Part shown: one piece after another, positions 1 to 64,000 of the stretch
Numbering within the stretch: position 1 is the first letter of the stretch
Layout of the letters: the number at the start of each line of letters is the position of its first letter
Assembly (NCBI GenBank): GCA_013115145.1
Contig: JAAPAO010000055.1
Coordinates: 1 to 64,000, forward strand
Direction: 5' to 3'
Source: Perkinsus chesapeaki ATCC PRA-425
Lineage: Eukaryota > Protista > Perkinsozoa
DNA length: 64,000 nucleotides
The notes under the pieces: generated by a model
Databases searched by the model: none
What the model saw: the letters and a program-made list of their open reading frames with translations, nothing else
What the model was told of the DNA's origin: nothing
Position numbers and translations under genes: made by a program

Positions 1-113
1 CGTCAATGAGGTGAAAGCAGTGGAGTGTAGAAGTTGGAGGATGTGACGTTTTTACCCATTTAATTTCTGGACGTTTTTGTCGGGGCACGCTATTTAGATA
101 TAGATAGAAGGCC

Positions 114-1439
114 ATGAGCGATACCACAGACGCTACTGAGCTCGACGACCTCGAGGTCGGAGAGTCCCTAGAAGATGGGGAAACAAGAACCTCAGAAGAT
201 GTCAGCTGGGAAGGGGAGACGAAAAAGGCGAAAGAGCCTCCTAAAGCTTCCTGGTTCCTGCTGCTTCAATTCTGCATTTATGGTTTCGTTGCTTTGGCCC
301 CGTGGAACTTCATCCTCACTGACTTGGTATATCTTACCAGCAAGTTCCAACACAACTTCAGTTCGACCATTTCTATCTACTACGGTTTGGCTGTTAACGT
401 GGCGCAGCTTTGCATTATCTTCTACGGCAATAAGTTCACCTTTGCTCCCCGTTTCGACGTTGGCTGTAGTCTCCTGGCTATATTCAACATCTGTCTAGCC
501 ATTGTCGCTATGACCGTCGGAGTTGACGATCCTTGTCCCAATACAGACCTCGGCAACGCTCTCGGTATAGTATGTGTAATCCTACTCGCCTTTGGTCATG
601 CCATTATGGAATCCACTGCATTTGGTCTGGCCGCTCTCTGCCCCAAAGCCTGTATGAACTGGGTTATGGTCGGTGAGGGTATCGCAGGTGTTCTTGGCTG
701 GCCTTTGCTGGAACTATTTGACTGTATTTTCCAGAGTGTGCGTCGTAAGGATGAGTGGGTATGTTTGGTATTTTTTGCGATAACATCTATTCTGACACTT
801 CTAGCTATGCCTATGTTCCGCCACGTAACATCTAAAGACCCGCTGATCAAGAGTGCTCTAGAAGTAGAGGATAGTAGGAAGCAAGCTGGCAGTCTCAAGG
901 TTCGTCAGACCAGACGTCCGGTTTGGAAGATTCTCAAAGACCTAGCGCCTATGGCCTTCTGTGCCTGGTCAGTGTTAACGATAACATTTATATGCTTTCC
1001 TGCCCAGTCCACATTGTGGCAGTCCAAAAAAGGAACGCAAGAGGCGACGAACAAGTTCATTCCTTTAGTTACCTTTGTATTTCAAGTCGGTGATACTATT
1101 GGCAGATTCGCCCCTAATTTGGGCATTGCTGTTTCTGAGAAGTTTCTCATTGCTATAGCCCTTGGGCGCTCTATATTCATCCCCCTATTTATTTGTACAA
1201 CGTTATACCCTACAGTGAAGCCGTTTTACTGGAATTGGTTCAAGCATGTGGAGATGTTCATATTCGCTTTGACCAATGGACTCTGCGCGACTCTCTCGAT
1301 GATGTATGGACCACAACGTGTACCGTCTGACGAAGCAGAGCAAGAAGTCGCTGGTTACACGATGGGCTTCTCGCTCATAGACGGCATATTCATCGGTGGC
1401 TTGCTTGGAACCGCAGTCGTAGCAGGGTTAGGAGAATAA
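114..1439 (+). CDS. ENT: Equilibrative nucleoside transporter, copy 1 (intronless)
   Basis: 441-aa ORF with a hydrophilic N-terminus and about 11 hydrophobic segments; ENT-family motifs LAPWNFI, FQVGDTIGR, FALTNG. Confidence 0.93.
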   Translation: MSDTTDATELDDLEVGESLEDGETRTSEDVSWEGETKKAKEPPKASWFLLLQFCIYGFVALAPWNFILTDLVYLTSKFQHNFSSTISIYYGLAVNVAQLCIIFYGNKFTFAPRFDVGCSLLAIFNICLAIVAMTVGVDDPCPNTDLGNALGIVCVILLAFGHAIMESTAFGLAALCPKACMNWVMVGEGIAGVLGWPLLELFDCIFQSVRRKDEWVCLVFFAITSILTLLAMPMFRHVTSKDPLIKSALEVEDSRKQAGSLKVRQTRRPVWKILKDLAPMAFCAWSVLTITFICFPAQSTLWQSKKGTQEATNKFIPLVTFVFQVGDTIGRFAPNLGIAVSEKFLIAIALGRSIFIPLFICTTLYPTVKPFYWNWFKHVEMFIFALTNGLCATLSMMYGPQRVPSDEAEQEVAGYTMGFSLIDGIFIGGLLGTAVVAGLGE

Positions 1440-1829
1440 CAGTTAAATGGATTAGATCCTTTATTCCTTTGTTCCTCCATACGAAACCTTTCTACGTGTT
1501 CTTCCTGTTGTCTAGTAAGTATCATTCAGTTTCATCATCACAATAATAATGACGACAATCGATATTATCATGTTTTGCGTTAAATTAAGAGTTTGCAGAT
1601 ATGCTGTTAAACCGTAGACGCTGAAAAAATGAATGCCGGACGCGATACAATTTGAACGATTTCTCAGTGTGGTGTGATGACTAGTAAGGTTTGGATTCTG
1701 CCACATGAGCCATTCGAGAATCACACCAAGTGTTATGACATCACGAATAACTCGATTCGAATAGAGTGCAACGTTGTTGGCGGAGATGGCGAAAGTGTCG
1801 CCGCTTTAGTTCGAGAAAATTAAAAATAC

Positions 1830-1900
1830 ATATGCCCAGAATCGAACCCGGGGTTGTTTGGATCGTGGTTCACTTCTCCTCCCCGCTGCGCTATGACGGA
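1830..1900 (-). pseudogene. tRNA-derived remnant / SINE-like head
   Basis: Minus strand reads TCCGTCA-TAGCGCAGCGG (A-box-like) ... CCCCGGGTTCGATTCTGGG (B-box-like) at tRNA spacing, but the acceptor and anticodon stems do not pair. Confidence 0.35.
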
Positions 1901-2014
1901 ACAAAGTTGTAGACATTTGGCTTACACTGATTAGCTATTTCGTGCAATCTGCAAGTATTTCAGCTGCCCAAAAGACCCTTTAATTGGTCTAACAGGCCCT
2001 TCCTTCTTGTCAAG

Positions 2015-3343
2015 ATGTCAACCGATGTTAGACGACGCTCGACTATCACTGAGATCCGTGAAATGCAGGGATTGGATGCTCCGTCGAAGAAGACCAGCGA
2101 GGCATCCTCGATAAGTTCCGAGAAGGAAAAAGAAGCTCCACCGGTCACATGGACCCTGCTGCTTCAATTCTGCATCTACGGTTTTGTTGCTTTGGCACCG
2201 TGGAATTTCATCCTTACCGATTTGGTGTATTTAGACAGTAAATTCGAGCACGGCTTTGGTTCTACGATATCTATCTTCTATGGTTTGGCTGTCAACGTGG
2301 CACAGCTCTTTATTATATTCTTTGGTAATAAATTCACATTCGCCCCGAGGTTTGATTGGGGCTGCGGTATCCTAGCGGTCTTCAACGTCCTATTGGCGGT
2401 TGTGGCTATGACTATTGGTACTGATAACCCCTCCACTAACACAGGGCTTGGTAACGCTCTCGGTATAGTATGTGTAATCCTACTCGCCTTTGGTCATGCC
2501 ATTATGGAATCAACTGCATTTGGTCTGGCCGCCCTCTGCCCCAAAGCCTGTATGAACTGGGTCATGGTCGGTGAGGGTATCGGTGGTGTCGTTGGTTGGC
2601 CGATTCTTCTGCTTCTCAACGTCATCTTCGATGCTGGTCACGTGGAGCGCCGAGACGAGTGGGTGTGCTTCGTGTTCTTCGCTCTCACTTCTGTTGTAAC
2701 TTTGGCTGTCATTCCGATGTTCCGCATGGTGACTTCTAAGCACCCCCATATGAAGTTCGTGCTAGCGGTTGAGAAGGACAGGAACAAGTCTGGCTCGCTG
2801 AAGGAGCGACAAACCAGGCGTCCGGTCTGGGAGATCCTTAAGGATGTTGCACCGATGGCCTTCTGTGCTTGGTCTGTCCTCACCATCACTTTCATTTGCT
2901 TCCCATCCCAAACGATGAAGTGGCAGGCTCAAGGCGGCACACAAGACGCTAATAACAAGTTCATACCGATGGTCACCTTTACGTACCAAATCGCCGATAC
3001 CGTCGGCAGATTCTCACCAAATGTCGGGTTAATGATCCCACAAAAGCCGCTCATTGGAGTCGCTCTAGGAAGGGCCTTATTCATACCTCTATTTATTTGC
3101 ACCGCCCTCTATCCCACGGTGAAGCCGTTCTACTGGGACTGGTTTAAGCACGTAGAAATGGTGTTCTTCGCTATCACCAATGGCTTAACTGCCACCTTGT
3201 GTATGATGTACGGGCCTCAAAGGGTACCCGCGGACAAGGCCGAGCAAGAGGTCGCCGGTTATGCTATGGCTTTCTCCCTTATCAATGGTATATTTATTGG
3301 TGGTTTACTTGGTACATTGACTGTATTCTGTTTAGGTGAATAA
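2015..3343 (+). CDS. ENT: Equilibrative nucleoside transporter, copy 2 (tandem paralog, intronless)
   Basis: 442-aa ORF collinear with and highly similar to 114-1439. Confidence 0.93.
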   Translation: MSTDVRRRSTITEIREMQGLDAPSKKTSEASSISSEKEKEAPPVTWTLLLQFCIYGFVALAPWNFILTDLVYLDSKFEHGFGSTISIFYGLAVNVAQLFIIFFGNKFTFAPRFDWGCGILAVFNVLLAVVAMTIGTDNPSTNTGLGNALGIVCVILLAFGHAIMESTAFGLAALCPKACMNWVMVGEGIGGVVGWPILLLLNVIFDAGHVERRDEWVCFVFFALTSVVTLAVIPMFRMVTSKHPHMKFVLAVEKDRNKSGSLKERQTRRPVWEILKDVAPMAFCAWSVLTITFICFPSQTMKWQAQGGTQDANNKFIPMVTFTYQIADTVGRFSPNVGLMIPQKPLIGVALGRALFIPLFICTALYPTVKPFYWDWFKHVEMVFFAITNGLTATLCMMYGPQRVPADKAEQEVAGYAMAFSLINGIFIGGLLGTLTVFCLGE

Positions 3344-4025
3344 TAGTAGCATTATGTATGTACACGTCAAATTATTACTTATCAATTCCCACTCAACGTT
3401 CGAACAATTTCCCCTCCCAGACAGTTGATCAGTGTTGAGTTTTACCCTCAATAGTGAAACCTGTCAGAGGCGGGGAGATTGGCGTGCGTTGGTCTTCTCG
3501 TCTTTATTTGTATTGGGAAGCACGAGTGCTTGGAGATACACTTCAAGCCGGAGTCGGTTCCTCATTTGTCTATTTGTGTTGCCTCAACTGTCCTTGCGAG
3601 ATACATTGTATATCTGCATTTGAATCATTAGGCAGTCGCGCCGGTCTTTGTAACCAACTTGGCTCAACTTTGTGGTGAATTACACCATTTTTCATGCCAT
3701 GGTCTTCACCTGTGTTTGTAATTAATGCTACTGGTACAAACAGAGACTTACCCAACACGAAATGTGCTTGTCATTTTTCTTGCGTACCACCTGTTTACTA
3801 TTAAAGTGTTAAATCCGCCTTCCTTCATTAACGTAACCACAACAAAGGCAGATAACGGGAAACCTCTCCCTATTATAGTGAGACACGTTATGCATGGTTG
3901 ACAGTCGATACACGCAGCAGAAATAGGATATACAAATGACATACATGCGTATGCTGTTCAAAGGAAAGTCCAAACGGACCACCTCGATCCGAAAAACTCT
4001 TGAAGATAGTTCAAAATGAAAGCTG

Positions 4026-5331
4026 TCACTTAGTTCGACAGCTTTCGGCCATGGTGTGGTACTCCTTGCAAGTGTCGTAACCCATACTCTTGGAAAACGC
4101 CTCGCCATAGAAGCATCTCGACCATTTAAAATCATGGACGGCAAACGGCGTGTCGGGATTAAAGAGGGCTGCATGACGAGCTGGCGTCATGTACTAATTA
4201 AAATACAATGAACCCTACAGAACGGACACACTTACTCCTTTGACGGGGTCCTGCATTATACGGTCCATTTCTGTTAGAATGTTCCACATATACTCGACAC
4301 CTCCTGATGCTCCTGGACCATCGTGTGCGCAGAAGGAAAGCTTCCCGCAGCCACGGCCCATCTTGCAGGAGGCCTAACAAGAGACTATCCACAGCAACGA
4401 GTGAAACAGAAAGGAAACTTGCCTCGACCATAACAGTAATTTTGGCGTGTGGAAAGTAGTCCTTTTTAAGGCAGTCAGCGCACTGTGCGGTGAGCATCCA
4501 GTGCATTCGATTAACAATATTAGAATCTTCATGGTACCTGACATGACCTCAAAAACCTTACCACACATTGACCACGTACTTGCCGGTGGGGTCAATTATA
4601 TAATTACGATACAACATCATCAATGCCGAGTCGGCGTGCTCCATAACGTACCGCGTGCCTTCCTCATCCTCGGCACCTTGAATGGTCGATTGTAGCAAAA
4701 CCGAGCCGGTCGGATACCCTCGTTTTGAGGAAAGACGCGACTTCATATTCTTTGCCTCAATTAGGGCACCGCGGACAAGTTTCGGATCGACATGCTCAAC
4801 ATCAAAGCTTAAACCAATGGGCATGATCTCTTTAATGGTCTTAGCATCGACGAAGTCGCCGAGCCACCGCTCGAAGGTACCGACGAACTCCTTCATTTTA
4901 TTGCCATTGGCCTCGACAACGTCACCGTAAGTCATCCACAGCACCCGTGAACCAGCGCCAGGCAACCGACGGAACAATCGAGCAAACTGCAATAGATTCT
5001 CCGGCTCGGCTATCTTCAACCAATTAGAGTAGTCAGCGATGTTAATGTACACGTCACCACAGTTCCATTTCATACCAGCATCCGACTCTATGAAGTTGAG
5101 GAGGTTCTTGTTACCATGGCGCCAGAAAGACTGGTCCCAAGAGTAAGTTCCGAGGTTCTTGCCCTTGCAAGCGCCCTGTGAAGTAGAGCTACCACCGGTC
5201 TTGGGAGCGGGTGTCGTCGTCGACTTCGATTGGTTCATAATGCCCCTGAGGATCTTTTCGGCCGCCTCGGGGTCACAACCTTGCATGACAACGGACAGTA
5301 TCAATATGGACGTTAGAGTGACAAAAAGCAT
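4026..5331 (-). CDS. Secreted protein with glycoside-hydrolase-like TIM-barrel motifs (spliced)
   Basis: Signal-peptide-like start MLFVTLTSILILSVVMQGC at 5331 and a long first exon (GLSFDVEH, DSALMMLYRN). Downstream exons read CADCLKKDYFPHAKITVMVEA and ...SRCFYGEAFSKSMGYDTCKEYHTMAESCRTK*, with TGA at 4026-4028. Internal junctions are inferred. Confidence 0.6.
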
Positions 5332-5554
5332 GTGAGAGCTATATGAACAGAGAATACTGAATGAAGCAGCGATAATATAATAGCGACAATAGATAATGCG
5401 CTCTACCGGGGACATCCTTTGTGTGCGCAATTTCATCCCCATCAGCACCCACCGGTGGTTTTCGATATCTGCCGTTGTAAATATCGCTCGCCCGGATGAT
5501 CGATACCGCTTCCCTTGGCTATACCTGGACCTTAAGGAGGACCGAACAGTCACC

Positions 5555-6232
5555 ATGGTAAGTCGGGACTAAAAGGACATACCGCATCCTTGTTGTGATG
5601 GTTTCAACGTCGACGTTGATATCCACTAAATGCCAATTGTTATGTTGTTTTTGTGTATAGGTTGTTAAGACCGAGCTTTGCAGTTATACGGAGTTCCGTG
5701 TGTACCCCGGACACGGCCAGCGCTTCGTCGCCAAGGACGGGAAGGTATTAGGGGAGCTCCTCGCCCTTCCGTCTTCGCCACTGCAGCTGTTATCTGTTAT
5801 TGTCAGACTCATTTCTTCTTCAACTCCAAGGCCGCTTCGCTGTTCATGCAGCGAATCAAGCCCGTCAAGTTGACTTGGACTGAGAAATGGCGCCGTCTCA
5901 ACAAGAAGGTCAGGACCACCGAGGTAATCATGATATTTGAGAATCTCTTTATGTATAGTGCTATCGCCGATTAGGTCGCCCGCAAGAAGACTCGTCGTAC
6001 CGTGAAGGTCCAGAAGGCCATCATGGGTCTCTCTTTGGAGGACTTCCATAAAAAGAAGTCTGAGCGTACTCAGCTTCGTAAGGAGGCTGATGCCAAGAGG
6101 GCCGCCGAGCTCAAGGAGAAGGAGAAGGCCAAGGCCACTCGCGCTGCTTCCAAGACCGCCAAGCATCAGGATAAGCCTGTTGCCGCCAAGCAGCCCAAGC
6201 AGAAGCAGTCTCGTACTGGCAAGAGGTTCTAA
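5555..6232 (+). CDS. RPL24: 60S ribosomal protein L24 (eL24), 4 exons; first exon is the ATG only
   Basis: ATG|gtaagt. The spliced product reads MVVKTELCSYTEFRVYPGHGQRFVAKDGKTHFFFNSKAASLFMQRIKPVKLTWTEKWRRLNKK...GKRF*, and all introns are GT-AG and keep the frame. Confidence 0.95.
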
Positions 6233-6388
6233 GCAGCACGGCTCCGAGTCAACTATTGCATCTGAAGTTGAGGGGTAGAGCACGGTCTTCTACAACAACA
6301 ACCAGCAGCAACTGAGCTGTCTCCTTGGTGACACTTGTGTGCTTGTGATGAGTGTATTAATAGAAGGGAAGTGGTGATCAAGATGATG

Positions 6389-6490
6389 CTCAGTGATGAT
6401 AACACATTCCGAGGGACATGTGGTACTTAGTGCATCTTGCACGGTCCACTTCCGTGACCATACTATTGAAAGTCATAGTTACTCTGAGAG
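6389..6490 (+). ncRNA. Box C/D snoRNA, snR63/SNORD46(U46)-like
   Basis: C box GTGATGA 6393-6399, D box CTGA 6484-6487, terminal CTC/GAG. Guide GTCATAGTTACT (6472-6483) is complementary to conserved LSU rRNA AGUAACUAUGAC; the D+5 rule gives the A equivalent to yeast Am2256. Confidence 0.85.
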
Positions 6491-6508
6491 CAATAGCAAC
6501 TGATAAGC

Positions 6509-6599
6509 CGCCGTTGATGATAATTCCATTAAGACATTCAGATTAATGAGCGACAAGATGTCGCCGTGAAATCATTTTCCAGCACTGGGCTCTGAGGCG
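6509..6599 (+). ncRNA. Box C/D snoRNA, snR76/SNORD88-like
   Basis: Terminal stem CGCC/GGCG, C box TTGATGA 6514-6520, D box CTGA 6592-6595. Guide AGCACTGGGC is complementary to LSU GCCCAGUGCU (D+5 equivalent to yeast Cm2197); internal hairpin GCGAC/GTCGC. Confidence 0.85.
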
Positions 6600-6618
6600 T
6601 TGAAAAACTTGTCTGCTC

Positions 6619-6755
6619 AGCACGGAGCGTGCAAGGTTGCCTCGGTGTTTGTCCCGTGGCAGCTATCGGTCTTGGACCGACGTGCTACACAAAATGCCAT
6701 ATGAAGACCCATGGGCTGCTACAGTGCTCTCTGTGGATAATGCTTGGCAATAAGT
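6619..6755 (+). ncRNA. Candidate structured RNA (possible H/ACA snoRNA)
   Basis: Hairpin closed by AGCACG/CGTGCT, then ACACAA (fits the H box ANANNA) at 6687-6692, then a second hairpin TGCCA/TGGCA followed by ATA at 6750-6752. It fills the gap between two C/D snoRNAs. Confidence 0.35.
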
Positions 6756-6775
6756 TATAGTCTTTAAGGGCATCC

Positions 6776-6866
6776 TGTCGATGATGATTGTTCCACAGTG
6801 TACTTTTTATCGCTGAGCTCCCTTTGGGAACTTCATGCTGTAAGTGCGAACGGGCGGACTGAGACA
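6776..6866 (+). ncRNA. Box C/D snoRNA, snR70/SNORD43(U43)-like, copy 1
   Basis: Stem TGTC/GACA, C ATGATGA 6781-6787, D' CTGA 6813-6816, D CTGA 6859-6862. Guide ACGGGCGG(A) is complementary to SSU CCGCCCGU (D+5 equivalent to yeast Cm1639 / human Cm1703). Confidence 0.85.
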
Positions 6867-6882
6867 CAAAATGCCCAAGGCA

Positions 6883-6955
6883 GCATCGTGATGATAAATA
6901 TTATGCTCATCAACTGATATCTTTGATGATTCAATCATCCTAACGGTCTGAATGC
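6883..6955 (+). ncRNA. Box C/D snoRNA, orphan (target not recognised)
   Basis: Stem GCAT/ATGC, C GTGATGA 6888-6894, D' CTGA 6914-6917, C' TTGATGA 6923-6929, D CTGA 6948-6951: all four boxes match consensus. Confidence 0.8.
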
Positions 6956-6970
6956 GTCTTCGAAAATGCT

Positions 6971-7060
6971 AACCGATGATGATTGTTCCAACAGTGTACT
7001 TAATAAACCTGACATTCTCCGGAGTGTATGGTGATAAGTGCGAACGGGCGGACTGAGGTT
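6971..7060 (+). ncRNA. Box C/D snoRNA, snR70/SNORD43(U43)-like, copy 2
   Basis: Stem AACC/GGTT, C ATGATGA 6976-6982, D' CTGA 7009-7012, D CTGA 7053-7056. Same TAAGTGCGAACGGGCGGA-CTGA 3' end as copy 1. Confidence 0.85.
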
Positions 7061-9149
7061 GTACGGGTTGACATTTAATTACTACTACCGTCGAACGCAA
7101 TAGAGAATATGGTGAAACCAGCCATGGTGACGAGTTGTGGCGAGTTGTGCAATCACAAGTGAAATGTTTTAGAGACAAAGTACATATATTGGTGATACAA
7201 TATATTTTGATCATACCGCAGTTAGCTGATGATGATGATGTTGTCGTTATTGTTCCAGAGTTGGCGAAGTAAGTGCTGCAAGCCGTGGACCGACAGCTTT
7301 ATATCAGGTAGAGTAGCAGCACTGGAATATGATCACAAGGACTCACCCTGCAAATTAGACTATCAAAATATTACAAATAAAAAGCAAAAAAGCTAATACA
7401 CCATACACGACTTTGTTGATGACGGTTGACTATTGGAGCTGAATAGTTGGTATAAAAAATGGGGCAATGAGAGCTGCACTCCGGCTCCCGAATAATGAAA
7501 GTGACATTGATTACAGTCGCTGACTCCAGAGAGAGACATAAAATAATGTCGTTACGAAAAGCAGCACATTCCATAGGTACAACATGCTACCGTTAATGAC
7601 AATGATGATGATGAGACCCAGAGTACAGCGACATCACGCTCTTCAAAAGTCCGATAAGAGGCTCCCGTTGGTGCCGATAAAGCAGGTGATCTCACAATGC
7701 ATCATCGCCGCCAAGAACGGACGCGAGGTTAGAGGCTGCCCTTGTCAAGAACTGAGGAAGAATGCTAGTAAGATCATGAGGAGGATGATGATGATGATCG
7801 GGAAGATTATTGAACGAGTCCTACTGTTAAGGACGGGCTGGTGGTTATAATACAATCCAGTATTCGACAACCGGTTTCAAAACTGCCACCCCAGATGGCT
7901 GCGATCACGGCACACCTAAGCAGCAGCATCAGTGCTACCAGACCGACGGGTGGCCGCCAGATGTTGCTACCTTATCACGCACTCGATGAGCACTCGTGGG
8001 GCATCAACGCTGGAATCACCTTCAGCGATTTCAGCGGCTACATCTGCATACAAGCTGCGGGAGATAAATTATACGAATAATGTTAAAGTGTGGTACCCGA
8101 ACGCAAGATCAAATCTGCCAACAGATTCACAGCCCTCTGCAACCGCAAAGCTCTCTGATGTTGAGGGCGCACCTGACGAAAATGCAGCTCCTAGGATTCG
8201 AACCTGTGCCGGAATCCCCTCCTACCACCGGTGAACTCGTCAAGCAACTTCATAGCGGTTATCATCTTCTTACTGAACATGAGCGCCGATGTGTCCCTGA
8301 CGCCAGTTGGCGAGCAGGTAGAATCCACACCGGACTGAAAACATAAGGGTTGAACTATCAAAAACCAGTACGGTGTTAGAGGAAATTTTCACAAGTAAAT
8401 ATTTTCTGGAGCGACTTTCACGCCGACGAGCATGATATATTATGTCGGCTCCCAAGCGACCAAAGCAGTTGTGACTTCTATCATCGTCTCGTTGTTAGTG
8501 ATCTCTCTCTAGTGTTATCAACGACTTGTCCAAAGTGTCACTTCCAACAAGTCAGGAAACCAGCAAGCACGCTGAAGCTGCAATTTGAAGAAATCAACCG
8601 CTAGGCAGGCCGGAGGTAGAAAGGGTCCACGAGAGCACCCCAGACGCCGGCTTACCGGCGATTCTGAGGTGCCGAGAGACATAGGAGATACCATGGGGAC
8701 TGCGGGCAGCACAGCAGAAAGGTCACTGGTGTGCGCCTCCCATGAGTCATCGTATCGTCTCGGAGATTGGACCGACAGGGAAGCGGTAGATCTTGACGAT
8801 CTTGGTTGGTCTTTCTGCGCAAATGGTTGACTCGGTCTGGGAGACGTGCTCGTCTCTGACGGCGGTGGCTTCCAGCCACAACGTACGACATACAGTACAA
8901 GTGACGACTCAAATGGTGATGTTATACTGAAACAAAGACATTCGAATATTCCACTAACTCCGAGGCAGCTCTCACCAACGGTCCTTATTATGAACTATTT
9001 TTATGCCTACCACTCCTTCATCATCATCAAGTGGTGGCAATACGGAGCTCGTCTGCTCAGGCCAACAAACGGTAATGTTCGATAACACCTGATGATCAAC
9101 GGGGCATGAAATAACACCCGCCGCAGTGTGACGAAATACCACGCCCACT

Positions 9150-10568
9150 CAGACGAGGGAGATGCTACCACAGGAATACATCCCGCGGGGTGACCCCGCC
9201 CAGAGGGCTAAGCTATCGCGCATCCAGTGTAGATCCTACTTTTTCTGTCATGAGCGCTTTTCGCGCTGAACTTTGACTTTCGAACTGGACATAGGCCACC
9301 TGAGTTCCTGTGCCGGGTTCGGGCTCTGTGACCGCCTGAGAAGAGGAGACAATAAAATGCAGCGCCAAAATGACGATTCGTACCAGGCACTCAATCTTCT
9401 CTGGATTCGGAAAAAGTCGATCCAGTATTTTCATATCCAAGGGCCTGATTTGGGCACAGGTTCGAATCCCAGGACAGGCTCACGCTCAGGCTGATGCTGC
9501 TTACCCCTCTTCGAGTGCCCCGAAGATAGCTAAGGCGTGCGGTGTATGAAACTGTGGGGGGTCCCCAGTGTAAACGCCCTCAGGTGGTATCCCTCTAGGG
9601 GGTACAAAAACGACTTTCAACATTCGTGGTAGCGACTGAGACGGTCGGCAGATATTAAACTGGACTCGATCGTACAACCTGAACAGTTGGAACTGAGGCC
9701 GACGCTCAAAGGCTCCTCAGGCATCACAATCATACCTCTTGAAGCCTTGATAGCGATCCTGTGGTACCAAATGTTTATACTTTTCCATGAAAATAAGAGC
9801 TTCCTGTTCCCTGCCAAACTTGTTGAGTATCCCAGCCACATCCATGATAGCGCTTGTCGCCTGCGAAAGGCATCATCCATCGGAGCATCCGAACAGCGCC
9901 TTATCTTACCCGAATGCCCTTGTCGATGCAGACGGAGTGCCAGTACAATGCGCTCTTATAGTCCCGCGAGTTCTCGGCCACCTTTGCTTTGTAATATGGC
10001 GAAGAGTCCTGAAGAAGCAGAAATATATCAACAGAGGAGGAGGACGACGACATCGCCGGATTTATGTCCGCAAACGGGCAGCTGCGGGCTCAACGAATTT
10101 CAGACTTCCAAAGCTTTGCTAAATCTCGCCAAGTTGACCAGCCGATACCACAGGAGACGTTTGCCTCCCCGACGACACCACCGTGAGAAGGCCGGCCGCT
10201 CTCTGAAAGAGATTGGAGACCCTCCCAGTGGAACGTACGCGCGGAAGGGTTATAGAGCTGCTTCTCCGGTACAGGAGGATACCTCCAGCAGCTGCTGCTG
10301 ATGCTGCTGATGCCGTATCGTCAGATACTAAGTCAGGTCGAACTCGTCGAGCTCTGATATGTGACGTGACAGAACCCATGACAGGGCTCACCACGCCGCT
10401 TAAGGCCCCAGAACTGAAGCCATCCAGCGGCTCATCCTGTGCAAACAAAGCGGCCGCGGCGGCTGGGATGTGATCAGACACCAAGAACCCCTCTACGGGG
10501 GAAGGACCGGCTAGCTCATGCTGGCGATGATGATGAGACGCAGAGCCGCCCCGTTCGAAGTCGACCAT
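9150..10568 (-). CDS. Hypothetical protein with a probable C-terminal RRM (spliced; model incomplete)
   Basis: Low-complexity open frame from MVDFERGG (10568). Exons KILDRLFPNPEKIECL and TQVAYVQFESQSSARKAL (RNP1-like), the latter bounded by AG/GT at about 9239-9328. Confidence 0.35.
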
Positions 10569-10814
10569 GGGAAAGATTTGGTGATAAGGGAACGACAAAA
10601 GAATCCCAGAGTGATTGAGTCACGAACCAGACGCTTTTCTACAAGAACTAATGAAATCTTTACTCAGCACAGAGATCATCACCATCACCACCCTCATCAT
10701 TCACTTAAGCAGATCCCAGTATCGCCGCGGCAACATTATGAGGATCCTGGGCACCGTTGGAGTCCGAGCCGTAGGCCATGGGGCCAGTCTCGCCACCTGT
10801 GGTGGGGTCCGAGG

Positions 10815-13800
10815 CTATTCCTGAGGAAGGGGGCCTAGGGTAACAGAATTTGGGAACCTTGCCTACCTTGCTCGTCGACGCCAGAGATATGAACGAACTG
10901 CCCGTCAACATTCTCCTTGATCAACTCCACTGTATTATCAGCCAATGCCACGGCCAGGACCTGCACAGGAGTAGGGGGAGTAGACAAGTAGCGTTCGCAA
11001 TCTGACACCAGCGGGAGTCTATCTTAAAAGCAAGAAGAGCAGAAACGGCGGAGCTCCTTGGTCCTTTTATAAAAGATACAATTATGGTTCAAGTTGACAA
11101 CATATAACAGCTGTAACAAAATATTGTTTAGAGGGCGACGAGTCCGGAGGAAGGGTAATAAGTGACCATGACTGATCGAAGCGAACCCCCGAACTATATC
11201 TTCCTCGAGCGACACAAAGAAGGGGACTTTGCGCACATTCTGGCGCCTTATTCCTCCCGGGATTTCCGGGCGCACATTTCGCTGCACGCAAACCCGCGCA
11301 AGACTGCCCTCGATCGCTCCAGAATCTCAAGGCGTTCGTGCCAGAGATTGCCAAACGAACACTCCAGGAGCTCCGCCAGACAGATATGCTCGAGCCTTCT
11401 CATGCTTACCGTGCCGGTGATGCTCCAACTAAGCCGATAAGCCGCCGCTTTCATGTGAAATTCCTGGGCAACTTTCCAGCTCTGACCCTCCATGTCACAT
11501 TGCCAAATCTGACAAAATAATAAAGTGGAATCTATTAATACCACAATCTCCGCAATGGGTGCCTACACAGTGTGTAGTACACACGCCTGCAAAATTTAAA
11601 CTCAATCTTTTCCAGCCCCGAGCAACCTCGATAGCGCGGCGATTGTGTGCTCGACTATGGCGCACAACCCATGTTTTTGAACAGGTGCTCTCAGAAAGAG
11701 GAACCCATGTTTTCGTCGGTGCCGACGAAAACCCCCACAAACTCACCGACTCAAAAACACGCAGCACATGAAAGCACAAAGAATGATACGCATCATCACT
11801 CGAGGAATGCTAACTCGTGGTAAGCCTGGACCTGTAATTTTGTGACAATCGACTAGACTAGAATGTACTGGTGTAACTATGGGGTTGCGGGGAAAGTGCA
11901 GCGAGAGGTAACCGTACCGTCGGGATGCCGGCGATTCGGCGAGCAACGCAAGTAGTTCTGTCCCGATAAGTGCTGGTCTAAACCACATTCCGCTTTTCGG
12001 GGAGCATATATGGGAGGCTAGGAAAACAGCAGCGCTGCGTGTCCGGGGAGAGGTTCTAACTAGCCCAACTTGGGACCCAAGTTACACATGGCTGTCCACA
12101 TGGACAGCGGACAGCACAGTGCGTTGGCCTCCCGTCGTTCTACGCACGCGTGCCGCCCAACTCGGATTGTGTATCACGTGAGACCCACAGGACATTTCGC
12201 AGAGTGATAACGCCCCTATTAAAATGCCACTACAGACATTCGTGGGACATAGCCCAAGAACATCTACAAGCACTCACCACGACACTGCCGTCCTCCGAGC
12301 ACGAAGCGATATGCTGCGTTGGGATACCAGCGTTAGGTCTCCAGGCAACATCTCGAACCTGAGCATTGCTCCATGATGGTCGTCGTCATCCCCCTCATGA
12401 CTTACAACATCGGTGTGCTTTCCCGACGGCATTTGCGTCTCGGCGCTCCATTCGCCTGTGGAGTCATCCATTCGCCAGATCCGGACCTGACAACCGAGTC
12501 TTAACACTACGGAGGAGGCGGGGGCGGCGGCGACGGCCACAGACACTTGTGAGCTTCGCCGCGCTCGAGTAATACTAGCGCATATCCTGCACTCAAAAAC
12601 GGGAACCAAGTGATAGGAAATCCGAATAGTCCATGTGTAGAGTTGCCGGGCCGGGAAGTGAGTTTACCTGGTTATCATTGCCGCCAGAAACCAGCCTTCT
12701 TGGACCGACTTGATCATCGTTGGAGGGTTGCTGTTGAACCTGAGCGCGATCAACTCGGCATCCACACAAAGCACCGAAATTATCGCTAGATTCAAAATAG
12801 GTCGGACTGCTCGCCCTAACGTGAAGGGGTAGAAGCTTACCGCTGGTCCTGACGCGAGGGTTGCCGGGGTAGTGGCTGGGCTCCATGAAACGGCGAGCAC
12901 GCCTCCAAGATGAGCATGTGGGATTACCCTAACAACAAACACGGATGTTGTGAACGCTGCACTAGGCAGCCAGAGAGTCGGTGCTGGTAAATATCTAACG
13001 CTTACTCGGTTCATTGATAAGTACTAATTCAGCATAAGCCCTATAAGAGCAAGCTATCGCAGTTGGAAGAAAAATGATGTACCAAATCACAGTCGGCGAA
13101 GGGAAGCCACCTCCCTACTAGAACGGAATTGGGCCAAAGCTAATGCAGATTCTTAGTCCTACGGGCATAACCTTATGCCAGCTGAGAACCCCCCCCCCCA
13201 TAGAGGGGAATAGAACCAGCTGTATTGATATATAATAATACTACTACATATAATACCACTATTTATGATTTATGTACTCATAGCGCTCAAGGACCATGAA
13301 TCAACAAAATATTAGAAGCTAATTATTAGCTATATAATCCCGCAGGACGATTTGTGAAGTGTGAAGGCCGCGGGTTCGAATTCCACCGCCGACATCTCAC
13401 TTTCTACTCCACGTGGCCATCTGTTCATGAGTCAGGACGGAAATGCTGCCATCACTGGACCCAGCAGCCAGAACCAAGCCGTATTCCCACGGGGCGAACG
13501 AACAGGTGTTAACCGAGGCGGTGTGGGACTGGTCACGGTATCTGAGTCAAGCCTAGTGCATGGCGGATGTGGCGAAGGTCGAAGGAACTCCGCGGCGTCA
13601 ACGATAAGTAAAGATGAGACAGCTATATGAGATGTTCATGGCTTATATTATAGACTTGATAACGGAGAAGCGAGGCATATGTATACTGCAAGCTTCAAGC
13701 AAAGATACCCTCCAGAGAGATACAGCCAACTTGGGACCCATAAGACTGGGAAAAGTCGATGCATCAATGTCCTCATTCAACTGGAGGTCTTTATGAATGT

Positions 13801-14529
13801 TAGCGGATACACAGCGCCTCATGGGAGAGGCGGTCATGATAAAAGTACCACTCATCAGTAGTAGTGTGCGCGACGTAGTAGTTTATTACTAATACATTAA
13901 GTGAATGAATGCAGTAAAGTAGAACCATAACAACAATATATAACACTGGACATTAAGATGATATACTAATACGCCCCCTCCCCGTGGATCCAAGCCGATA
14001 GCTTACAGTTGCTCCCATGTACTGGTCTGTTGTTGATGATGATAACCACCAGTGACCTTCTCTCTCCATATGATAATCTGACACATTGGTTCCCCCCCCC
14101 AGACCCTCCACCATCATCGACCCTACCTGTCTATCGTACCCCACAGAAGCGATTACGCTGCCGTACATCGGGTGAGCCCACGACACCTGCCAGACTGGCG
14201 AGCTGTGCCCACGTAGTTCGCCGAGGAGGACCTGCTGCTCCGTACCTGGAAACTGTCGTTACCAGGAATCGAACCCACGGTCTTATCAGCTTACTGACGT
14301 CCCAAATCCGAACCGTCGAGTCCCCGGAGGCAGTCGCCAAGCGTTTGCCGTAATAGTCCAGCTGAGCATCATGAATAGGTCCGGTGTGGCCCGTGTCGAA
14401 CGAACAGGAGACCGGTCCCGGAGGTGGCGGCGGAGCTGCTTGCTGCTGAGGCTGCTGAGGCATTCCGAAGGTGTTTATCGGTGGAGCACCGCCTGCCGAT
14501 CTCTGCTGTGGTAGCGTTTGTGGCATCAT
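10815..14529 (-). CDS. SEC13: Sec13 (COPII/nucleoporin WD40 protein), multi-exon
   Basis: Exons GHTGPIHDAQLDYYGKRLATASGDSTVRIWDV; WAHPMYGSVIASVGYDRQV; HTASVNTCSFAPWEYGLVLAAGSSDGSISVL; VRDVAWRPNAGIPTQHIASCSEDGSVV; IWQCDMEGQSWKVAQEF..YRLSWSITGT; VLAVALADNTVELIKENVDGQF; final GPLPQE* (TAG 10815-10817). Confidence 0.92.
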
Positions 14530-14689
14530 TTATGCGCTAAAATATAAGGTAAAAACTGCTACTGTTATTGGGGGCACTTCAACAACACGGAACTGCTGAT
14601 GCGAAACAGTCGCCCTGCCCGCCTGGGAGGGCAGCGGTGATGATGAAGCTACTACGAGGGATGAGGTCAAAGTAATACACATAATGGTG

Positions 14690-16223
14690 CTATGAATCGT
14701 GCCTATCGACAAATCTAAACACACCACAAGCCGCGGTCAGAAAGTGAGCATCTCCATCAAGCTCGAGGTAGCGGCCGGGACCTGATGCCTGGCCGCTGGG
14801 CCCTCCATCCCCCCGACTACCCCACCGCCTCCGCCGCCGCCGTAGCGTAGCAGCAAATGATCGGTTCTGAAGCAAGATGGACTTCACTCGACCGCGCCAG
14901 ACCTACCTGTTTGCCCAGAGCAGGCAGGCGGTCCTGTAGGTCTTTCTGGCACTTCGTCGCTGCTGAAGCGCCTCTTTCTTCCCCTCGCTCTCAGTTGACG
15001 TCTCCGTATTAGAACCCTCAGCAACTTCCTTCTTTGCTTTGCGAGCTGCTGCTGCTGCTGCCTCCGCTGCATACGAGGACCCCCCTCGAGATTGGTCAGG
15101 ATCGCTACAGTCAGCCGTCGACATCGATGATGATATCCGAGGGGCAAACGAGGCGGTGACCTCCAAAGCCGTGGTCGAGGTGTTGAACAGCCACTGCGGG
15201 TGATCGGCGTTCAATAGCATCCTCAAGACAAGACATCCGAAGTCTTGCTGAAATAATAACAAGCTCTGGGAATCTTTCGCACTATGAAGAGTTCTACATG
15301 CGTGACAACAAGAAGGGTATCCACATCGCGGGACGCCGCCATTTTGTAGATCCACTCGACGACCTTCCTGGCCCGCCCGAGCATTTGTTGGAGGGTCTCT
15401 CGGCCCTGGGTGGGATCGTACCAGCCGTCCTGATGATATATATTAATAATACCGGGAATTGAACCCTAGACCATCCGTATAACAAAGCAACACCCTAACC
15501 TCTGGCCCATATTACCTCCATAGAGCTGGAACACTGCCACTCGCTCCCGAATTCTTCCCGAATTTCACTCGCAGTCATCCCCGATAGCCCAATGAACGCC
15601 GCACCCGCCAACTCTTCTATGCTTCGCGCTCGACTCTTGCCGTCACCGAGCGAAGAAGGCAACTCACGATTCGGGTTCGGCGCAAAGCAGCCACCAAACT
15701 GAGATAATATTACCATATTTCCTTCGTATCTTCCCCGCACTACCTCGTAAAACAACGGTTGTACGAATGCTCCTTTAAAGTCGATGCCCTCTATCCCACC
15801 CGCCAGAGCATCAAGCAAAGGCTGTGCCGTCTGAAAGGAGCTGTCTGTCACCTACTCTCAGCGATTATTACCTCAAGAGCTCTCCGCATAGGGCTCGAGG
15901 CCAGCATAACTCGATTAGCCCTATCACCCTCCTCTTGCCCCCCATAACCACCCGGTATTGCATTTATCGGTGGTGAAGGCGTCAATACAGTGTGCCGAAC
16001 CGTTCGAGCCAGTGCTTCCGCCTGGAGCTTACCTATTTAAAAACGCTAGTAAAAATGACCAGGGAGGAGATGCATTACCGACGTCCGAGATACCCGGATC
16101 AATGGAGCGTATTTGGTCGTAGTGGGCCTCCGCTGGCTTAGCCTGGCCGCGGTGCTTGGCTAGCAGGTCCTGCCAGAGCTGGTTATTGTAGCTCTGTGCG
16201 TGCCTTATGAACACAATACGCAT
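14690..16223 (-). CDS. Histidine phosphatase / phosphoglycerate mutase family protein (spliced)
   Basis: N-terminal MRIVFIRHAQSYNN (RHxxS motif), ..DPGISDVG; downstream open exons 15495-15851 and 14903-15355. The last exon is inferred. Confidence 0.7.
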
Positions 16224-17137
16224 GACGCAATCAATTAATAGGCTCCAACAGCACAGGCCAATTAAAGGGAAAAATAGAAGGAGGTTTAATAATACAAACT
16301 ACCCGAGAAAAGCTTCCATAACAGATCGGCATAGCACCTTCTAAGAGCCCTTCGAGTCGGCTACCGTCGTCAAAGGTTTGCTAAGTACCGAGGGGAATTC
16401 CGCAAGGCAAACGATCGGAAGGAGCCAATGCGTTTGCCTGAGACACTAGAGCCTTTGAGGATTGTACAACGGTACCGCTCTGTGTGAATGTGAGTGTGAA
16501 TGGACTCTAGTAACCTGGTCCAGTTGTCGAGGATAAAGTCCAAATTTCGCAAGTCGATTTGGCAGCAAGTTCATTGGTTACCACCCTTCACTGGATACTA
16601 GGTGGCCGGAAGAAAGTGCTGGAGCGAATTGGCCGGCGTAAGGTAACAAAAGCACTGTCACTCCACGGCGATTTAACACCTACCCGATTCGGAGGAACTA
16701 CGCTGCCATAATTTGTCTAAAATGCTGTGCTAGTTCGAATATTTGGCGCACGCCTCGAAATACATGCCAACGCAGAATCTCCTGTTCCTTCGGACTGATC
16801 GTTGTTGTTGTTGGTGAGGTTCTTGAGATGATACTACGTACCATGCGTATCTTTTATATATTAAAAACCCAAGAATTTGAGCAATTCAGCGCTCATTCTT
16901 GTTGCGCTAAACTTGGCTCCCGAAAGAGTCGTCCCGCTCTACCACTGCCGGTATTGAACAATGACGGGCATACACACCTTTGCTGTCGATCCTTCCGATC
17001 ATCTGTAGTCCGAATGAGATGGGTTCAGGGTTCATCAGGATTCTTACAGTTGTAGCGTCGCTCTGAACAACCAATTGAAGCACCCTACCGTCTCAATTCA
17101 TCACATTGCCGTCTCCTCAGGGACATACCCTTTTCTA

Positions 17138-20134
17138 ATGTCTATGATCGAGCAAGCCAAGCGTATGGGGGTCAACACCGAGGTGTTCGGTGATGCCTCT
17201 CCCTTCGGCGATCCTAACTGGTACCAGTCCTACAACACCCCCTTCTACAACGACTCTCACAAGCGTCTTCGTGCCTTTATGCGCAAGCTGGTTGAAGAGA
17301 AGCTTATGCCACACGTCCACGAGTGGGACGAGAGTTTCGAAATCCCGCGTGAAGTTCACAAGATGCTCGGCCAGACCGGCATCAATGTGCTGGCCATGGG
17401 CCACCCCTATCCGGTGGAGTACCAGAGCCCCCCAGAATGCCTCAAGGGCGTAGAGTTGGACACCTTCCACGAACTGGTTTTATGCGACGAGCTGGCCAGA
17501 GCCGGCAGTGGTGGCCTGGCCTGGGGTGTCGTTGGTGGTCTGACGATCGGTCTCCCCCCTGTCCTGAGATTCGGCTCGAAGGCCATGAGAGACCGTGTTG
17601 TACCCGAATGCCTATCTGGTGAGAAGATGATATGTTTGGCGATCACCGAGCCGACTACTGGATCTGATGTTGCTAATATCAGATGTAGTGCAAAGAAGTC
17701 ACCTTGTGGTAAATATTATATTGTTAATGGTGAAAAGAAATGGATAACGAATGGCATCTGGGCTGATTACTTTACCGTAGCTGTCCGTACTGGTGGCTCT
17801 GGTATGGGTGGTATTAGTCTAATGCTTATTGAGAAGACTATGCCTGGTGTTACTACTAGAAGAATGAAGTGTTCTGGTGTATGGTCATCTGGTACAACAT
17901 TTATATCATTTGATGATGTTAAAGTTCCGGTAGAGAATCTAATTGGTAAAGAAAATAAAGGTTTCAAGTACATCATGCACAACTTCAACCACGAGCGTCT
18001 AGCTCTCTGCACCCTCACTAATAGGTTCGCCCGTGTCTGCTACGAGGAGGCTCTGAAGCACGCTAATAAGCGCAAAACTTTCGGCAAGACCCTGGTGCAG
18101 CATCCGGTGATCAGATTCAAGCTAGGTGAGATGGCACGTCAAATTGAAGCCACTCAGTGTTGGATGGAGCAAGTGGCCTATCAAGTTGGCACCATGCACC
18201 CATTGGAGGCTAACATGAAGCTCGGTGGTGTAACTGCATTATTGAAGGTTCAATGTACAAAAGTATTTGAATATTGTGCAAGAGAGTCTGCTCAAGTATT
18301 TGGTGGATTATCGTATTCTCGTGGTGGTGTTGGTGAGAAGGTTGAAAGGCTTAACCGTGAAGTTAGAGCGATGGCAGTGCCCGGTGGAAGTGAGGAGATT
18401 TTACTCGACCTCGGAGTCAAGCAGATGTCGAAGCTTGCTGAGATGGCCAGCGCTTTAGTCGAGCAGGTAAGATTCTCGAAAGCTCAAGTTTTGCTCTTCG
18501 TGTTCATTCAGTTTTGGTGTGATTATTATTACTTTTCAGGCCGAGCAGGAGAATGCCGGTAATAAGAAGCAGATGGCCATGGCTCGAGCGATGGGCGTCA
18601 ATACCGAGGTTTTCGGTGATGCCAACGCCTTTGGTGATCCGTACTGGTACCAGGCCAATAATAGCCCCTTCTACAACGAGACCCATAGGAAGCTTCGTGC
18701 TTATGTTAGAGAGCTATTTGAGAAGGAGATCATGCCCAACGCCTTTGAGTGGGATGAGAATCTTGAGATTCCCAGAGAGGTAGGAGGAGACCGCGCAGAT
18801 TCTTACAATTCTCCTATTACTTTACTTTTTATACTGCGTCATAGTAGTTCACCTCCGCTGGACAAAAACATATATGGTGCGCACTGTCGAATGTTCTCCT
18901 CCCAAGATCGCCCGTACATCTGCACTTCTTTCGCCTTGTTATGAGGCCATATCTTCCATATGGTACCATTTATCGCCTGTTTCAGGTCCACAAGCGCATG
19001 GGAGCTCTCGGCCTCACATGTCTGGCTATGGGTCACCCTTATCCAGTTGAATACGGCAAGCTCCCTAAAATCCTTGAAGGCGTTAAGATCGACGTTTTCC
19101 ATGAGCTCATTGTATCTGATGAGCTCTGCCGATGTGGCAGCGGCGGAGTGGCCTGGGGTCTCGTTGGTGGTCTGACGATCGGTCTCCCCCCTGTCCTGAG
19201 ATTTGGCTCGAAGGCCATGAGAGATCGTGTTGTACCCGAATGCCTATCTGGTGAGAAGATGATATGTTTGGCGATCACCGAGCCGACTGCTGGATCTGAT
19301 GTTGCTAATATCAGATGTAGTGCAAAGAAGTCACCTTGTGGTAAATATTATATTGTTAATGGTGAAAAGAAATGGATAACGAATGGCATTTGGGCTGATT
19401 ACTTTACCGTAGCTGTCCGTACTGGTGGCTCTGGTATGGGTGGTATTAGTCTAATGCTTATTGAGAAGACTATGCCTGGTGTAACTACTAGAAGAATGAA
19501 GTGTTCTGGTGTATGGTCATCTGGTACAACATTTATATCATTTGATGATGTTAAAGTTCCGGTAGAGAATCTAATTGGTAAAGAAAATAAAGGTTTCAAG
19601 TACATCATGCACAACTTCAACCACGAGCGCTTCTCCCTTTGTGTCCAAACCAACCGTTTCTCTCGTGTATGCTACGAGGAGGCTCTGAAGCATGCTCATC
19701 GCCGCAAGACCTTCGGCAAGCCCCTTATCCAGCATCAGGTTATCCGCTGGAAGCTCGCCGAGATGTCGAGGCTAATCGAGGCAACGCACGCCTGGCTGGA
19801 GAACATCGCTTATCAGCTTTCCACCATGCATCCATTGGAGGCTAACATGAAGCTCGGTGGTGTGACTGCATTATTGAAGGTTCAATGTACAAAGGTATTT
19901 GAATATTGTGCAAGAGAGTCAGCTCAAGTATTCGGTGGGTTATCGTATTCTCGTGGTGGTGTTGGTGAGAAGGTTGAAAGGCTTAACCGTGAAGTTAGAG
20001 CGATGGCAGTGCCCGGTGGAAGTGAGGAGATTATGATAGACCTGGGAGTTCGACAGATGCGCAAATTGGCGGAGATGGCTCGGACCATGGTGGCCGAGGC
20101 GAACGATGGCAACGAGGCCCCCAGCAGGCTTTAG
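17138..20134 (+). CDS. Tandem-fused double acyl-CoA dehydrogenase with C-terminal PTS1 (SRL)
   Basis: Two complete ACAD modules (CLAITEP..GSDVA, NGEKKWITNG, FNHER, VPGGSEEI) joined in frame by phase-0 intron 18467-18539; second intron 18780-18985; ends EAPSRL*. Confidence 0.85.
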
Positions 20135-20364
20135 GCGAACGATGGAGGCATCCTCCTCATCGGATTTGTTGTTAGTGTTATCTCATTGATACGATTGCCC
20201 TCCACCGCCGCCGCTGCCGCCCACTTCAAGATTTGTTTTCGGTCGTGCAATAGTCGTCCCAACATGTAGTCAATTTTTTAATAGCTATTTCCAGTGTCGA
20301 GTGGACAGTCAATTGAGGTCGCTCCACCAGGGTGACCTTCCTCGGCAAAATGATAAGATAGAAT

Positions 20365-23300
20365 ATGCACCTCACGCCATATCGTCATTACTACCCCGAA
20401 GTGACGCCTCCTCGACCAGAGCCCACCAACACTTCGGCGATAGATGCTCTGCTGGATAAGGCCATTCGTAAGCCGACATCTGCGATGACTGTGGGGGAGG
20501 GACGGGACCAGCAAGAGGAACAAAGGACGAAGGCTGAGGTACTGAGGATGCATGGTAGGACGGCATTCAGCTCGGTAGGGTCTGCTGCTGCGGCTGCTGG
20601 GAGAAGGCAACAACCAAAATATGAAGAAGTATTGCAGGAATGTGGTAATGTCTGGGACGCTGAATTCGGTGATGTCGGCTCAGTTGCGAGTGCGTTTTCC
20701 CAAGCCTGAAGAGCCACCGACGTTCGCTGACGGTCGAGCGATCAGGGTGATCATGGAAGCTTGCGGGGAGCCTTCCTCGGGTGCCTGTGTCACGCCCAAC
20801 ACGGCGCTTCGAACCCCAGCAAGACCGCCGTCGGGTCGAGGAGGCGCATCCGAAACTCACCGTGAGAAAATTAAGTTGCTGAAGTGAGCCCACCGCCCCT
20901 GTTACTCAAAATGACATCGAAATCAGATCGACCCTTCGAGATTGGTCGGCTGGTGCAGCGTCGGCCTCTCGGAGGAGGGAGGCGGCGGAGCGTCTTGCTG
21001 CCGTACTGGCTGGTTCACGGGTCCTAAACCGATTGAAGGGTGGTGCTTTGAAGCACTGGCGAAGCTACGTTCGCGGCCAGGCCTACCTGGAACGAGTTCA
21101 GCTTCGTTTCGCTCGCAAGGGAGATCTAGGGCCGTCGGCAGTTCTCTTGTGGCAGTATCCCGCCTGCATTATCGCTGCCTTTGGCAAGTGGCGACGCTGG
21201 ACCCACTGGGCTCGAATAGATGCCATGCGAGCAGCGAGCGTTCTCCAAGCGGTGGCGCGTAGGAGGAGCCTGCGCGGTGGAATGAGGAGGCTAAGGCTGT
21301 TGAGTAGGGTAATAGCACGGGCGGAGGGGAGGAGACTGGGGCTCCTCAAATCCACTTTAAGAGGCTTCAAGAGCAATCGAGAGCGCGCTATGGCCTACAG
21401 TGAAGTAGGGCGTCGACGGCCTTTAGGGAGGACCTTTAGTAGCTGGATCACTCTGACGGACTTGGCACGGAGAGCTCGCATAGCTTCAGCTGCTTCAGCG
21501 GACATGTTGTTCTTGAAGAGGAGTGTTGGAGGTCAGAGGATACTACTGGCGATCTATCCTCTACTACTGACTCGGCTAACGGCGGCTGTCAGTCAATGGA
21601 GAACCAGCTCGAAGTCGCTGAGTGTTTTGGTGAAGATCGAGAGACTGAGAATGCGGCACGAGGAAAGCATCGGCAAACTTGGTGGAAGGCTCGACGAGCT
21701 GTCGGTGCTGGTGGAGCACGAGAAGAACCGCAACGGTCAGATGGAGGCTTACCTGAAGCATGTTATAGAAGAGACTCGCAAGAAGTTACAGCAGGCTCAG
21801 GGGGAATACGAACAGTTGTTTGAGGAGCATCAGAATTCAGTGGCGAAGCTTAAGGCAGAAAAGCTGGAAATGGAGGAAGCGCGGCGGCGGTGGAGGTCAT
21901 CGGCGGTCTACGTGCTCGGCAGGGGAGCCTCTTCGATCCGGCCACCAGTGGTTGCTGTTCGGGACGTATTTGGTGCTTGGATGGAAATGAAGAGCATCGG
22001 TTGTAGGGCATCTGTCAGGCTTGCGAGGCTTGGAGAGCGTCTCTGGCAGGAGGGGAGGGCGGGCGATATAAGTATGCTTAAGAGAGCTCTGAGGGTGGCA
22101 GCGATGGACAGAAAGCTGTGCGTAGAGCGAATCGCGGAAGGAGCGGATCTGCTGTGGCTGTGCACTTTCCGTTCGAGGCAGATTGCGGCCTTCGACGCCC
22201 TCCGGACTTGCCGTCCATCGCCCACCTCCATCGCGAAGCGTCATGCAGACCGAGTGGAGGCGGCCGTCCTACGAGTTCTCGGCAGGTGGCATCTCAGAAG
22301 CGCCTTGGCACGGTGGCGTACCGTCGCTGCTCGGATGGCAAGGAATGAGATTGCCACGCGGGTGTTGGTTCGAGCCATCAGTCGACTTGTCGTCCGTCAG
22401 CTGATCTCGCTAGTCAGAGAATGTCGAGCCAGACTAGCTGCGGGCCGGAGGGATGCCGAGCTCCGGTTGAGACTGGTCACTAGGCTGGCGGGTGTCCTCC
22501 AACGTATTCACCTCCGCGATGGTTTGTCCCTCTGGAGGGCCTCGACCCGTCACCACGCCTACAGCAGAGCCTCGTTGGACGCATTCCGAAGACAGCGAGC
22601 GATCAGATCTGTGGTGTCTTTGACAGGCAACAACCAATCACGGCGGGTCTACTGGAGTATCCTGTTCGAGGCCTGTAGACTATCTCGAGAAGAACGACAA
22701 ACCCGAATCAGTAGATCGATCGAAACCAGGCAGAAGTCGTTACTACGCCTGGTATTGGCGGCATGGTCCTCACTCCACCGTCAAGCCCGAGCTACTCAGC
22801 TTCTGGCGGCGGTAGTATCTCGTTTAGCTGGAGACAGACTGCAGGTGGCCCTGGCCATGATGGTCCGGCGGCGATGGTCCTTTTTGGTCGGCCGGCTGTC
22901 GCTTCTGGTTCTTGCTGGAAGGCTTCAATTCGTCCTGCGTCGGAGCCTCCTCGGCTACTTGAGTCGATGGCGGTCTGTGGTGCATCAGGAGCGGCATTAC
23001 CATCTTGTCCGACGAGTCATGTCAAATTCTCGGAGGACCAGACTAAAGCGAACGGCGCTATGTCGGCTGCGAGCATTTGCGAGGTTCTGCCGACTTCTTT
23101 CGACCCTCGCTGCGGTGCTGTCACGCGTCGTGGTGCGCTCTGGGTTGTCGAGGCTCCGCAAACAAGTGATGAAGTGTCGAACGGCAAGGTTCCTATCCAG
23201 CACGGTGCAGCAAGTAGCTCGCAAAAACAGAATGCAGCAAACGGCTCTGGATTTCGTCGCGCGTCTGAGTGATGAGGCTGGCCGGGAGCGGGTGAAGGTT

Positions 23301-24802
23301 TCGTTCCTGGCGTGGCGCGGGTATATCGAACATATAAAGATGAAGCTGGCCTCGGGTATCAACCGCATCGCCTGGAATCACCACCGTGCTGTGCGGCAAG
23401 CCTGGATGGAGTGGATAGGCTTCGTCGGTACGCAGCTGAGGAGCCAGTCGGTTTGGGCGGCCACCAGGCAAAAGCGAGAGTTCGCCCTCTCGATGGGGCT
23501 TGTGGTGCTGGCCAAGATACTCGAGCGCCTGAGGTAATATCGTTTCCTCGTAGAGTTGAAGAGGATCTCCTGCTCAGAGCCAAACTGTACGGTATCGGCT
23601 TTGCTGCTATTGCTGCTTACTCTTCTCGACTTCGAGGAAGGGAGGACGCCAAGCACCTTTGGCAGGGAGAGCTGCAGGCTGCACAGGAGGTACGACTACT
23701 GTGTGACCCTTGGCCACTATCGGGGAGACCAAATGCCGGTAGATTTGTCGCTTCGGTGCTTTCCATTATATACCAGTTCACTTTGCTGTGTGGGGAATAT
23801 CTCGCGCTGAAGCATGAGAAAGGTTATGCATGTCATTTTTCAGGAGGTACGATATGCCGAAGATCGAACAAGGGAATACGCCCAAAAGCTGCAACGAGCT
23901 CACGAGGAGATCCGCGAAGTCCAGCTGAGCTCCCAAGGGCATCTTAGGTCGATTAAAGACTGGGAGCAACGTCTGAAACAACAGGAGGTGTCGCACTCTG
24001 AAGAATTGGCTACCATGAGACAATCACTCGCGGCGGTGCAACACACTCTTAAGAACGAGAGAGATGCCAACGTGCAGCTGCGCCTCGAAGCAGGTCAATC
24101 CGAGGCTCGAATTGAGGTACCTAACTGCACGTGTTAAAAGGCAGCGTGCTTTCCGAAGGCGCTGGCTCGGGACGTCGAGAGGGAGAGCAGAGATCGGATG
24201 GTGCTGGCTGGCGAGGTTACAAGGCTGCGCTCGAGCGAGGTGGACATGCTATCGGCTAAGCGCGAAATAGAGGCCATAGAGGCCGGCAAGCGAGAGGCCG
24301 ACGAGCGGGCTCGACATTATGAGGAGGAAATCAAACAGTGTGAAATGCAAGTGCACTCCGGTAACTGTCGATTAGCAGGTTACGCGATACCTTATCTGAT
24401 TGGAAGCTGAAGGCCGAGACACAGAAGGAGGATGGTCATCACATTCGAAAGCTCCATGAGAGGCATAGTTTCTATAAACAGAAATGCACCCTCCAAGAGC
24501 ACCAGGTAAATGCCAGCTCCGGCTCGCGAGTGAGTCATCCGCAGATAAGTGGCCTACGGAGCCGACTGGATAACGTCGAAGCCGAGCTACGTGAAAGCCA
24601 TCGAGCCCTTATCGAATGGCAGCAACATTCTGTCGACATGTTAAACCTCGGTCCGCCGCATCAACCTGGAGGAGGCATGCAAACCACGGCATCTCTACCA
24701 AACTTCACAGCCAGCAGCCCTGGAGGGCTCTCGACGACGACGGCCCTTGCCAGCCTGGCGGAGGCTATTGAACGCGTAAGCTACAGGAGAGTGGAGGGTT
24801 GA
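20365..24802 (+). CDS. Sfi1-like (Trp-repeat, putative centrin-binding) coiled-coil protein, multi-exon
   Basis: 834-aa exon 21033-23537 with recurring L/F-x-x-W helical repeats (AAFGKWR, RTFSSWI, DVFGAWM, SALARWR, VSFLAWR, RQAWMEW) plus heptad coiled coils. Further coiled-coil exons run to 24802; the 5' exons are uncertain. Confidence 0.55.
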
Positions 24803-25024
24803 GCAGTTGTCTTGAAGGTATCCCTCGGCGATGCTCGTCCATCACCCAAGCCGAGGCCGATGCCGAAACGATTTGCACGGTCGATGCGGGGAAGAGGCAT
24901 GTAACAGTTTCCATGATACTTTCAATTAAAACACGGCGTTGTATTCATTGACTAAATGCACAACACTGAGGAATCCTGAAAAATCTGTAAAAAATGGACT
25001 TCACTGTTCCCTCATGAAAACCGC

Positions 25025-25804
25025 TTAAAGATCGTCCTCCTCCTCAACCTCCACAATATCGGGATCGACCTGAAATGACACTTCCATCCAGATTAACTCG
25101 AGACAGGCCTACGTTCTTGTTATGCTCCGGCTCGGTGGAATCATCATCAAACAACGGATCATTATCGTCTTCATCCTCCTCATCCTCTACAACGCTCCCA
25201 CCAACGCCTTTACCGTTAATAGCGATGAGCTCAACATCAAAGACAAGTGTGGCATTTCCCGGGATCTTCTCGCCGGATCCGAAAGATCCGTACCTGACAA
25301 GGCCCAGTTGCACGGTGTAGAGGCCAGCCGAACCTCACCCTAGATTGGAGGGGATGGTCAAACGTCTGAGCTCGCCGGGGCACATGCCGATGATGCCCAA
25401 GTCCCAGCCTTTAATGACCTAAATGGACTCTCAGTGGCATCTCTTAATCGATGCTTGGCCTACCATTCCCTGGCCTAAAGTCAGCTTGAAGGGCTCCTTC
25501 CGATCGCGGCTGCTGTCGAACTTGTGAGCGGTAGATCTCAGCCATCCAGTGTAGTGAACTGACACCTCATCCCCTGTCCCAGCGGGCTTATCACATGGGG
25601 TTTCCGGACGGCGCCTGAATTGGGGAGCTGGACAGACAAGGCGAGGGAAGGGCCTCCTTACTTGACGCCGATGCGAAGACTGGCATCTGGATCCAGATCA
25701 GGGCGGGGCTTTGGCGCCACATCCCCCTGCTGCTGCTCCTCCTCCTCACAGAAAGCGAGAAGGGCCAATGAGAAGACGGCAATAATGCCACGAAGGATGA
25801 ACAT
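25025..25804 (-). CDS. FKBP: FKBP-type peptidyl-prolyl isomerase with signal peptide (ER type)
   Basis: Signal peptide [19 protein letters not shown]; motifs [51 protein letters not shown]; spliced end [14 protein letters not shown]. Confidence 0.9.
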
Positions 25805-26046
25805 GATTAAACGTTCGGAAAACTGAGACTCTCCGCAGTCAGCGACGGCGCTGTTATTAATCAACTGGAACAGTGCCGTGCGCATGCGTGCAAAACCATG
25901 CGTGCAAATTCGCGCGCGCGTCATCAAACTCGAGATCTCTTTTTGTTGAAACGCATCTTAACCAGTCGGATAGATCCGTCACCGTCACAACACGCAAGAG
26001 CCGCTGGCAGCGACAGTGTCGGACGCCATCATCATCATTTCGGTGT

Positions 26047-27731
<1,685 letters not shown>

Positions 27732-28685
27732 ACTGTTAACAAAGTCGCCACTGAAATATACTAATCGAGGTCGAATTGAAGCACTAGGAACTCGAGAAAG
27801 CAGTTGATGACAGCAAGCCGGGGCGGAGTCCAGCAGTAGGAAGGCAAATGGTAACATCATATAATACCGGATGAATACGTGGAGGAATTAGCTGCCGTTA
27901 AAGTAAGGCAGGAGATCAGGCAATTGGGCGGCCTCTGAGGGCTTGGAATCAACCTAATTTAGTATCTTCCATGTTGACCTTAAGATACTCCCTTACTTCA
28001 GAGGTTTTTAATTTAAGGTGAGCTACGGTCGTGGAAGCTGCGGTCTCTAAAGTGAGCCAAGTAGATCGGTCGCACTTCTTTCCGCTGACGCGAGCCACTG
28101 CCAAGAACTATTTCAGATTTGCCGCTTTGAATTAATACCATATTTCCCCCGAATTCCCTCCGTTATAGGCGTGTCGGCGAGGATCTTTGCATGCTGGGCG
28201 ACGGGAGAAGCGGGCGCCATTAGTATATGACGCTTAGCTACTAGGTAGGAGAGAATATCTAAGGTCGATGCGAGACAAATGAAACGGTAAGATACTCTCT
28301 TCGAAACTTCCCCTGTGTGGACAACAACATCCTATCGAGCCTTCAGTTTCCATCGGACGGCATGATCGGCGAACGCGTAATTACTTGGCGCGCAAGAATT
28401 TCGGATCAATCTCCGCCGTGAAGGCCAATCAGAATCGCGGCAGACGACCACCACTGGAAAAGTGCGTTTGTTGCCCTTCAGAGGTTTATTAGCGTGGATC
28501 TATTCAGAGCAATCGGGGTTAGGATCCAAACTATACTCACCTTGAGATTCTTCAGAGGTCGATTAATGACCCTTCCCAATTTTATCAACTATTCCATTCT
28601 TTATTCGTCCATCAAATTCCAGAGGCAATTGTGAGGTTCAGATGGCTGGTGAATCATTCGGGCATGGCAGTGGTTTATCGTATAA

Positions 28686-29476
28686 ATGCCAGCAACTCCT
28701 ATGCAGGACGCGATCCCCTTCGATCGCCGATTGGCTGAAGCAAGACGTATCCTACAGAAGTATGCTGACCTCTGTGGAGTATCTTTGCGCACTATAAAGA
28801 TTTTGTCAGGTATCCCGACAGAGTCCCGGTGATCGTTGAAAGGGCGGAGCGTTGTGATCTGCCAGAGATTGAGAAAAAGAAGTTCCTCGTGCCCGGCACG
28901 ATGCTCTGTGGCGAATTCAAGTAACCCGGTACCCACTTTGACCATCCTCCTCGGATACCTGCCAAACTTCGGGAGTCTTCGGCGCACCTAGAGCTCAGTT
29001 CATCACTCCCATATCGTGAATACGTCGTAAAGTATTGGTAAAGGAGGAACACGATAAGGACTATGGAAAAGTGTTTCGCCGAACGCTGTAATGTGAAGAA
29101 GCACAACTTCACCGTTTTGGCGAATTTCTTGGCATTAGGCAATCGTGTGCATTCATTTCAACACTGGAAATGATGCTATGGGAGTTTCACTGTACAGCTG
29201 CCTCCGATCATCAGATACATCGTTCACAAGCATATCACTCAAGCTGCTGAGAACAATCTTGCATCGGGCCAGGGGGGGTCTCAGGGCATCTCCGCAGAGC
29301 AGACCATATATCTCTTCGTGAAGAAGAAGACTCCGAGGACAGGTAGAGCTGGCTGTGGCCATCTAGAGGGTATCTTATGGTCAGGGTCTATGATGTCGGA
29401 GCTGTACGATGCTCATAAGGACGATGATGGATTCCTTTATCTGACTTACTCTGCGGAGAACACGCTTGGGAATTGA
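28686..29476 (+). CDS. ATG8: Autophagy protein ATG8, 4 exons
   Basis: Spliced [53 protein letters not shown]...TIYLFVKK...[19 protein letters not shown]. Confidence 0.93.
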
Positions 29477-30019
29477 TGGTTCTGATTTTACCTTGATAGA
29501 TATCTGGAATGATGTTATTTATTGCACGCTGTCACTTTGGTTCTGGTAATAGTAGTTGCGGAGGAGGAGGCTGTGTGGTGAACTGTAGAAGATACTTGAT
29601 ATTATTGTTAACATTTTTATATGAAGACCATGAATTTCTGAGGGAGGCTTACGTCGACGACATGCCCTGTTGTAACACTTTACCCCTTGTTATAAGGAGT
29701 AAGCTTGGTGTAGTGGATAGAGGCGTCGTCTGTCTCTCTAGCGGCCCCGGTTCAATTCCTGCATGTGGTACATAATTGCGGCAGGCGTTACCGACACTCA
29801 TCAAGAGCTCCTTAAGGCTGTCGTCAGCTGCCTCCCATTTATTGTCATACCATCTTTTGTAACACTTATCATCAGCTTTGAGTTGTAGTAACGAAATCAT
29901 TACTTAAAAGCAACATCTGTCGAGTACCGAGAAGGATGGATCCCGTCTAGGTTGTTTCGGCCGCTTTCCATGATCGGCCCACGGCTAGTTTTGGCAACTC
30001 GAACGCTGAGCTTGTCTGG

Positions 30020-30537
30020 TATGCTGCGCGGCAGAGCACATGTAGTTGGGCTCTCTGGACGTATCTGGCGTACTGGAAAAAATAGATTCAGGTTGTCGCG
30101 GCGACCTCTAGTCGATCGTTTTCGTCGTGGTGGCATAAGTGGGTTGACGGCACCAATCCTGAGGACTGGACGCGGAAAGCTACGGCAAATTTTTTGCGGT
30201 CTCAGAAGGTTAAACGGGTGCCCCCAAGGTGAGCTAATTTGTATCTTTCAGATTGATCCTTACATCCTGGAGCAGGCGGATCTCGAGAACTGGCGGCGCT
30301 GGTAGGGTGATGGATTGTAGACGGCGGATGGGTCCGGCGAGCAGGTTCATGACAGAGGTGCAGTATTTTGCCGGCGACCGGGAGGCCGTACCGTTGAAAG
30401 AGCGAATAGAGAAAGCACGCGAGTTGGCGGCATCAAAGCATCAGGTAGCAAATGGTGGCGCGTGGAGCGGCGAGCTCGAGGCGGGTCAGGCAAAGCTGGA
30501 CAAGCTTCGACGGCACTATCCACTAGAGCAAGAGTGA
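30020..30537 (+). CDS. Small hypothetical protein (spliced)
   Basis: Open frames SSWWHKWVDGTNPEDWTRK and FMTEVQYFAGDREAVPLKERIEKARELAA flank a GT-AG pair at about 30229-30251; no family recognised. Confidence 0.3.
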
Positions 30538-31010
30538 TGCCATGCTTTACTGCTGCGGAGGTGATGGTTTCTGTGAAGTACAGGGGTTGGGTTGCTGTAG
30601 TTTATGGGCGAAGTGCTTCGCCCAGGGAGAGGAGACAGAGGGCTTCGCCACCGCCTTGCCATGGAGCTGTCTTATGTATCCTAGGAAGAAGAACTAGTCT
30701 TATATAATAAAAGATACTAACAACTCGATGAGCGTGAACTAGTAAACACTTGAGGCTCGCTACGTGGTTGCATGGTTGCTGGAGTGAGACGGTACGCGCC
30801 AGGAGACCATCCGCCCGCCGTTCGGCGAATGGAGCTCCTCTGCCTGGAGGGAGTTCGGCAAAAGGGGATATCGCCCGTGGTGATTGCTTTCGCATTCTAG
30901 CTTTCCATTCAAATAGGCCATTCCAGGGGCAAGGCGGCAGACGTTCACCCGGGATCCAGGGAGGTACCGTACTTTATGGTTCAAATGTCGAGTTCAGTTG
31001 GTTTCATCTC

Positions 31011-42465
<11,455 letters not shown>

Positions 42466-42785
42466 GCTCTGCTACTGCCGCCTAATGCTTGGCATGGTTC
42501 TTCTCGCAGGTACGGACCAGTCGTTCAGTTTTACACTCAGACCAACAGTAGTTGATTTTATTGACTTTTATTCGCCGAATGATGTTTACTCTCTCTCTTT
42601 AGCCTTTCATCGGCTCCCATTGTATCATCGGAGTTGTGTAGTTAATTATTACCAGAATAGTTGTCCTCGCCGGGGATCGAACCTGCGCGATGTAAAAAGC
42701 GCGCGCCCTGCTGATTTTTCCATTTCCTCTTGTCACCAACCGTGCTTTCGATGGCGCGATGTTACTATGCCCTTTCAGTCTTAGT

Positions 42786-45563
42786 ATGTTGCCATTAAGT
42801 GTCGAGGCCGGACACGAGGATGGCATTGTTTTACCGAACTTCTCATATGGAGATGACTACCGGCCCCCTCAGCCTTCCACCCAGCAACACAGAAGAAGGC
42901 TTGGACTTGGTCGCCCGACACTGGAACGCTACACCACACTAGCCTCTAAAATTGTACTATTTCTCGGGTGCATAGTGGCGGCCCTGTCCGTTTTAATGGT
43001 CGTGGTATCACCTATAGGGCTGGGTAAGGAGGTCAATTGCACCAGGTCACATGAGATGCGGGGCGATAGATATGCGTGGACTGGGTTGACTAGTAGTGAC
43101 GAGGATTTTGTAAGCCGTTATTCTGGCAGTGAATTCAAGTATGGTATTAAGCAGTTCGGTAGAGTAGATCCCGTGACGGGTAGTATAGAGTATAGAAATG
43201 TGACCGGTATATTATCAGAAATTGAAGCTACAAATGAGAGCACACAAGTGTTGTTATTATTGCATGGTAACAGGGGCACTTACGGCAACTTTGATGAGCT
43301 GGCAGCTACACTTTATCGGGATTGGTCCGCGGAAGACGGTCTCCAGCGGACTATGGTATTGGCTCTCGATTTTTACGAGGAGCCCAATGCCTTCCATCCG
43401 TCGGTCGTCGAGGCTCAGGCGGACTTTGCTCGTGGTGTAATGGCCGGCGTTTGCACTAGGGGTATCTCCTGTGCCATTGTGGGTCATAGTATGGGCGGAG
43501 TTGTGGCCTCTATAGCGATCTCTAAGTCCAGTAAGGATATTGTGGCCAACGTGGTAGCGTTGGTGACGGTGTCGGCACCATTGAAAACCCATCCGGCTAT
43601 GTTGGACTTTGGTTGGCAGCGAGTTTATGACGAAGTTCGAAGAGGGCTTGAGATGGTCCCCGTAGTGAGCATGACTGGTGGGGCAGCAGACTGGCAAGTT
43701 CCTATGGAGGACACTAAAGTTGATGGCCTTCCTCGGTTCCGATGGGCCCTGATGCCAGCGAGTGAGGGGGTGTATTCCCAAGGAGACCACATTGCAGTTA
43801 TGTATTCTTATGAAGTACTCACCTATCAAGTAGTCCCAGCGATCGCTCGAGCGTTTAAATGGGACAAGGAGGAGGCCGTGATCGGTAGTAATGAGGATTT
43901 GGCCCAGTGGGTGACCAGTGTGGATCGGCCAGCACGGCGGATGGCCTTCGATGAGAAGTTGGATATGCCCGGAGACATGGTAGTACAGGTGAAGCCAGTG
44001 GGAATGGGTAGCATCAGACAGATGTGGAATAGATATTTGGTGATAAATGCAGCTGAGAAAGGCGGAGCGGTGTTGGCGCTTCGCCGGGAAGCTCGCCACG
44101 GTAACTGTCCGGAAGTTAAATCCCTCGATTTCGACACCCGGGAGTTTCCTATGGTCCCAGCTCCCGAGCTATGCGAACATTGCTTCAAGCCGGCGAACCA
44201 GTCTGCTGTGATTTCGCTGTCGGGTCGGATTCTGCGCCTTACGAAGGTGCGAATTCGCGGTGCTATGTGGTGCATGTCGCCGCCTCTGGGGCCCGAGGTT
44301 GGGGCTGTGTTGGTTCCGCCGGGCCCCGGCTTCCAAGTAGGTCTAGCTCACCCCGGTGTAATGAAGTTGAAAGCAAGTAGTCCTTATAAGCAGTACGAGA
44401 TGAAGGTTAGAACGCAGAATGGCGGCATGCACTTTGCTTGTTTATCGAGCGATCTGAGCATCAGTGGTGACGAGAATGCCATCCTGTCCGCTGCGGAGTC
44501 GTCGATTACCTCCGGTTACTCTTTGGTGATGGCTCCCTCAGTCTTGAAGGGAGACGGTCAAAGACGACGAGGGTCGACTGGTTATGACACACTAGTGGTC
44601 ATATCGGCTTCTAATAGAGTAGGCAACATTACTGTTGATTATAGTAAAGCCCGCGTGCCCACACTTATGCGGATGTTACTTACTAGCTGGCCCTATCTAT
44701 TGGGGTCATTGCAGGTCCTGCTGGCCCTGCAGGTCCTGTTTTCCGCCACTGCTACCCCTTCCAGAGCTACTTCAACTATTTCCCCAGTCGCAGTGGTATC
44801 ATATTTCCTTTTATCTACACTATTTATACCATTATTATTATCTACAAGTACTTTATCTCTGGTACTTATGTCATTATATGCATTAGTTCTCCATGCAGGA
44901 GCATACGGGTGCCTAGGCCTAATCAGCAGCCGGGGGCCCAACCAGAGGAAGAGCCGTTACTCTGTGGAGGATGGCGACATCCCTCTGGAGCAGTTCTCGT
45001 ATTCACCAGCTCCTTCTAAGCGTTCGTTCGTACATTACCTTGCATTGTCATCTTCTTTCGTCCTCTATCTCGTGCTGTTTCTACTATGTCCGGGCATATT
45101 CGGTCACCTGGCTGCATTGGTCATAGGCTTCTGGTCTATGAGGCATAGCCCTTGTGAAGGAGCTCGACTAGCGGTGCTTGTATTGCTGCAGTCGTTTGCC
45201 ATCAACTCCCTTCAATTCCTTTATACTGTCACTGCATTCCTGTCTAAGTTCCTGGCTGACAGGCCACACTCCATGGTAGGAGTCAGCCCTCTTGCCCCGG
45301 GGATTCCAGACGGCTGGGCTCTACTGGACGGGGCCGCTACAGCGGTGATGCCTATGGCTCTCGCTCTATGCCTTCTTGGTATTAGTAGCAGTAAAAGTGC
45401 CATGGGCAGTGTTGTCACTAGAGCGTCTATGATAATGGCTAGGGGCTGCCCGAGTCGGCTACCTATGGTTCTCATCATCACGGCGATAGCAGTGTCTTCA
45501 GCTGTCGGCTCTGGCTACTGGGATCTTCCTCTCTATTTCATGACAATAGCGTCTCAGTGGTAA
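42786..45563 (+). CDS. PGAP1: GPI inositol-deacylase (PGAP1/Bst1-like), intronless
   Basis: N-terminal TM, alpha/beta-hydrolase LLLHGNRG and GHSMGG nucleophile motif, multiple C-terminal TM segments. Confidence 0.85.
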   Translation: MLPLSVEAGHEDGIVLPNFSYGDDYRPPQPSTQQHRRRLGLGRPTLERYTTLASKIVLFLGCIVAALSVLMVVVSPIGLGKEVNCTRSHEMRGDRYAWTGLTSSDEDFVSRYSGSEFKYGIKQFGRVDPVTGSIEYRNVTGILSEIEATNESTQVLLLLHGNRGTYGNFDELAATLYRDWSAEDGLQRTMVLALDFYEEPNAFHPSVVEAQADFARGVMAGVCTRGISCAIVGHSMGGVVASIAISKSSKDIVANVVALVTVSAPLKTHPAMLDFGWQRVYDEVRRGLEMVPVVSMTGGAADWQVPMEDTKVDGLPRFRWALMPASEGVYSQGDHIAVMYSYEVLTYQVVPAIARAFKWDKEEAVIGSNEDLAQWVTSVDRPARRMAFDEKLDMPGDMVVQVKPVGMGSIRQMWNRYLVINAAEKGGAVLALRREARHGNCPEVKSLDFDTREFPMVPAPELCEHCFKPANQSAVISLSGRILRLTKVRIRGAMWCMSPPLGPEVGAVLVPPGPGFQVGLAHPGVMKLKASSPYKQYEMKVRTQNGGMHFACLSSDLSISGDENAILSAAESSITSGYSLVMAPSVLKGDGQRRRGSTGYDTLVVISASNRVGNITVDYSKARVPTLMRMLLTSWPYLLGSLQVLLALQVLFSATATPSRATSTISPVAVVSYFLLSTLFIPLLLSTSTLSLVLMSLYALVLHAGAYGCLGLISSRGPNQRKSRYSVEDGDIPLEQFSYSPAPSKRSFVHYLALSSSFVLYLVLFLLCPGIFGHLAALVIGFWSMRHSPCEGARLAVLVLLQSFAINSLQFLYTVTAFLSKFLADRPHSMVGVSPLAPGIPDGWALLDGAATAVMPMALALCLLGISSSKSAMGSVVTRASMIMARGCPSRLPMVLIITAIAVSSAVGSGYWDLPLYFMTIASQW

Positions 45564-47076
45564 TAACGCTATAGCGCTTTCAGTGATGCTTATTTTTCCC
45601 TTTTAGTCTGGTAATGGCGTACCTTTTGCTTCTGCTGGTCGGGGCGGCCAGGCCTCATAGTCAGGAGCTGTTCGAGGCCGTCCCTGCGATGTCGAGTAAT
45701 GTGGCTTATGATGTTGGCCAAGAACAGCAGCAGTCATGGAGGCGGCGAGTGTTGCCTTATCCAGAGGGCAATGATAGAGAAGGAGGAGGGGATGGCTGGT
45801 GTGAACAAGGAGGCGGCAGTGCTCGCGATGAGTATGACGATTGGCCGCCCTATATGAGGTACTAATGGGAAGCCCTGGGCAGTAGTCTCTTTCAAGTGCC
45901 CTCTAAGAAAAATTTCATAAGTGTAGGGTTATAAGCTATCATTCGTACGACTACCTTTCACTTATCACCCTTCGCTTCACACTCATGTTACACGCGCCAT
46001 CGGCGCTATTACAATTCGGCTACTTTGGGATTCTTCTTTCGTCTTTGGTCTCACACACTGGCATCTCTTATCCCTCAGAGTTAGCGTCAGTCCTCGGTCA
46101 TCGGCCTCAACAGCGAGCTCTACCGCCGAGTCCGATATGAGCAGCGTTGGTAGCAGCGGTAGCGGTGAAGATGAGGAGGCAACAGTCAAGACTAGACGGC
46201 GGCCCCCACGGCAACAACACCTGAGCGCTGGAAGATCTCCGGCGACGATCGTCTCTATGAGGGGGCGACGGCGGGGACGAAATAGTCTGCCGAGAGGGAA
46301 AGTCTAGCAATGGTACAACATTTATTTGAAACTGTAAATTATATGCATCACCAATGACAGAGGACGATAACGAGGGATGTTCCTGTCAACAACAACAACA
46401 TCATCATCTTCCTCCTCCTCGTCTAGGATAATTGCAGCAGTAGTACCAGCAGCTGTTATCCTTGTATAAAGTACCAATCTTAAGTACTATTCCACCCACT
46501 TGCACCCACTGTATATAGTAGTGTTAGAGTTCAGTTGTTCTCAATGGTGAAGTCCCCAAGTATCTATTATAAAAACTTTTTGCTTGCTCTAAAGTCTCAT
46601 CATGTTTTAGGACAGTCCGCTTCTGCCAGAAGCCTTCTGGTGCATATCTTTTATTAAGAGGGGCTGTCCGATACAGAGTTCTTCCACCATTTGCAGTGCA
46701 TGTAGCTGCTGTATCAATGGCTATAATGTCTTTCATTTTCATTCAGCTTGTCGCACAGGGATATTAAGTATTAAAAGAAGGCACGCGTTTGAGGTTTCGT
46801 CTCTGACCATGCTTTCTGTCGAGCTTCCGATTGTTATAGCCTTAAACTTGGATTCCAAAGTCGAGGCTATAACACTAACTCCAAATTTCGGAAAACTTTC
46901 GCTTCCATCCGAAGCTGTATGAATGGGTAGCCTTCTGGATGACGAATGTCACCCTTCGATTTATTTTGCAGTATTCTTACATGTTTGTTTATTATTGTTT
47001 ATCCCTAGTAACGCCCGAGCCATCAGCGACTCAGCCAACTGTGATTGTCAAGCCCACCACCGGGCATGAGATAAAG

Positions 47077-49456
47077 ATGTTGAGCTTGGCTATTATGAGC
47101 GCTATGATGCTCAGTGGTGCGTACTGCATGATCCATATGCTTAAGATGGGCCAGCATCACCAGCAACAACACCACCAGCAGCAACAGCAGCAGGCTCGAG
47201 ATCATGTCCCCAGCACAGCAGTAGTAGTGACAAGAGGTGGGCCGGTGCAGTGCGATGGTCGAGGTCTTTAGGTACTCGGTCAGAACCTTGACGCAATGGC
47301 GTTAGCTGTGTGTTTCTTGTGTGGATGTCGACAACGGGTCCCTCGAGAGGAGTCAGCACTTGTTTATATCTGCTGCAGTTGCAGGACGCCCAACCCGGTG
47401 CCGTGGAGGAGCCCACCGGAGCGGGTTGTGTCAGAGATAAATAATAATCCAGGTGTAATGTTAACAGAAACGATTTGCCAGAGAGGGTCATTCAAGTTGA
47501 AGGACACTCTTTAGTACTCTCTAGTGTAGGCCGCAACCTCGGCCGCGATTCTGCTCTAACAGGATTAATTGTTAGCTTCGCGGCAGACTACGAAATTTGG
47601 AGTTTTTTTGAACGCGACGCTAGAGAGGAGACTTTGGTGTTTTCTCGAGGAATATTAATTGAAAAATTGTGTACAAGATAGTCTGCTACTGTGTCGGTCT
47701 GACGTAGGTGACTGTCCTTTCAACTCTACCAGGTACCATTCTCTCTCGTGGAGCAGACAGGTCCTCTCATGGAGTACGAGTTCACTCGTGCTAACAACAC
47801 ATTTTTCCGAGTCAGCGGTGAGAGGGAACACCGTGACGATGAGAAGAGCTCCTCCGAAGTACAGCCGCCTTCCTCTTTGTTGTCACTGACAGAATGCCTC
47901 AGGGCACCTGCTCCATGGACCCCATACTTATTGGACGGTCATCGTCTTCAAGCCCGAGACGACTCTCTCTGAATGACCTGCCAGCCTGCACTATCTGCAT
48001 GGTGGGATGTGCCCACTGGCCTCGTACCTCGCCGCTCGTTTTTTCGTCCCTCATCGTACGCGTCTCGGAGTACTAAATATGTTAATATTCAAGTAGTTTA
48101 GTATCAATGTGCAAAGTAATTCATGTAGGATACCACGGGGAAGATTCACTCACGGGTAGCAGATTATTGGTAGTGTTTAAATTCATCGGGTTGAAAAGGT
48201 GACTGGAAATTGCTGCGTCTCCGATTTCTTCAAGAATTTGAAATTCTGAATTTCATGAGGGCTACAAACGATGTTCTTTTCTACAGTTTTCGAGTTGAAG
48301 ATTCCAACCTCCATGTGCTTTTCAACTTGGCACGGCCAAGATGAGGAAAGGTGCGGCATAAGACGGTCTTATTGAGACCGTACTTTGTTCGACCCCTGGC
48401 TTTAGTGGCAATCGCTTTTAGTCATAGACTATAACTTGTCTTAGTTAGCTTGACCGTGGAGGCCTTGACAGTAAACACATTGTTGGCGACGCGGATGTCG
48501 TCGAACAAGTATAAACTTTGCTCTACTGCATATTCTAATCTACGCATCGATTTCCCCCTTGAATATTTCAGCCTCAGTTTCCTTGTTCCCTTTTCTGGTC
48601 TCGGGCCCTCCTCCTGACAAGTCAGCTTTACCGCGGCCAGATTCTGGTGACCAGGAGCGGATTCTTCAAGTTATCCTTCGAGTTCAAGGTTCATTCCTTT
48701 GCTTCAAGAAAGCTTTTTGATAGGACCATCCTCAATGTTATCCTCGTCCGGCAAGGACTCGGCGCAAACTGTCATCGCTAGTAGCGATTCGCTACGATCG
48801 CTACAGTACATCGTACTCGGTAGTACCGACTCGGTACCGGAAGCTGCGAACTCAGTTCACAGCCTGTGTATGTGCAGCGCTCGAATTCGCCACTGTTCGG
48901 CGAACTGCACAATTCGAAGCTCGAATTGTTTCAAAGTTTTAACTTTTTTCCTCGAATCTTCAACTGCAACTTATCAAATCATTTGATTCGCGGGCCGCGA
49001 CTCGCCGCACCATTTCCGGATGTCTTCAGAACGGGGTGCATTGATTTACTGTTTTTGGGAACGGTGCTCGCCCAAGATGTAATCCGATCTCTTCTGCTCA
49101 TCGACTGGCGCAAATAGACGTTCTTAACGTCGAATAGTTCAGCGCGAACTTTCGCATCGCTCTCTGTTTAGGATTCCCGAGGAGACTCTGTCATTCTCCC
49201 ATGTGCGCACGGTGGTCTCTGTCTTGAATGCGTTACGGCCATAAGGCGGTCAGGCAAGAGCTGTCGCTAATACTCTTGCATAGTGGATTCTGTCGCAGCA
49301 CATCCCTTCTGTCCTCAATGCCGACAGCCAATAGCAAGGACAGTTCAGTTGGAGGAGATAAGCAACCAAGTTGCTAAGTGAGACTTACAGTTGATTTCCC
49401 ACGGTAGCGCGGCCAATGCTCAATTCTATGGCGTTCATTCGTCGTTGAACTCGTAA
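47077..49456 (+). CDS. Membrane-anchored C3HC4 RING-finger protein (spliced)
   Basis: N-terminal hydrophobic segment, polyQ, CxxC...CxxC motif. The RING assembles across introns: CTICM|DSRGDSVILPCAHGGLCLECVTAIRRS|AHPFCPQCRQPI. Ends are approximate. Confidence 0.75.
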
Positions 49457-52339
49457 CGAGTTCGACATTCCAAGGCAACCTAGCTGCTCCTCAGCCGTAT
49501 GATGATCACACCGTACTCCGAGTTTCTCCGAATTTCTCGAGGAAGTCTTCTCGTCACGAGAATCTCGTGCGGTCAAACCAATTCTACACTTGCGTGGTTT
49601 TCCTTTTATCTTTTGTATTTGTCTCTAGTTGACGTCTTTTATCTTTTTCTTTTAACATGTCTTGTCGATATTGTATATTTCATCTTTTCAAAATACAAAA
49701 GATTCTTTTGTATTTTGTTAGAGGCATCGAGATCCGAGTACCTCCCCCGAATTGATCGTGAATGAAGCCTCCTTTCCCATGGAGCGTTGTTACTACCGTC
49801 ATGTATCATTGCTTCGTTGTTAGCTATCAAGGGCCGACTTGAGTTCACTAGGAACCGAAAGAAGCGAAGAGTTTCTTGGCAGATTTATATCTTCTGTATC
49901 GCATGTTTGGTAAAAAGGACGATTCTTCCCACAGCAGCGCCGGCTCATCCTCGAACAAGAAACAATCTGTGAGCAGTATGGCTACAGCCTCCGATGCAGC
50001 CCCACTTACTAGGCTGTATGACCTTCAAAAGAGAAGACAGAAGGCCAGGTAATAGCGGGCACGTGTACTCCTATGATTCTAACTTACAACGAAAGGGCTA
50101 CAACTTGCAACAACGATACTGTTTTACCTTAATGTTTGCGGCAAACATTGATGGCAGCCATCAATACAAGTCATAGTTGCTCTATGACTTTTGAATTTGC
50201 TTTTTGTTCAAGGCACCAGGGACCCTAGTGACTTCCTGTTAAGGGGCCTGGTCGGAACCTTACGGTATGACGTTTCATCTCATGGCTTCGCAGTCTTCAT
50301 ACAATTACCAGCTCTATTGCTTTTTATGTATTTCTGTTCAGAGATACCCGCCGTATGGTTGCCGCTGCCTCGAACTATCCACCCAGCACCCTTTCACGCT
50401 ATTATACCGCCAGCGAGTACGGCATTGTTGGCTACAATAACACCAGTATGGCTAGCTTTCCTCCAGGGGCTACATCTGTTAGATCTATGGGCACTTCACG
50501 TTCTTGCTATGCACCTGTAAGGGTCTAAGCCGTTGGTAACTGATTCGTTCCACAGGTTCTTACCCCAAGCCCTGCCTCTAGATCGGGAATGCCGAGCATG
50601 TAGGTGTAGGGAGGGGTCTAGTAGCGGCAGAGTGGCATAGCGTAACTGTACGATAATCACGGTTACCTCAAGCACTCATCAACGCAAGCAGTCGCGTTGT
50701 GTGCGCACACGTCGGCATAATCATTTTTCGCACGATGAGTATGCTCAATTTGACGACGATCTTGGATTCCTATGTTGACTTTATCTAATCGGTCTGTCCA
50801 GTAGTACCTTGCGTACACTATACATACCCTGCCATCTACCTTATTAGAGCGGATAACCTCGCTTCTCCGTACTATCGATAGTGTGGCCTTGAAAGAGATG
50901 TTTTCTTTTACGTAGTTCCGCGACATCCCTTATTAAGGTACCCCCAGTCACCGCCCTATAACCAAGACTTCTCTGGTCCAGTGATGCTACCAAGAGTTGG
51001 TGTACCACTCCCACCGCGTGAGATAGCCAGTGGATACTACTATGGGCCGTCAGAGGTAGGTCCTGTTTTCGCACAGCGTGGTGTGAATTTAACAAAAACT
51101 TTGAACGTTAAACCATTCCCCGAGGAGCCAGTCGTTGCTGGTAGTGTTAGGCATATGACCGAGTGCAGTCTCGATCCTACTCGCGTATTTTCATTAGTTC
51201 TGCAATACGCTAACTTTGTTTTTCAAATATTATGCTCTATTTTCCTGTCTGAGGATTATTCAGACGAGAGCTAAATTCCACTTGGCTTACAGTTTTTGCT
51301 GTTTGTTCAGGAATTGGCAGCCCCTCCACCTCCGCCACACATGAAGACCTCGTACTCTTGTCCGAGGCCAGCAGCTGTGCCTGCCGTCGACTTAGGACTG
51401 TCGATGGCAGCTGAGGAAGTTTTCGAAGAAGAGCCGGAGCCGAGCCGTGTTAGGCTTAGTGTTACCCACGAGTGTTCGGCTACTAGATCCTGGTGAAGTC
51501 TGCCGTCGTGATTGACTTTATGTATTATATTTTATTACTGAACTCATTGCATAGATTTTGCAACAATCACATCATCAAAGACCAGTTCTGTCGTCTCGTC
51601 CCCCCCCGTTGTCTCTACGTACACCATAAGACAATAGTAGTCTGGCAATAATAATAATATCCTAAATTGTTCCTCTAATGCATGTGTATTATGATGATGA
51701 CATCAACTGCGGCGGTGGCAGCCTCTGATGACATCTCACAAGCCGATGACTGGCCGCGTTTGCCCCCCCATCAAAAGTTGCTGCATTTCCTCCATTACAT
51801 ACTCGGGATATCATTTTTCTCACTCGGACTACTGATACCGCTGCTATCTGAGGTGCCGTCGTTGAATACTAGGCCCCCCTTAGTTAATCACAATAGTCTC
51901 TCCGTATGATGTGGCTTTGTTGTCTTTGTTCAATTAAAAAGTTCCGGTTCCAGGCTGATGGCGTCACCTGGTATCGGTTTACGTTACACATTAGCACTTT
52001 AACTCGGACGCGCTATTGTTGTCGATGAAGAGCTCTACTGGTTGAGCTGCTTTACCTGTCCTCGGGTGAATATGCAGCAATAGGGAATCCGAAGTAGCCG
52101 TTGATCTGGCTGCTGCTGCAGTGACGATGAGAATTAATAACGAAGTTCCTGCTTTGCGCAAGGTGTCTGTCCCCATCCTGTAAAGTGGTTCACGCACAGC
52201 AGAATAGAGAAATGTTTGTGCAGCTTTTTGATGGTAGATTCTCCCGCAGGGTCCCATGTGCCTGCCGATCCATTAGCTCGTTCTCCGTGAGAAACTGTGG
52301 AATATAGTGCGGTGCTAGGACTGCCTCAGGTACAGTAAA

Positions 52340-54471
52340 ATGCTATACAGGGGCACAGTGCTGCCTAATAAGGAATGGGCAGAGACCAAGGCATTGCGAA
52401 TTATTTCGCGCTCCATCGACCAGAACTATGCACCACAGTCGGACAGGAATGCAGCAAAAAAGGAGTCGGAACAGATTTGGCCACCGGTAAGCTACACTGG
52501 CCTTCGATTGTACTTTTTGCCTCTTCGGTGTAGATTATTTGCAGGTTGTCGGGCTGCCATCTTCATTCGACCCCTCCTTCGGTCGGGCTGTACCCCCTTG
52601 TCCGACGCTGGATGACGCCTTCAGACAATGCACTTTACCATTCGACTTAGTGAGCCTTACTGTACCTGGATTCACTATCGTGATGACTCTCGCCATTGAC
52701 TTGCACATGTTACCTATAGAATGTGCCGTGCTTTTCGAGTAGCCTCATCGGGCAGCGTACGTACAGCGATGGGACATGGAAATGTCACCTGCCCGCAACT
52801 TCGTTACTGTTCGCCTTGCTGTTGGCGCTCTAGACGGCCATGTTGTTTATCGGAGCAAGATCCGGGCAATAGTTCGAACAATGATTCCGTTCGCGGCTTC
52901 CGGCAGTCGGGCCTCCTCCTATTAGGTTCCTCCTGCTAGCAAAGTACATCGTAGTGTCTCAGGTTGGGGTACTTGATTCACTCCCTCAGCCAGTTTTGAA
53001 GCTAGATCTCAGTGGTGGGCATCCAACGCTAACAAGCTCCTGCTTTGACGGACTAGCTCAGAAGCTGCCAGTCGCGCTGACAAGCCTCCAAGAAGCGAAT
53101 CTTGCGTACGCTGCAATGATAAGATTTACCGATACTCGGCTCGGCTTAGATCCACCTTCTACACTTCATCCTTTCTCACAGCTTTGTTGACCGCAAGCCG
53201 GTTTTCACTGAACAATTTAATACTGGAAAACGGCCGTGTTCCAGGCGCTGTGGATGGAGCGATTGATGCACTGGAGCAAGCGACCTCGATCAAGTAGATC
53301 TCACATGGCGCCCATCTTACTCCTCCTTGGCAAGTAGGCACCTGAACCTTCGGTCGCTAAAGGGTCTCTCTCCCACCACCGTAGCATCCCTTGGTGCACT
53401 GGAGCTGCTGGAATCTCTAGACTTGGGGCACAACTCTGAGGCAGTGACAGACGCCTCGATCAGGGTCATTGCTCAGGGAGTGAGGAGGCTTAGGAAAATA
53501 AACCTTACATGGCAAGTCCGGCGCCGCAATCCACATTGTCGTATCCGTCTCAAGTATCCTGAGCACGGCCCTCGCGAGTCTGTGTCGTATCACGGAAGGG
53601 CCTAGATACCTTGCGGTCACTTCCGACATTAGTGAACTTAGTCCGTCGGCAAGCGATTTTACCGCAGCTGGCCTGAAGGACCTTTGCTCCGATCAACCCC
53701 AGCTGGAAGTCCTCAACGTTTCTCACGCAGCGGGATTAACGAACGAAGTAAACCCAGTGGAACGCACATCAGCGAAATCCTTGCCAGGGGGACGTGTCCG
53801 CGGCACTCGCACTGTGCGAGGCGCTTGAGTCGCTTGACATCAGTTCTTGTCCAGCCCTTAGTGACGCAACACTGATATCTTTGCGGAGGTAATCGATGCT
53901 CTGTCTTGGCGACCTCGGGCATCACGTGCCTGGCCGATGCGGGACCGTGTCCATCTGCCAGGAACTCCTTGGAGGCTCTCAGCATCCGGGATGCTCCAGA
54001 AGGGGTGACATTGACGGGTCTCATCAAGGTGCTCCAAGGTTCACCCGAGCTGCTCTTCCTGGATCTCAATGGCTGCGCATGCCTGAAGTCCAGGGAGGCG
54101 GTGGTCGAATTGCTGACTCAACCCTGTATAGGAGAATTGAAAGAGTGAGCGGCGGCGGGCCACTGTGATGAACTGTTGTCTATCTGCCCTATCACCTGTA
54201 TAGCGGCATGCGCTCAGGTTGATACTGTCACGGCCAGCAGATCTCCCGGCCTCGGAAGCGGCAAAGTTAGAGAAGTCGCTTCCACATGGGCGGGTCTACT
54301 GGACCGAAAGCCATTTGCGTGAGGCGCCCAACTTCGAAATGGTGGGCTTACTCGGGCTCACTTTACCGAGCCTCCCCTGGGTGTCAGGTTTGCCCGTTGA
54401 GTGGAGGAACTAAGAAAAAGGGGAAGGCGAAGAAAAAGGGCACTAAAGGTGGCAAAAAGAAGAAGAAATGA
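52340..54471 (+). CDS. Leucine-rich repeat (FBXL/AMN1-type LRR) protein with polybasic C-terminus
   Basis: LESLDLGHNSEAVTDASIRVIA, LEVLNVSH, LESLDISSCPALSDATL, LLFLDLNGC; ends KKKGKAKKKGTKGGKKKKK*. Confidence 0.75.
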
Positions 54472-54498
54472 CATGCTACCTTGTCGCTCCACAAGTCC

Positions 54499-56421
54499 AT
54501 GGGGGTTGAGTTGGGCGGGCCTAGATTCGTTCCTCCTTCCCAAGCTCGAATGCCCGCCGTCCCTCTCCTGTACGCTCAAAGCATCCTCGAGCTCCAGCCT
54601 TACCAGCTTGTTGGCCTCTGTAAGACCGCCGCGGCTGCCTCTATCCGGGACCCGAGATTTTGGCAGATGGTTCGACATCGTTTGGGTGCCTGGAGTAAGG
54701 AATCGGCATTCTGACGTTCTCAAAGTTTCATCGAGCCTCATTGCCCAGGTCCATACACATTAACGCCGAATCAGCTGGCAAGCATTTTAGCGAGTATCAT
54801 CCATGTGGCCATTCCAAACCGGTCAGTGCGGCGTCTGCCAGCTAAGGAGGCATCAGCTTCCCTTCGCGACCCGATGCGATTGGAGCACATAGCGGCCGAC
54901 TTCGCCGAGACAGCGTGTCAATTAGTAGAAGCCTGCGTTATATCTACATCACCCTCCAGGCCAGCGTTGCTGTCCTTGGCTAACTCTCTAGTTGCTCTCG
55001 GGGCGGACACGCGAAGTCCGGGTACCCGGTATGTTTTATTGAACATCCTCGCCGGTGCGAGCTCGCTGAGTCCTGCGGATATATGTCGGCTTCTTCCGAT
55101 GCTGAAATCGGCGGGGCTGTCACTGCCCGAGGAGATGCTTCAGCGACTCCTGTTGACAGAAGGGCAATGCTTGAGCATGGATGAGATCTCTGTGGCGTAC
55201 GAAGCGACGGTCGAGCAGGAGATAGGCAAATGGTTGGAGGAAAAAGATTCGCAGGAGTGGACACCAGAAGTCATCCTTCGGGTGGCTCGGTGTTGCGGCA
55301 GCGCACGGCTGGCTAATAAAGTTGCCAAAGCATGCTTGGACAACCGAAAGGTGGTTTACTTCGGTCCTGATGGTGCTGATCTTGAAGGCTTTATGAGCGG
55401 CGCTATGCACGGTTGCGATATCAAACAGGAGCTTCACATAGGTCAGCGGTAGCGGTTTTCGTATCCCGGTCTGCGGTAGCGTACTTTTTTCAGAGCTCTG
55501 TTCCTGGCTCAGCCCTCTTGTTGCCCGACAGTTGGATGCGTTCCAGCATCCCTGTATTGTATTGAGGGGAATGAGACCCTCGAAGTGTTCACGATTTGAA
55601 GGCAGATGGGCGCACGAGATAAGCAATGTAGGTTGATAGCTCCCTTGGTGCTATTCGCTCCATCGGTCCACTGGACCGGGTCCAGTGTGGTGCTGTACTG
55701 TTCTGCCGATTCACAGCTCGAGTCAACAAGAGGCTTGATTTGGGTTTCTGGAATTCGCTTCTGACTCTCTGAGGGACTTGACAGTAGTCTCCGACCACCC
55801 TCATTCCAGGGCCTTCTGGAAAGTGTAGCGCGACTTCTTGATCCCGAGCGAACTAACAAACCGGCTGCTGTAGAAGTATTGGAGCTCGCAGTAGCAGCCG
55901 CGGAGGCCCTAGGCTTAGCCAGGAATCACGAGGTGACCTCATGGAGAACGCTTTAGCGATAGCGTGCCTTAGATCACACTAAGTTCAACGGCAGCAGCAA
56001 TTCTCGACCCAGTGTCCACGGCAGCCCGAGACAGCGTATGGGAGATTCCGATGGACAGACTGCCTGAGTTGCTGTTAGCTGTGTTCTCGTTAGATCTCGA
56101 GGGCGGTGAGGGTCACGCTCTATCTTATCAAGTAAGTCGTTCTGTAGTGCGGCGTTCAGCTATTATCCTGCCCTTCAGGTGAGTTCAGTATTTTTACGAG
56201 CGTGTGAGAGGTGGCTTATGATTCTCAAGCAGAAGAAGACTCTCGCGCTGGAGGAGGCTGATCTGCTCACTGAATTTTTGGAAGTAGGGCGTGTCGGTAG
56301 TCTAGGGTACAACTAGGTACCATTTCAGGTGCTTGATGAAGTCGGTTACACCTACGAGGAGTTGACCGAAGCCGCCAAGGTGATTGAAGATGATGATGCC
56401 GAGAAGGCATCGCATGATTGA
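54499..56421 (+). CDS. Hypothetical alpha-helical repeat protein (spliced)
   Basis: Open frames ELQPYQLVGLCKTAAAASIRDPRFWQMV and 54805-55452; last exon VLDEVGYTYEELTEAAK..HD*. It loosely resembles RAP/FAST-type helical repeats (inference only). Confidence 0.4.
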
Positions 56422-56527
56422 GTGTTTCAGACGAATCACGTTTCAATTCACTTTGTGTGTTTTGGGTTTATAAGCAGTCTTAACTAACACGAACACAGTA
56501 CAGCATACGTACGTTCCACGCCATGCG

Positions 56528-57634
56528 TTAGTCTATTTGGACGATTGGTCGTCGAGGGACCACTGGGGCAAAGAGAACATCTCTCCAGTCGAATCTCCAG
56601 TGCTCATTGCCGCCCTTCAAACGGAGCCCTACCGGCACCTTCCAACTGAGAGATCGTTCCTCTGCATCGATGATGCCTAAAATCTCCGGCAGCCTCCGAG
56701 CAAGTGCCTCTGGGTTGGTCAGACAGATATCTCGCATAGTACCGATGGAGGAGAAGGAAGGCACCTGCTTTAATAACAAGGAAGAACCCACAGTGCTATC
56801 GGTGGCCATGAGAGTGGACTTCACCCGTTGAGTTTTGCCCAGCGCAATGAACGCCGGCAAGTACCGCTGATCTGTCTGCAACACTTTCACAATTAAAGGA
56901 AGCGAAAATGCTTCCGCAGCATTTAGCAGTATTTTTGGTTTGCCCGTGTCGTTCCATTCAGAAAGTCCTTGTACGTAAGTCTCGCAGTAGTGCTCGGCTT
57001 CCACAACACTGCTCTCCGCGAAGCCATCTAAACTGTTCTTCGTCTCTGAAACTCGCTGGCCGCCAAACAGGATTCTTGAACCAGGATTGATGTAGCGTTG
57101 CAAATGGGATATGAAGTCACCAATGACATCTGTACCATGGCCAAGATGCACAATGAAGTCGACTCCACCGCGATCAGCTGGTCCATCGCGAAGGTCCATG
57201 GCCCTGGCGAGTTGGATGCTACTAATATTGAGTGGCCACGCGTGCAGTATGATATGTTGATGTACCGGTGTGGCTCCGTCATAGTAATGCATGGCATAGT
57301 CGAAGTGAGCTGCCGCCTTGTCGAAATCACCGATGCTCGCCATGTCGAGAGCGATGAGAGCATGCGACATCACCAGCGTTGCGGGGCACTCCTCTTCGAA
57401 CTGCGTTTTGAATTGTGGATTGAGCTTAGCAACGAAGTAGGCCTCCAGCAACGGCGGTCGAGGCGTTTGTTCCGTGAAAAAGGACCAAAGTTTCATCTGG
57501 TAATGAGAGACACTGAACAGGTTTATATGGAGGTTGCCTGATGGGTCGTGCCATGAGAACTCGTATTCGCTGAAGCACTGGAACGCCGTCACCGCGGCGG
57601 TATGTACCGCAAACCAAACGAAAGCGGACAACAT
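56528..57634 (-). CDS. Intronless hypothetical protein with signal-peptide-like N-terminus
   Basis: Long uninterrupted ORF (444 aa from the furthest start); likely start MLSAFVWFAVHTAAVTA at 57634. No family recognised. Confidence 0.65.
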   Translation of the reverse strand: MLSAFVWFAVHTAAVTAFQCFSEYEFSWHDPSGNLHINLFSVSHYQMKLWSFFTEQTPRPPLLEAYFVAKLNPQFKTQFEEECPATLVMSHALIALDMASIGDFDKAAAHFDYAMHYYDGATPVHQHIILHAWPLNISSIQLARAMDLRDGPADRGGVDFIVHLGHGTDVIGDFISHLQRYINPGSRILFGGQRVSETKNSLDGFAESSVVEAEHYCETYVQGLSEWNDTGKPKILLNAAEAFSLPLIVKVLQTDQRYLPAFIALGKTQRVKSTLMATDSTVGSSLLLKQVPSFSSIGTMRDICLTNPEALARRLPEILGIIDAEERSLSWKVPVGLRLKGGNEHWRFDWRDVLFAPVVPRRPIVQID

Positions 57635-57862
57635 CCAGTAAGCAACTGACAGGCCGATCGTCTCGGTCTTTACTTTTAACGCAACGCACCAGCGGTATTT
57701 GACTACTATACGGCGATTGGTACATGATAGACGATGGCACATGGTGCTGCTCAGGTGTTCAATCATGAAGTTGCTACGGACACAACTTGCCGCAAATATC
57801 GCTAAACGATAGTGAGCAAATTTTACACTAACAACTGTTCCGCGCAAGAGGCGGATAATCAA

Positions 57863-60800
57863 TTAAACCTCAGCGGCGTGCTTGTCATCTTCGTCCCGAG
57901 GTGCTTCCACCGAACCCAAGACCAACACTCGACCTCCACACAGACTGCACTGACCGCTACCGGTGACGAGGGACTTTAGCTGATTCCAACAACCACATCG
58001 ACCGCAATAAATCTGACAAAAAGAATCCTTACGGATGCGTTATCAGCCGGGTGCTCACTCTATGGTCGAGTGTTTGATTCACAAGTCCTTCCTTCTCCTC
58101 GACCAATTGCTGCATTTGACAAAGGTGGTCCGTCAACGCGCCGAGCTGCTCATCATAGCTGAATTCAACAAAGCTCCCCACGGGGTTACAAGGCTAACCC
58201 TTACCTCATCTTAGTGGTCGAGAGCTCTACTTCAACTTCTTCCAAGGCTGCTCGGAGCGCACGAGCCTCATTCACCTGACCAAAGGCGTAATGATGAAGT
58301 AATGCCAACCGGCAACTTACTGCTATGTCCCTTTCCTCTGAGACCGTTGACAGATGAGATGCAGACAGAGCGATCTCCGATACCAAAATCAAGTGTCTGC
58401 ATCACAGTGATGAGATCCAAAATCGTCTAAAGTGTGGCACGGTGTTACTTGGCATTCGATCGATGAATTTCCTGTCTAAGCGCCTCGACGAGCATACAAA
58501 GTGTCGAGCCTCGAGGAGATATCGCTCTGAGAAAGAAGTGTGCCACACGACCACACGGCCGTATGTGCCAGCAGGGAACGAAAATCCTCTTCTAGATTAT
58601 CCACCGGGATAAGCATCACCCAAAACCCTCTATACCAAGTCGCTATCGTCTAGTGGTTAGGACGTCACGTTGTGGCCGTGACAACCCCGGTTCAAATCCG
58701 GGTAGCGACTTTTCTCCCGTCTTACTCCGCCGACGACGATGACGACAGCTTCACCGTTATTGCCCCCGGAGTATCCGATGGCGACACTAAATCTGCCCGA
58801 ACCTTCATCGCCCCACCATATGATGGGGAATTCAGAACTCCTCCAAAGGAATGAGGGCTCCGAGGCGCAGATGCCTGACAGAGCGATTGAGCATTGCCCA
58901 AACTCGCCGCGCGTACCGTCCACAAATCCCGAGGGTCTCCCAGATCCGTCGGAGCCCTCGAAACAGTATCTTCTGTAAAGGCTTGGGCAGATCGCTGGTT
59001 CAGCGGCAACCCAGTGAGGTCGACTAAGTCCCTGGCTGTGCGCAACGATGAGGTGTCCCGGCCAAGGGTCTCGGTTGCCACGTTACGCACTGACCGCCTG
59101 AGAGTTCTAAGAGTTACGCTTGTAGCCGTATTCGATGACGCTACTGTTTTGACGAAGCAAAGTGCTCCTTGTTGGACTGCCTAGCATTCAAGTTAGTCTT
59201 CTGAAAAAGGTAGAGGGTTCGTTTCACAGGTAAGGCCATCTCGGCGTACCAGTTCCTGCTCAAGATCCGCTATTCTCCGACCCAAGACGTCATTGGCATC
59301 TTCGAGGCTTTTACCATCCTTCTCCAAACTAGTAATGACATCTGAAGGAATATACTCGTTGTGAGGTGATTCAGTAATATCAAACACGTTCTATTTAAAG
59401 CAGTAATATCCTACCAACTGGAAACATCCACACGCCCCGATCTGTTTCTGCTGCTTGTATGGAAATATTACTTTCCACAGCCCAGTGCTAATACCCCGCC
59501 CTACCTTCCTTCATCAACAACTCCTTCTTTGACTGCTCCACCTCCTCCTGCAGGGCGCATATCTTCTTACTGGCCGACTCGGATGACATTCGCAAACTGT
59601 ACAACAGTGATCTGCTTTGGCGGCCTAGGGTAAGGTCTACTTTCGCATCAGCGCCGCCTCCCCTTCCCTCTCTCTACAAATCTCCTCGTACTTGGCCGTC
59701 AGGCCGTCCCTGTCCAAGCTCACAGACGACAGTTCTTCTTGTAACCTCTGAAATGATAAGCATCCCAAGTGTGATGGAGGGAGCCGGTATCCTATGCGGT
59801 AGAGAGCTCCGAGTTCCGCGTGATTCAAGCGATAAGTCTATTACGAAGGTTGAGCTTAATTCGTAAGTTACATAAGACGGTGCTCATAAACATCAATAAA
59901 TATTAAATTATCAAACCGGTGGATACGTACCACTAATTAACTGTTTATCGAACTTTATGAACTCTATCTTGATGATGAGTAACGTTTGATTCAAACGTTA
60001 CTCATCATCATCAAGATAGAGTTCACAATACCATCTTAAAACGGATTTAAATCCTCCCTGCCCCCTCAATTTCCGCACTCTCCGCCCAATGGAATGACGA
60101 TCACCCGAGAGTATAGGGTCTATTCATCCGACCGCCCCCATCGCTCCCATAGCCCCTACTACTTTGCAGTCCCTATTAATAACTTCTATTCTGGTATGCA
60201 ATTCCTCCACTGTCGCCTCCAACTCCTCCACTCTCCTCCTACTCTCCCCGCTGCTCCCCCCTGGCAACCCTCCAGTAGCCGGCCCCAGCAGACCCTGATC
60301 CAAGCCTATCCGCAAACCCCTCTAGACATAGCCTACTTTCATTGCTCCAAATCCAAGCACCGAAGTGCCTGGAGAGCTCTTGGTCTCGTAACTTTTCAAC
60401 TTCTGTTCAAGCTCAGCAATTCGCTCCTTCAAATAAGTATCATCTGACAATCACACTGGCCGGCAGTGCTACCAGAGCTCTGTTACCTTCTGGGCCAGTC
60501 GTGGATTCAGAGAGGCTTGTGTCGGCCGAGCTCCTCGGCGGCAAGGCCTGACGAGCGCATAATATAGTTTTGCGAAATATCCTACCGAGTCTTTGAGACG
60601 TTCCATATTTATTACCGATAGCTGTTGCTGAAGTGATCGATTGTCACTCTGACACTGGACGAAGCTCTTCTTCAGGGAGTCTGCAGAAGGCTACTTGGGC
60701 AATACGAGAAATGACGAATCTTAGCGATCTGTGGGTGAACTATATTGCGGATTTCGAACATCGGAATATGACTTTTCGCTCCAAGATGGAGGCAATGATC

Positions 60801-61099
60801 GTGTCAGACGAGCTCGTTAACTTTACACCACCACCACAGTGGGGTCCACAGAAATCCAACTGTGTCATTTTATACTAGTACCGTGATAGCGAGTTAAATG
60901 AATAAGAGATGCATTGGAAAGCAGGGCTGACTGGATGGGTTCACAGAGAGAGAAAATAATATCAGAAATAACTCCACAAACCCTCTGTTGATGCATTTCT
61001 ATTCACCATCTCTCGGACCATAACCCCAGTATCACCATATTGAGCTCTGAGCCTGAGGTATTTATTAGCCAGCTTCTCCATTTTTTCATCAGTGCTCAT
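57863..61099 (-). CDS. Coiled-coil protein with C-terminal CxxC...CxxC, multi-exon
   Basis: Exons MSTDEKMEKLANKYLRLRAQ, RRRVEELEATVEELHTRIE, LQEELSSVSLDRDGLTAKYEE, LGRRIADLEQELVRR, EARALRAALEEVEVEL, CGRCGCWN..GQCSLCGG..AEV*. Confidence 0.55.
58639..58710 (+). tRNA. trnH-GUG: tRNA-His (GUG)
   Basis: Full cloverleaf: acceptor GTCGCTA/TAGCGAC, D arm, anticodon stem TCACG/CGTGA with loop TTGTGGC, T arm CCCGG-TTCAAAT-CCGGG; followed by a T-run (Pol III terminator). Confidence 0.97.
59958..60025. repeat. Near-perfect 32-bp inverted repeat (1-nt spacer)
   Basis: TGAACTCTATCTTGATGATGAGTAACGTTTGA-T-TCAAACGTTACTCATCATCATCAAGATAGAGTTCA; the right arm carries one extra TCA unit. Confidence 0.95.
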
Positions 61100-61561
61100 C
61101 ACAGAGACACTACCCGAGCCACCTGAAAGCAAAGGTAGGTCCTTCTGTAGATGAGGATACCCCACCTGGGCTCGCCATAGGCAGATGGGCAGAGTTAAAC
61201 TAATTAAGAAAAAACAACAGCTGAAGAGATATGTCACTTTTGATAAAACGACTGTTAAATGGTTTATTAAACAAAGTCACCCTCTTCCATTTTTAGGAGT
61301 ACTCTTTAACCTTCATGATTATAATATTGAACACCCCGCAGACCTTCTTTCAAAACAGCATTTCCTCTGTATTCCATTCCATGGTGCATTCCCCCAGCCT
61401 CCTCTAGCGCGTAGGATAGCCCTATTGCTTCCGTAGCCTTCTTTGCCACCCCCTCACCCCCTACACCCCACACTTCCCAATAATCCCATTCTGTGACCAA
61501 CCCAATACTGTATATAATAAAACGCTTGATGTACCATTAACTCAGCAGGAGCATCAGCAAT

Positions 61562-62428
61562 TCACGCAGCAAATCTGAGTTTCCTCATTCGTTTTTTCTC
61601 CTCCTCTGTATCAGCCGTAACCAGCCCAAATCTGCATACCATACTTCCGTCAACTCCCACCAGCATCCCCCCCACTACCTCTGAGCTCTCTTAAGCTTCT
61701 TAGCTGCCTCCTCATCGAGGTCCTCCTCCTCACCCTCCTCTTGCTCACCGAACCGTTGGGCTCTGAGAGAGGCATCTCCTCAAACTGCTTCACTGTGCCC
61801 ATTTCCGCACCTCGCTTTCCTCTTTGCCGTTTCAGTTTCCTTGCTGACAATACCAAACCGCATCGCCCGCTCTATTTTCTTATCTTCCACACTTTCGGTG
61901 CCGAACCTACAATTCTACTTCACCCACCCCCCTGCGATCGTCTTACCTTTTCGCTCGCTCCAGTCGCCGTTGTTCCTCCGATTTTTGCCCGGTCGGCGAA
62001 ACGTGGGCCTGTGAGAGATTTGCCGCGGGAAATGACTCTATTTGTACTTTGGTTTCGTCTGCTTCGACACTGGTTGAAATAACAGTTTTACAAGGTGATG
62101 AACTGTCACCGGAGGTCACTGCCACTTTAGACTTCTTAGGGCTACTTGAGCTCGTGGGAATCTTTTTAGGCGTATCTTTGAGGTCGAATGAGCTTCCCTG
62201 TAACCCAATCAGTCCCAGCTTACTTGACGAGCCGCCCTCTTGAGCAGCATCATGTTCAACGAGTCTGGATATGAGAGTATCTTTCCGTCCAATAACCCTG
62301 AGGTTCAACCTAAGATTCTCCAAGGTACAGCTTTCGGTCACCTACTGAAGCCCTTTTTCCTTGCATAAGTTCTGAAGCTCCTTCAGCTTCAGATTGCTGT
62401 ATTTCTCACTCCCGATTGGTTCACTCAT
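61562..62428 (-). CDS. SAP-domain RNP protein, Tho1/SARNP(CIP29)-like
   Basis: N-terminal SAP YSNLKLKELQNLCKEKGL|VIGRKDTLISRL; C-terminal RRLERAKRF..., RFGLV..EEEKKRMRKLRFAA*. Confidence 0.7.
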
Positions 62429-63579
62429 TGATAAACTTGCCGCTCGACCGTCTTGATCATACGAAATCTTGTTCTTCTTGCAATTCTTGCGTTTTCTCAA
62501 CGCAGTTAATCTTGCTTCGGCCCTCTTTCTGGAAGGCCTACCGCGTCACTGCCCACCTCAACCGCTCTATATTGTGTGAGTTTACTAAGTACGTGAGGCT
62601 TCCTTCCAGCTCGGTACCAATGATGAATTATATTCGCGGAGGGTGGTGCGCATGTTAACCTAAAAAGAATCTTTGAATGGTATCTTAGAGCTCCTATTAG
62701 TTCACTATTTACCCTATATGATCATTAACGTTTAATAGCGTATCTATTATGGGTTGTGGTTGCTCAAAGCATAGCCGTTACCATCTCACTGCAGAGTCAC
62801 CATCTCCGCATGAGGTTCCTCCGCGCAGCTCGACTCTCGACAGCACCACCGCCGCAGGTATGAGAGCCCTGCTATAGGAATGACAAGATATCTTTCAGCT
62901 CATCTTAAACAAGGGTCAGACTCTACGGCAGTACAGCGCACCGAAGAGCAACAGTTAAAGATGTCTGTGTCGTCTGTTAGAGGCAGTGATAGTATACAAC
63001 TCAATAAAAGGAAACAGTTCCTGTGGGTTGGGGACTATATATACTTTATAGATAGTTATCATCAAAGGATTCATGCGGCTCTAAGTGAGGAAATATTATA
63101 GTGCACCCAGGGGCGATTTCAGACTTAGACAAATCCCACCGTGGGGTCCCGGGTTCCTTGAGAACGTGTTTCATGTTCATCGAGTGAAGTTTGGCCCGAG
63201 TATGTATTCGAACCTGAGTGGGCCAAGCCACCACATTTGCCTAGGGCCCTGGCTTCCGGAAACTCTCTGGGCGACTCTGGGGCAAATTCGAGGTTGGGTA
63301 TTTTACGCGACAGTAATATAACTTGATATTATTGCTATTTTATCATTTCAACCCGATCGTCTCTCTACGCGTCGTTCTCTCGGTCGGCGTCACCTGCCCG
63401 TCTCATCTGATCTTCACAAAGTTATGTCGTCTTTAATCCCGAAACGGGCCCCCGCTGAGACGGCCAAAAATTTTCTCTTTTTACGGTGCAATTTGGAGAA
63501 CAATAATAAATCGATAGGGGACAAGTTGCTGATATTTCGCAGATGTTCCGGGCAAAGTGGGTCTCTGTGTAGGTACGAG

Positions 63580-64000
63580 ATGACCGTGCCGGAGTTCGTA
63601 CAAGCGTTGTCCACATCGGAGAGATACGATAAAGAGCGGCTCGTGAAGTGGTTCAGATTGCTAAAAGACGGTGACTTCACTGAGTCCTACAACAGCGATC
63701 CCAACGGTTTTAGGTAGGCAGCATTCGAACCTCAAACATATCTTCATAGCTCGACCTTTCAGAGGCCTTCTCGCCCGAATCGGCGCACCACCGAGGTTTC
63801 GCGCGCTCTGCTGGAGAGCTGTCGTGGGGTGGCGTGATCAGTTGCGACCGGGAACATACGAGAAGCTCTGTATAGGTAAAGCGGTAGATGAGGTTTATAG
63901 ACGTTTATGTCGCCGACTTGGCATCTTTCGATCGCTCCATTAATGGCGGGATGCGTCTTCAAATCGAGCCTAGTAATAAACGTTAACCTGGTAAACTTTG
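63580..64000 (+). CDS. TBC (Rab-GAP) domain protein, 5' part (runs off window)
   Basis: MTVPEFV...; FRGLLARIGAPPRFRALCWRAVVG matches the TBC-entry motif G-x-P-x-x-x-R-x-x-x-W. Confidence 0.55.

Follow-up and report, generated by a model that had tools for sequence, protein, structure and literature searches.

In the alveolate Plasmodium, several box C/D snoRNA genes lie directly downstream of ribosomal protein genes, with PFS8, PFS9 and PFS13 following L7a and PFS11 and PFS12 following L5; PFS11 and PFS12 are co-transcribed, and PFS9 was found by RT-PCR in the L7a 3' UTR to be co-transcribed with the mRNA (PMC2656528). Polycistronic snoRNA clusters are known from plants, yeast, Dictyostelium and trypanosomatids (PMC2656528, PMC8817022). 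The guide SNORD46, called snR63 in yeast and PFS14 in Plasmodium, addresses helix 69 of the LSU rRNA (yeast Am2256, human Am3739; PMC8817022, PMC2656528). For the genus Perkinsus, spliced-leader trans-splicing has been published (PMC3101222), and our literature search found no account of snoRNA genes in perkinsids or dinoflagellates.

The window analysed here (the whole 64-kb stretch of Perkinsus chesapeaki DNA) contains five box C/D units, u1 to u5, within ~670 bp (6387-7061, + strand), on the same strand as the ribosomal protein gene eL24 (RPL24), and a further structured RNA in the gap between u2 and u3 (Table 1). Based on motifs, complementarity and comparison with two other species, we consider it probable (roughly 0.85) that this is a conserved snoRNA cluster following eL24, consisting of five C/D guides and one H/ACA-like RNA that are made from one precursor, with targets assigned to all guides but that of u4. 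The locus resembles the Plasmodium loci in that, in an alveolate, C/D snoRNAs follow a ribosomal protein gene on its own strand, at most a few hundred nt beyond its stop codon, whereas it differs from them in having five to six units, spacers of 13-14 nt, a start ~150 nt after the stop codon, eL24 as the host, and a setting of spliced-leader trans-splicing. With the polycistrons of plants, trypanosomatids, Euglena and yeast (snR72-78) it shares the presence of several guides on one strand, short spacers and duplicated members, and possibly also the mixing of C/D and H/ACA-like genes. Polycistrons of this kind are processed by an endonuclease plus exonucleases, and in trypanosomes polycistronic snoRNA clusters coexist with spliced-leader trans-splicing. 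Unlike the trypanosomatid clusters, which are tandemly reiterated, the Perkinsus cluster is single-copy in the assembly and is tied to a ribosomal protein gene. The layout is therefore already known in kind, does not change snoRNA biology and will not surprise a specialist; an earlier reading of the window, made from its sequence only, had called it notable for a trans-splicing lineage, which is overstated given the published Plasmodium layout (PMC2656528) and the known trypanosome clusters.

Table 1. Features of the eL24 locus and the downstream cluster (positions in the 64-kb window)
Feature	Description	Position	Strand	Parts or basis
eL24 (RPL24)	ribosomal protein gene	5556-6232	+	exons 5556-5558, 5661-5742, 5805-5921, 5973-6232; stop TAA 6230-6232
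eL24 3'-flank blocks	conserved blocks	6280-6332	+	ACGGTCT.CTACAACAA and AGCTGTCTCCTTGG; three-species alignment
u1	box C/D snoRNA	6387-6492	+	C box 6393-6399, C' box ~6454-6460, D guide 6471-6483, D box 6484-6487, terminal stem 6387-6391/6488-6492
u2	box C/D snoRNA	6509-6599	+	C box 6514-6520, second rRNA-pairing element 6533-6542, internal hairpin 6550-6564, D guide 6581-6590, D box 6592-6595
Sixth RNA	structured RNA, two hairpins and hinge, H/ACA-like	6620-6760 (~140 nt)	+	three-species conservation, RNAalifold
u3	box C/D snoRNA, paralogue of u5	6776-6866	+	C box 6781-6787, conserved C-proximal element 6788-6806, D' box 6813-6816, D guide 6846-6857, D box 6859-6862
u4	compact box C/D snoRNA	6883-6955	+	C box 6888-6894, D' box 6914-6917, C' box 6923-6929, D guide 6936-6947, D box 6948-6951
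u5	box C/D snoRNA, paralogue of u3	6970-7061	+	C box 6976-6982, D' box 7009-7012, D guide 7040-7051, D box 7053-7056

All five units share one geometry, i.e. a stem, 2 nt, UGAUGA, the body of the RNA, CUGA, and the second strand of the stem directly after the D box. Both motifs are exact in every unit (the C box as RUGAUGA), with CUGA located 64-95 nt downstream of UGAUGA, and the terminal stem in the window sequence measures 4-5 bp in each, so that the boxes and stem described earlier, with 3-4 bp given for the latter, are present. Likewise, the position of the first unit just downstream of eL24 stands, with a measured distance of ~154 nt rather than ~157 nt from the stop codon. A detector that looks for UGAUGA, CUGA 40-130 nt further on and a flanking stem of at least 4 bp was run over the whole 64-kb window, and on the + strand it returned u1-u5 alone (UGAUGA at 6394, 6515, 6782, 6889 and 6977, all with the same stem offset). 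Because shuffled windows yield only 1.0 ± 1.0 matches per 64 kb, both strands together, five units in 670 bp on one strand are far beyond chance. The original count of five C/D units in ~670 bp on the RPL24 strand is thus borne out by the detector, the shuffles and the species comparison, although as an inventory it overlooked the sixth conserved element in the u2-u3 gap. Spacers of 13-14 nt separate u1 from u2, u3 from u4 and u4 from u5. The paralogues u3 and u5 are identical over the 23 nt of D guide plus D box and over 17 nt comprising the C box and the bases that follow, while their middles have diverged. A possible third copy at 7215-7300 showed no significant similarity to u3/u5, and an outer stem around u3 (GGGCAT / ATGCCC), together with a repeated ACACAAAATGCC, is not kept in the other two species.

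The syntenic loci in P. olseni and P. marinus were reached via the contigs encoding the orthologues of a neighbouring nucleoside transporter, which is 90% identical to the P. olseni protein and 87% to the P. marinus protein. Together with the ITS1 on the own contig that carries the SSU 3' end and 5.8S, which agrees with the Perkinsus genus primer PerkITS-85 at 17 of 18 bases (PMC11513098), these identities place the window in a further species of the genus. In P. olseni and P. marinus the order is transporter, unnamed gene, eL24 (+), ~1.5-1.8 kb without a called gene and a convergent WD40 gene, and the detector found u1-u5 units after eL24 in unchanged order. It was anticipated that protein-centric annotation would be blind to such a cluster, and indeed the records of P. 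olseni and P. marinus show no called gene at this place. Conservation was measured as the fraction of invariant columns in a three-way alignment of these three species; a Logan contig that was tried as a fourth (L149) ends before the cluster. The D guide plus D box is 94-100% invariant (16/17 columns in u1, 19/19 in u2, 19/20 in u3 and 19/20 in u5), the C boxes 86%, and the C and D boxes overall 86-100%. In u4 the core of the D guide is invariant, whereas the D' guide is not conserved. The C-proximal element of u2 (6521-6553) is invariant in 31 of 33 columns (94%). The three short spacers, by comparison, retain only 4-21% invariant columns, and the flank after u5 15%.

The terminal stems have changed in ways that preserve pairing. 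In u1, pairs 4 and 5 changed on both sides (G-C to U-A and U-A to A-U), as did pairs 2 and 4 in u3, and in u4 the changes in pairs 1 and 3 are compensatory. The outermost pair of u5 shows a one-sided change (U.G to C-G) by which the stem is retained, while the terminal stem of u2 is invariant and its internal hairpin covaries (C-G to A-U). When the six u3 and u5 sequences are taken together as a family, 94.7% of the stem cells are paired, against 26-42% in slid controls, and three of the four pairs are compensatory. That the units are chance motif matches or decayed, functionless pseudogenes is consequently a reading to which only the failure of every family to pass its Rfam threshold lends support, and which is effectively refuted by clustering far above that of the shuffles, guides and boxes that stay invariant in three species while the spacers decay, compensatory stem changes, and exact complementarity to known methylated sites in the organism's own rRNA.

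This complementarity was assessed on the rRNA of the organism itself as far as it could be gathered, since its rDNA is present only as small contigs, incompletely, in the 41.7-Mb assembly. Pieces were collected by means of a 5.8S model, a pattern built from the guides and a query with metagenomic rDNA, and where own rRNA was missing two full metagenomic rDNA units (L061 and L037), only 85-90% identical, served as stand-ins. The guide of u1 forms 13-14 Watson-Crick bp with own LSU GGAGUAACUAUGACU, abutting the D box, and places its fifth nucleotide opposite the second A of UAAC. The u2 guide forms 10 Watson-Crick bp with own LSU GCCCAGUGCU and sets its fifth nucleotide against the third C, and the second pairing element of u2 adds 10 more Watson-Crick bp to the directly adjoining UCUGAAUGUC, by which 19 consecutive rRNA bases are covered. 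For the guide shared by u3 and u5, ACGGGCGG, the contiguous duplex with own SSU CCGCCCGU amounts to 8 Watson-Crick bp (6850-6857 in u3), in which the first C of CCC faces the fifth nucleotide; beyond a bulged A, three more bp form between GCG (6846-6848 in u3) and the CGC that follows in the rRNA. E. coli C1402 we take to be the first C of CCC in CCGCCCGUC.

The predicted target nucleotides of u2 and u1 are 59 nt apart in the own LSU piece, and the spacing of yeast Cm2197 (snR76) and Am2256 (snR63) is likewise 59 nt (PMC5344495). Cm1639, guided by snR70, lies in helix 44 and corresponds to E. coli C1402 and to human Cm1703, guided by U43 (PMC2794176, PMC8817022). The yeast numbering used here for u2 and u3/u5 was derived from the 59-nt spacing, published tables that relate sites to snoRNAs (PMC8817022, PMC2794176, PMC2656528) and the conserved sequence context. 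All three assignments that had been made by the D+5 rule (u1 to yeast LSU Am2256, u2 to LSU Cm2197 and one guide family to SSU Cm1639) agree with the own rRNA, on which the guides had been proposed to be checked: all three guide families are complementary to own fragments and address the right nucleotide, though the SSU guide does so with only 8 bp plus 3 after the bulge.

How much weight the individual duplexes can bear differs. Shuffled 109-nt sequences usually attain 9-10 bp somewhere in 4.4 kb of rRNA, and a complementarity of at least 9-10 bp next to a D or D' box was found for u1 and u2, was borderline for u3/u5, and on own rRNA was not seen for u4. The u1 match exceeds the shuffle null unaided. 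Because shuffles reach 9-10 bp as a rule, those of u2 and u3/u5 can be regarded as convincing only through their position next to the D box and their coincidence with known sites. By length alone, 8 contiguous bp as in u3/u5 would match 5 kb of rRNA fairly often by chance. An additional match of u1 (6448-6461) to the region of LSU Am1133, with 12 Watson-Crick and 2 GU bp, extends into the C' box and is disrupted in the other two species, and is hence ascribed to chance; shuffles attain at least 12 Watson-Crick bp in ~1/30 trials.

Following these matches, the proposed working of the C/D units is the conventional one. The C and D boxes, closed by the terminal stem, would adopt a kink-turn to which the core snoRNP proteins fibrillarin, Nop56, Nop58 and Snu13 bind. 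Pre-rRNA would be paired by the guide that precedes the D box, and fibrillarin would methylate the ribose opposite the fifth guide nucleotide. In this manner, u1 is predicted to direct methylation of the helix-69 A that corresponds to yeast LSU Am2256 (the snR63/U46 site), and u2 that of the C located 59 nt upstream of it (Cm2197, snR76), for which the second 10-bp pairing may assist. The two paralogues u3 and u5 would be redundant guides for the decoding-centre C of helix 44 (SSU Cm1639, C1402, the snR70/U43 site).

For u4, the guide ATCCTAACGG with its core ATCCTAACGGT had no target in the own rRNA pieces, the relevant part of the LSU being absent from the assembly. The sole candidate consists of 9 Watson-Crick bp to LSU CCGUUAGGA, just 5' of GGACCCGAAAG, in the closest metagenomic stand-ins. 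Therefore, u4 is considered a conserved guide with a candidate LSU target only.

The relation of these units to described families is one of predicted function more than of sequence. At gathering thresholds, Rfam gave no match in the cluster, nor at the corresponding loci of P. olseni and P. marinus, so the families proposed earlier for comparison do not reach their gathering scores, even though the Rfam consensus guide of SNORD46 proved identical to the guide core of u1. A permissive scan of 6200-7500 returned almost only box C/D families, all sub-threshold, and above 18.6 bits every match was of box C/D type (one filed as scaRNA) and on the + strand. The best match of the region was that of u4 to snoR14 (RF01280), with 31.8 bits and an E-value of 5e-4 against a gathering score of 40, which falls short of membership and reflects likeness in boxes and spacing, not in guides. 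Both u1 matches were likewise sub-threshold, to SNORD46 (RF00218) with 19.7 bits against a gathering score of 40 and to snoR442 with 23.7 bits, as were those of u3 and u5 to SCARNA18. Since none of them reaches an Rfam threshold, u1, u2 and u3/u5 are filed as predicted functional equivalents of snR63/U46, snR76 and snR70/U43, respectively, and not as members of the Rfam models. The unit u1 shares with SNORD46 the guide core GUCAUAGUUAC followed by one base and CUGA, the same rRNA sequence and the same nucleotide at position 5, while beyond guide and boxes there is no sequence likeness to SNORD46/snR63; furthermore, u1 is clustered after a ribosomal protein gene, whereas SNORD46 is intronic in human and snR63 monocistronic in yeast. 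Similarly, u2 resembles snR76, and u3/u5 resemble snR70, U43 and PFS3, in that the fifth guide nucleotide falls on the equivalent C. Apart from having no Rfam match to these families, u2 differs from snR76 by the added second 10-bp pairing to adjoining rRNA, and u3/u5 differ from snR70/U43 by a short duplex (8 bp, bulge, 3 bp) and by the duplication of the guide within the cluster.

The sixth RNA lies within the 173-nt gap between u2 and u3 and is 56% three-way invariant, compared to 15% for the downstream flank. Its RNAalifold consensus has 33 pairs, 7 of which with compensatory changes. The hinge reads ACACAA, AGACAA or AGAGAT depending on the species, fitting ANANNA in two of the three, and the tail reads AUA, GCA and ACA. 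An H/ACA RNA would be expected to have ACA three nt from its 3' end and pockets 14-16 nt from the boxes. Here ~14 nt separate the 3' pocket and the tail box, while the 5' hairpin is atypical, with a 23-nt gap and a three-way junction. Rfam gave no match for this RNA, and no pseudouridylation-pocket target with a consistent match was found in rRNA. On balance the features lean slightly towards the H/ACA class. The same stretch had been considered as a sixth C/D unit with CCGA (6677-6680) as D box, prompted by a 14-15 bp match of 6662-6676 to the LSU; this was rejected, as P. olseni and P. marinus have CCGT at the place of the supposed D box and a C box is missing.

The expression of the cluster has to be viewed together with eL24. 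The gene model is based on joints seen in RNA and on the lengths of the orthologues (153 aa in P. olseni and 154 aa in P. marinus, as called), and exon 2, the part covered by the Pfam scan, matches Ribosomal_L24e. Metatranscriptome contigs were aligned to 5500-7300; the only runs in which the locus occurs are small libraries amplified with a spliced-leader primer. Three RNA contigs from one sample are 100% identical to the locus and are spliced at 5742/5805 and 5921/5973 (GT..AG), which supports the earlier statement that the cluster lies outside introns. They open with a dinoflagellate-type spliced leader and stop at 6289, 57 nt past the stop codon and inside the first of the conserved flank blocks. 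Should the message end at 6289, read-through would be a further step of its own. In the three species the distance from the stop codon to u1 is 114-154 nt, and the intervening stretch (6233-6385 in P. chesapeaki) is 35% invariant among them, i.e. above the spacers and the downstream flank. A motif GCACGGT ... CCAGCAGCAAC occurs ~50 nt after the stop codon of eL24 as well as of RPS21, another ribosomal protein gene of the same genome, which has six C/D-like units downstream on its own strand. This block may mark the mRNA 3' end, and the conserved blocks of the flank may serve mRNA 3'-end formation or else act as promoter or processing signal of the cluster.

Because the poorly conserved spacers of 13-14 nt leave no space for separate promoters, u1-u5 would be cut from one common precursor. 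As to its source, we favour, at about even odds, the polymerase II transcript of eL24, continued beyond the point at which the mRNA 3' end is cleaved. This cut would release the eL24 message and open an entry for exonucleases on the read-through tail, and these would then trim back to boundaries shielded by the snoRNPs. The location of the cluster on the eL24 strand, shortly after the stop codon in all three species and followed by a convergent gene, is consistent with such read-through, as are the same layout of C/D-like units after RPS21 and the RT-PCR finding of a snoRNA in the L7a 3' UTR of Plasmodium (PMC2656528).

Somewhat less probable is a transcription unit of its own, in which a promoter within the ~100 nt before u1 (blocks 6290-6365) would drive a polycistronic precursor independently of eL24, and the linkage would reflect shared regulation or history only. 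The end of the eL24 RNA contigs before the cluster fits this, as does the relatively high conservation of the stretch between the stop codon and u1. A promoter is an equally possible reading of the conserved blocks at 6280-6362. Moreover, independently transcribed clusters are usual in plants, yeast and Dictyostelium (PMC8817022, PMC2656528). However, merely 55-100 nt would have to accommodate both 3'-end signals and a promoter, and in all three species the cluster adjoins eL24 in the same orientation. The layout recurs at RPS21, and in Plasmodium a snoRNA of this sort was connected by RT-PCR with the mRNA of the ribosomal protein gene preceding it (PMC2656528). That Plasmodium case, PFS9 in the L7a mRNA, is also the precedent for placing the snoRNAs within a long 3' UTR of a mature eL24 isoform, from which they would be released or with whose polyadenylated form they would compete (PMC2656528), and the distance of 114-154 nt between stop codon and u1 in the three species would suit it. 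This nevertheless appears improbable, considering that all three contigs of the one sample stop at 6289, that no words from the cluster occur in any of the spliced-leader-primed runs, and that a message with six assembled snoRNPs on a UTR of 900 nt would be unusual.

Irrespective of the precursor, the locus yields five to six confidently identified snoRNAs, with three predicted methylation sites in functional centres of the ribosome (helix 69 and helix 44), in a region whose snoRNA genes are left uncalled by the protein-centred annotation of three Perkinsus assemblies. It thereby provides a compact and conserved test case for snoRNA expression in a trans-splicing alveolate, and the eL24 and RPS21 loci, with the Plasmodium precedent, point to ribosomal-protein-linked snoRNA expression in Myzozoa. 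A broader and rather speculative extension, which we consider unlikely on present evidence, is that the 3' flanks of ribosomal protein genes are a general home of snoRNAs in Perkinsus, replacing the intron hosting of the animal type, and that the precursors are read-through tails. If true, ribosomal protein and snoRNA output would be coupled through one promoter, with the ACGGTCT-type block at the mRNA end as the coupling signal, and the layout, which Plasmodium shares, could go back to the ancestor of Myzozoa.

On the minus strand of the 64-kb window, the detector gave two isolated C/D-like matches (34076-34189 and 31137-31227), both of which were set aside, having no rRNA complementarity beside the D box. 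Within u3 and u5, the conserved C-proximal element allows a weak pairing of 11-12 bp, including 2 GU, to LSU UUGGAAUAGUCA, partly inside the C box, or alternatively one of 6 bp, also weak, to SSU GUACAC.

The six C/D-like units that follow RPS21 on the strand of that gene constitute a second snoRNA cluster in this genome that is tied to a ribosomal protein gene. Their stems are 3-7 bp long and some of the units form clearly paralogous pairs. Approximately 50 nt past the stop codon, both RPS21 and eL24 (the gene followed by units u1-u5) carry the same motif, GCACGGT and, after a short gap, CCAGCAGCAAC, of which the ACGGTCT portion is kept in P. olseni and P. marinus. The spliced-leader-primed eL24 RNA contigs terminate within this block, which may be an mRNA 3'-end signal or a signal for coupling.

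At the other end of these RNA contigs, the leader junction is an AG within exon 2 (window 5682-5684), i.e. nine codons inside the reading frame and not 5' of the ATG at 5556. Either this reflects internal or alternative trans-splicing, which would yield a 5'-truncated message, or the leader primer misprimed in the RT-PCR library.

Between u2 and u3 lies a further conserved RNA with two hairpins, for which a comparison of three Perkinsus species gives 7 compensatory pairs. It is H/ACA-like, but its 5' hairpin is atypical and its boxes are imperfect, and a search for an rRNA target found none.

Features in the window and in L148, a stretch of this organism's assembly (G000:C3170:15189-18275)
Feature	Location	Strand
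Two-hairpin conserved RNA, ~140 nt, between u2 and u3	window 6620-6760	
GCACGGT, 6-16 nt, CCAGCAGCAAC (eL24)	window 6280-6312	
GCACGGT, 6-16 nt, CCAGCAGCAAC (RPS21)	L148 about 1090-1060	minus
Six C/D-like units 3' of RPS21	L148 about 900-130	minus
19-20 nt after C box of u3, TTGTTCCA(A)YAGTGTACTT	window 6788-6806	
Same element, u5	window 6983-7002	
Equilibrative nucleoside transporter genes (two, tandem, intronless; Pfam PF01733)	window 114-1439, 2015-3343	+

In u2, the predicted LSU Cm2197 guide, the elements at 6533-6542 and 6581-6590 together pair with 19 consecutive LSU bases (GCCCAGUGCU followed by CUGAAUGUC). One possible reading is that u2 carries a further guide for methylation, its D' box (AUGA or UUAA) being degenerate; the other is that the extra pairing is accessory and aids methylation at the Cm2197 site.

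The paralogues u3 and u5 share an element directly after the C box that is kept in 6/6 copies. This element does not abut the D' CUGA, which is itself conserved, and therefore does not qualify as a canonical D' guide. It matches weakly to LSU UUGGAAUAGUCA and to SSU GUACAC, the latter beside the target of the D guide.

The rDNA itself is shattered across assembly contigs C3059 (L006/L132), C2962, C1730, C3219 and C135. On C3059 the LSU piece begins abruptly at ACTGTTTAAT, adjoining an unrelated CG-rich repeat, and short rDNA-like pieces within large contigs are 73-93% identical to a stand-in (a metagenomic rDNA unit). These broken pieces may be assembly chimeras, the result of an insertion in rDNA, or dispersed rDNA fragments.

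The nucleoside transporter genes have several paralogues in both P. olseni and P. marinus.

Follow-up and report, generated by a model that had tools for sequence, protein, structure and literature searches.

A tandem acyl-CoA dehydrogenase gene in Perkinsus chesapeaki with two modules, one predicted chain and a single PTS1

Two complete acyl-CoA dehydrogenases (ACADs) follow one another in a 64-kb stretch of Perkinsus chesapeaki DNA, referred to here as the window, and the question is whether they are made as two enzymes or as one. Perkinsus is a parasite of oysters and clams. Peroxisomal beta-oxidation is usually begun by acyl-CoA oxidases (ACOX), and ACADs are usually homotetramers built from one kind of chain. 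The original prediction for this locus was a covalent heterodimer, in which two differing modules are joined through a phase-0 intron and share one PTS1. A natural single-chain dimer of this kind asks what a second, different active site adds, and how one PTS1 serves two modules.

Gene layout and the junction between the modules

As read from open frames and sequence in the window, a single locus at positions 17138-20134 of the plus strand, on which all features below lie, contains two full ACAD modules. Module 1 is encoded by exon 1 (17138-18466, 443 aa), which starts with an ATG at 17138 and runs into a CAG codon at 18464-18466, with neither a stop codon nor a PTS1 tail. It is followed by intron 1 (18467-18539), a phase-0 interval of 73 nt with the ends GTAAGA...TTTTCAG. 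The next 11 codons (18540-18572; GCC GAG CAG GAG AAT GCC GGT AAT AAG AAG CAG, then ATG) encode a linker, AEQENAGNKKQ, that lies 5' of the ancestral Met of module 2. The remainder of exon 2 (18573-18779) opens module 2 with MAMARAMGVN and encodes its N-terminal extension and the start of its N domain (Pfam Acyl-CoA_dh_N, profile positions 1-35). Intron 2 (18780-18985, 206 nt, GTAGGA...TTTCAG) appears as a gap in the DNA alignment of the two modules, module 1 being continuous at the equivalent place; judging by gene length, P. olseni and P. marinus have an intron of about 50 nt at this position. Exon 3 (18986-20134, 382 aa) encodes the rest of module 2 and closes with AGC AGG CTT TAG (20123-20134), i.e. 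SRL at 20123-20131 and a stop at 20132-20134.

The predicted splice of intron 1 joins ...ASALVEQ to AEQENAGNKKQ-MAMARAMGVN with the frame kept, and the junction peptide of the predicted fused product would be ...LVEQAEQENAGNK. The N, middle and C-terminal ACAD domains of Pfam were found in module 1 with E values of 6e-17, 1e-21 and 3e-37; PF02771, PF02770 and PF00441 score above their curated cut-offs there and, across exons 2 and 3, in module 2 as well. Both modules are thus complete ACADs, as had been proposed. The C-terminal domain of ACOX (PF01756) was absent from both modules in the Pfam search. The donor at 18467, the acceptor end at 18539, the linker and the SRL end had all been placed exactly. 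From its sequence, the locus is very probably one gene of three exons (17138-18466, 18540-18779 and 18986-20134).

A different arrangement has to be weighed, in which the modules are tandem genes. Module 1 would run to the stop at 18560-18562, module 2 would begin at the Met at 18573 after spliced-leader trans-splicing at 18539/18540, and module 1, were it to enter peroxisomes at all, would have to be carried in by module 2. The conservation of this Met at the ancestral start position in three species would suit such an arrangement, as would the compact genome and short spacers of the genus (in P. olseni, genes on one strand are about 210 nt apart) and the use of spliced-leader trans-splicing by Perkinsus (PMC3101222, PMC2868825).

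The junction was compared in seven sequences from three species, namely the P. chesapeaki window, four P. olseni loci and two P. marinus loci. All seven have a donor directly after codon 443 (CAG-GTRRGN, the hyphen marking the splice boundary) and an acceptor directly before the linker (YAG-GCN); a donor kept at exactly this point speaks against two genes. The interval between the splice sites is unalignable, contains stops and measures 73, 141, 141, 219, 219, 226 and 229 nt. Since the distinct lengths (73, 141, 219, 226 and 229 nt) leave remainders of 1, 0, 0, 1 and 1 when divided by three, and are thus not confined to multiples of three, the interval is non-coding. By contrast, the 33-nt linker has no indel across the seven sequences and varies at 7 of its 11 third codon positions versus 2 of its 22 first and second positions (Fisher p = 0.002), indicating that it is coding sequence in the frame of module 2. 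No start codon is present within these 33 nt upstream of the Met of module 2. A stretch that evolves as part of the module 2 frame, with no start of its own, is not what separate genes would lead one to expect.

Without splicing, module 1 of P. chesapeaki would acquire 31 extra, unconserved codons up to the TAA at 18560-18562. Frame 0 of the P. chesapeaki interval is free of stops, and this first stop sits 3' of the acceptor, so that a message for module 1 alone could reach a stop only beyond the acceptor and would overlap the module 2 message. The read-through tails range from 5 to 31 codons and are unrelated between species, and none of those in the seven sequences carries a PTS1, which again argues against a free-standing module 1. 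The occurrence of the fusion in one open reading frame (ORF) in relatives is a further point against tandem genes, which we consider very improbable.

No RNA run was listed for this stretch, and two small runs under the species label yielded no contig. A cis-spliced, fused product of 905 residues is, on these comparisons, the reading to be expected with high likelihood. The in-frame phase-0 fusion is supported by the kept splice sites, the coding-type linker, the lack of a PTS1 on module 1, the uninterrupted or transcript-derived double ACADs of other eukaryotes and the public 905-aa models. Introns of Perkinsus are of the GT-AG type and mostly shorter than 100 bp (PMC3101222), and a 73-nt GT-AG intron is therefore ordinary in this genus. 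The arrangement goes beyond chance, its gene structure, junction and tail being also found in P. marinus and P. olseni; an assembly or duplication artefact was ruled out by the identical structure in all seven sequences of the three species.

Both forms might also be made, with the 905-aa protein as the main product beside a minor module 2 released by the spliced leader (with PTS1) or a minor, intron-retaining module 1 (without PTS1). Because Perkinsus trans-splices and the internal 3' splice site has a conserved Met downstream, this is mechanically feasible, and release of module 2 alone from an acceptor 33 nt before that Met, as the original prediction had also suggested, is possible. However, any duplication with fusion can be expected to leave a Met at the former start, and the evidence of selection on the linker bears on the fused form alone. 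No observation in this analysis speaks for minor single-module transcripts, and production of both forms is considered improbable.

The fusion is already annotated in GenBank, and the novelty that had been implied for the gene model does not hold. There is a 905-aa model for P. marinus (XP_002780315.1) and there are several for P. olseni (among them KAF4680313.1, KAF4662633.1 and KAF4696285.1, each 905 aa), a length that equals 443 + 80 + 382. The 905-aa models share the junction LVEQ-AEQENA(G/S/A)NKKQM and the SRL tail. Module 1 of the window (exon 1) is 93% identical to residues 1-443 of KAF4680313.1, and exon 3 is 92% identical to its residues 524-905. The Perkinsus models and the window thus agree in locus, three-exon structure, junction (LVEQ-AEQEN...) and SRL tail. 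The P. chesapeaki model (KAF4674911.1, 846 aa) is identical to the modules of the window over the parts compared; it additionally splices out 177 nt in frame (19562-19738), which both other species retain in their models. This segment is fully conserved and includes the catalytic Glu of module 2, and for that reason the extra intron is taken to be a prediction error; judging by this conservation, the model probably needs correcting to 905 aa.

The GenBank names of the Perkinsus models are only 'acyl-CoA dehydrogenase, putative' or 'hypothetical protein', and the models, being gene predictions, do not constitute independent proof of the fusion. No description of a eukaryotic double ACAD was found in the literature on Perkinsus peroxisomes, two-domain ACADs and peroxisomal ACADs. 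The gene model is thus known; for its architecture and patchwork evolution we found no published description.

Catalytic residues, predicted fold and gene conversion

Both modules contain the motif NFNHER, with the codon of its Glu at 17993-17995 in module 1 and at 19625-19627 in module 2. In a phmmer alignment this Glu coincides with the helix-G Glu of FVAER/FQAER in the mycobacterial ACADs 3oib and 3r7k, and the motif PGGSEEI has a Gly at the position of MCAD Glu376. The Glu of NFNHER, kept in both modules, is the helix-G catalytic residue, in the position known from LCAD and IVD. Retention of a catalytic Glu in each module, as originally proposed, agrees with this alignment, and both modules are predicted to be active.

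Whole-protein modelling was carried out on the 905-residue P. marinus orthologue as a stand-in, with an alignment of 23 double ACADs. AlphaFold2 gave a mean pLDDT of 87 and a pTM of 0.89 over the 905 residues, with scores of 63-78 in the linker region. Because a pTM of 0.89 was obtained for two modules of about 440 residues each, their mutual placement is confidently predicted. The modules would accordingly pack as an intramolecular pseudo-dimer, through either the FAD-sharing dimer interface or the tetramer interface. Of the covalent dimer proposed at the outset, the joint placement of the modules is thus supported in the P. marinus orthologue, with the dimer geometry following from pTM only.

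Module 2 of the model (P. marinus residues 485-885) superposes on 3oib/3r7k with Z of 52 and rmsd of 1.3-1.7 A over 375-379 residues, and these are the nearest solved folds; comparison with human IVD and LCAD gave Z of about 49. The Foldseek TM by target was 0.94, and the matches of the orthologue in both Foldseek and VIA-align were to single-module proteins only. The enzymes 3oib, 3r7k, human LCAD and IVD are single-module homotetramers, mitochondrial or bacterial.

The two modules are related to each other as a mosaic. Over two tracts, module nucleotides 391-861 and 1057-1266, identity within a genome is 96-98.5%, compared with only 79-88% between species. Tract 1 (17528-17998 in module 1, 19160-19630 in module 2) covers the end of the N domain and the beta domain as far as the catalytic Glu; in P. 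chesapeaki its copies are 98.5% identical, compared with 79-80% identity to the orthologous tract of other species. Tract 2 (18194-18403 and 19826-20035) spans the late helices of the C domain to PGGSEEI, with 96% identity between the modules of P. chesapeaki versus 79-82% between species. Within the tracts, module 1 is no closer to module 1 of another species than to module 2 of that species. Synonymous divergence (dS) in the tracts is 0.08-0.18 within a genome versus 0.8 to saturation between species. This combination of high identity and low dS within genomes indicates ongoing gene conversion. The homogenised core thus extends from the beta domain to the catalytic Glu and includes the late C-domain helices, and the tract boundaries coincide in all three Perkinsus species.

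Residues 1-130 and 288-352, the second of these being the approximately 65 residues after the catalytic Glu, fall outside the tracts. Here the paralogues differ with a dN of 0.25-0.29 versus 0.04-0.07 between orthologues, whose dS is saturated. Low dN between orthologues at saturated dS shows that both modules, together with the differences between them, are under purifying selection. These divergent parts differ between the modules and are conserved between species; they comprise the N-terminal alpha domain and the helices that follow the Glu, which in ACAD structures line the acyl pocket. That the modules differ in their substrate-side segments had been proposed, and the sequence divergence of residues 1-130 and 288-352 fits this. 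The locus represents a clean case of mosaic concerted evolution, in which two sharp-edged conversion tracts stand beside segments that selection keeps apart.

Peroxisomal tails and the origin of the fusion

The SRL tail is kept in the three Perkinsus species and fits the PTS1 consensus [SAC]-[KRH]-[LM] (as quoted in PMC9244630); the single C-terminal PTS1 had been predicted at this place. Module 1 on its own is without a PTS1 tail, the signal being at the end of module 2 only. AKL or SKL is the tail of 100 of 109 single-module relatives (430-480 aa), and three single-module paralogues in the P. chesapeaki genome end in SKM, ARL and GKL.

The subfamily contains other double ACADs. One is encoded in a single uninterrupted ORF in a compact eukaryote (L019), some of 824-830 aa occur in foraminiferal transcriptomes (Elphidium, Bolivina and Nonionella), and an environmental clade (P0122-P0134) has proteins of 800-890 aa. 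All of these proteins end in PTS1-like tripeptides. No concerted evolution was seen in the environmental clade.

In trees of the split modules, Perkinsus modules 1 and 2 are sisters with support of 100/99 over all columns, and the relationship holds (94/84) when only unconverted columns are used. Each module is in turn monophyletic across the Perkinsus species. Sisterhood of the modules together with monophyly of each implies that the duplication came before the three species separated and probably took place within this lineage. Double ACADs of foraminifera and of the environmental clade group apart from those of Perkinsus. A common origin of the Perkinsus fusion with that of the environmental clade was rejected by the sisterhood of the modules; independence is probable in a tree whose backbone is unresolved. 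From these sequence relationships, at least three fusions probably took place, with Perkinsus, foraminifera and the environmental clade each having its own.

The most likely course of events, to judge from the trees, would begin in the Perkinsus lineage with the module being duplicated in tandem, ahead of the divergence of the three sequenced species. Conversion would then have held two tracts near-identical, with the N-terminal alpha domain and some 65 residues after the Glu diverging between the modules. Cis-splicing of the 73-nt and 206-nt GT-AG introns would yield a tandem two-module ACAD of 905 residues, its modules joined by about 11 linker residues and the N-terminal extension that belongs to module 2. 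The modules would pack together within the chain as a pseudo-dimer, and Pex5 would import the protein into the peroxisome in its folded state, there to carry out alpha,beta-dehydrogenation of acyl-CoAs at two non-identical active sites.

We infer the peroxisomal location, the FAD content, the substrates and the electron acceptor. The protein raises the question of the electron acceptor in the peroxisome, an organelle for which we know of no ETF. A full set of peroxins has been reported in P. olseni (PMC5755239). ACOX is shown as absent from the P. olseni transcriptome in a table of the same paper, and a PTS1-bearing acyl-CoA oxidase is listed for P. marinus (PMC3178647). The P. chesapeaki genome contains a separate ACOX gene on contig C2802, with matches above the Pfam cut-offs. 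The idea that the double ACAD stands in for an absent acyl-CoA oxidase was rejected on the strength of this gene and of the P. marinus listing; with a separate ACOX gene present, the double ACAD comes on top of the oxidase and does not replace it.

A more far-reaching interpretation, put forward tentatively and with more doubt than belief, is that the protein is an obligate covalent hetero-pseudodimer whose two sites prefer acyl chains of different length. Conversion would keep the FAD-binding and interface core identical, selection would block conversion in the two pocket-lining segments, and the boundaries would have been held through the history of the genus. The same solution of two ACADs with one PTS1 would then have been reached independently at least three times in eukaryotes. 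If this were true, the import of folded oligomers into peroxisomes would seem to favour such fusions.

Comparison with other single-module, fused and heteromeric ACADs

One point of comparison is provided by single-module ACADs with a PTS1 in dinoflagellates, Amoebophrya and chytrids. They belong to the same subfamily, are 61-71% identical to the Perkinsus modules and share with them the N-terminal extension, NFNHER and PGGSEEI. They differ in having about 450 aa and one module per chain, each with an AKL or SKL of its own, whereas in Perkinsus two modules share one PTS1. The chytrid proteins carry a cytochrome b5 domain.

The environmental and foraminiferal double ACADs resemble the Perkinsus protein in having two modules and one PTS1-like tail, within one ORF or one transcript. 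In the environmental clade, module 2 is degenerate, with 90-360 bits versus 600-690 for module 1. Both Perkinsus modules exceed 810 bits against the single-module profile.

A fused ACAD has also been described in bacteria. [quoted passage not shown] The likeness to the Perkinsus protein, a predicted spliced model, lies in two ACAD domains on one polypeptide. In Perkinsus, unlike CasC, both modules keep the Glu, score above 810 bits and are under purifying selection, and the protein is eukaryotic, bears a PTS1 and is joined across an intron. The Perkinsus double ACAD would therefore behave as a fused ACAD but is not a member of the CasC type, its modules being each other's closest relatives in the trees. 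The degenerate module 2 of the environmental clade recalls the Glu-less domain of CasC.

In the alpha2beta2 ACADs of M. tuberculosis, ChsE4-ChsE5 and ChsE1-ChsE2, the subunits are encoded by separate genes and each heterodimer has one active site and one FAD (PMC8399759). Here, as in the pair proposed for Perkinsus, the working dimer is made of two different ACAD chains; in Perkinsus the two are covalently linked, with no visible loss of either site. The Perkinsus gene belongs to a eukaryotic, PTS1-tagged subfamily of ACADs in which two full modules have repeatedly come to lie on one chain, and within which Perkinsus keeps both catalytic sites.

Base composition of the conversion tracts

The two modules of the P. 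chesapeaki double ACAD gene (17138-20134, forward strand) share two conversion tracts, tract 1 at 17528-17998 in module 1 and 19160-19630 in module 2, and tract 2 at 18194-18403 and 19826-20035, respectively. GC3 is 0.31-0.38 in both tracts of this species, as against 0.55-0.78 in their flanks. The same two tracts have a GC3 of 0.53-0.68 in P. olseni and P. marinus; AT-richness at synonymous sites of the tracts is thus confined to P. chesapeaki among the three Perkinsus species. P. chesapeaki substitutions were counted at sites where P. olseni and P. marinus agree. Tract 1 gave a GC>AT ratio of 46:8 and tract 2 one of 17:5, the changes being for the most part C>T and G>A; the flanks ranged from 6:4 to 10:7. 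One thought is that an AT-biased process linked to the repeated tracts produced the low GC3.

Gene model and linker

In the public model for P. chesapeaki, the 846 aa entry KAF4674911.1, 19562-19738 is removed as an intron, and this 177 nt stretch is in frame and bounded by GT...AG. It encodes 59 residues, all of them conserved and including the catalytic Glu of module 2, and the models for P. marinus and P. olseni retain the equivalent stretch as coding. The intron call is probably a mis-prediction.

The end of module 1 together with the linker (VEQ followed by AEQENAGN..., 18458-18572) faintly resembles, as judged by eye only, the tail of module 2, VAEANDGNEAPSRL (20093-20131). The linker may descend from the former C-terminal tail of the upstream copy, and the intron may have arisen within it.

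Paralogues, other double ACADs and a possible electron partner

Elsewhere in the P. chesapeaki genome there are three single-module ACADs of the same subfamily, on contigs C2938 (10628-11935), C189 (33813-35115) and C47 (12549-13854), with 53-58% identity, at least two exons each, and the C-terminal tails SKM, ARL and GKL. One ACOX gene is found on contig C2802 (32601-35113).

A "double ACAD" model from Effrenium voratum (P0125, 860 aa) has halves that are identical in the tree, separated by zero branch length. A real fusion is less likely here than two tandem-array copies joined during gene prediction. The environmental double-ACAD clade (locus L019 and the contigs of P0124 and P0131), whose second module is degenerate, lies on eukaryotic, gene-dense contigs with genes called as uninterrupted ORFs. 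On two contigs the ACAD has as neighbours genes for ArfGap, FYVE, PARP and ETF-ubiquinone oxidoreductase, arranged in identical order.

Among single-module relatives, the chytrid proteins P0104, P0114-P0116 and P0119 contain a cytochrome b5 domain (PF00173). The transcript-derived P0139 (1180 aa) combines FAD-oxidoreductase/fumarate-reductase-type domains, cytochrome b5 and an ACAD of the same subfamily. These fusions hint at a haem b5 electron acceptor, such that electrons of this subfamily might pass to a b5 partner and not to ETF.
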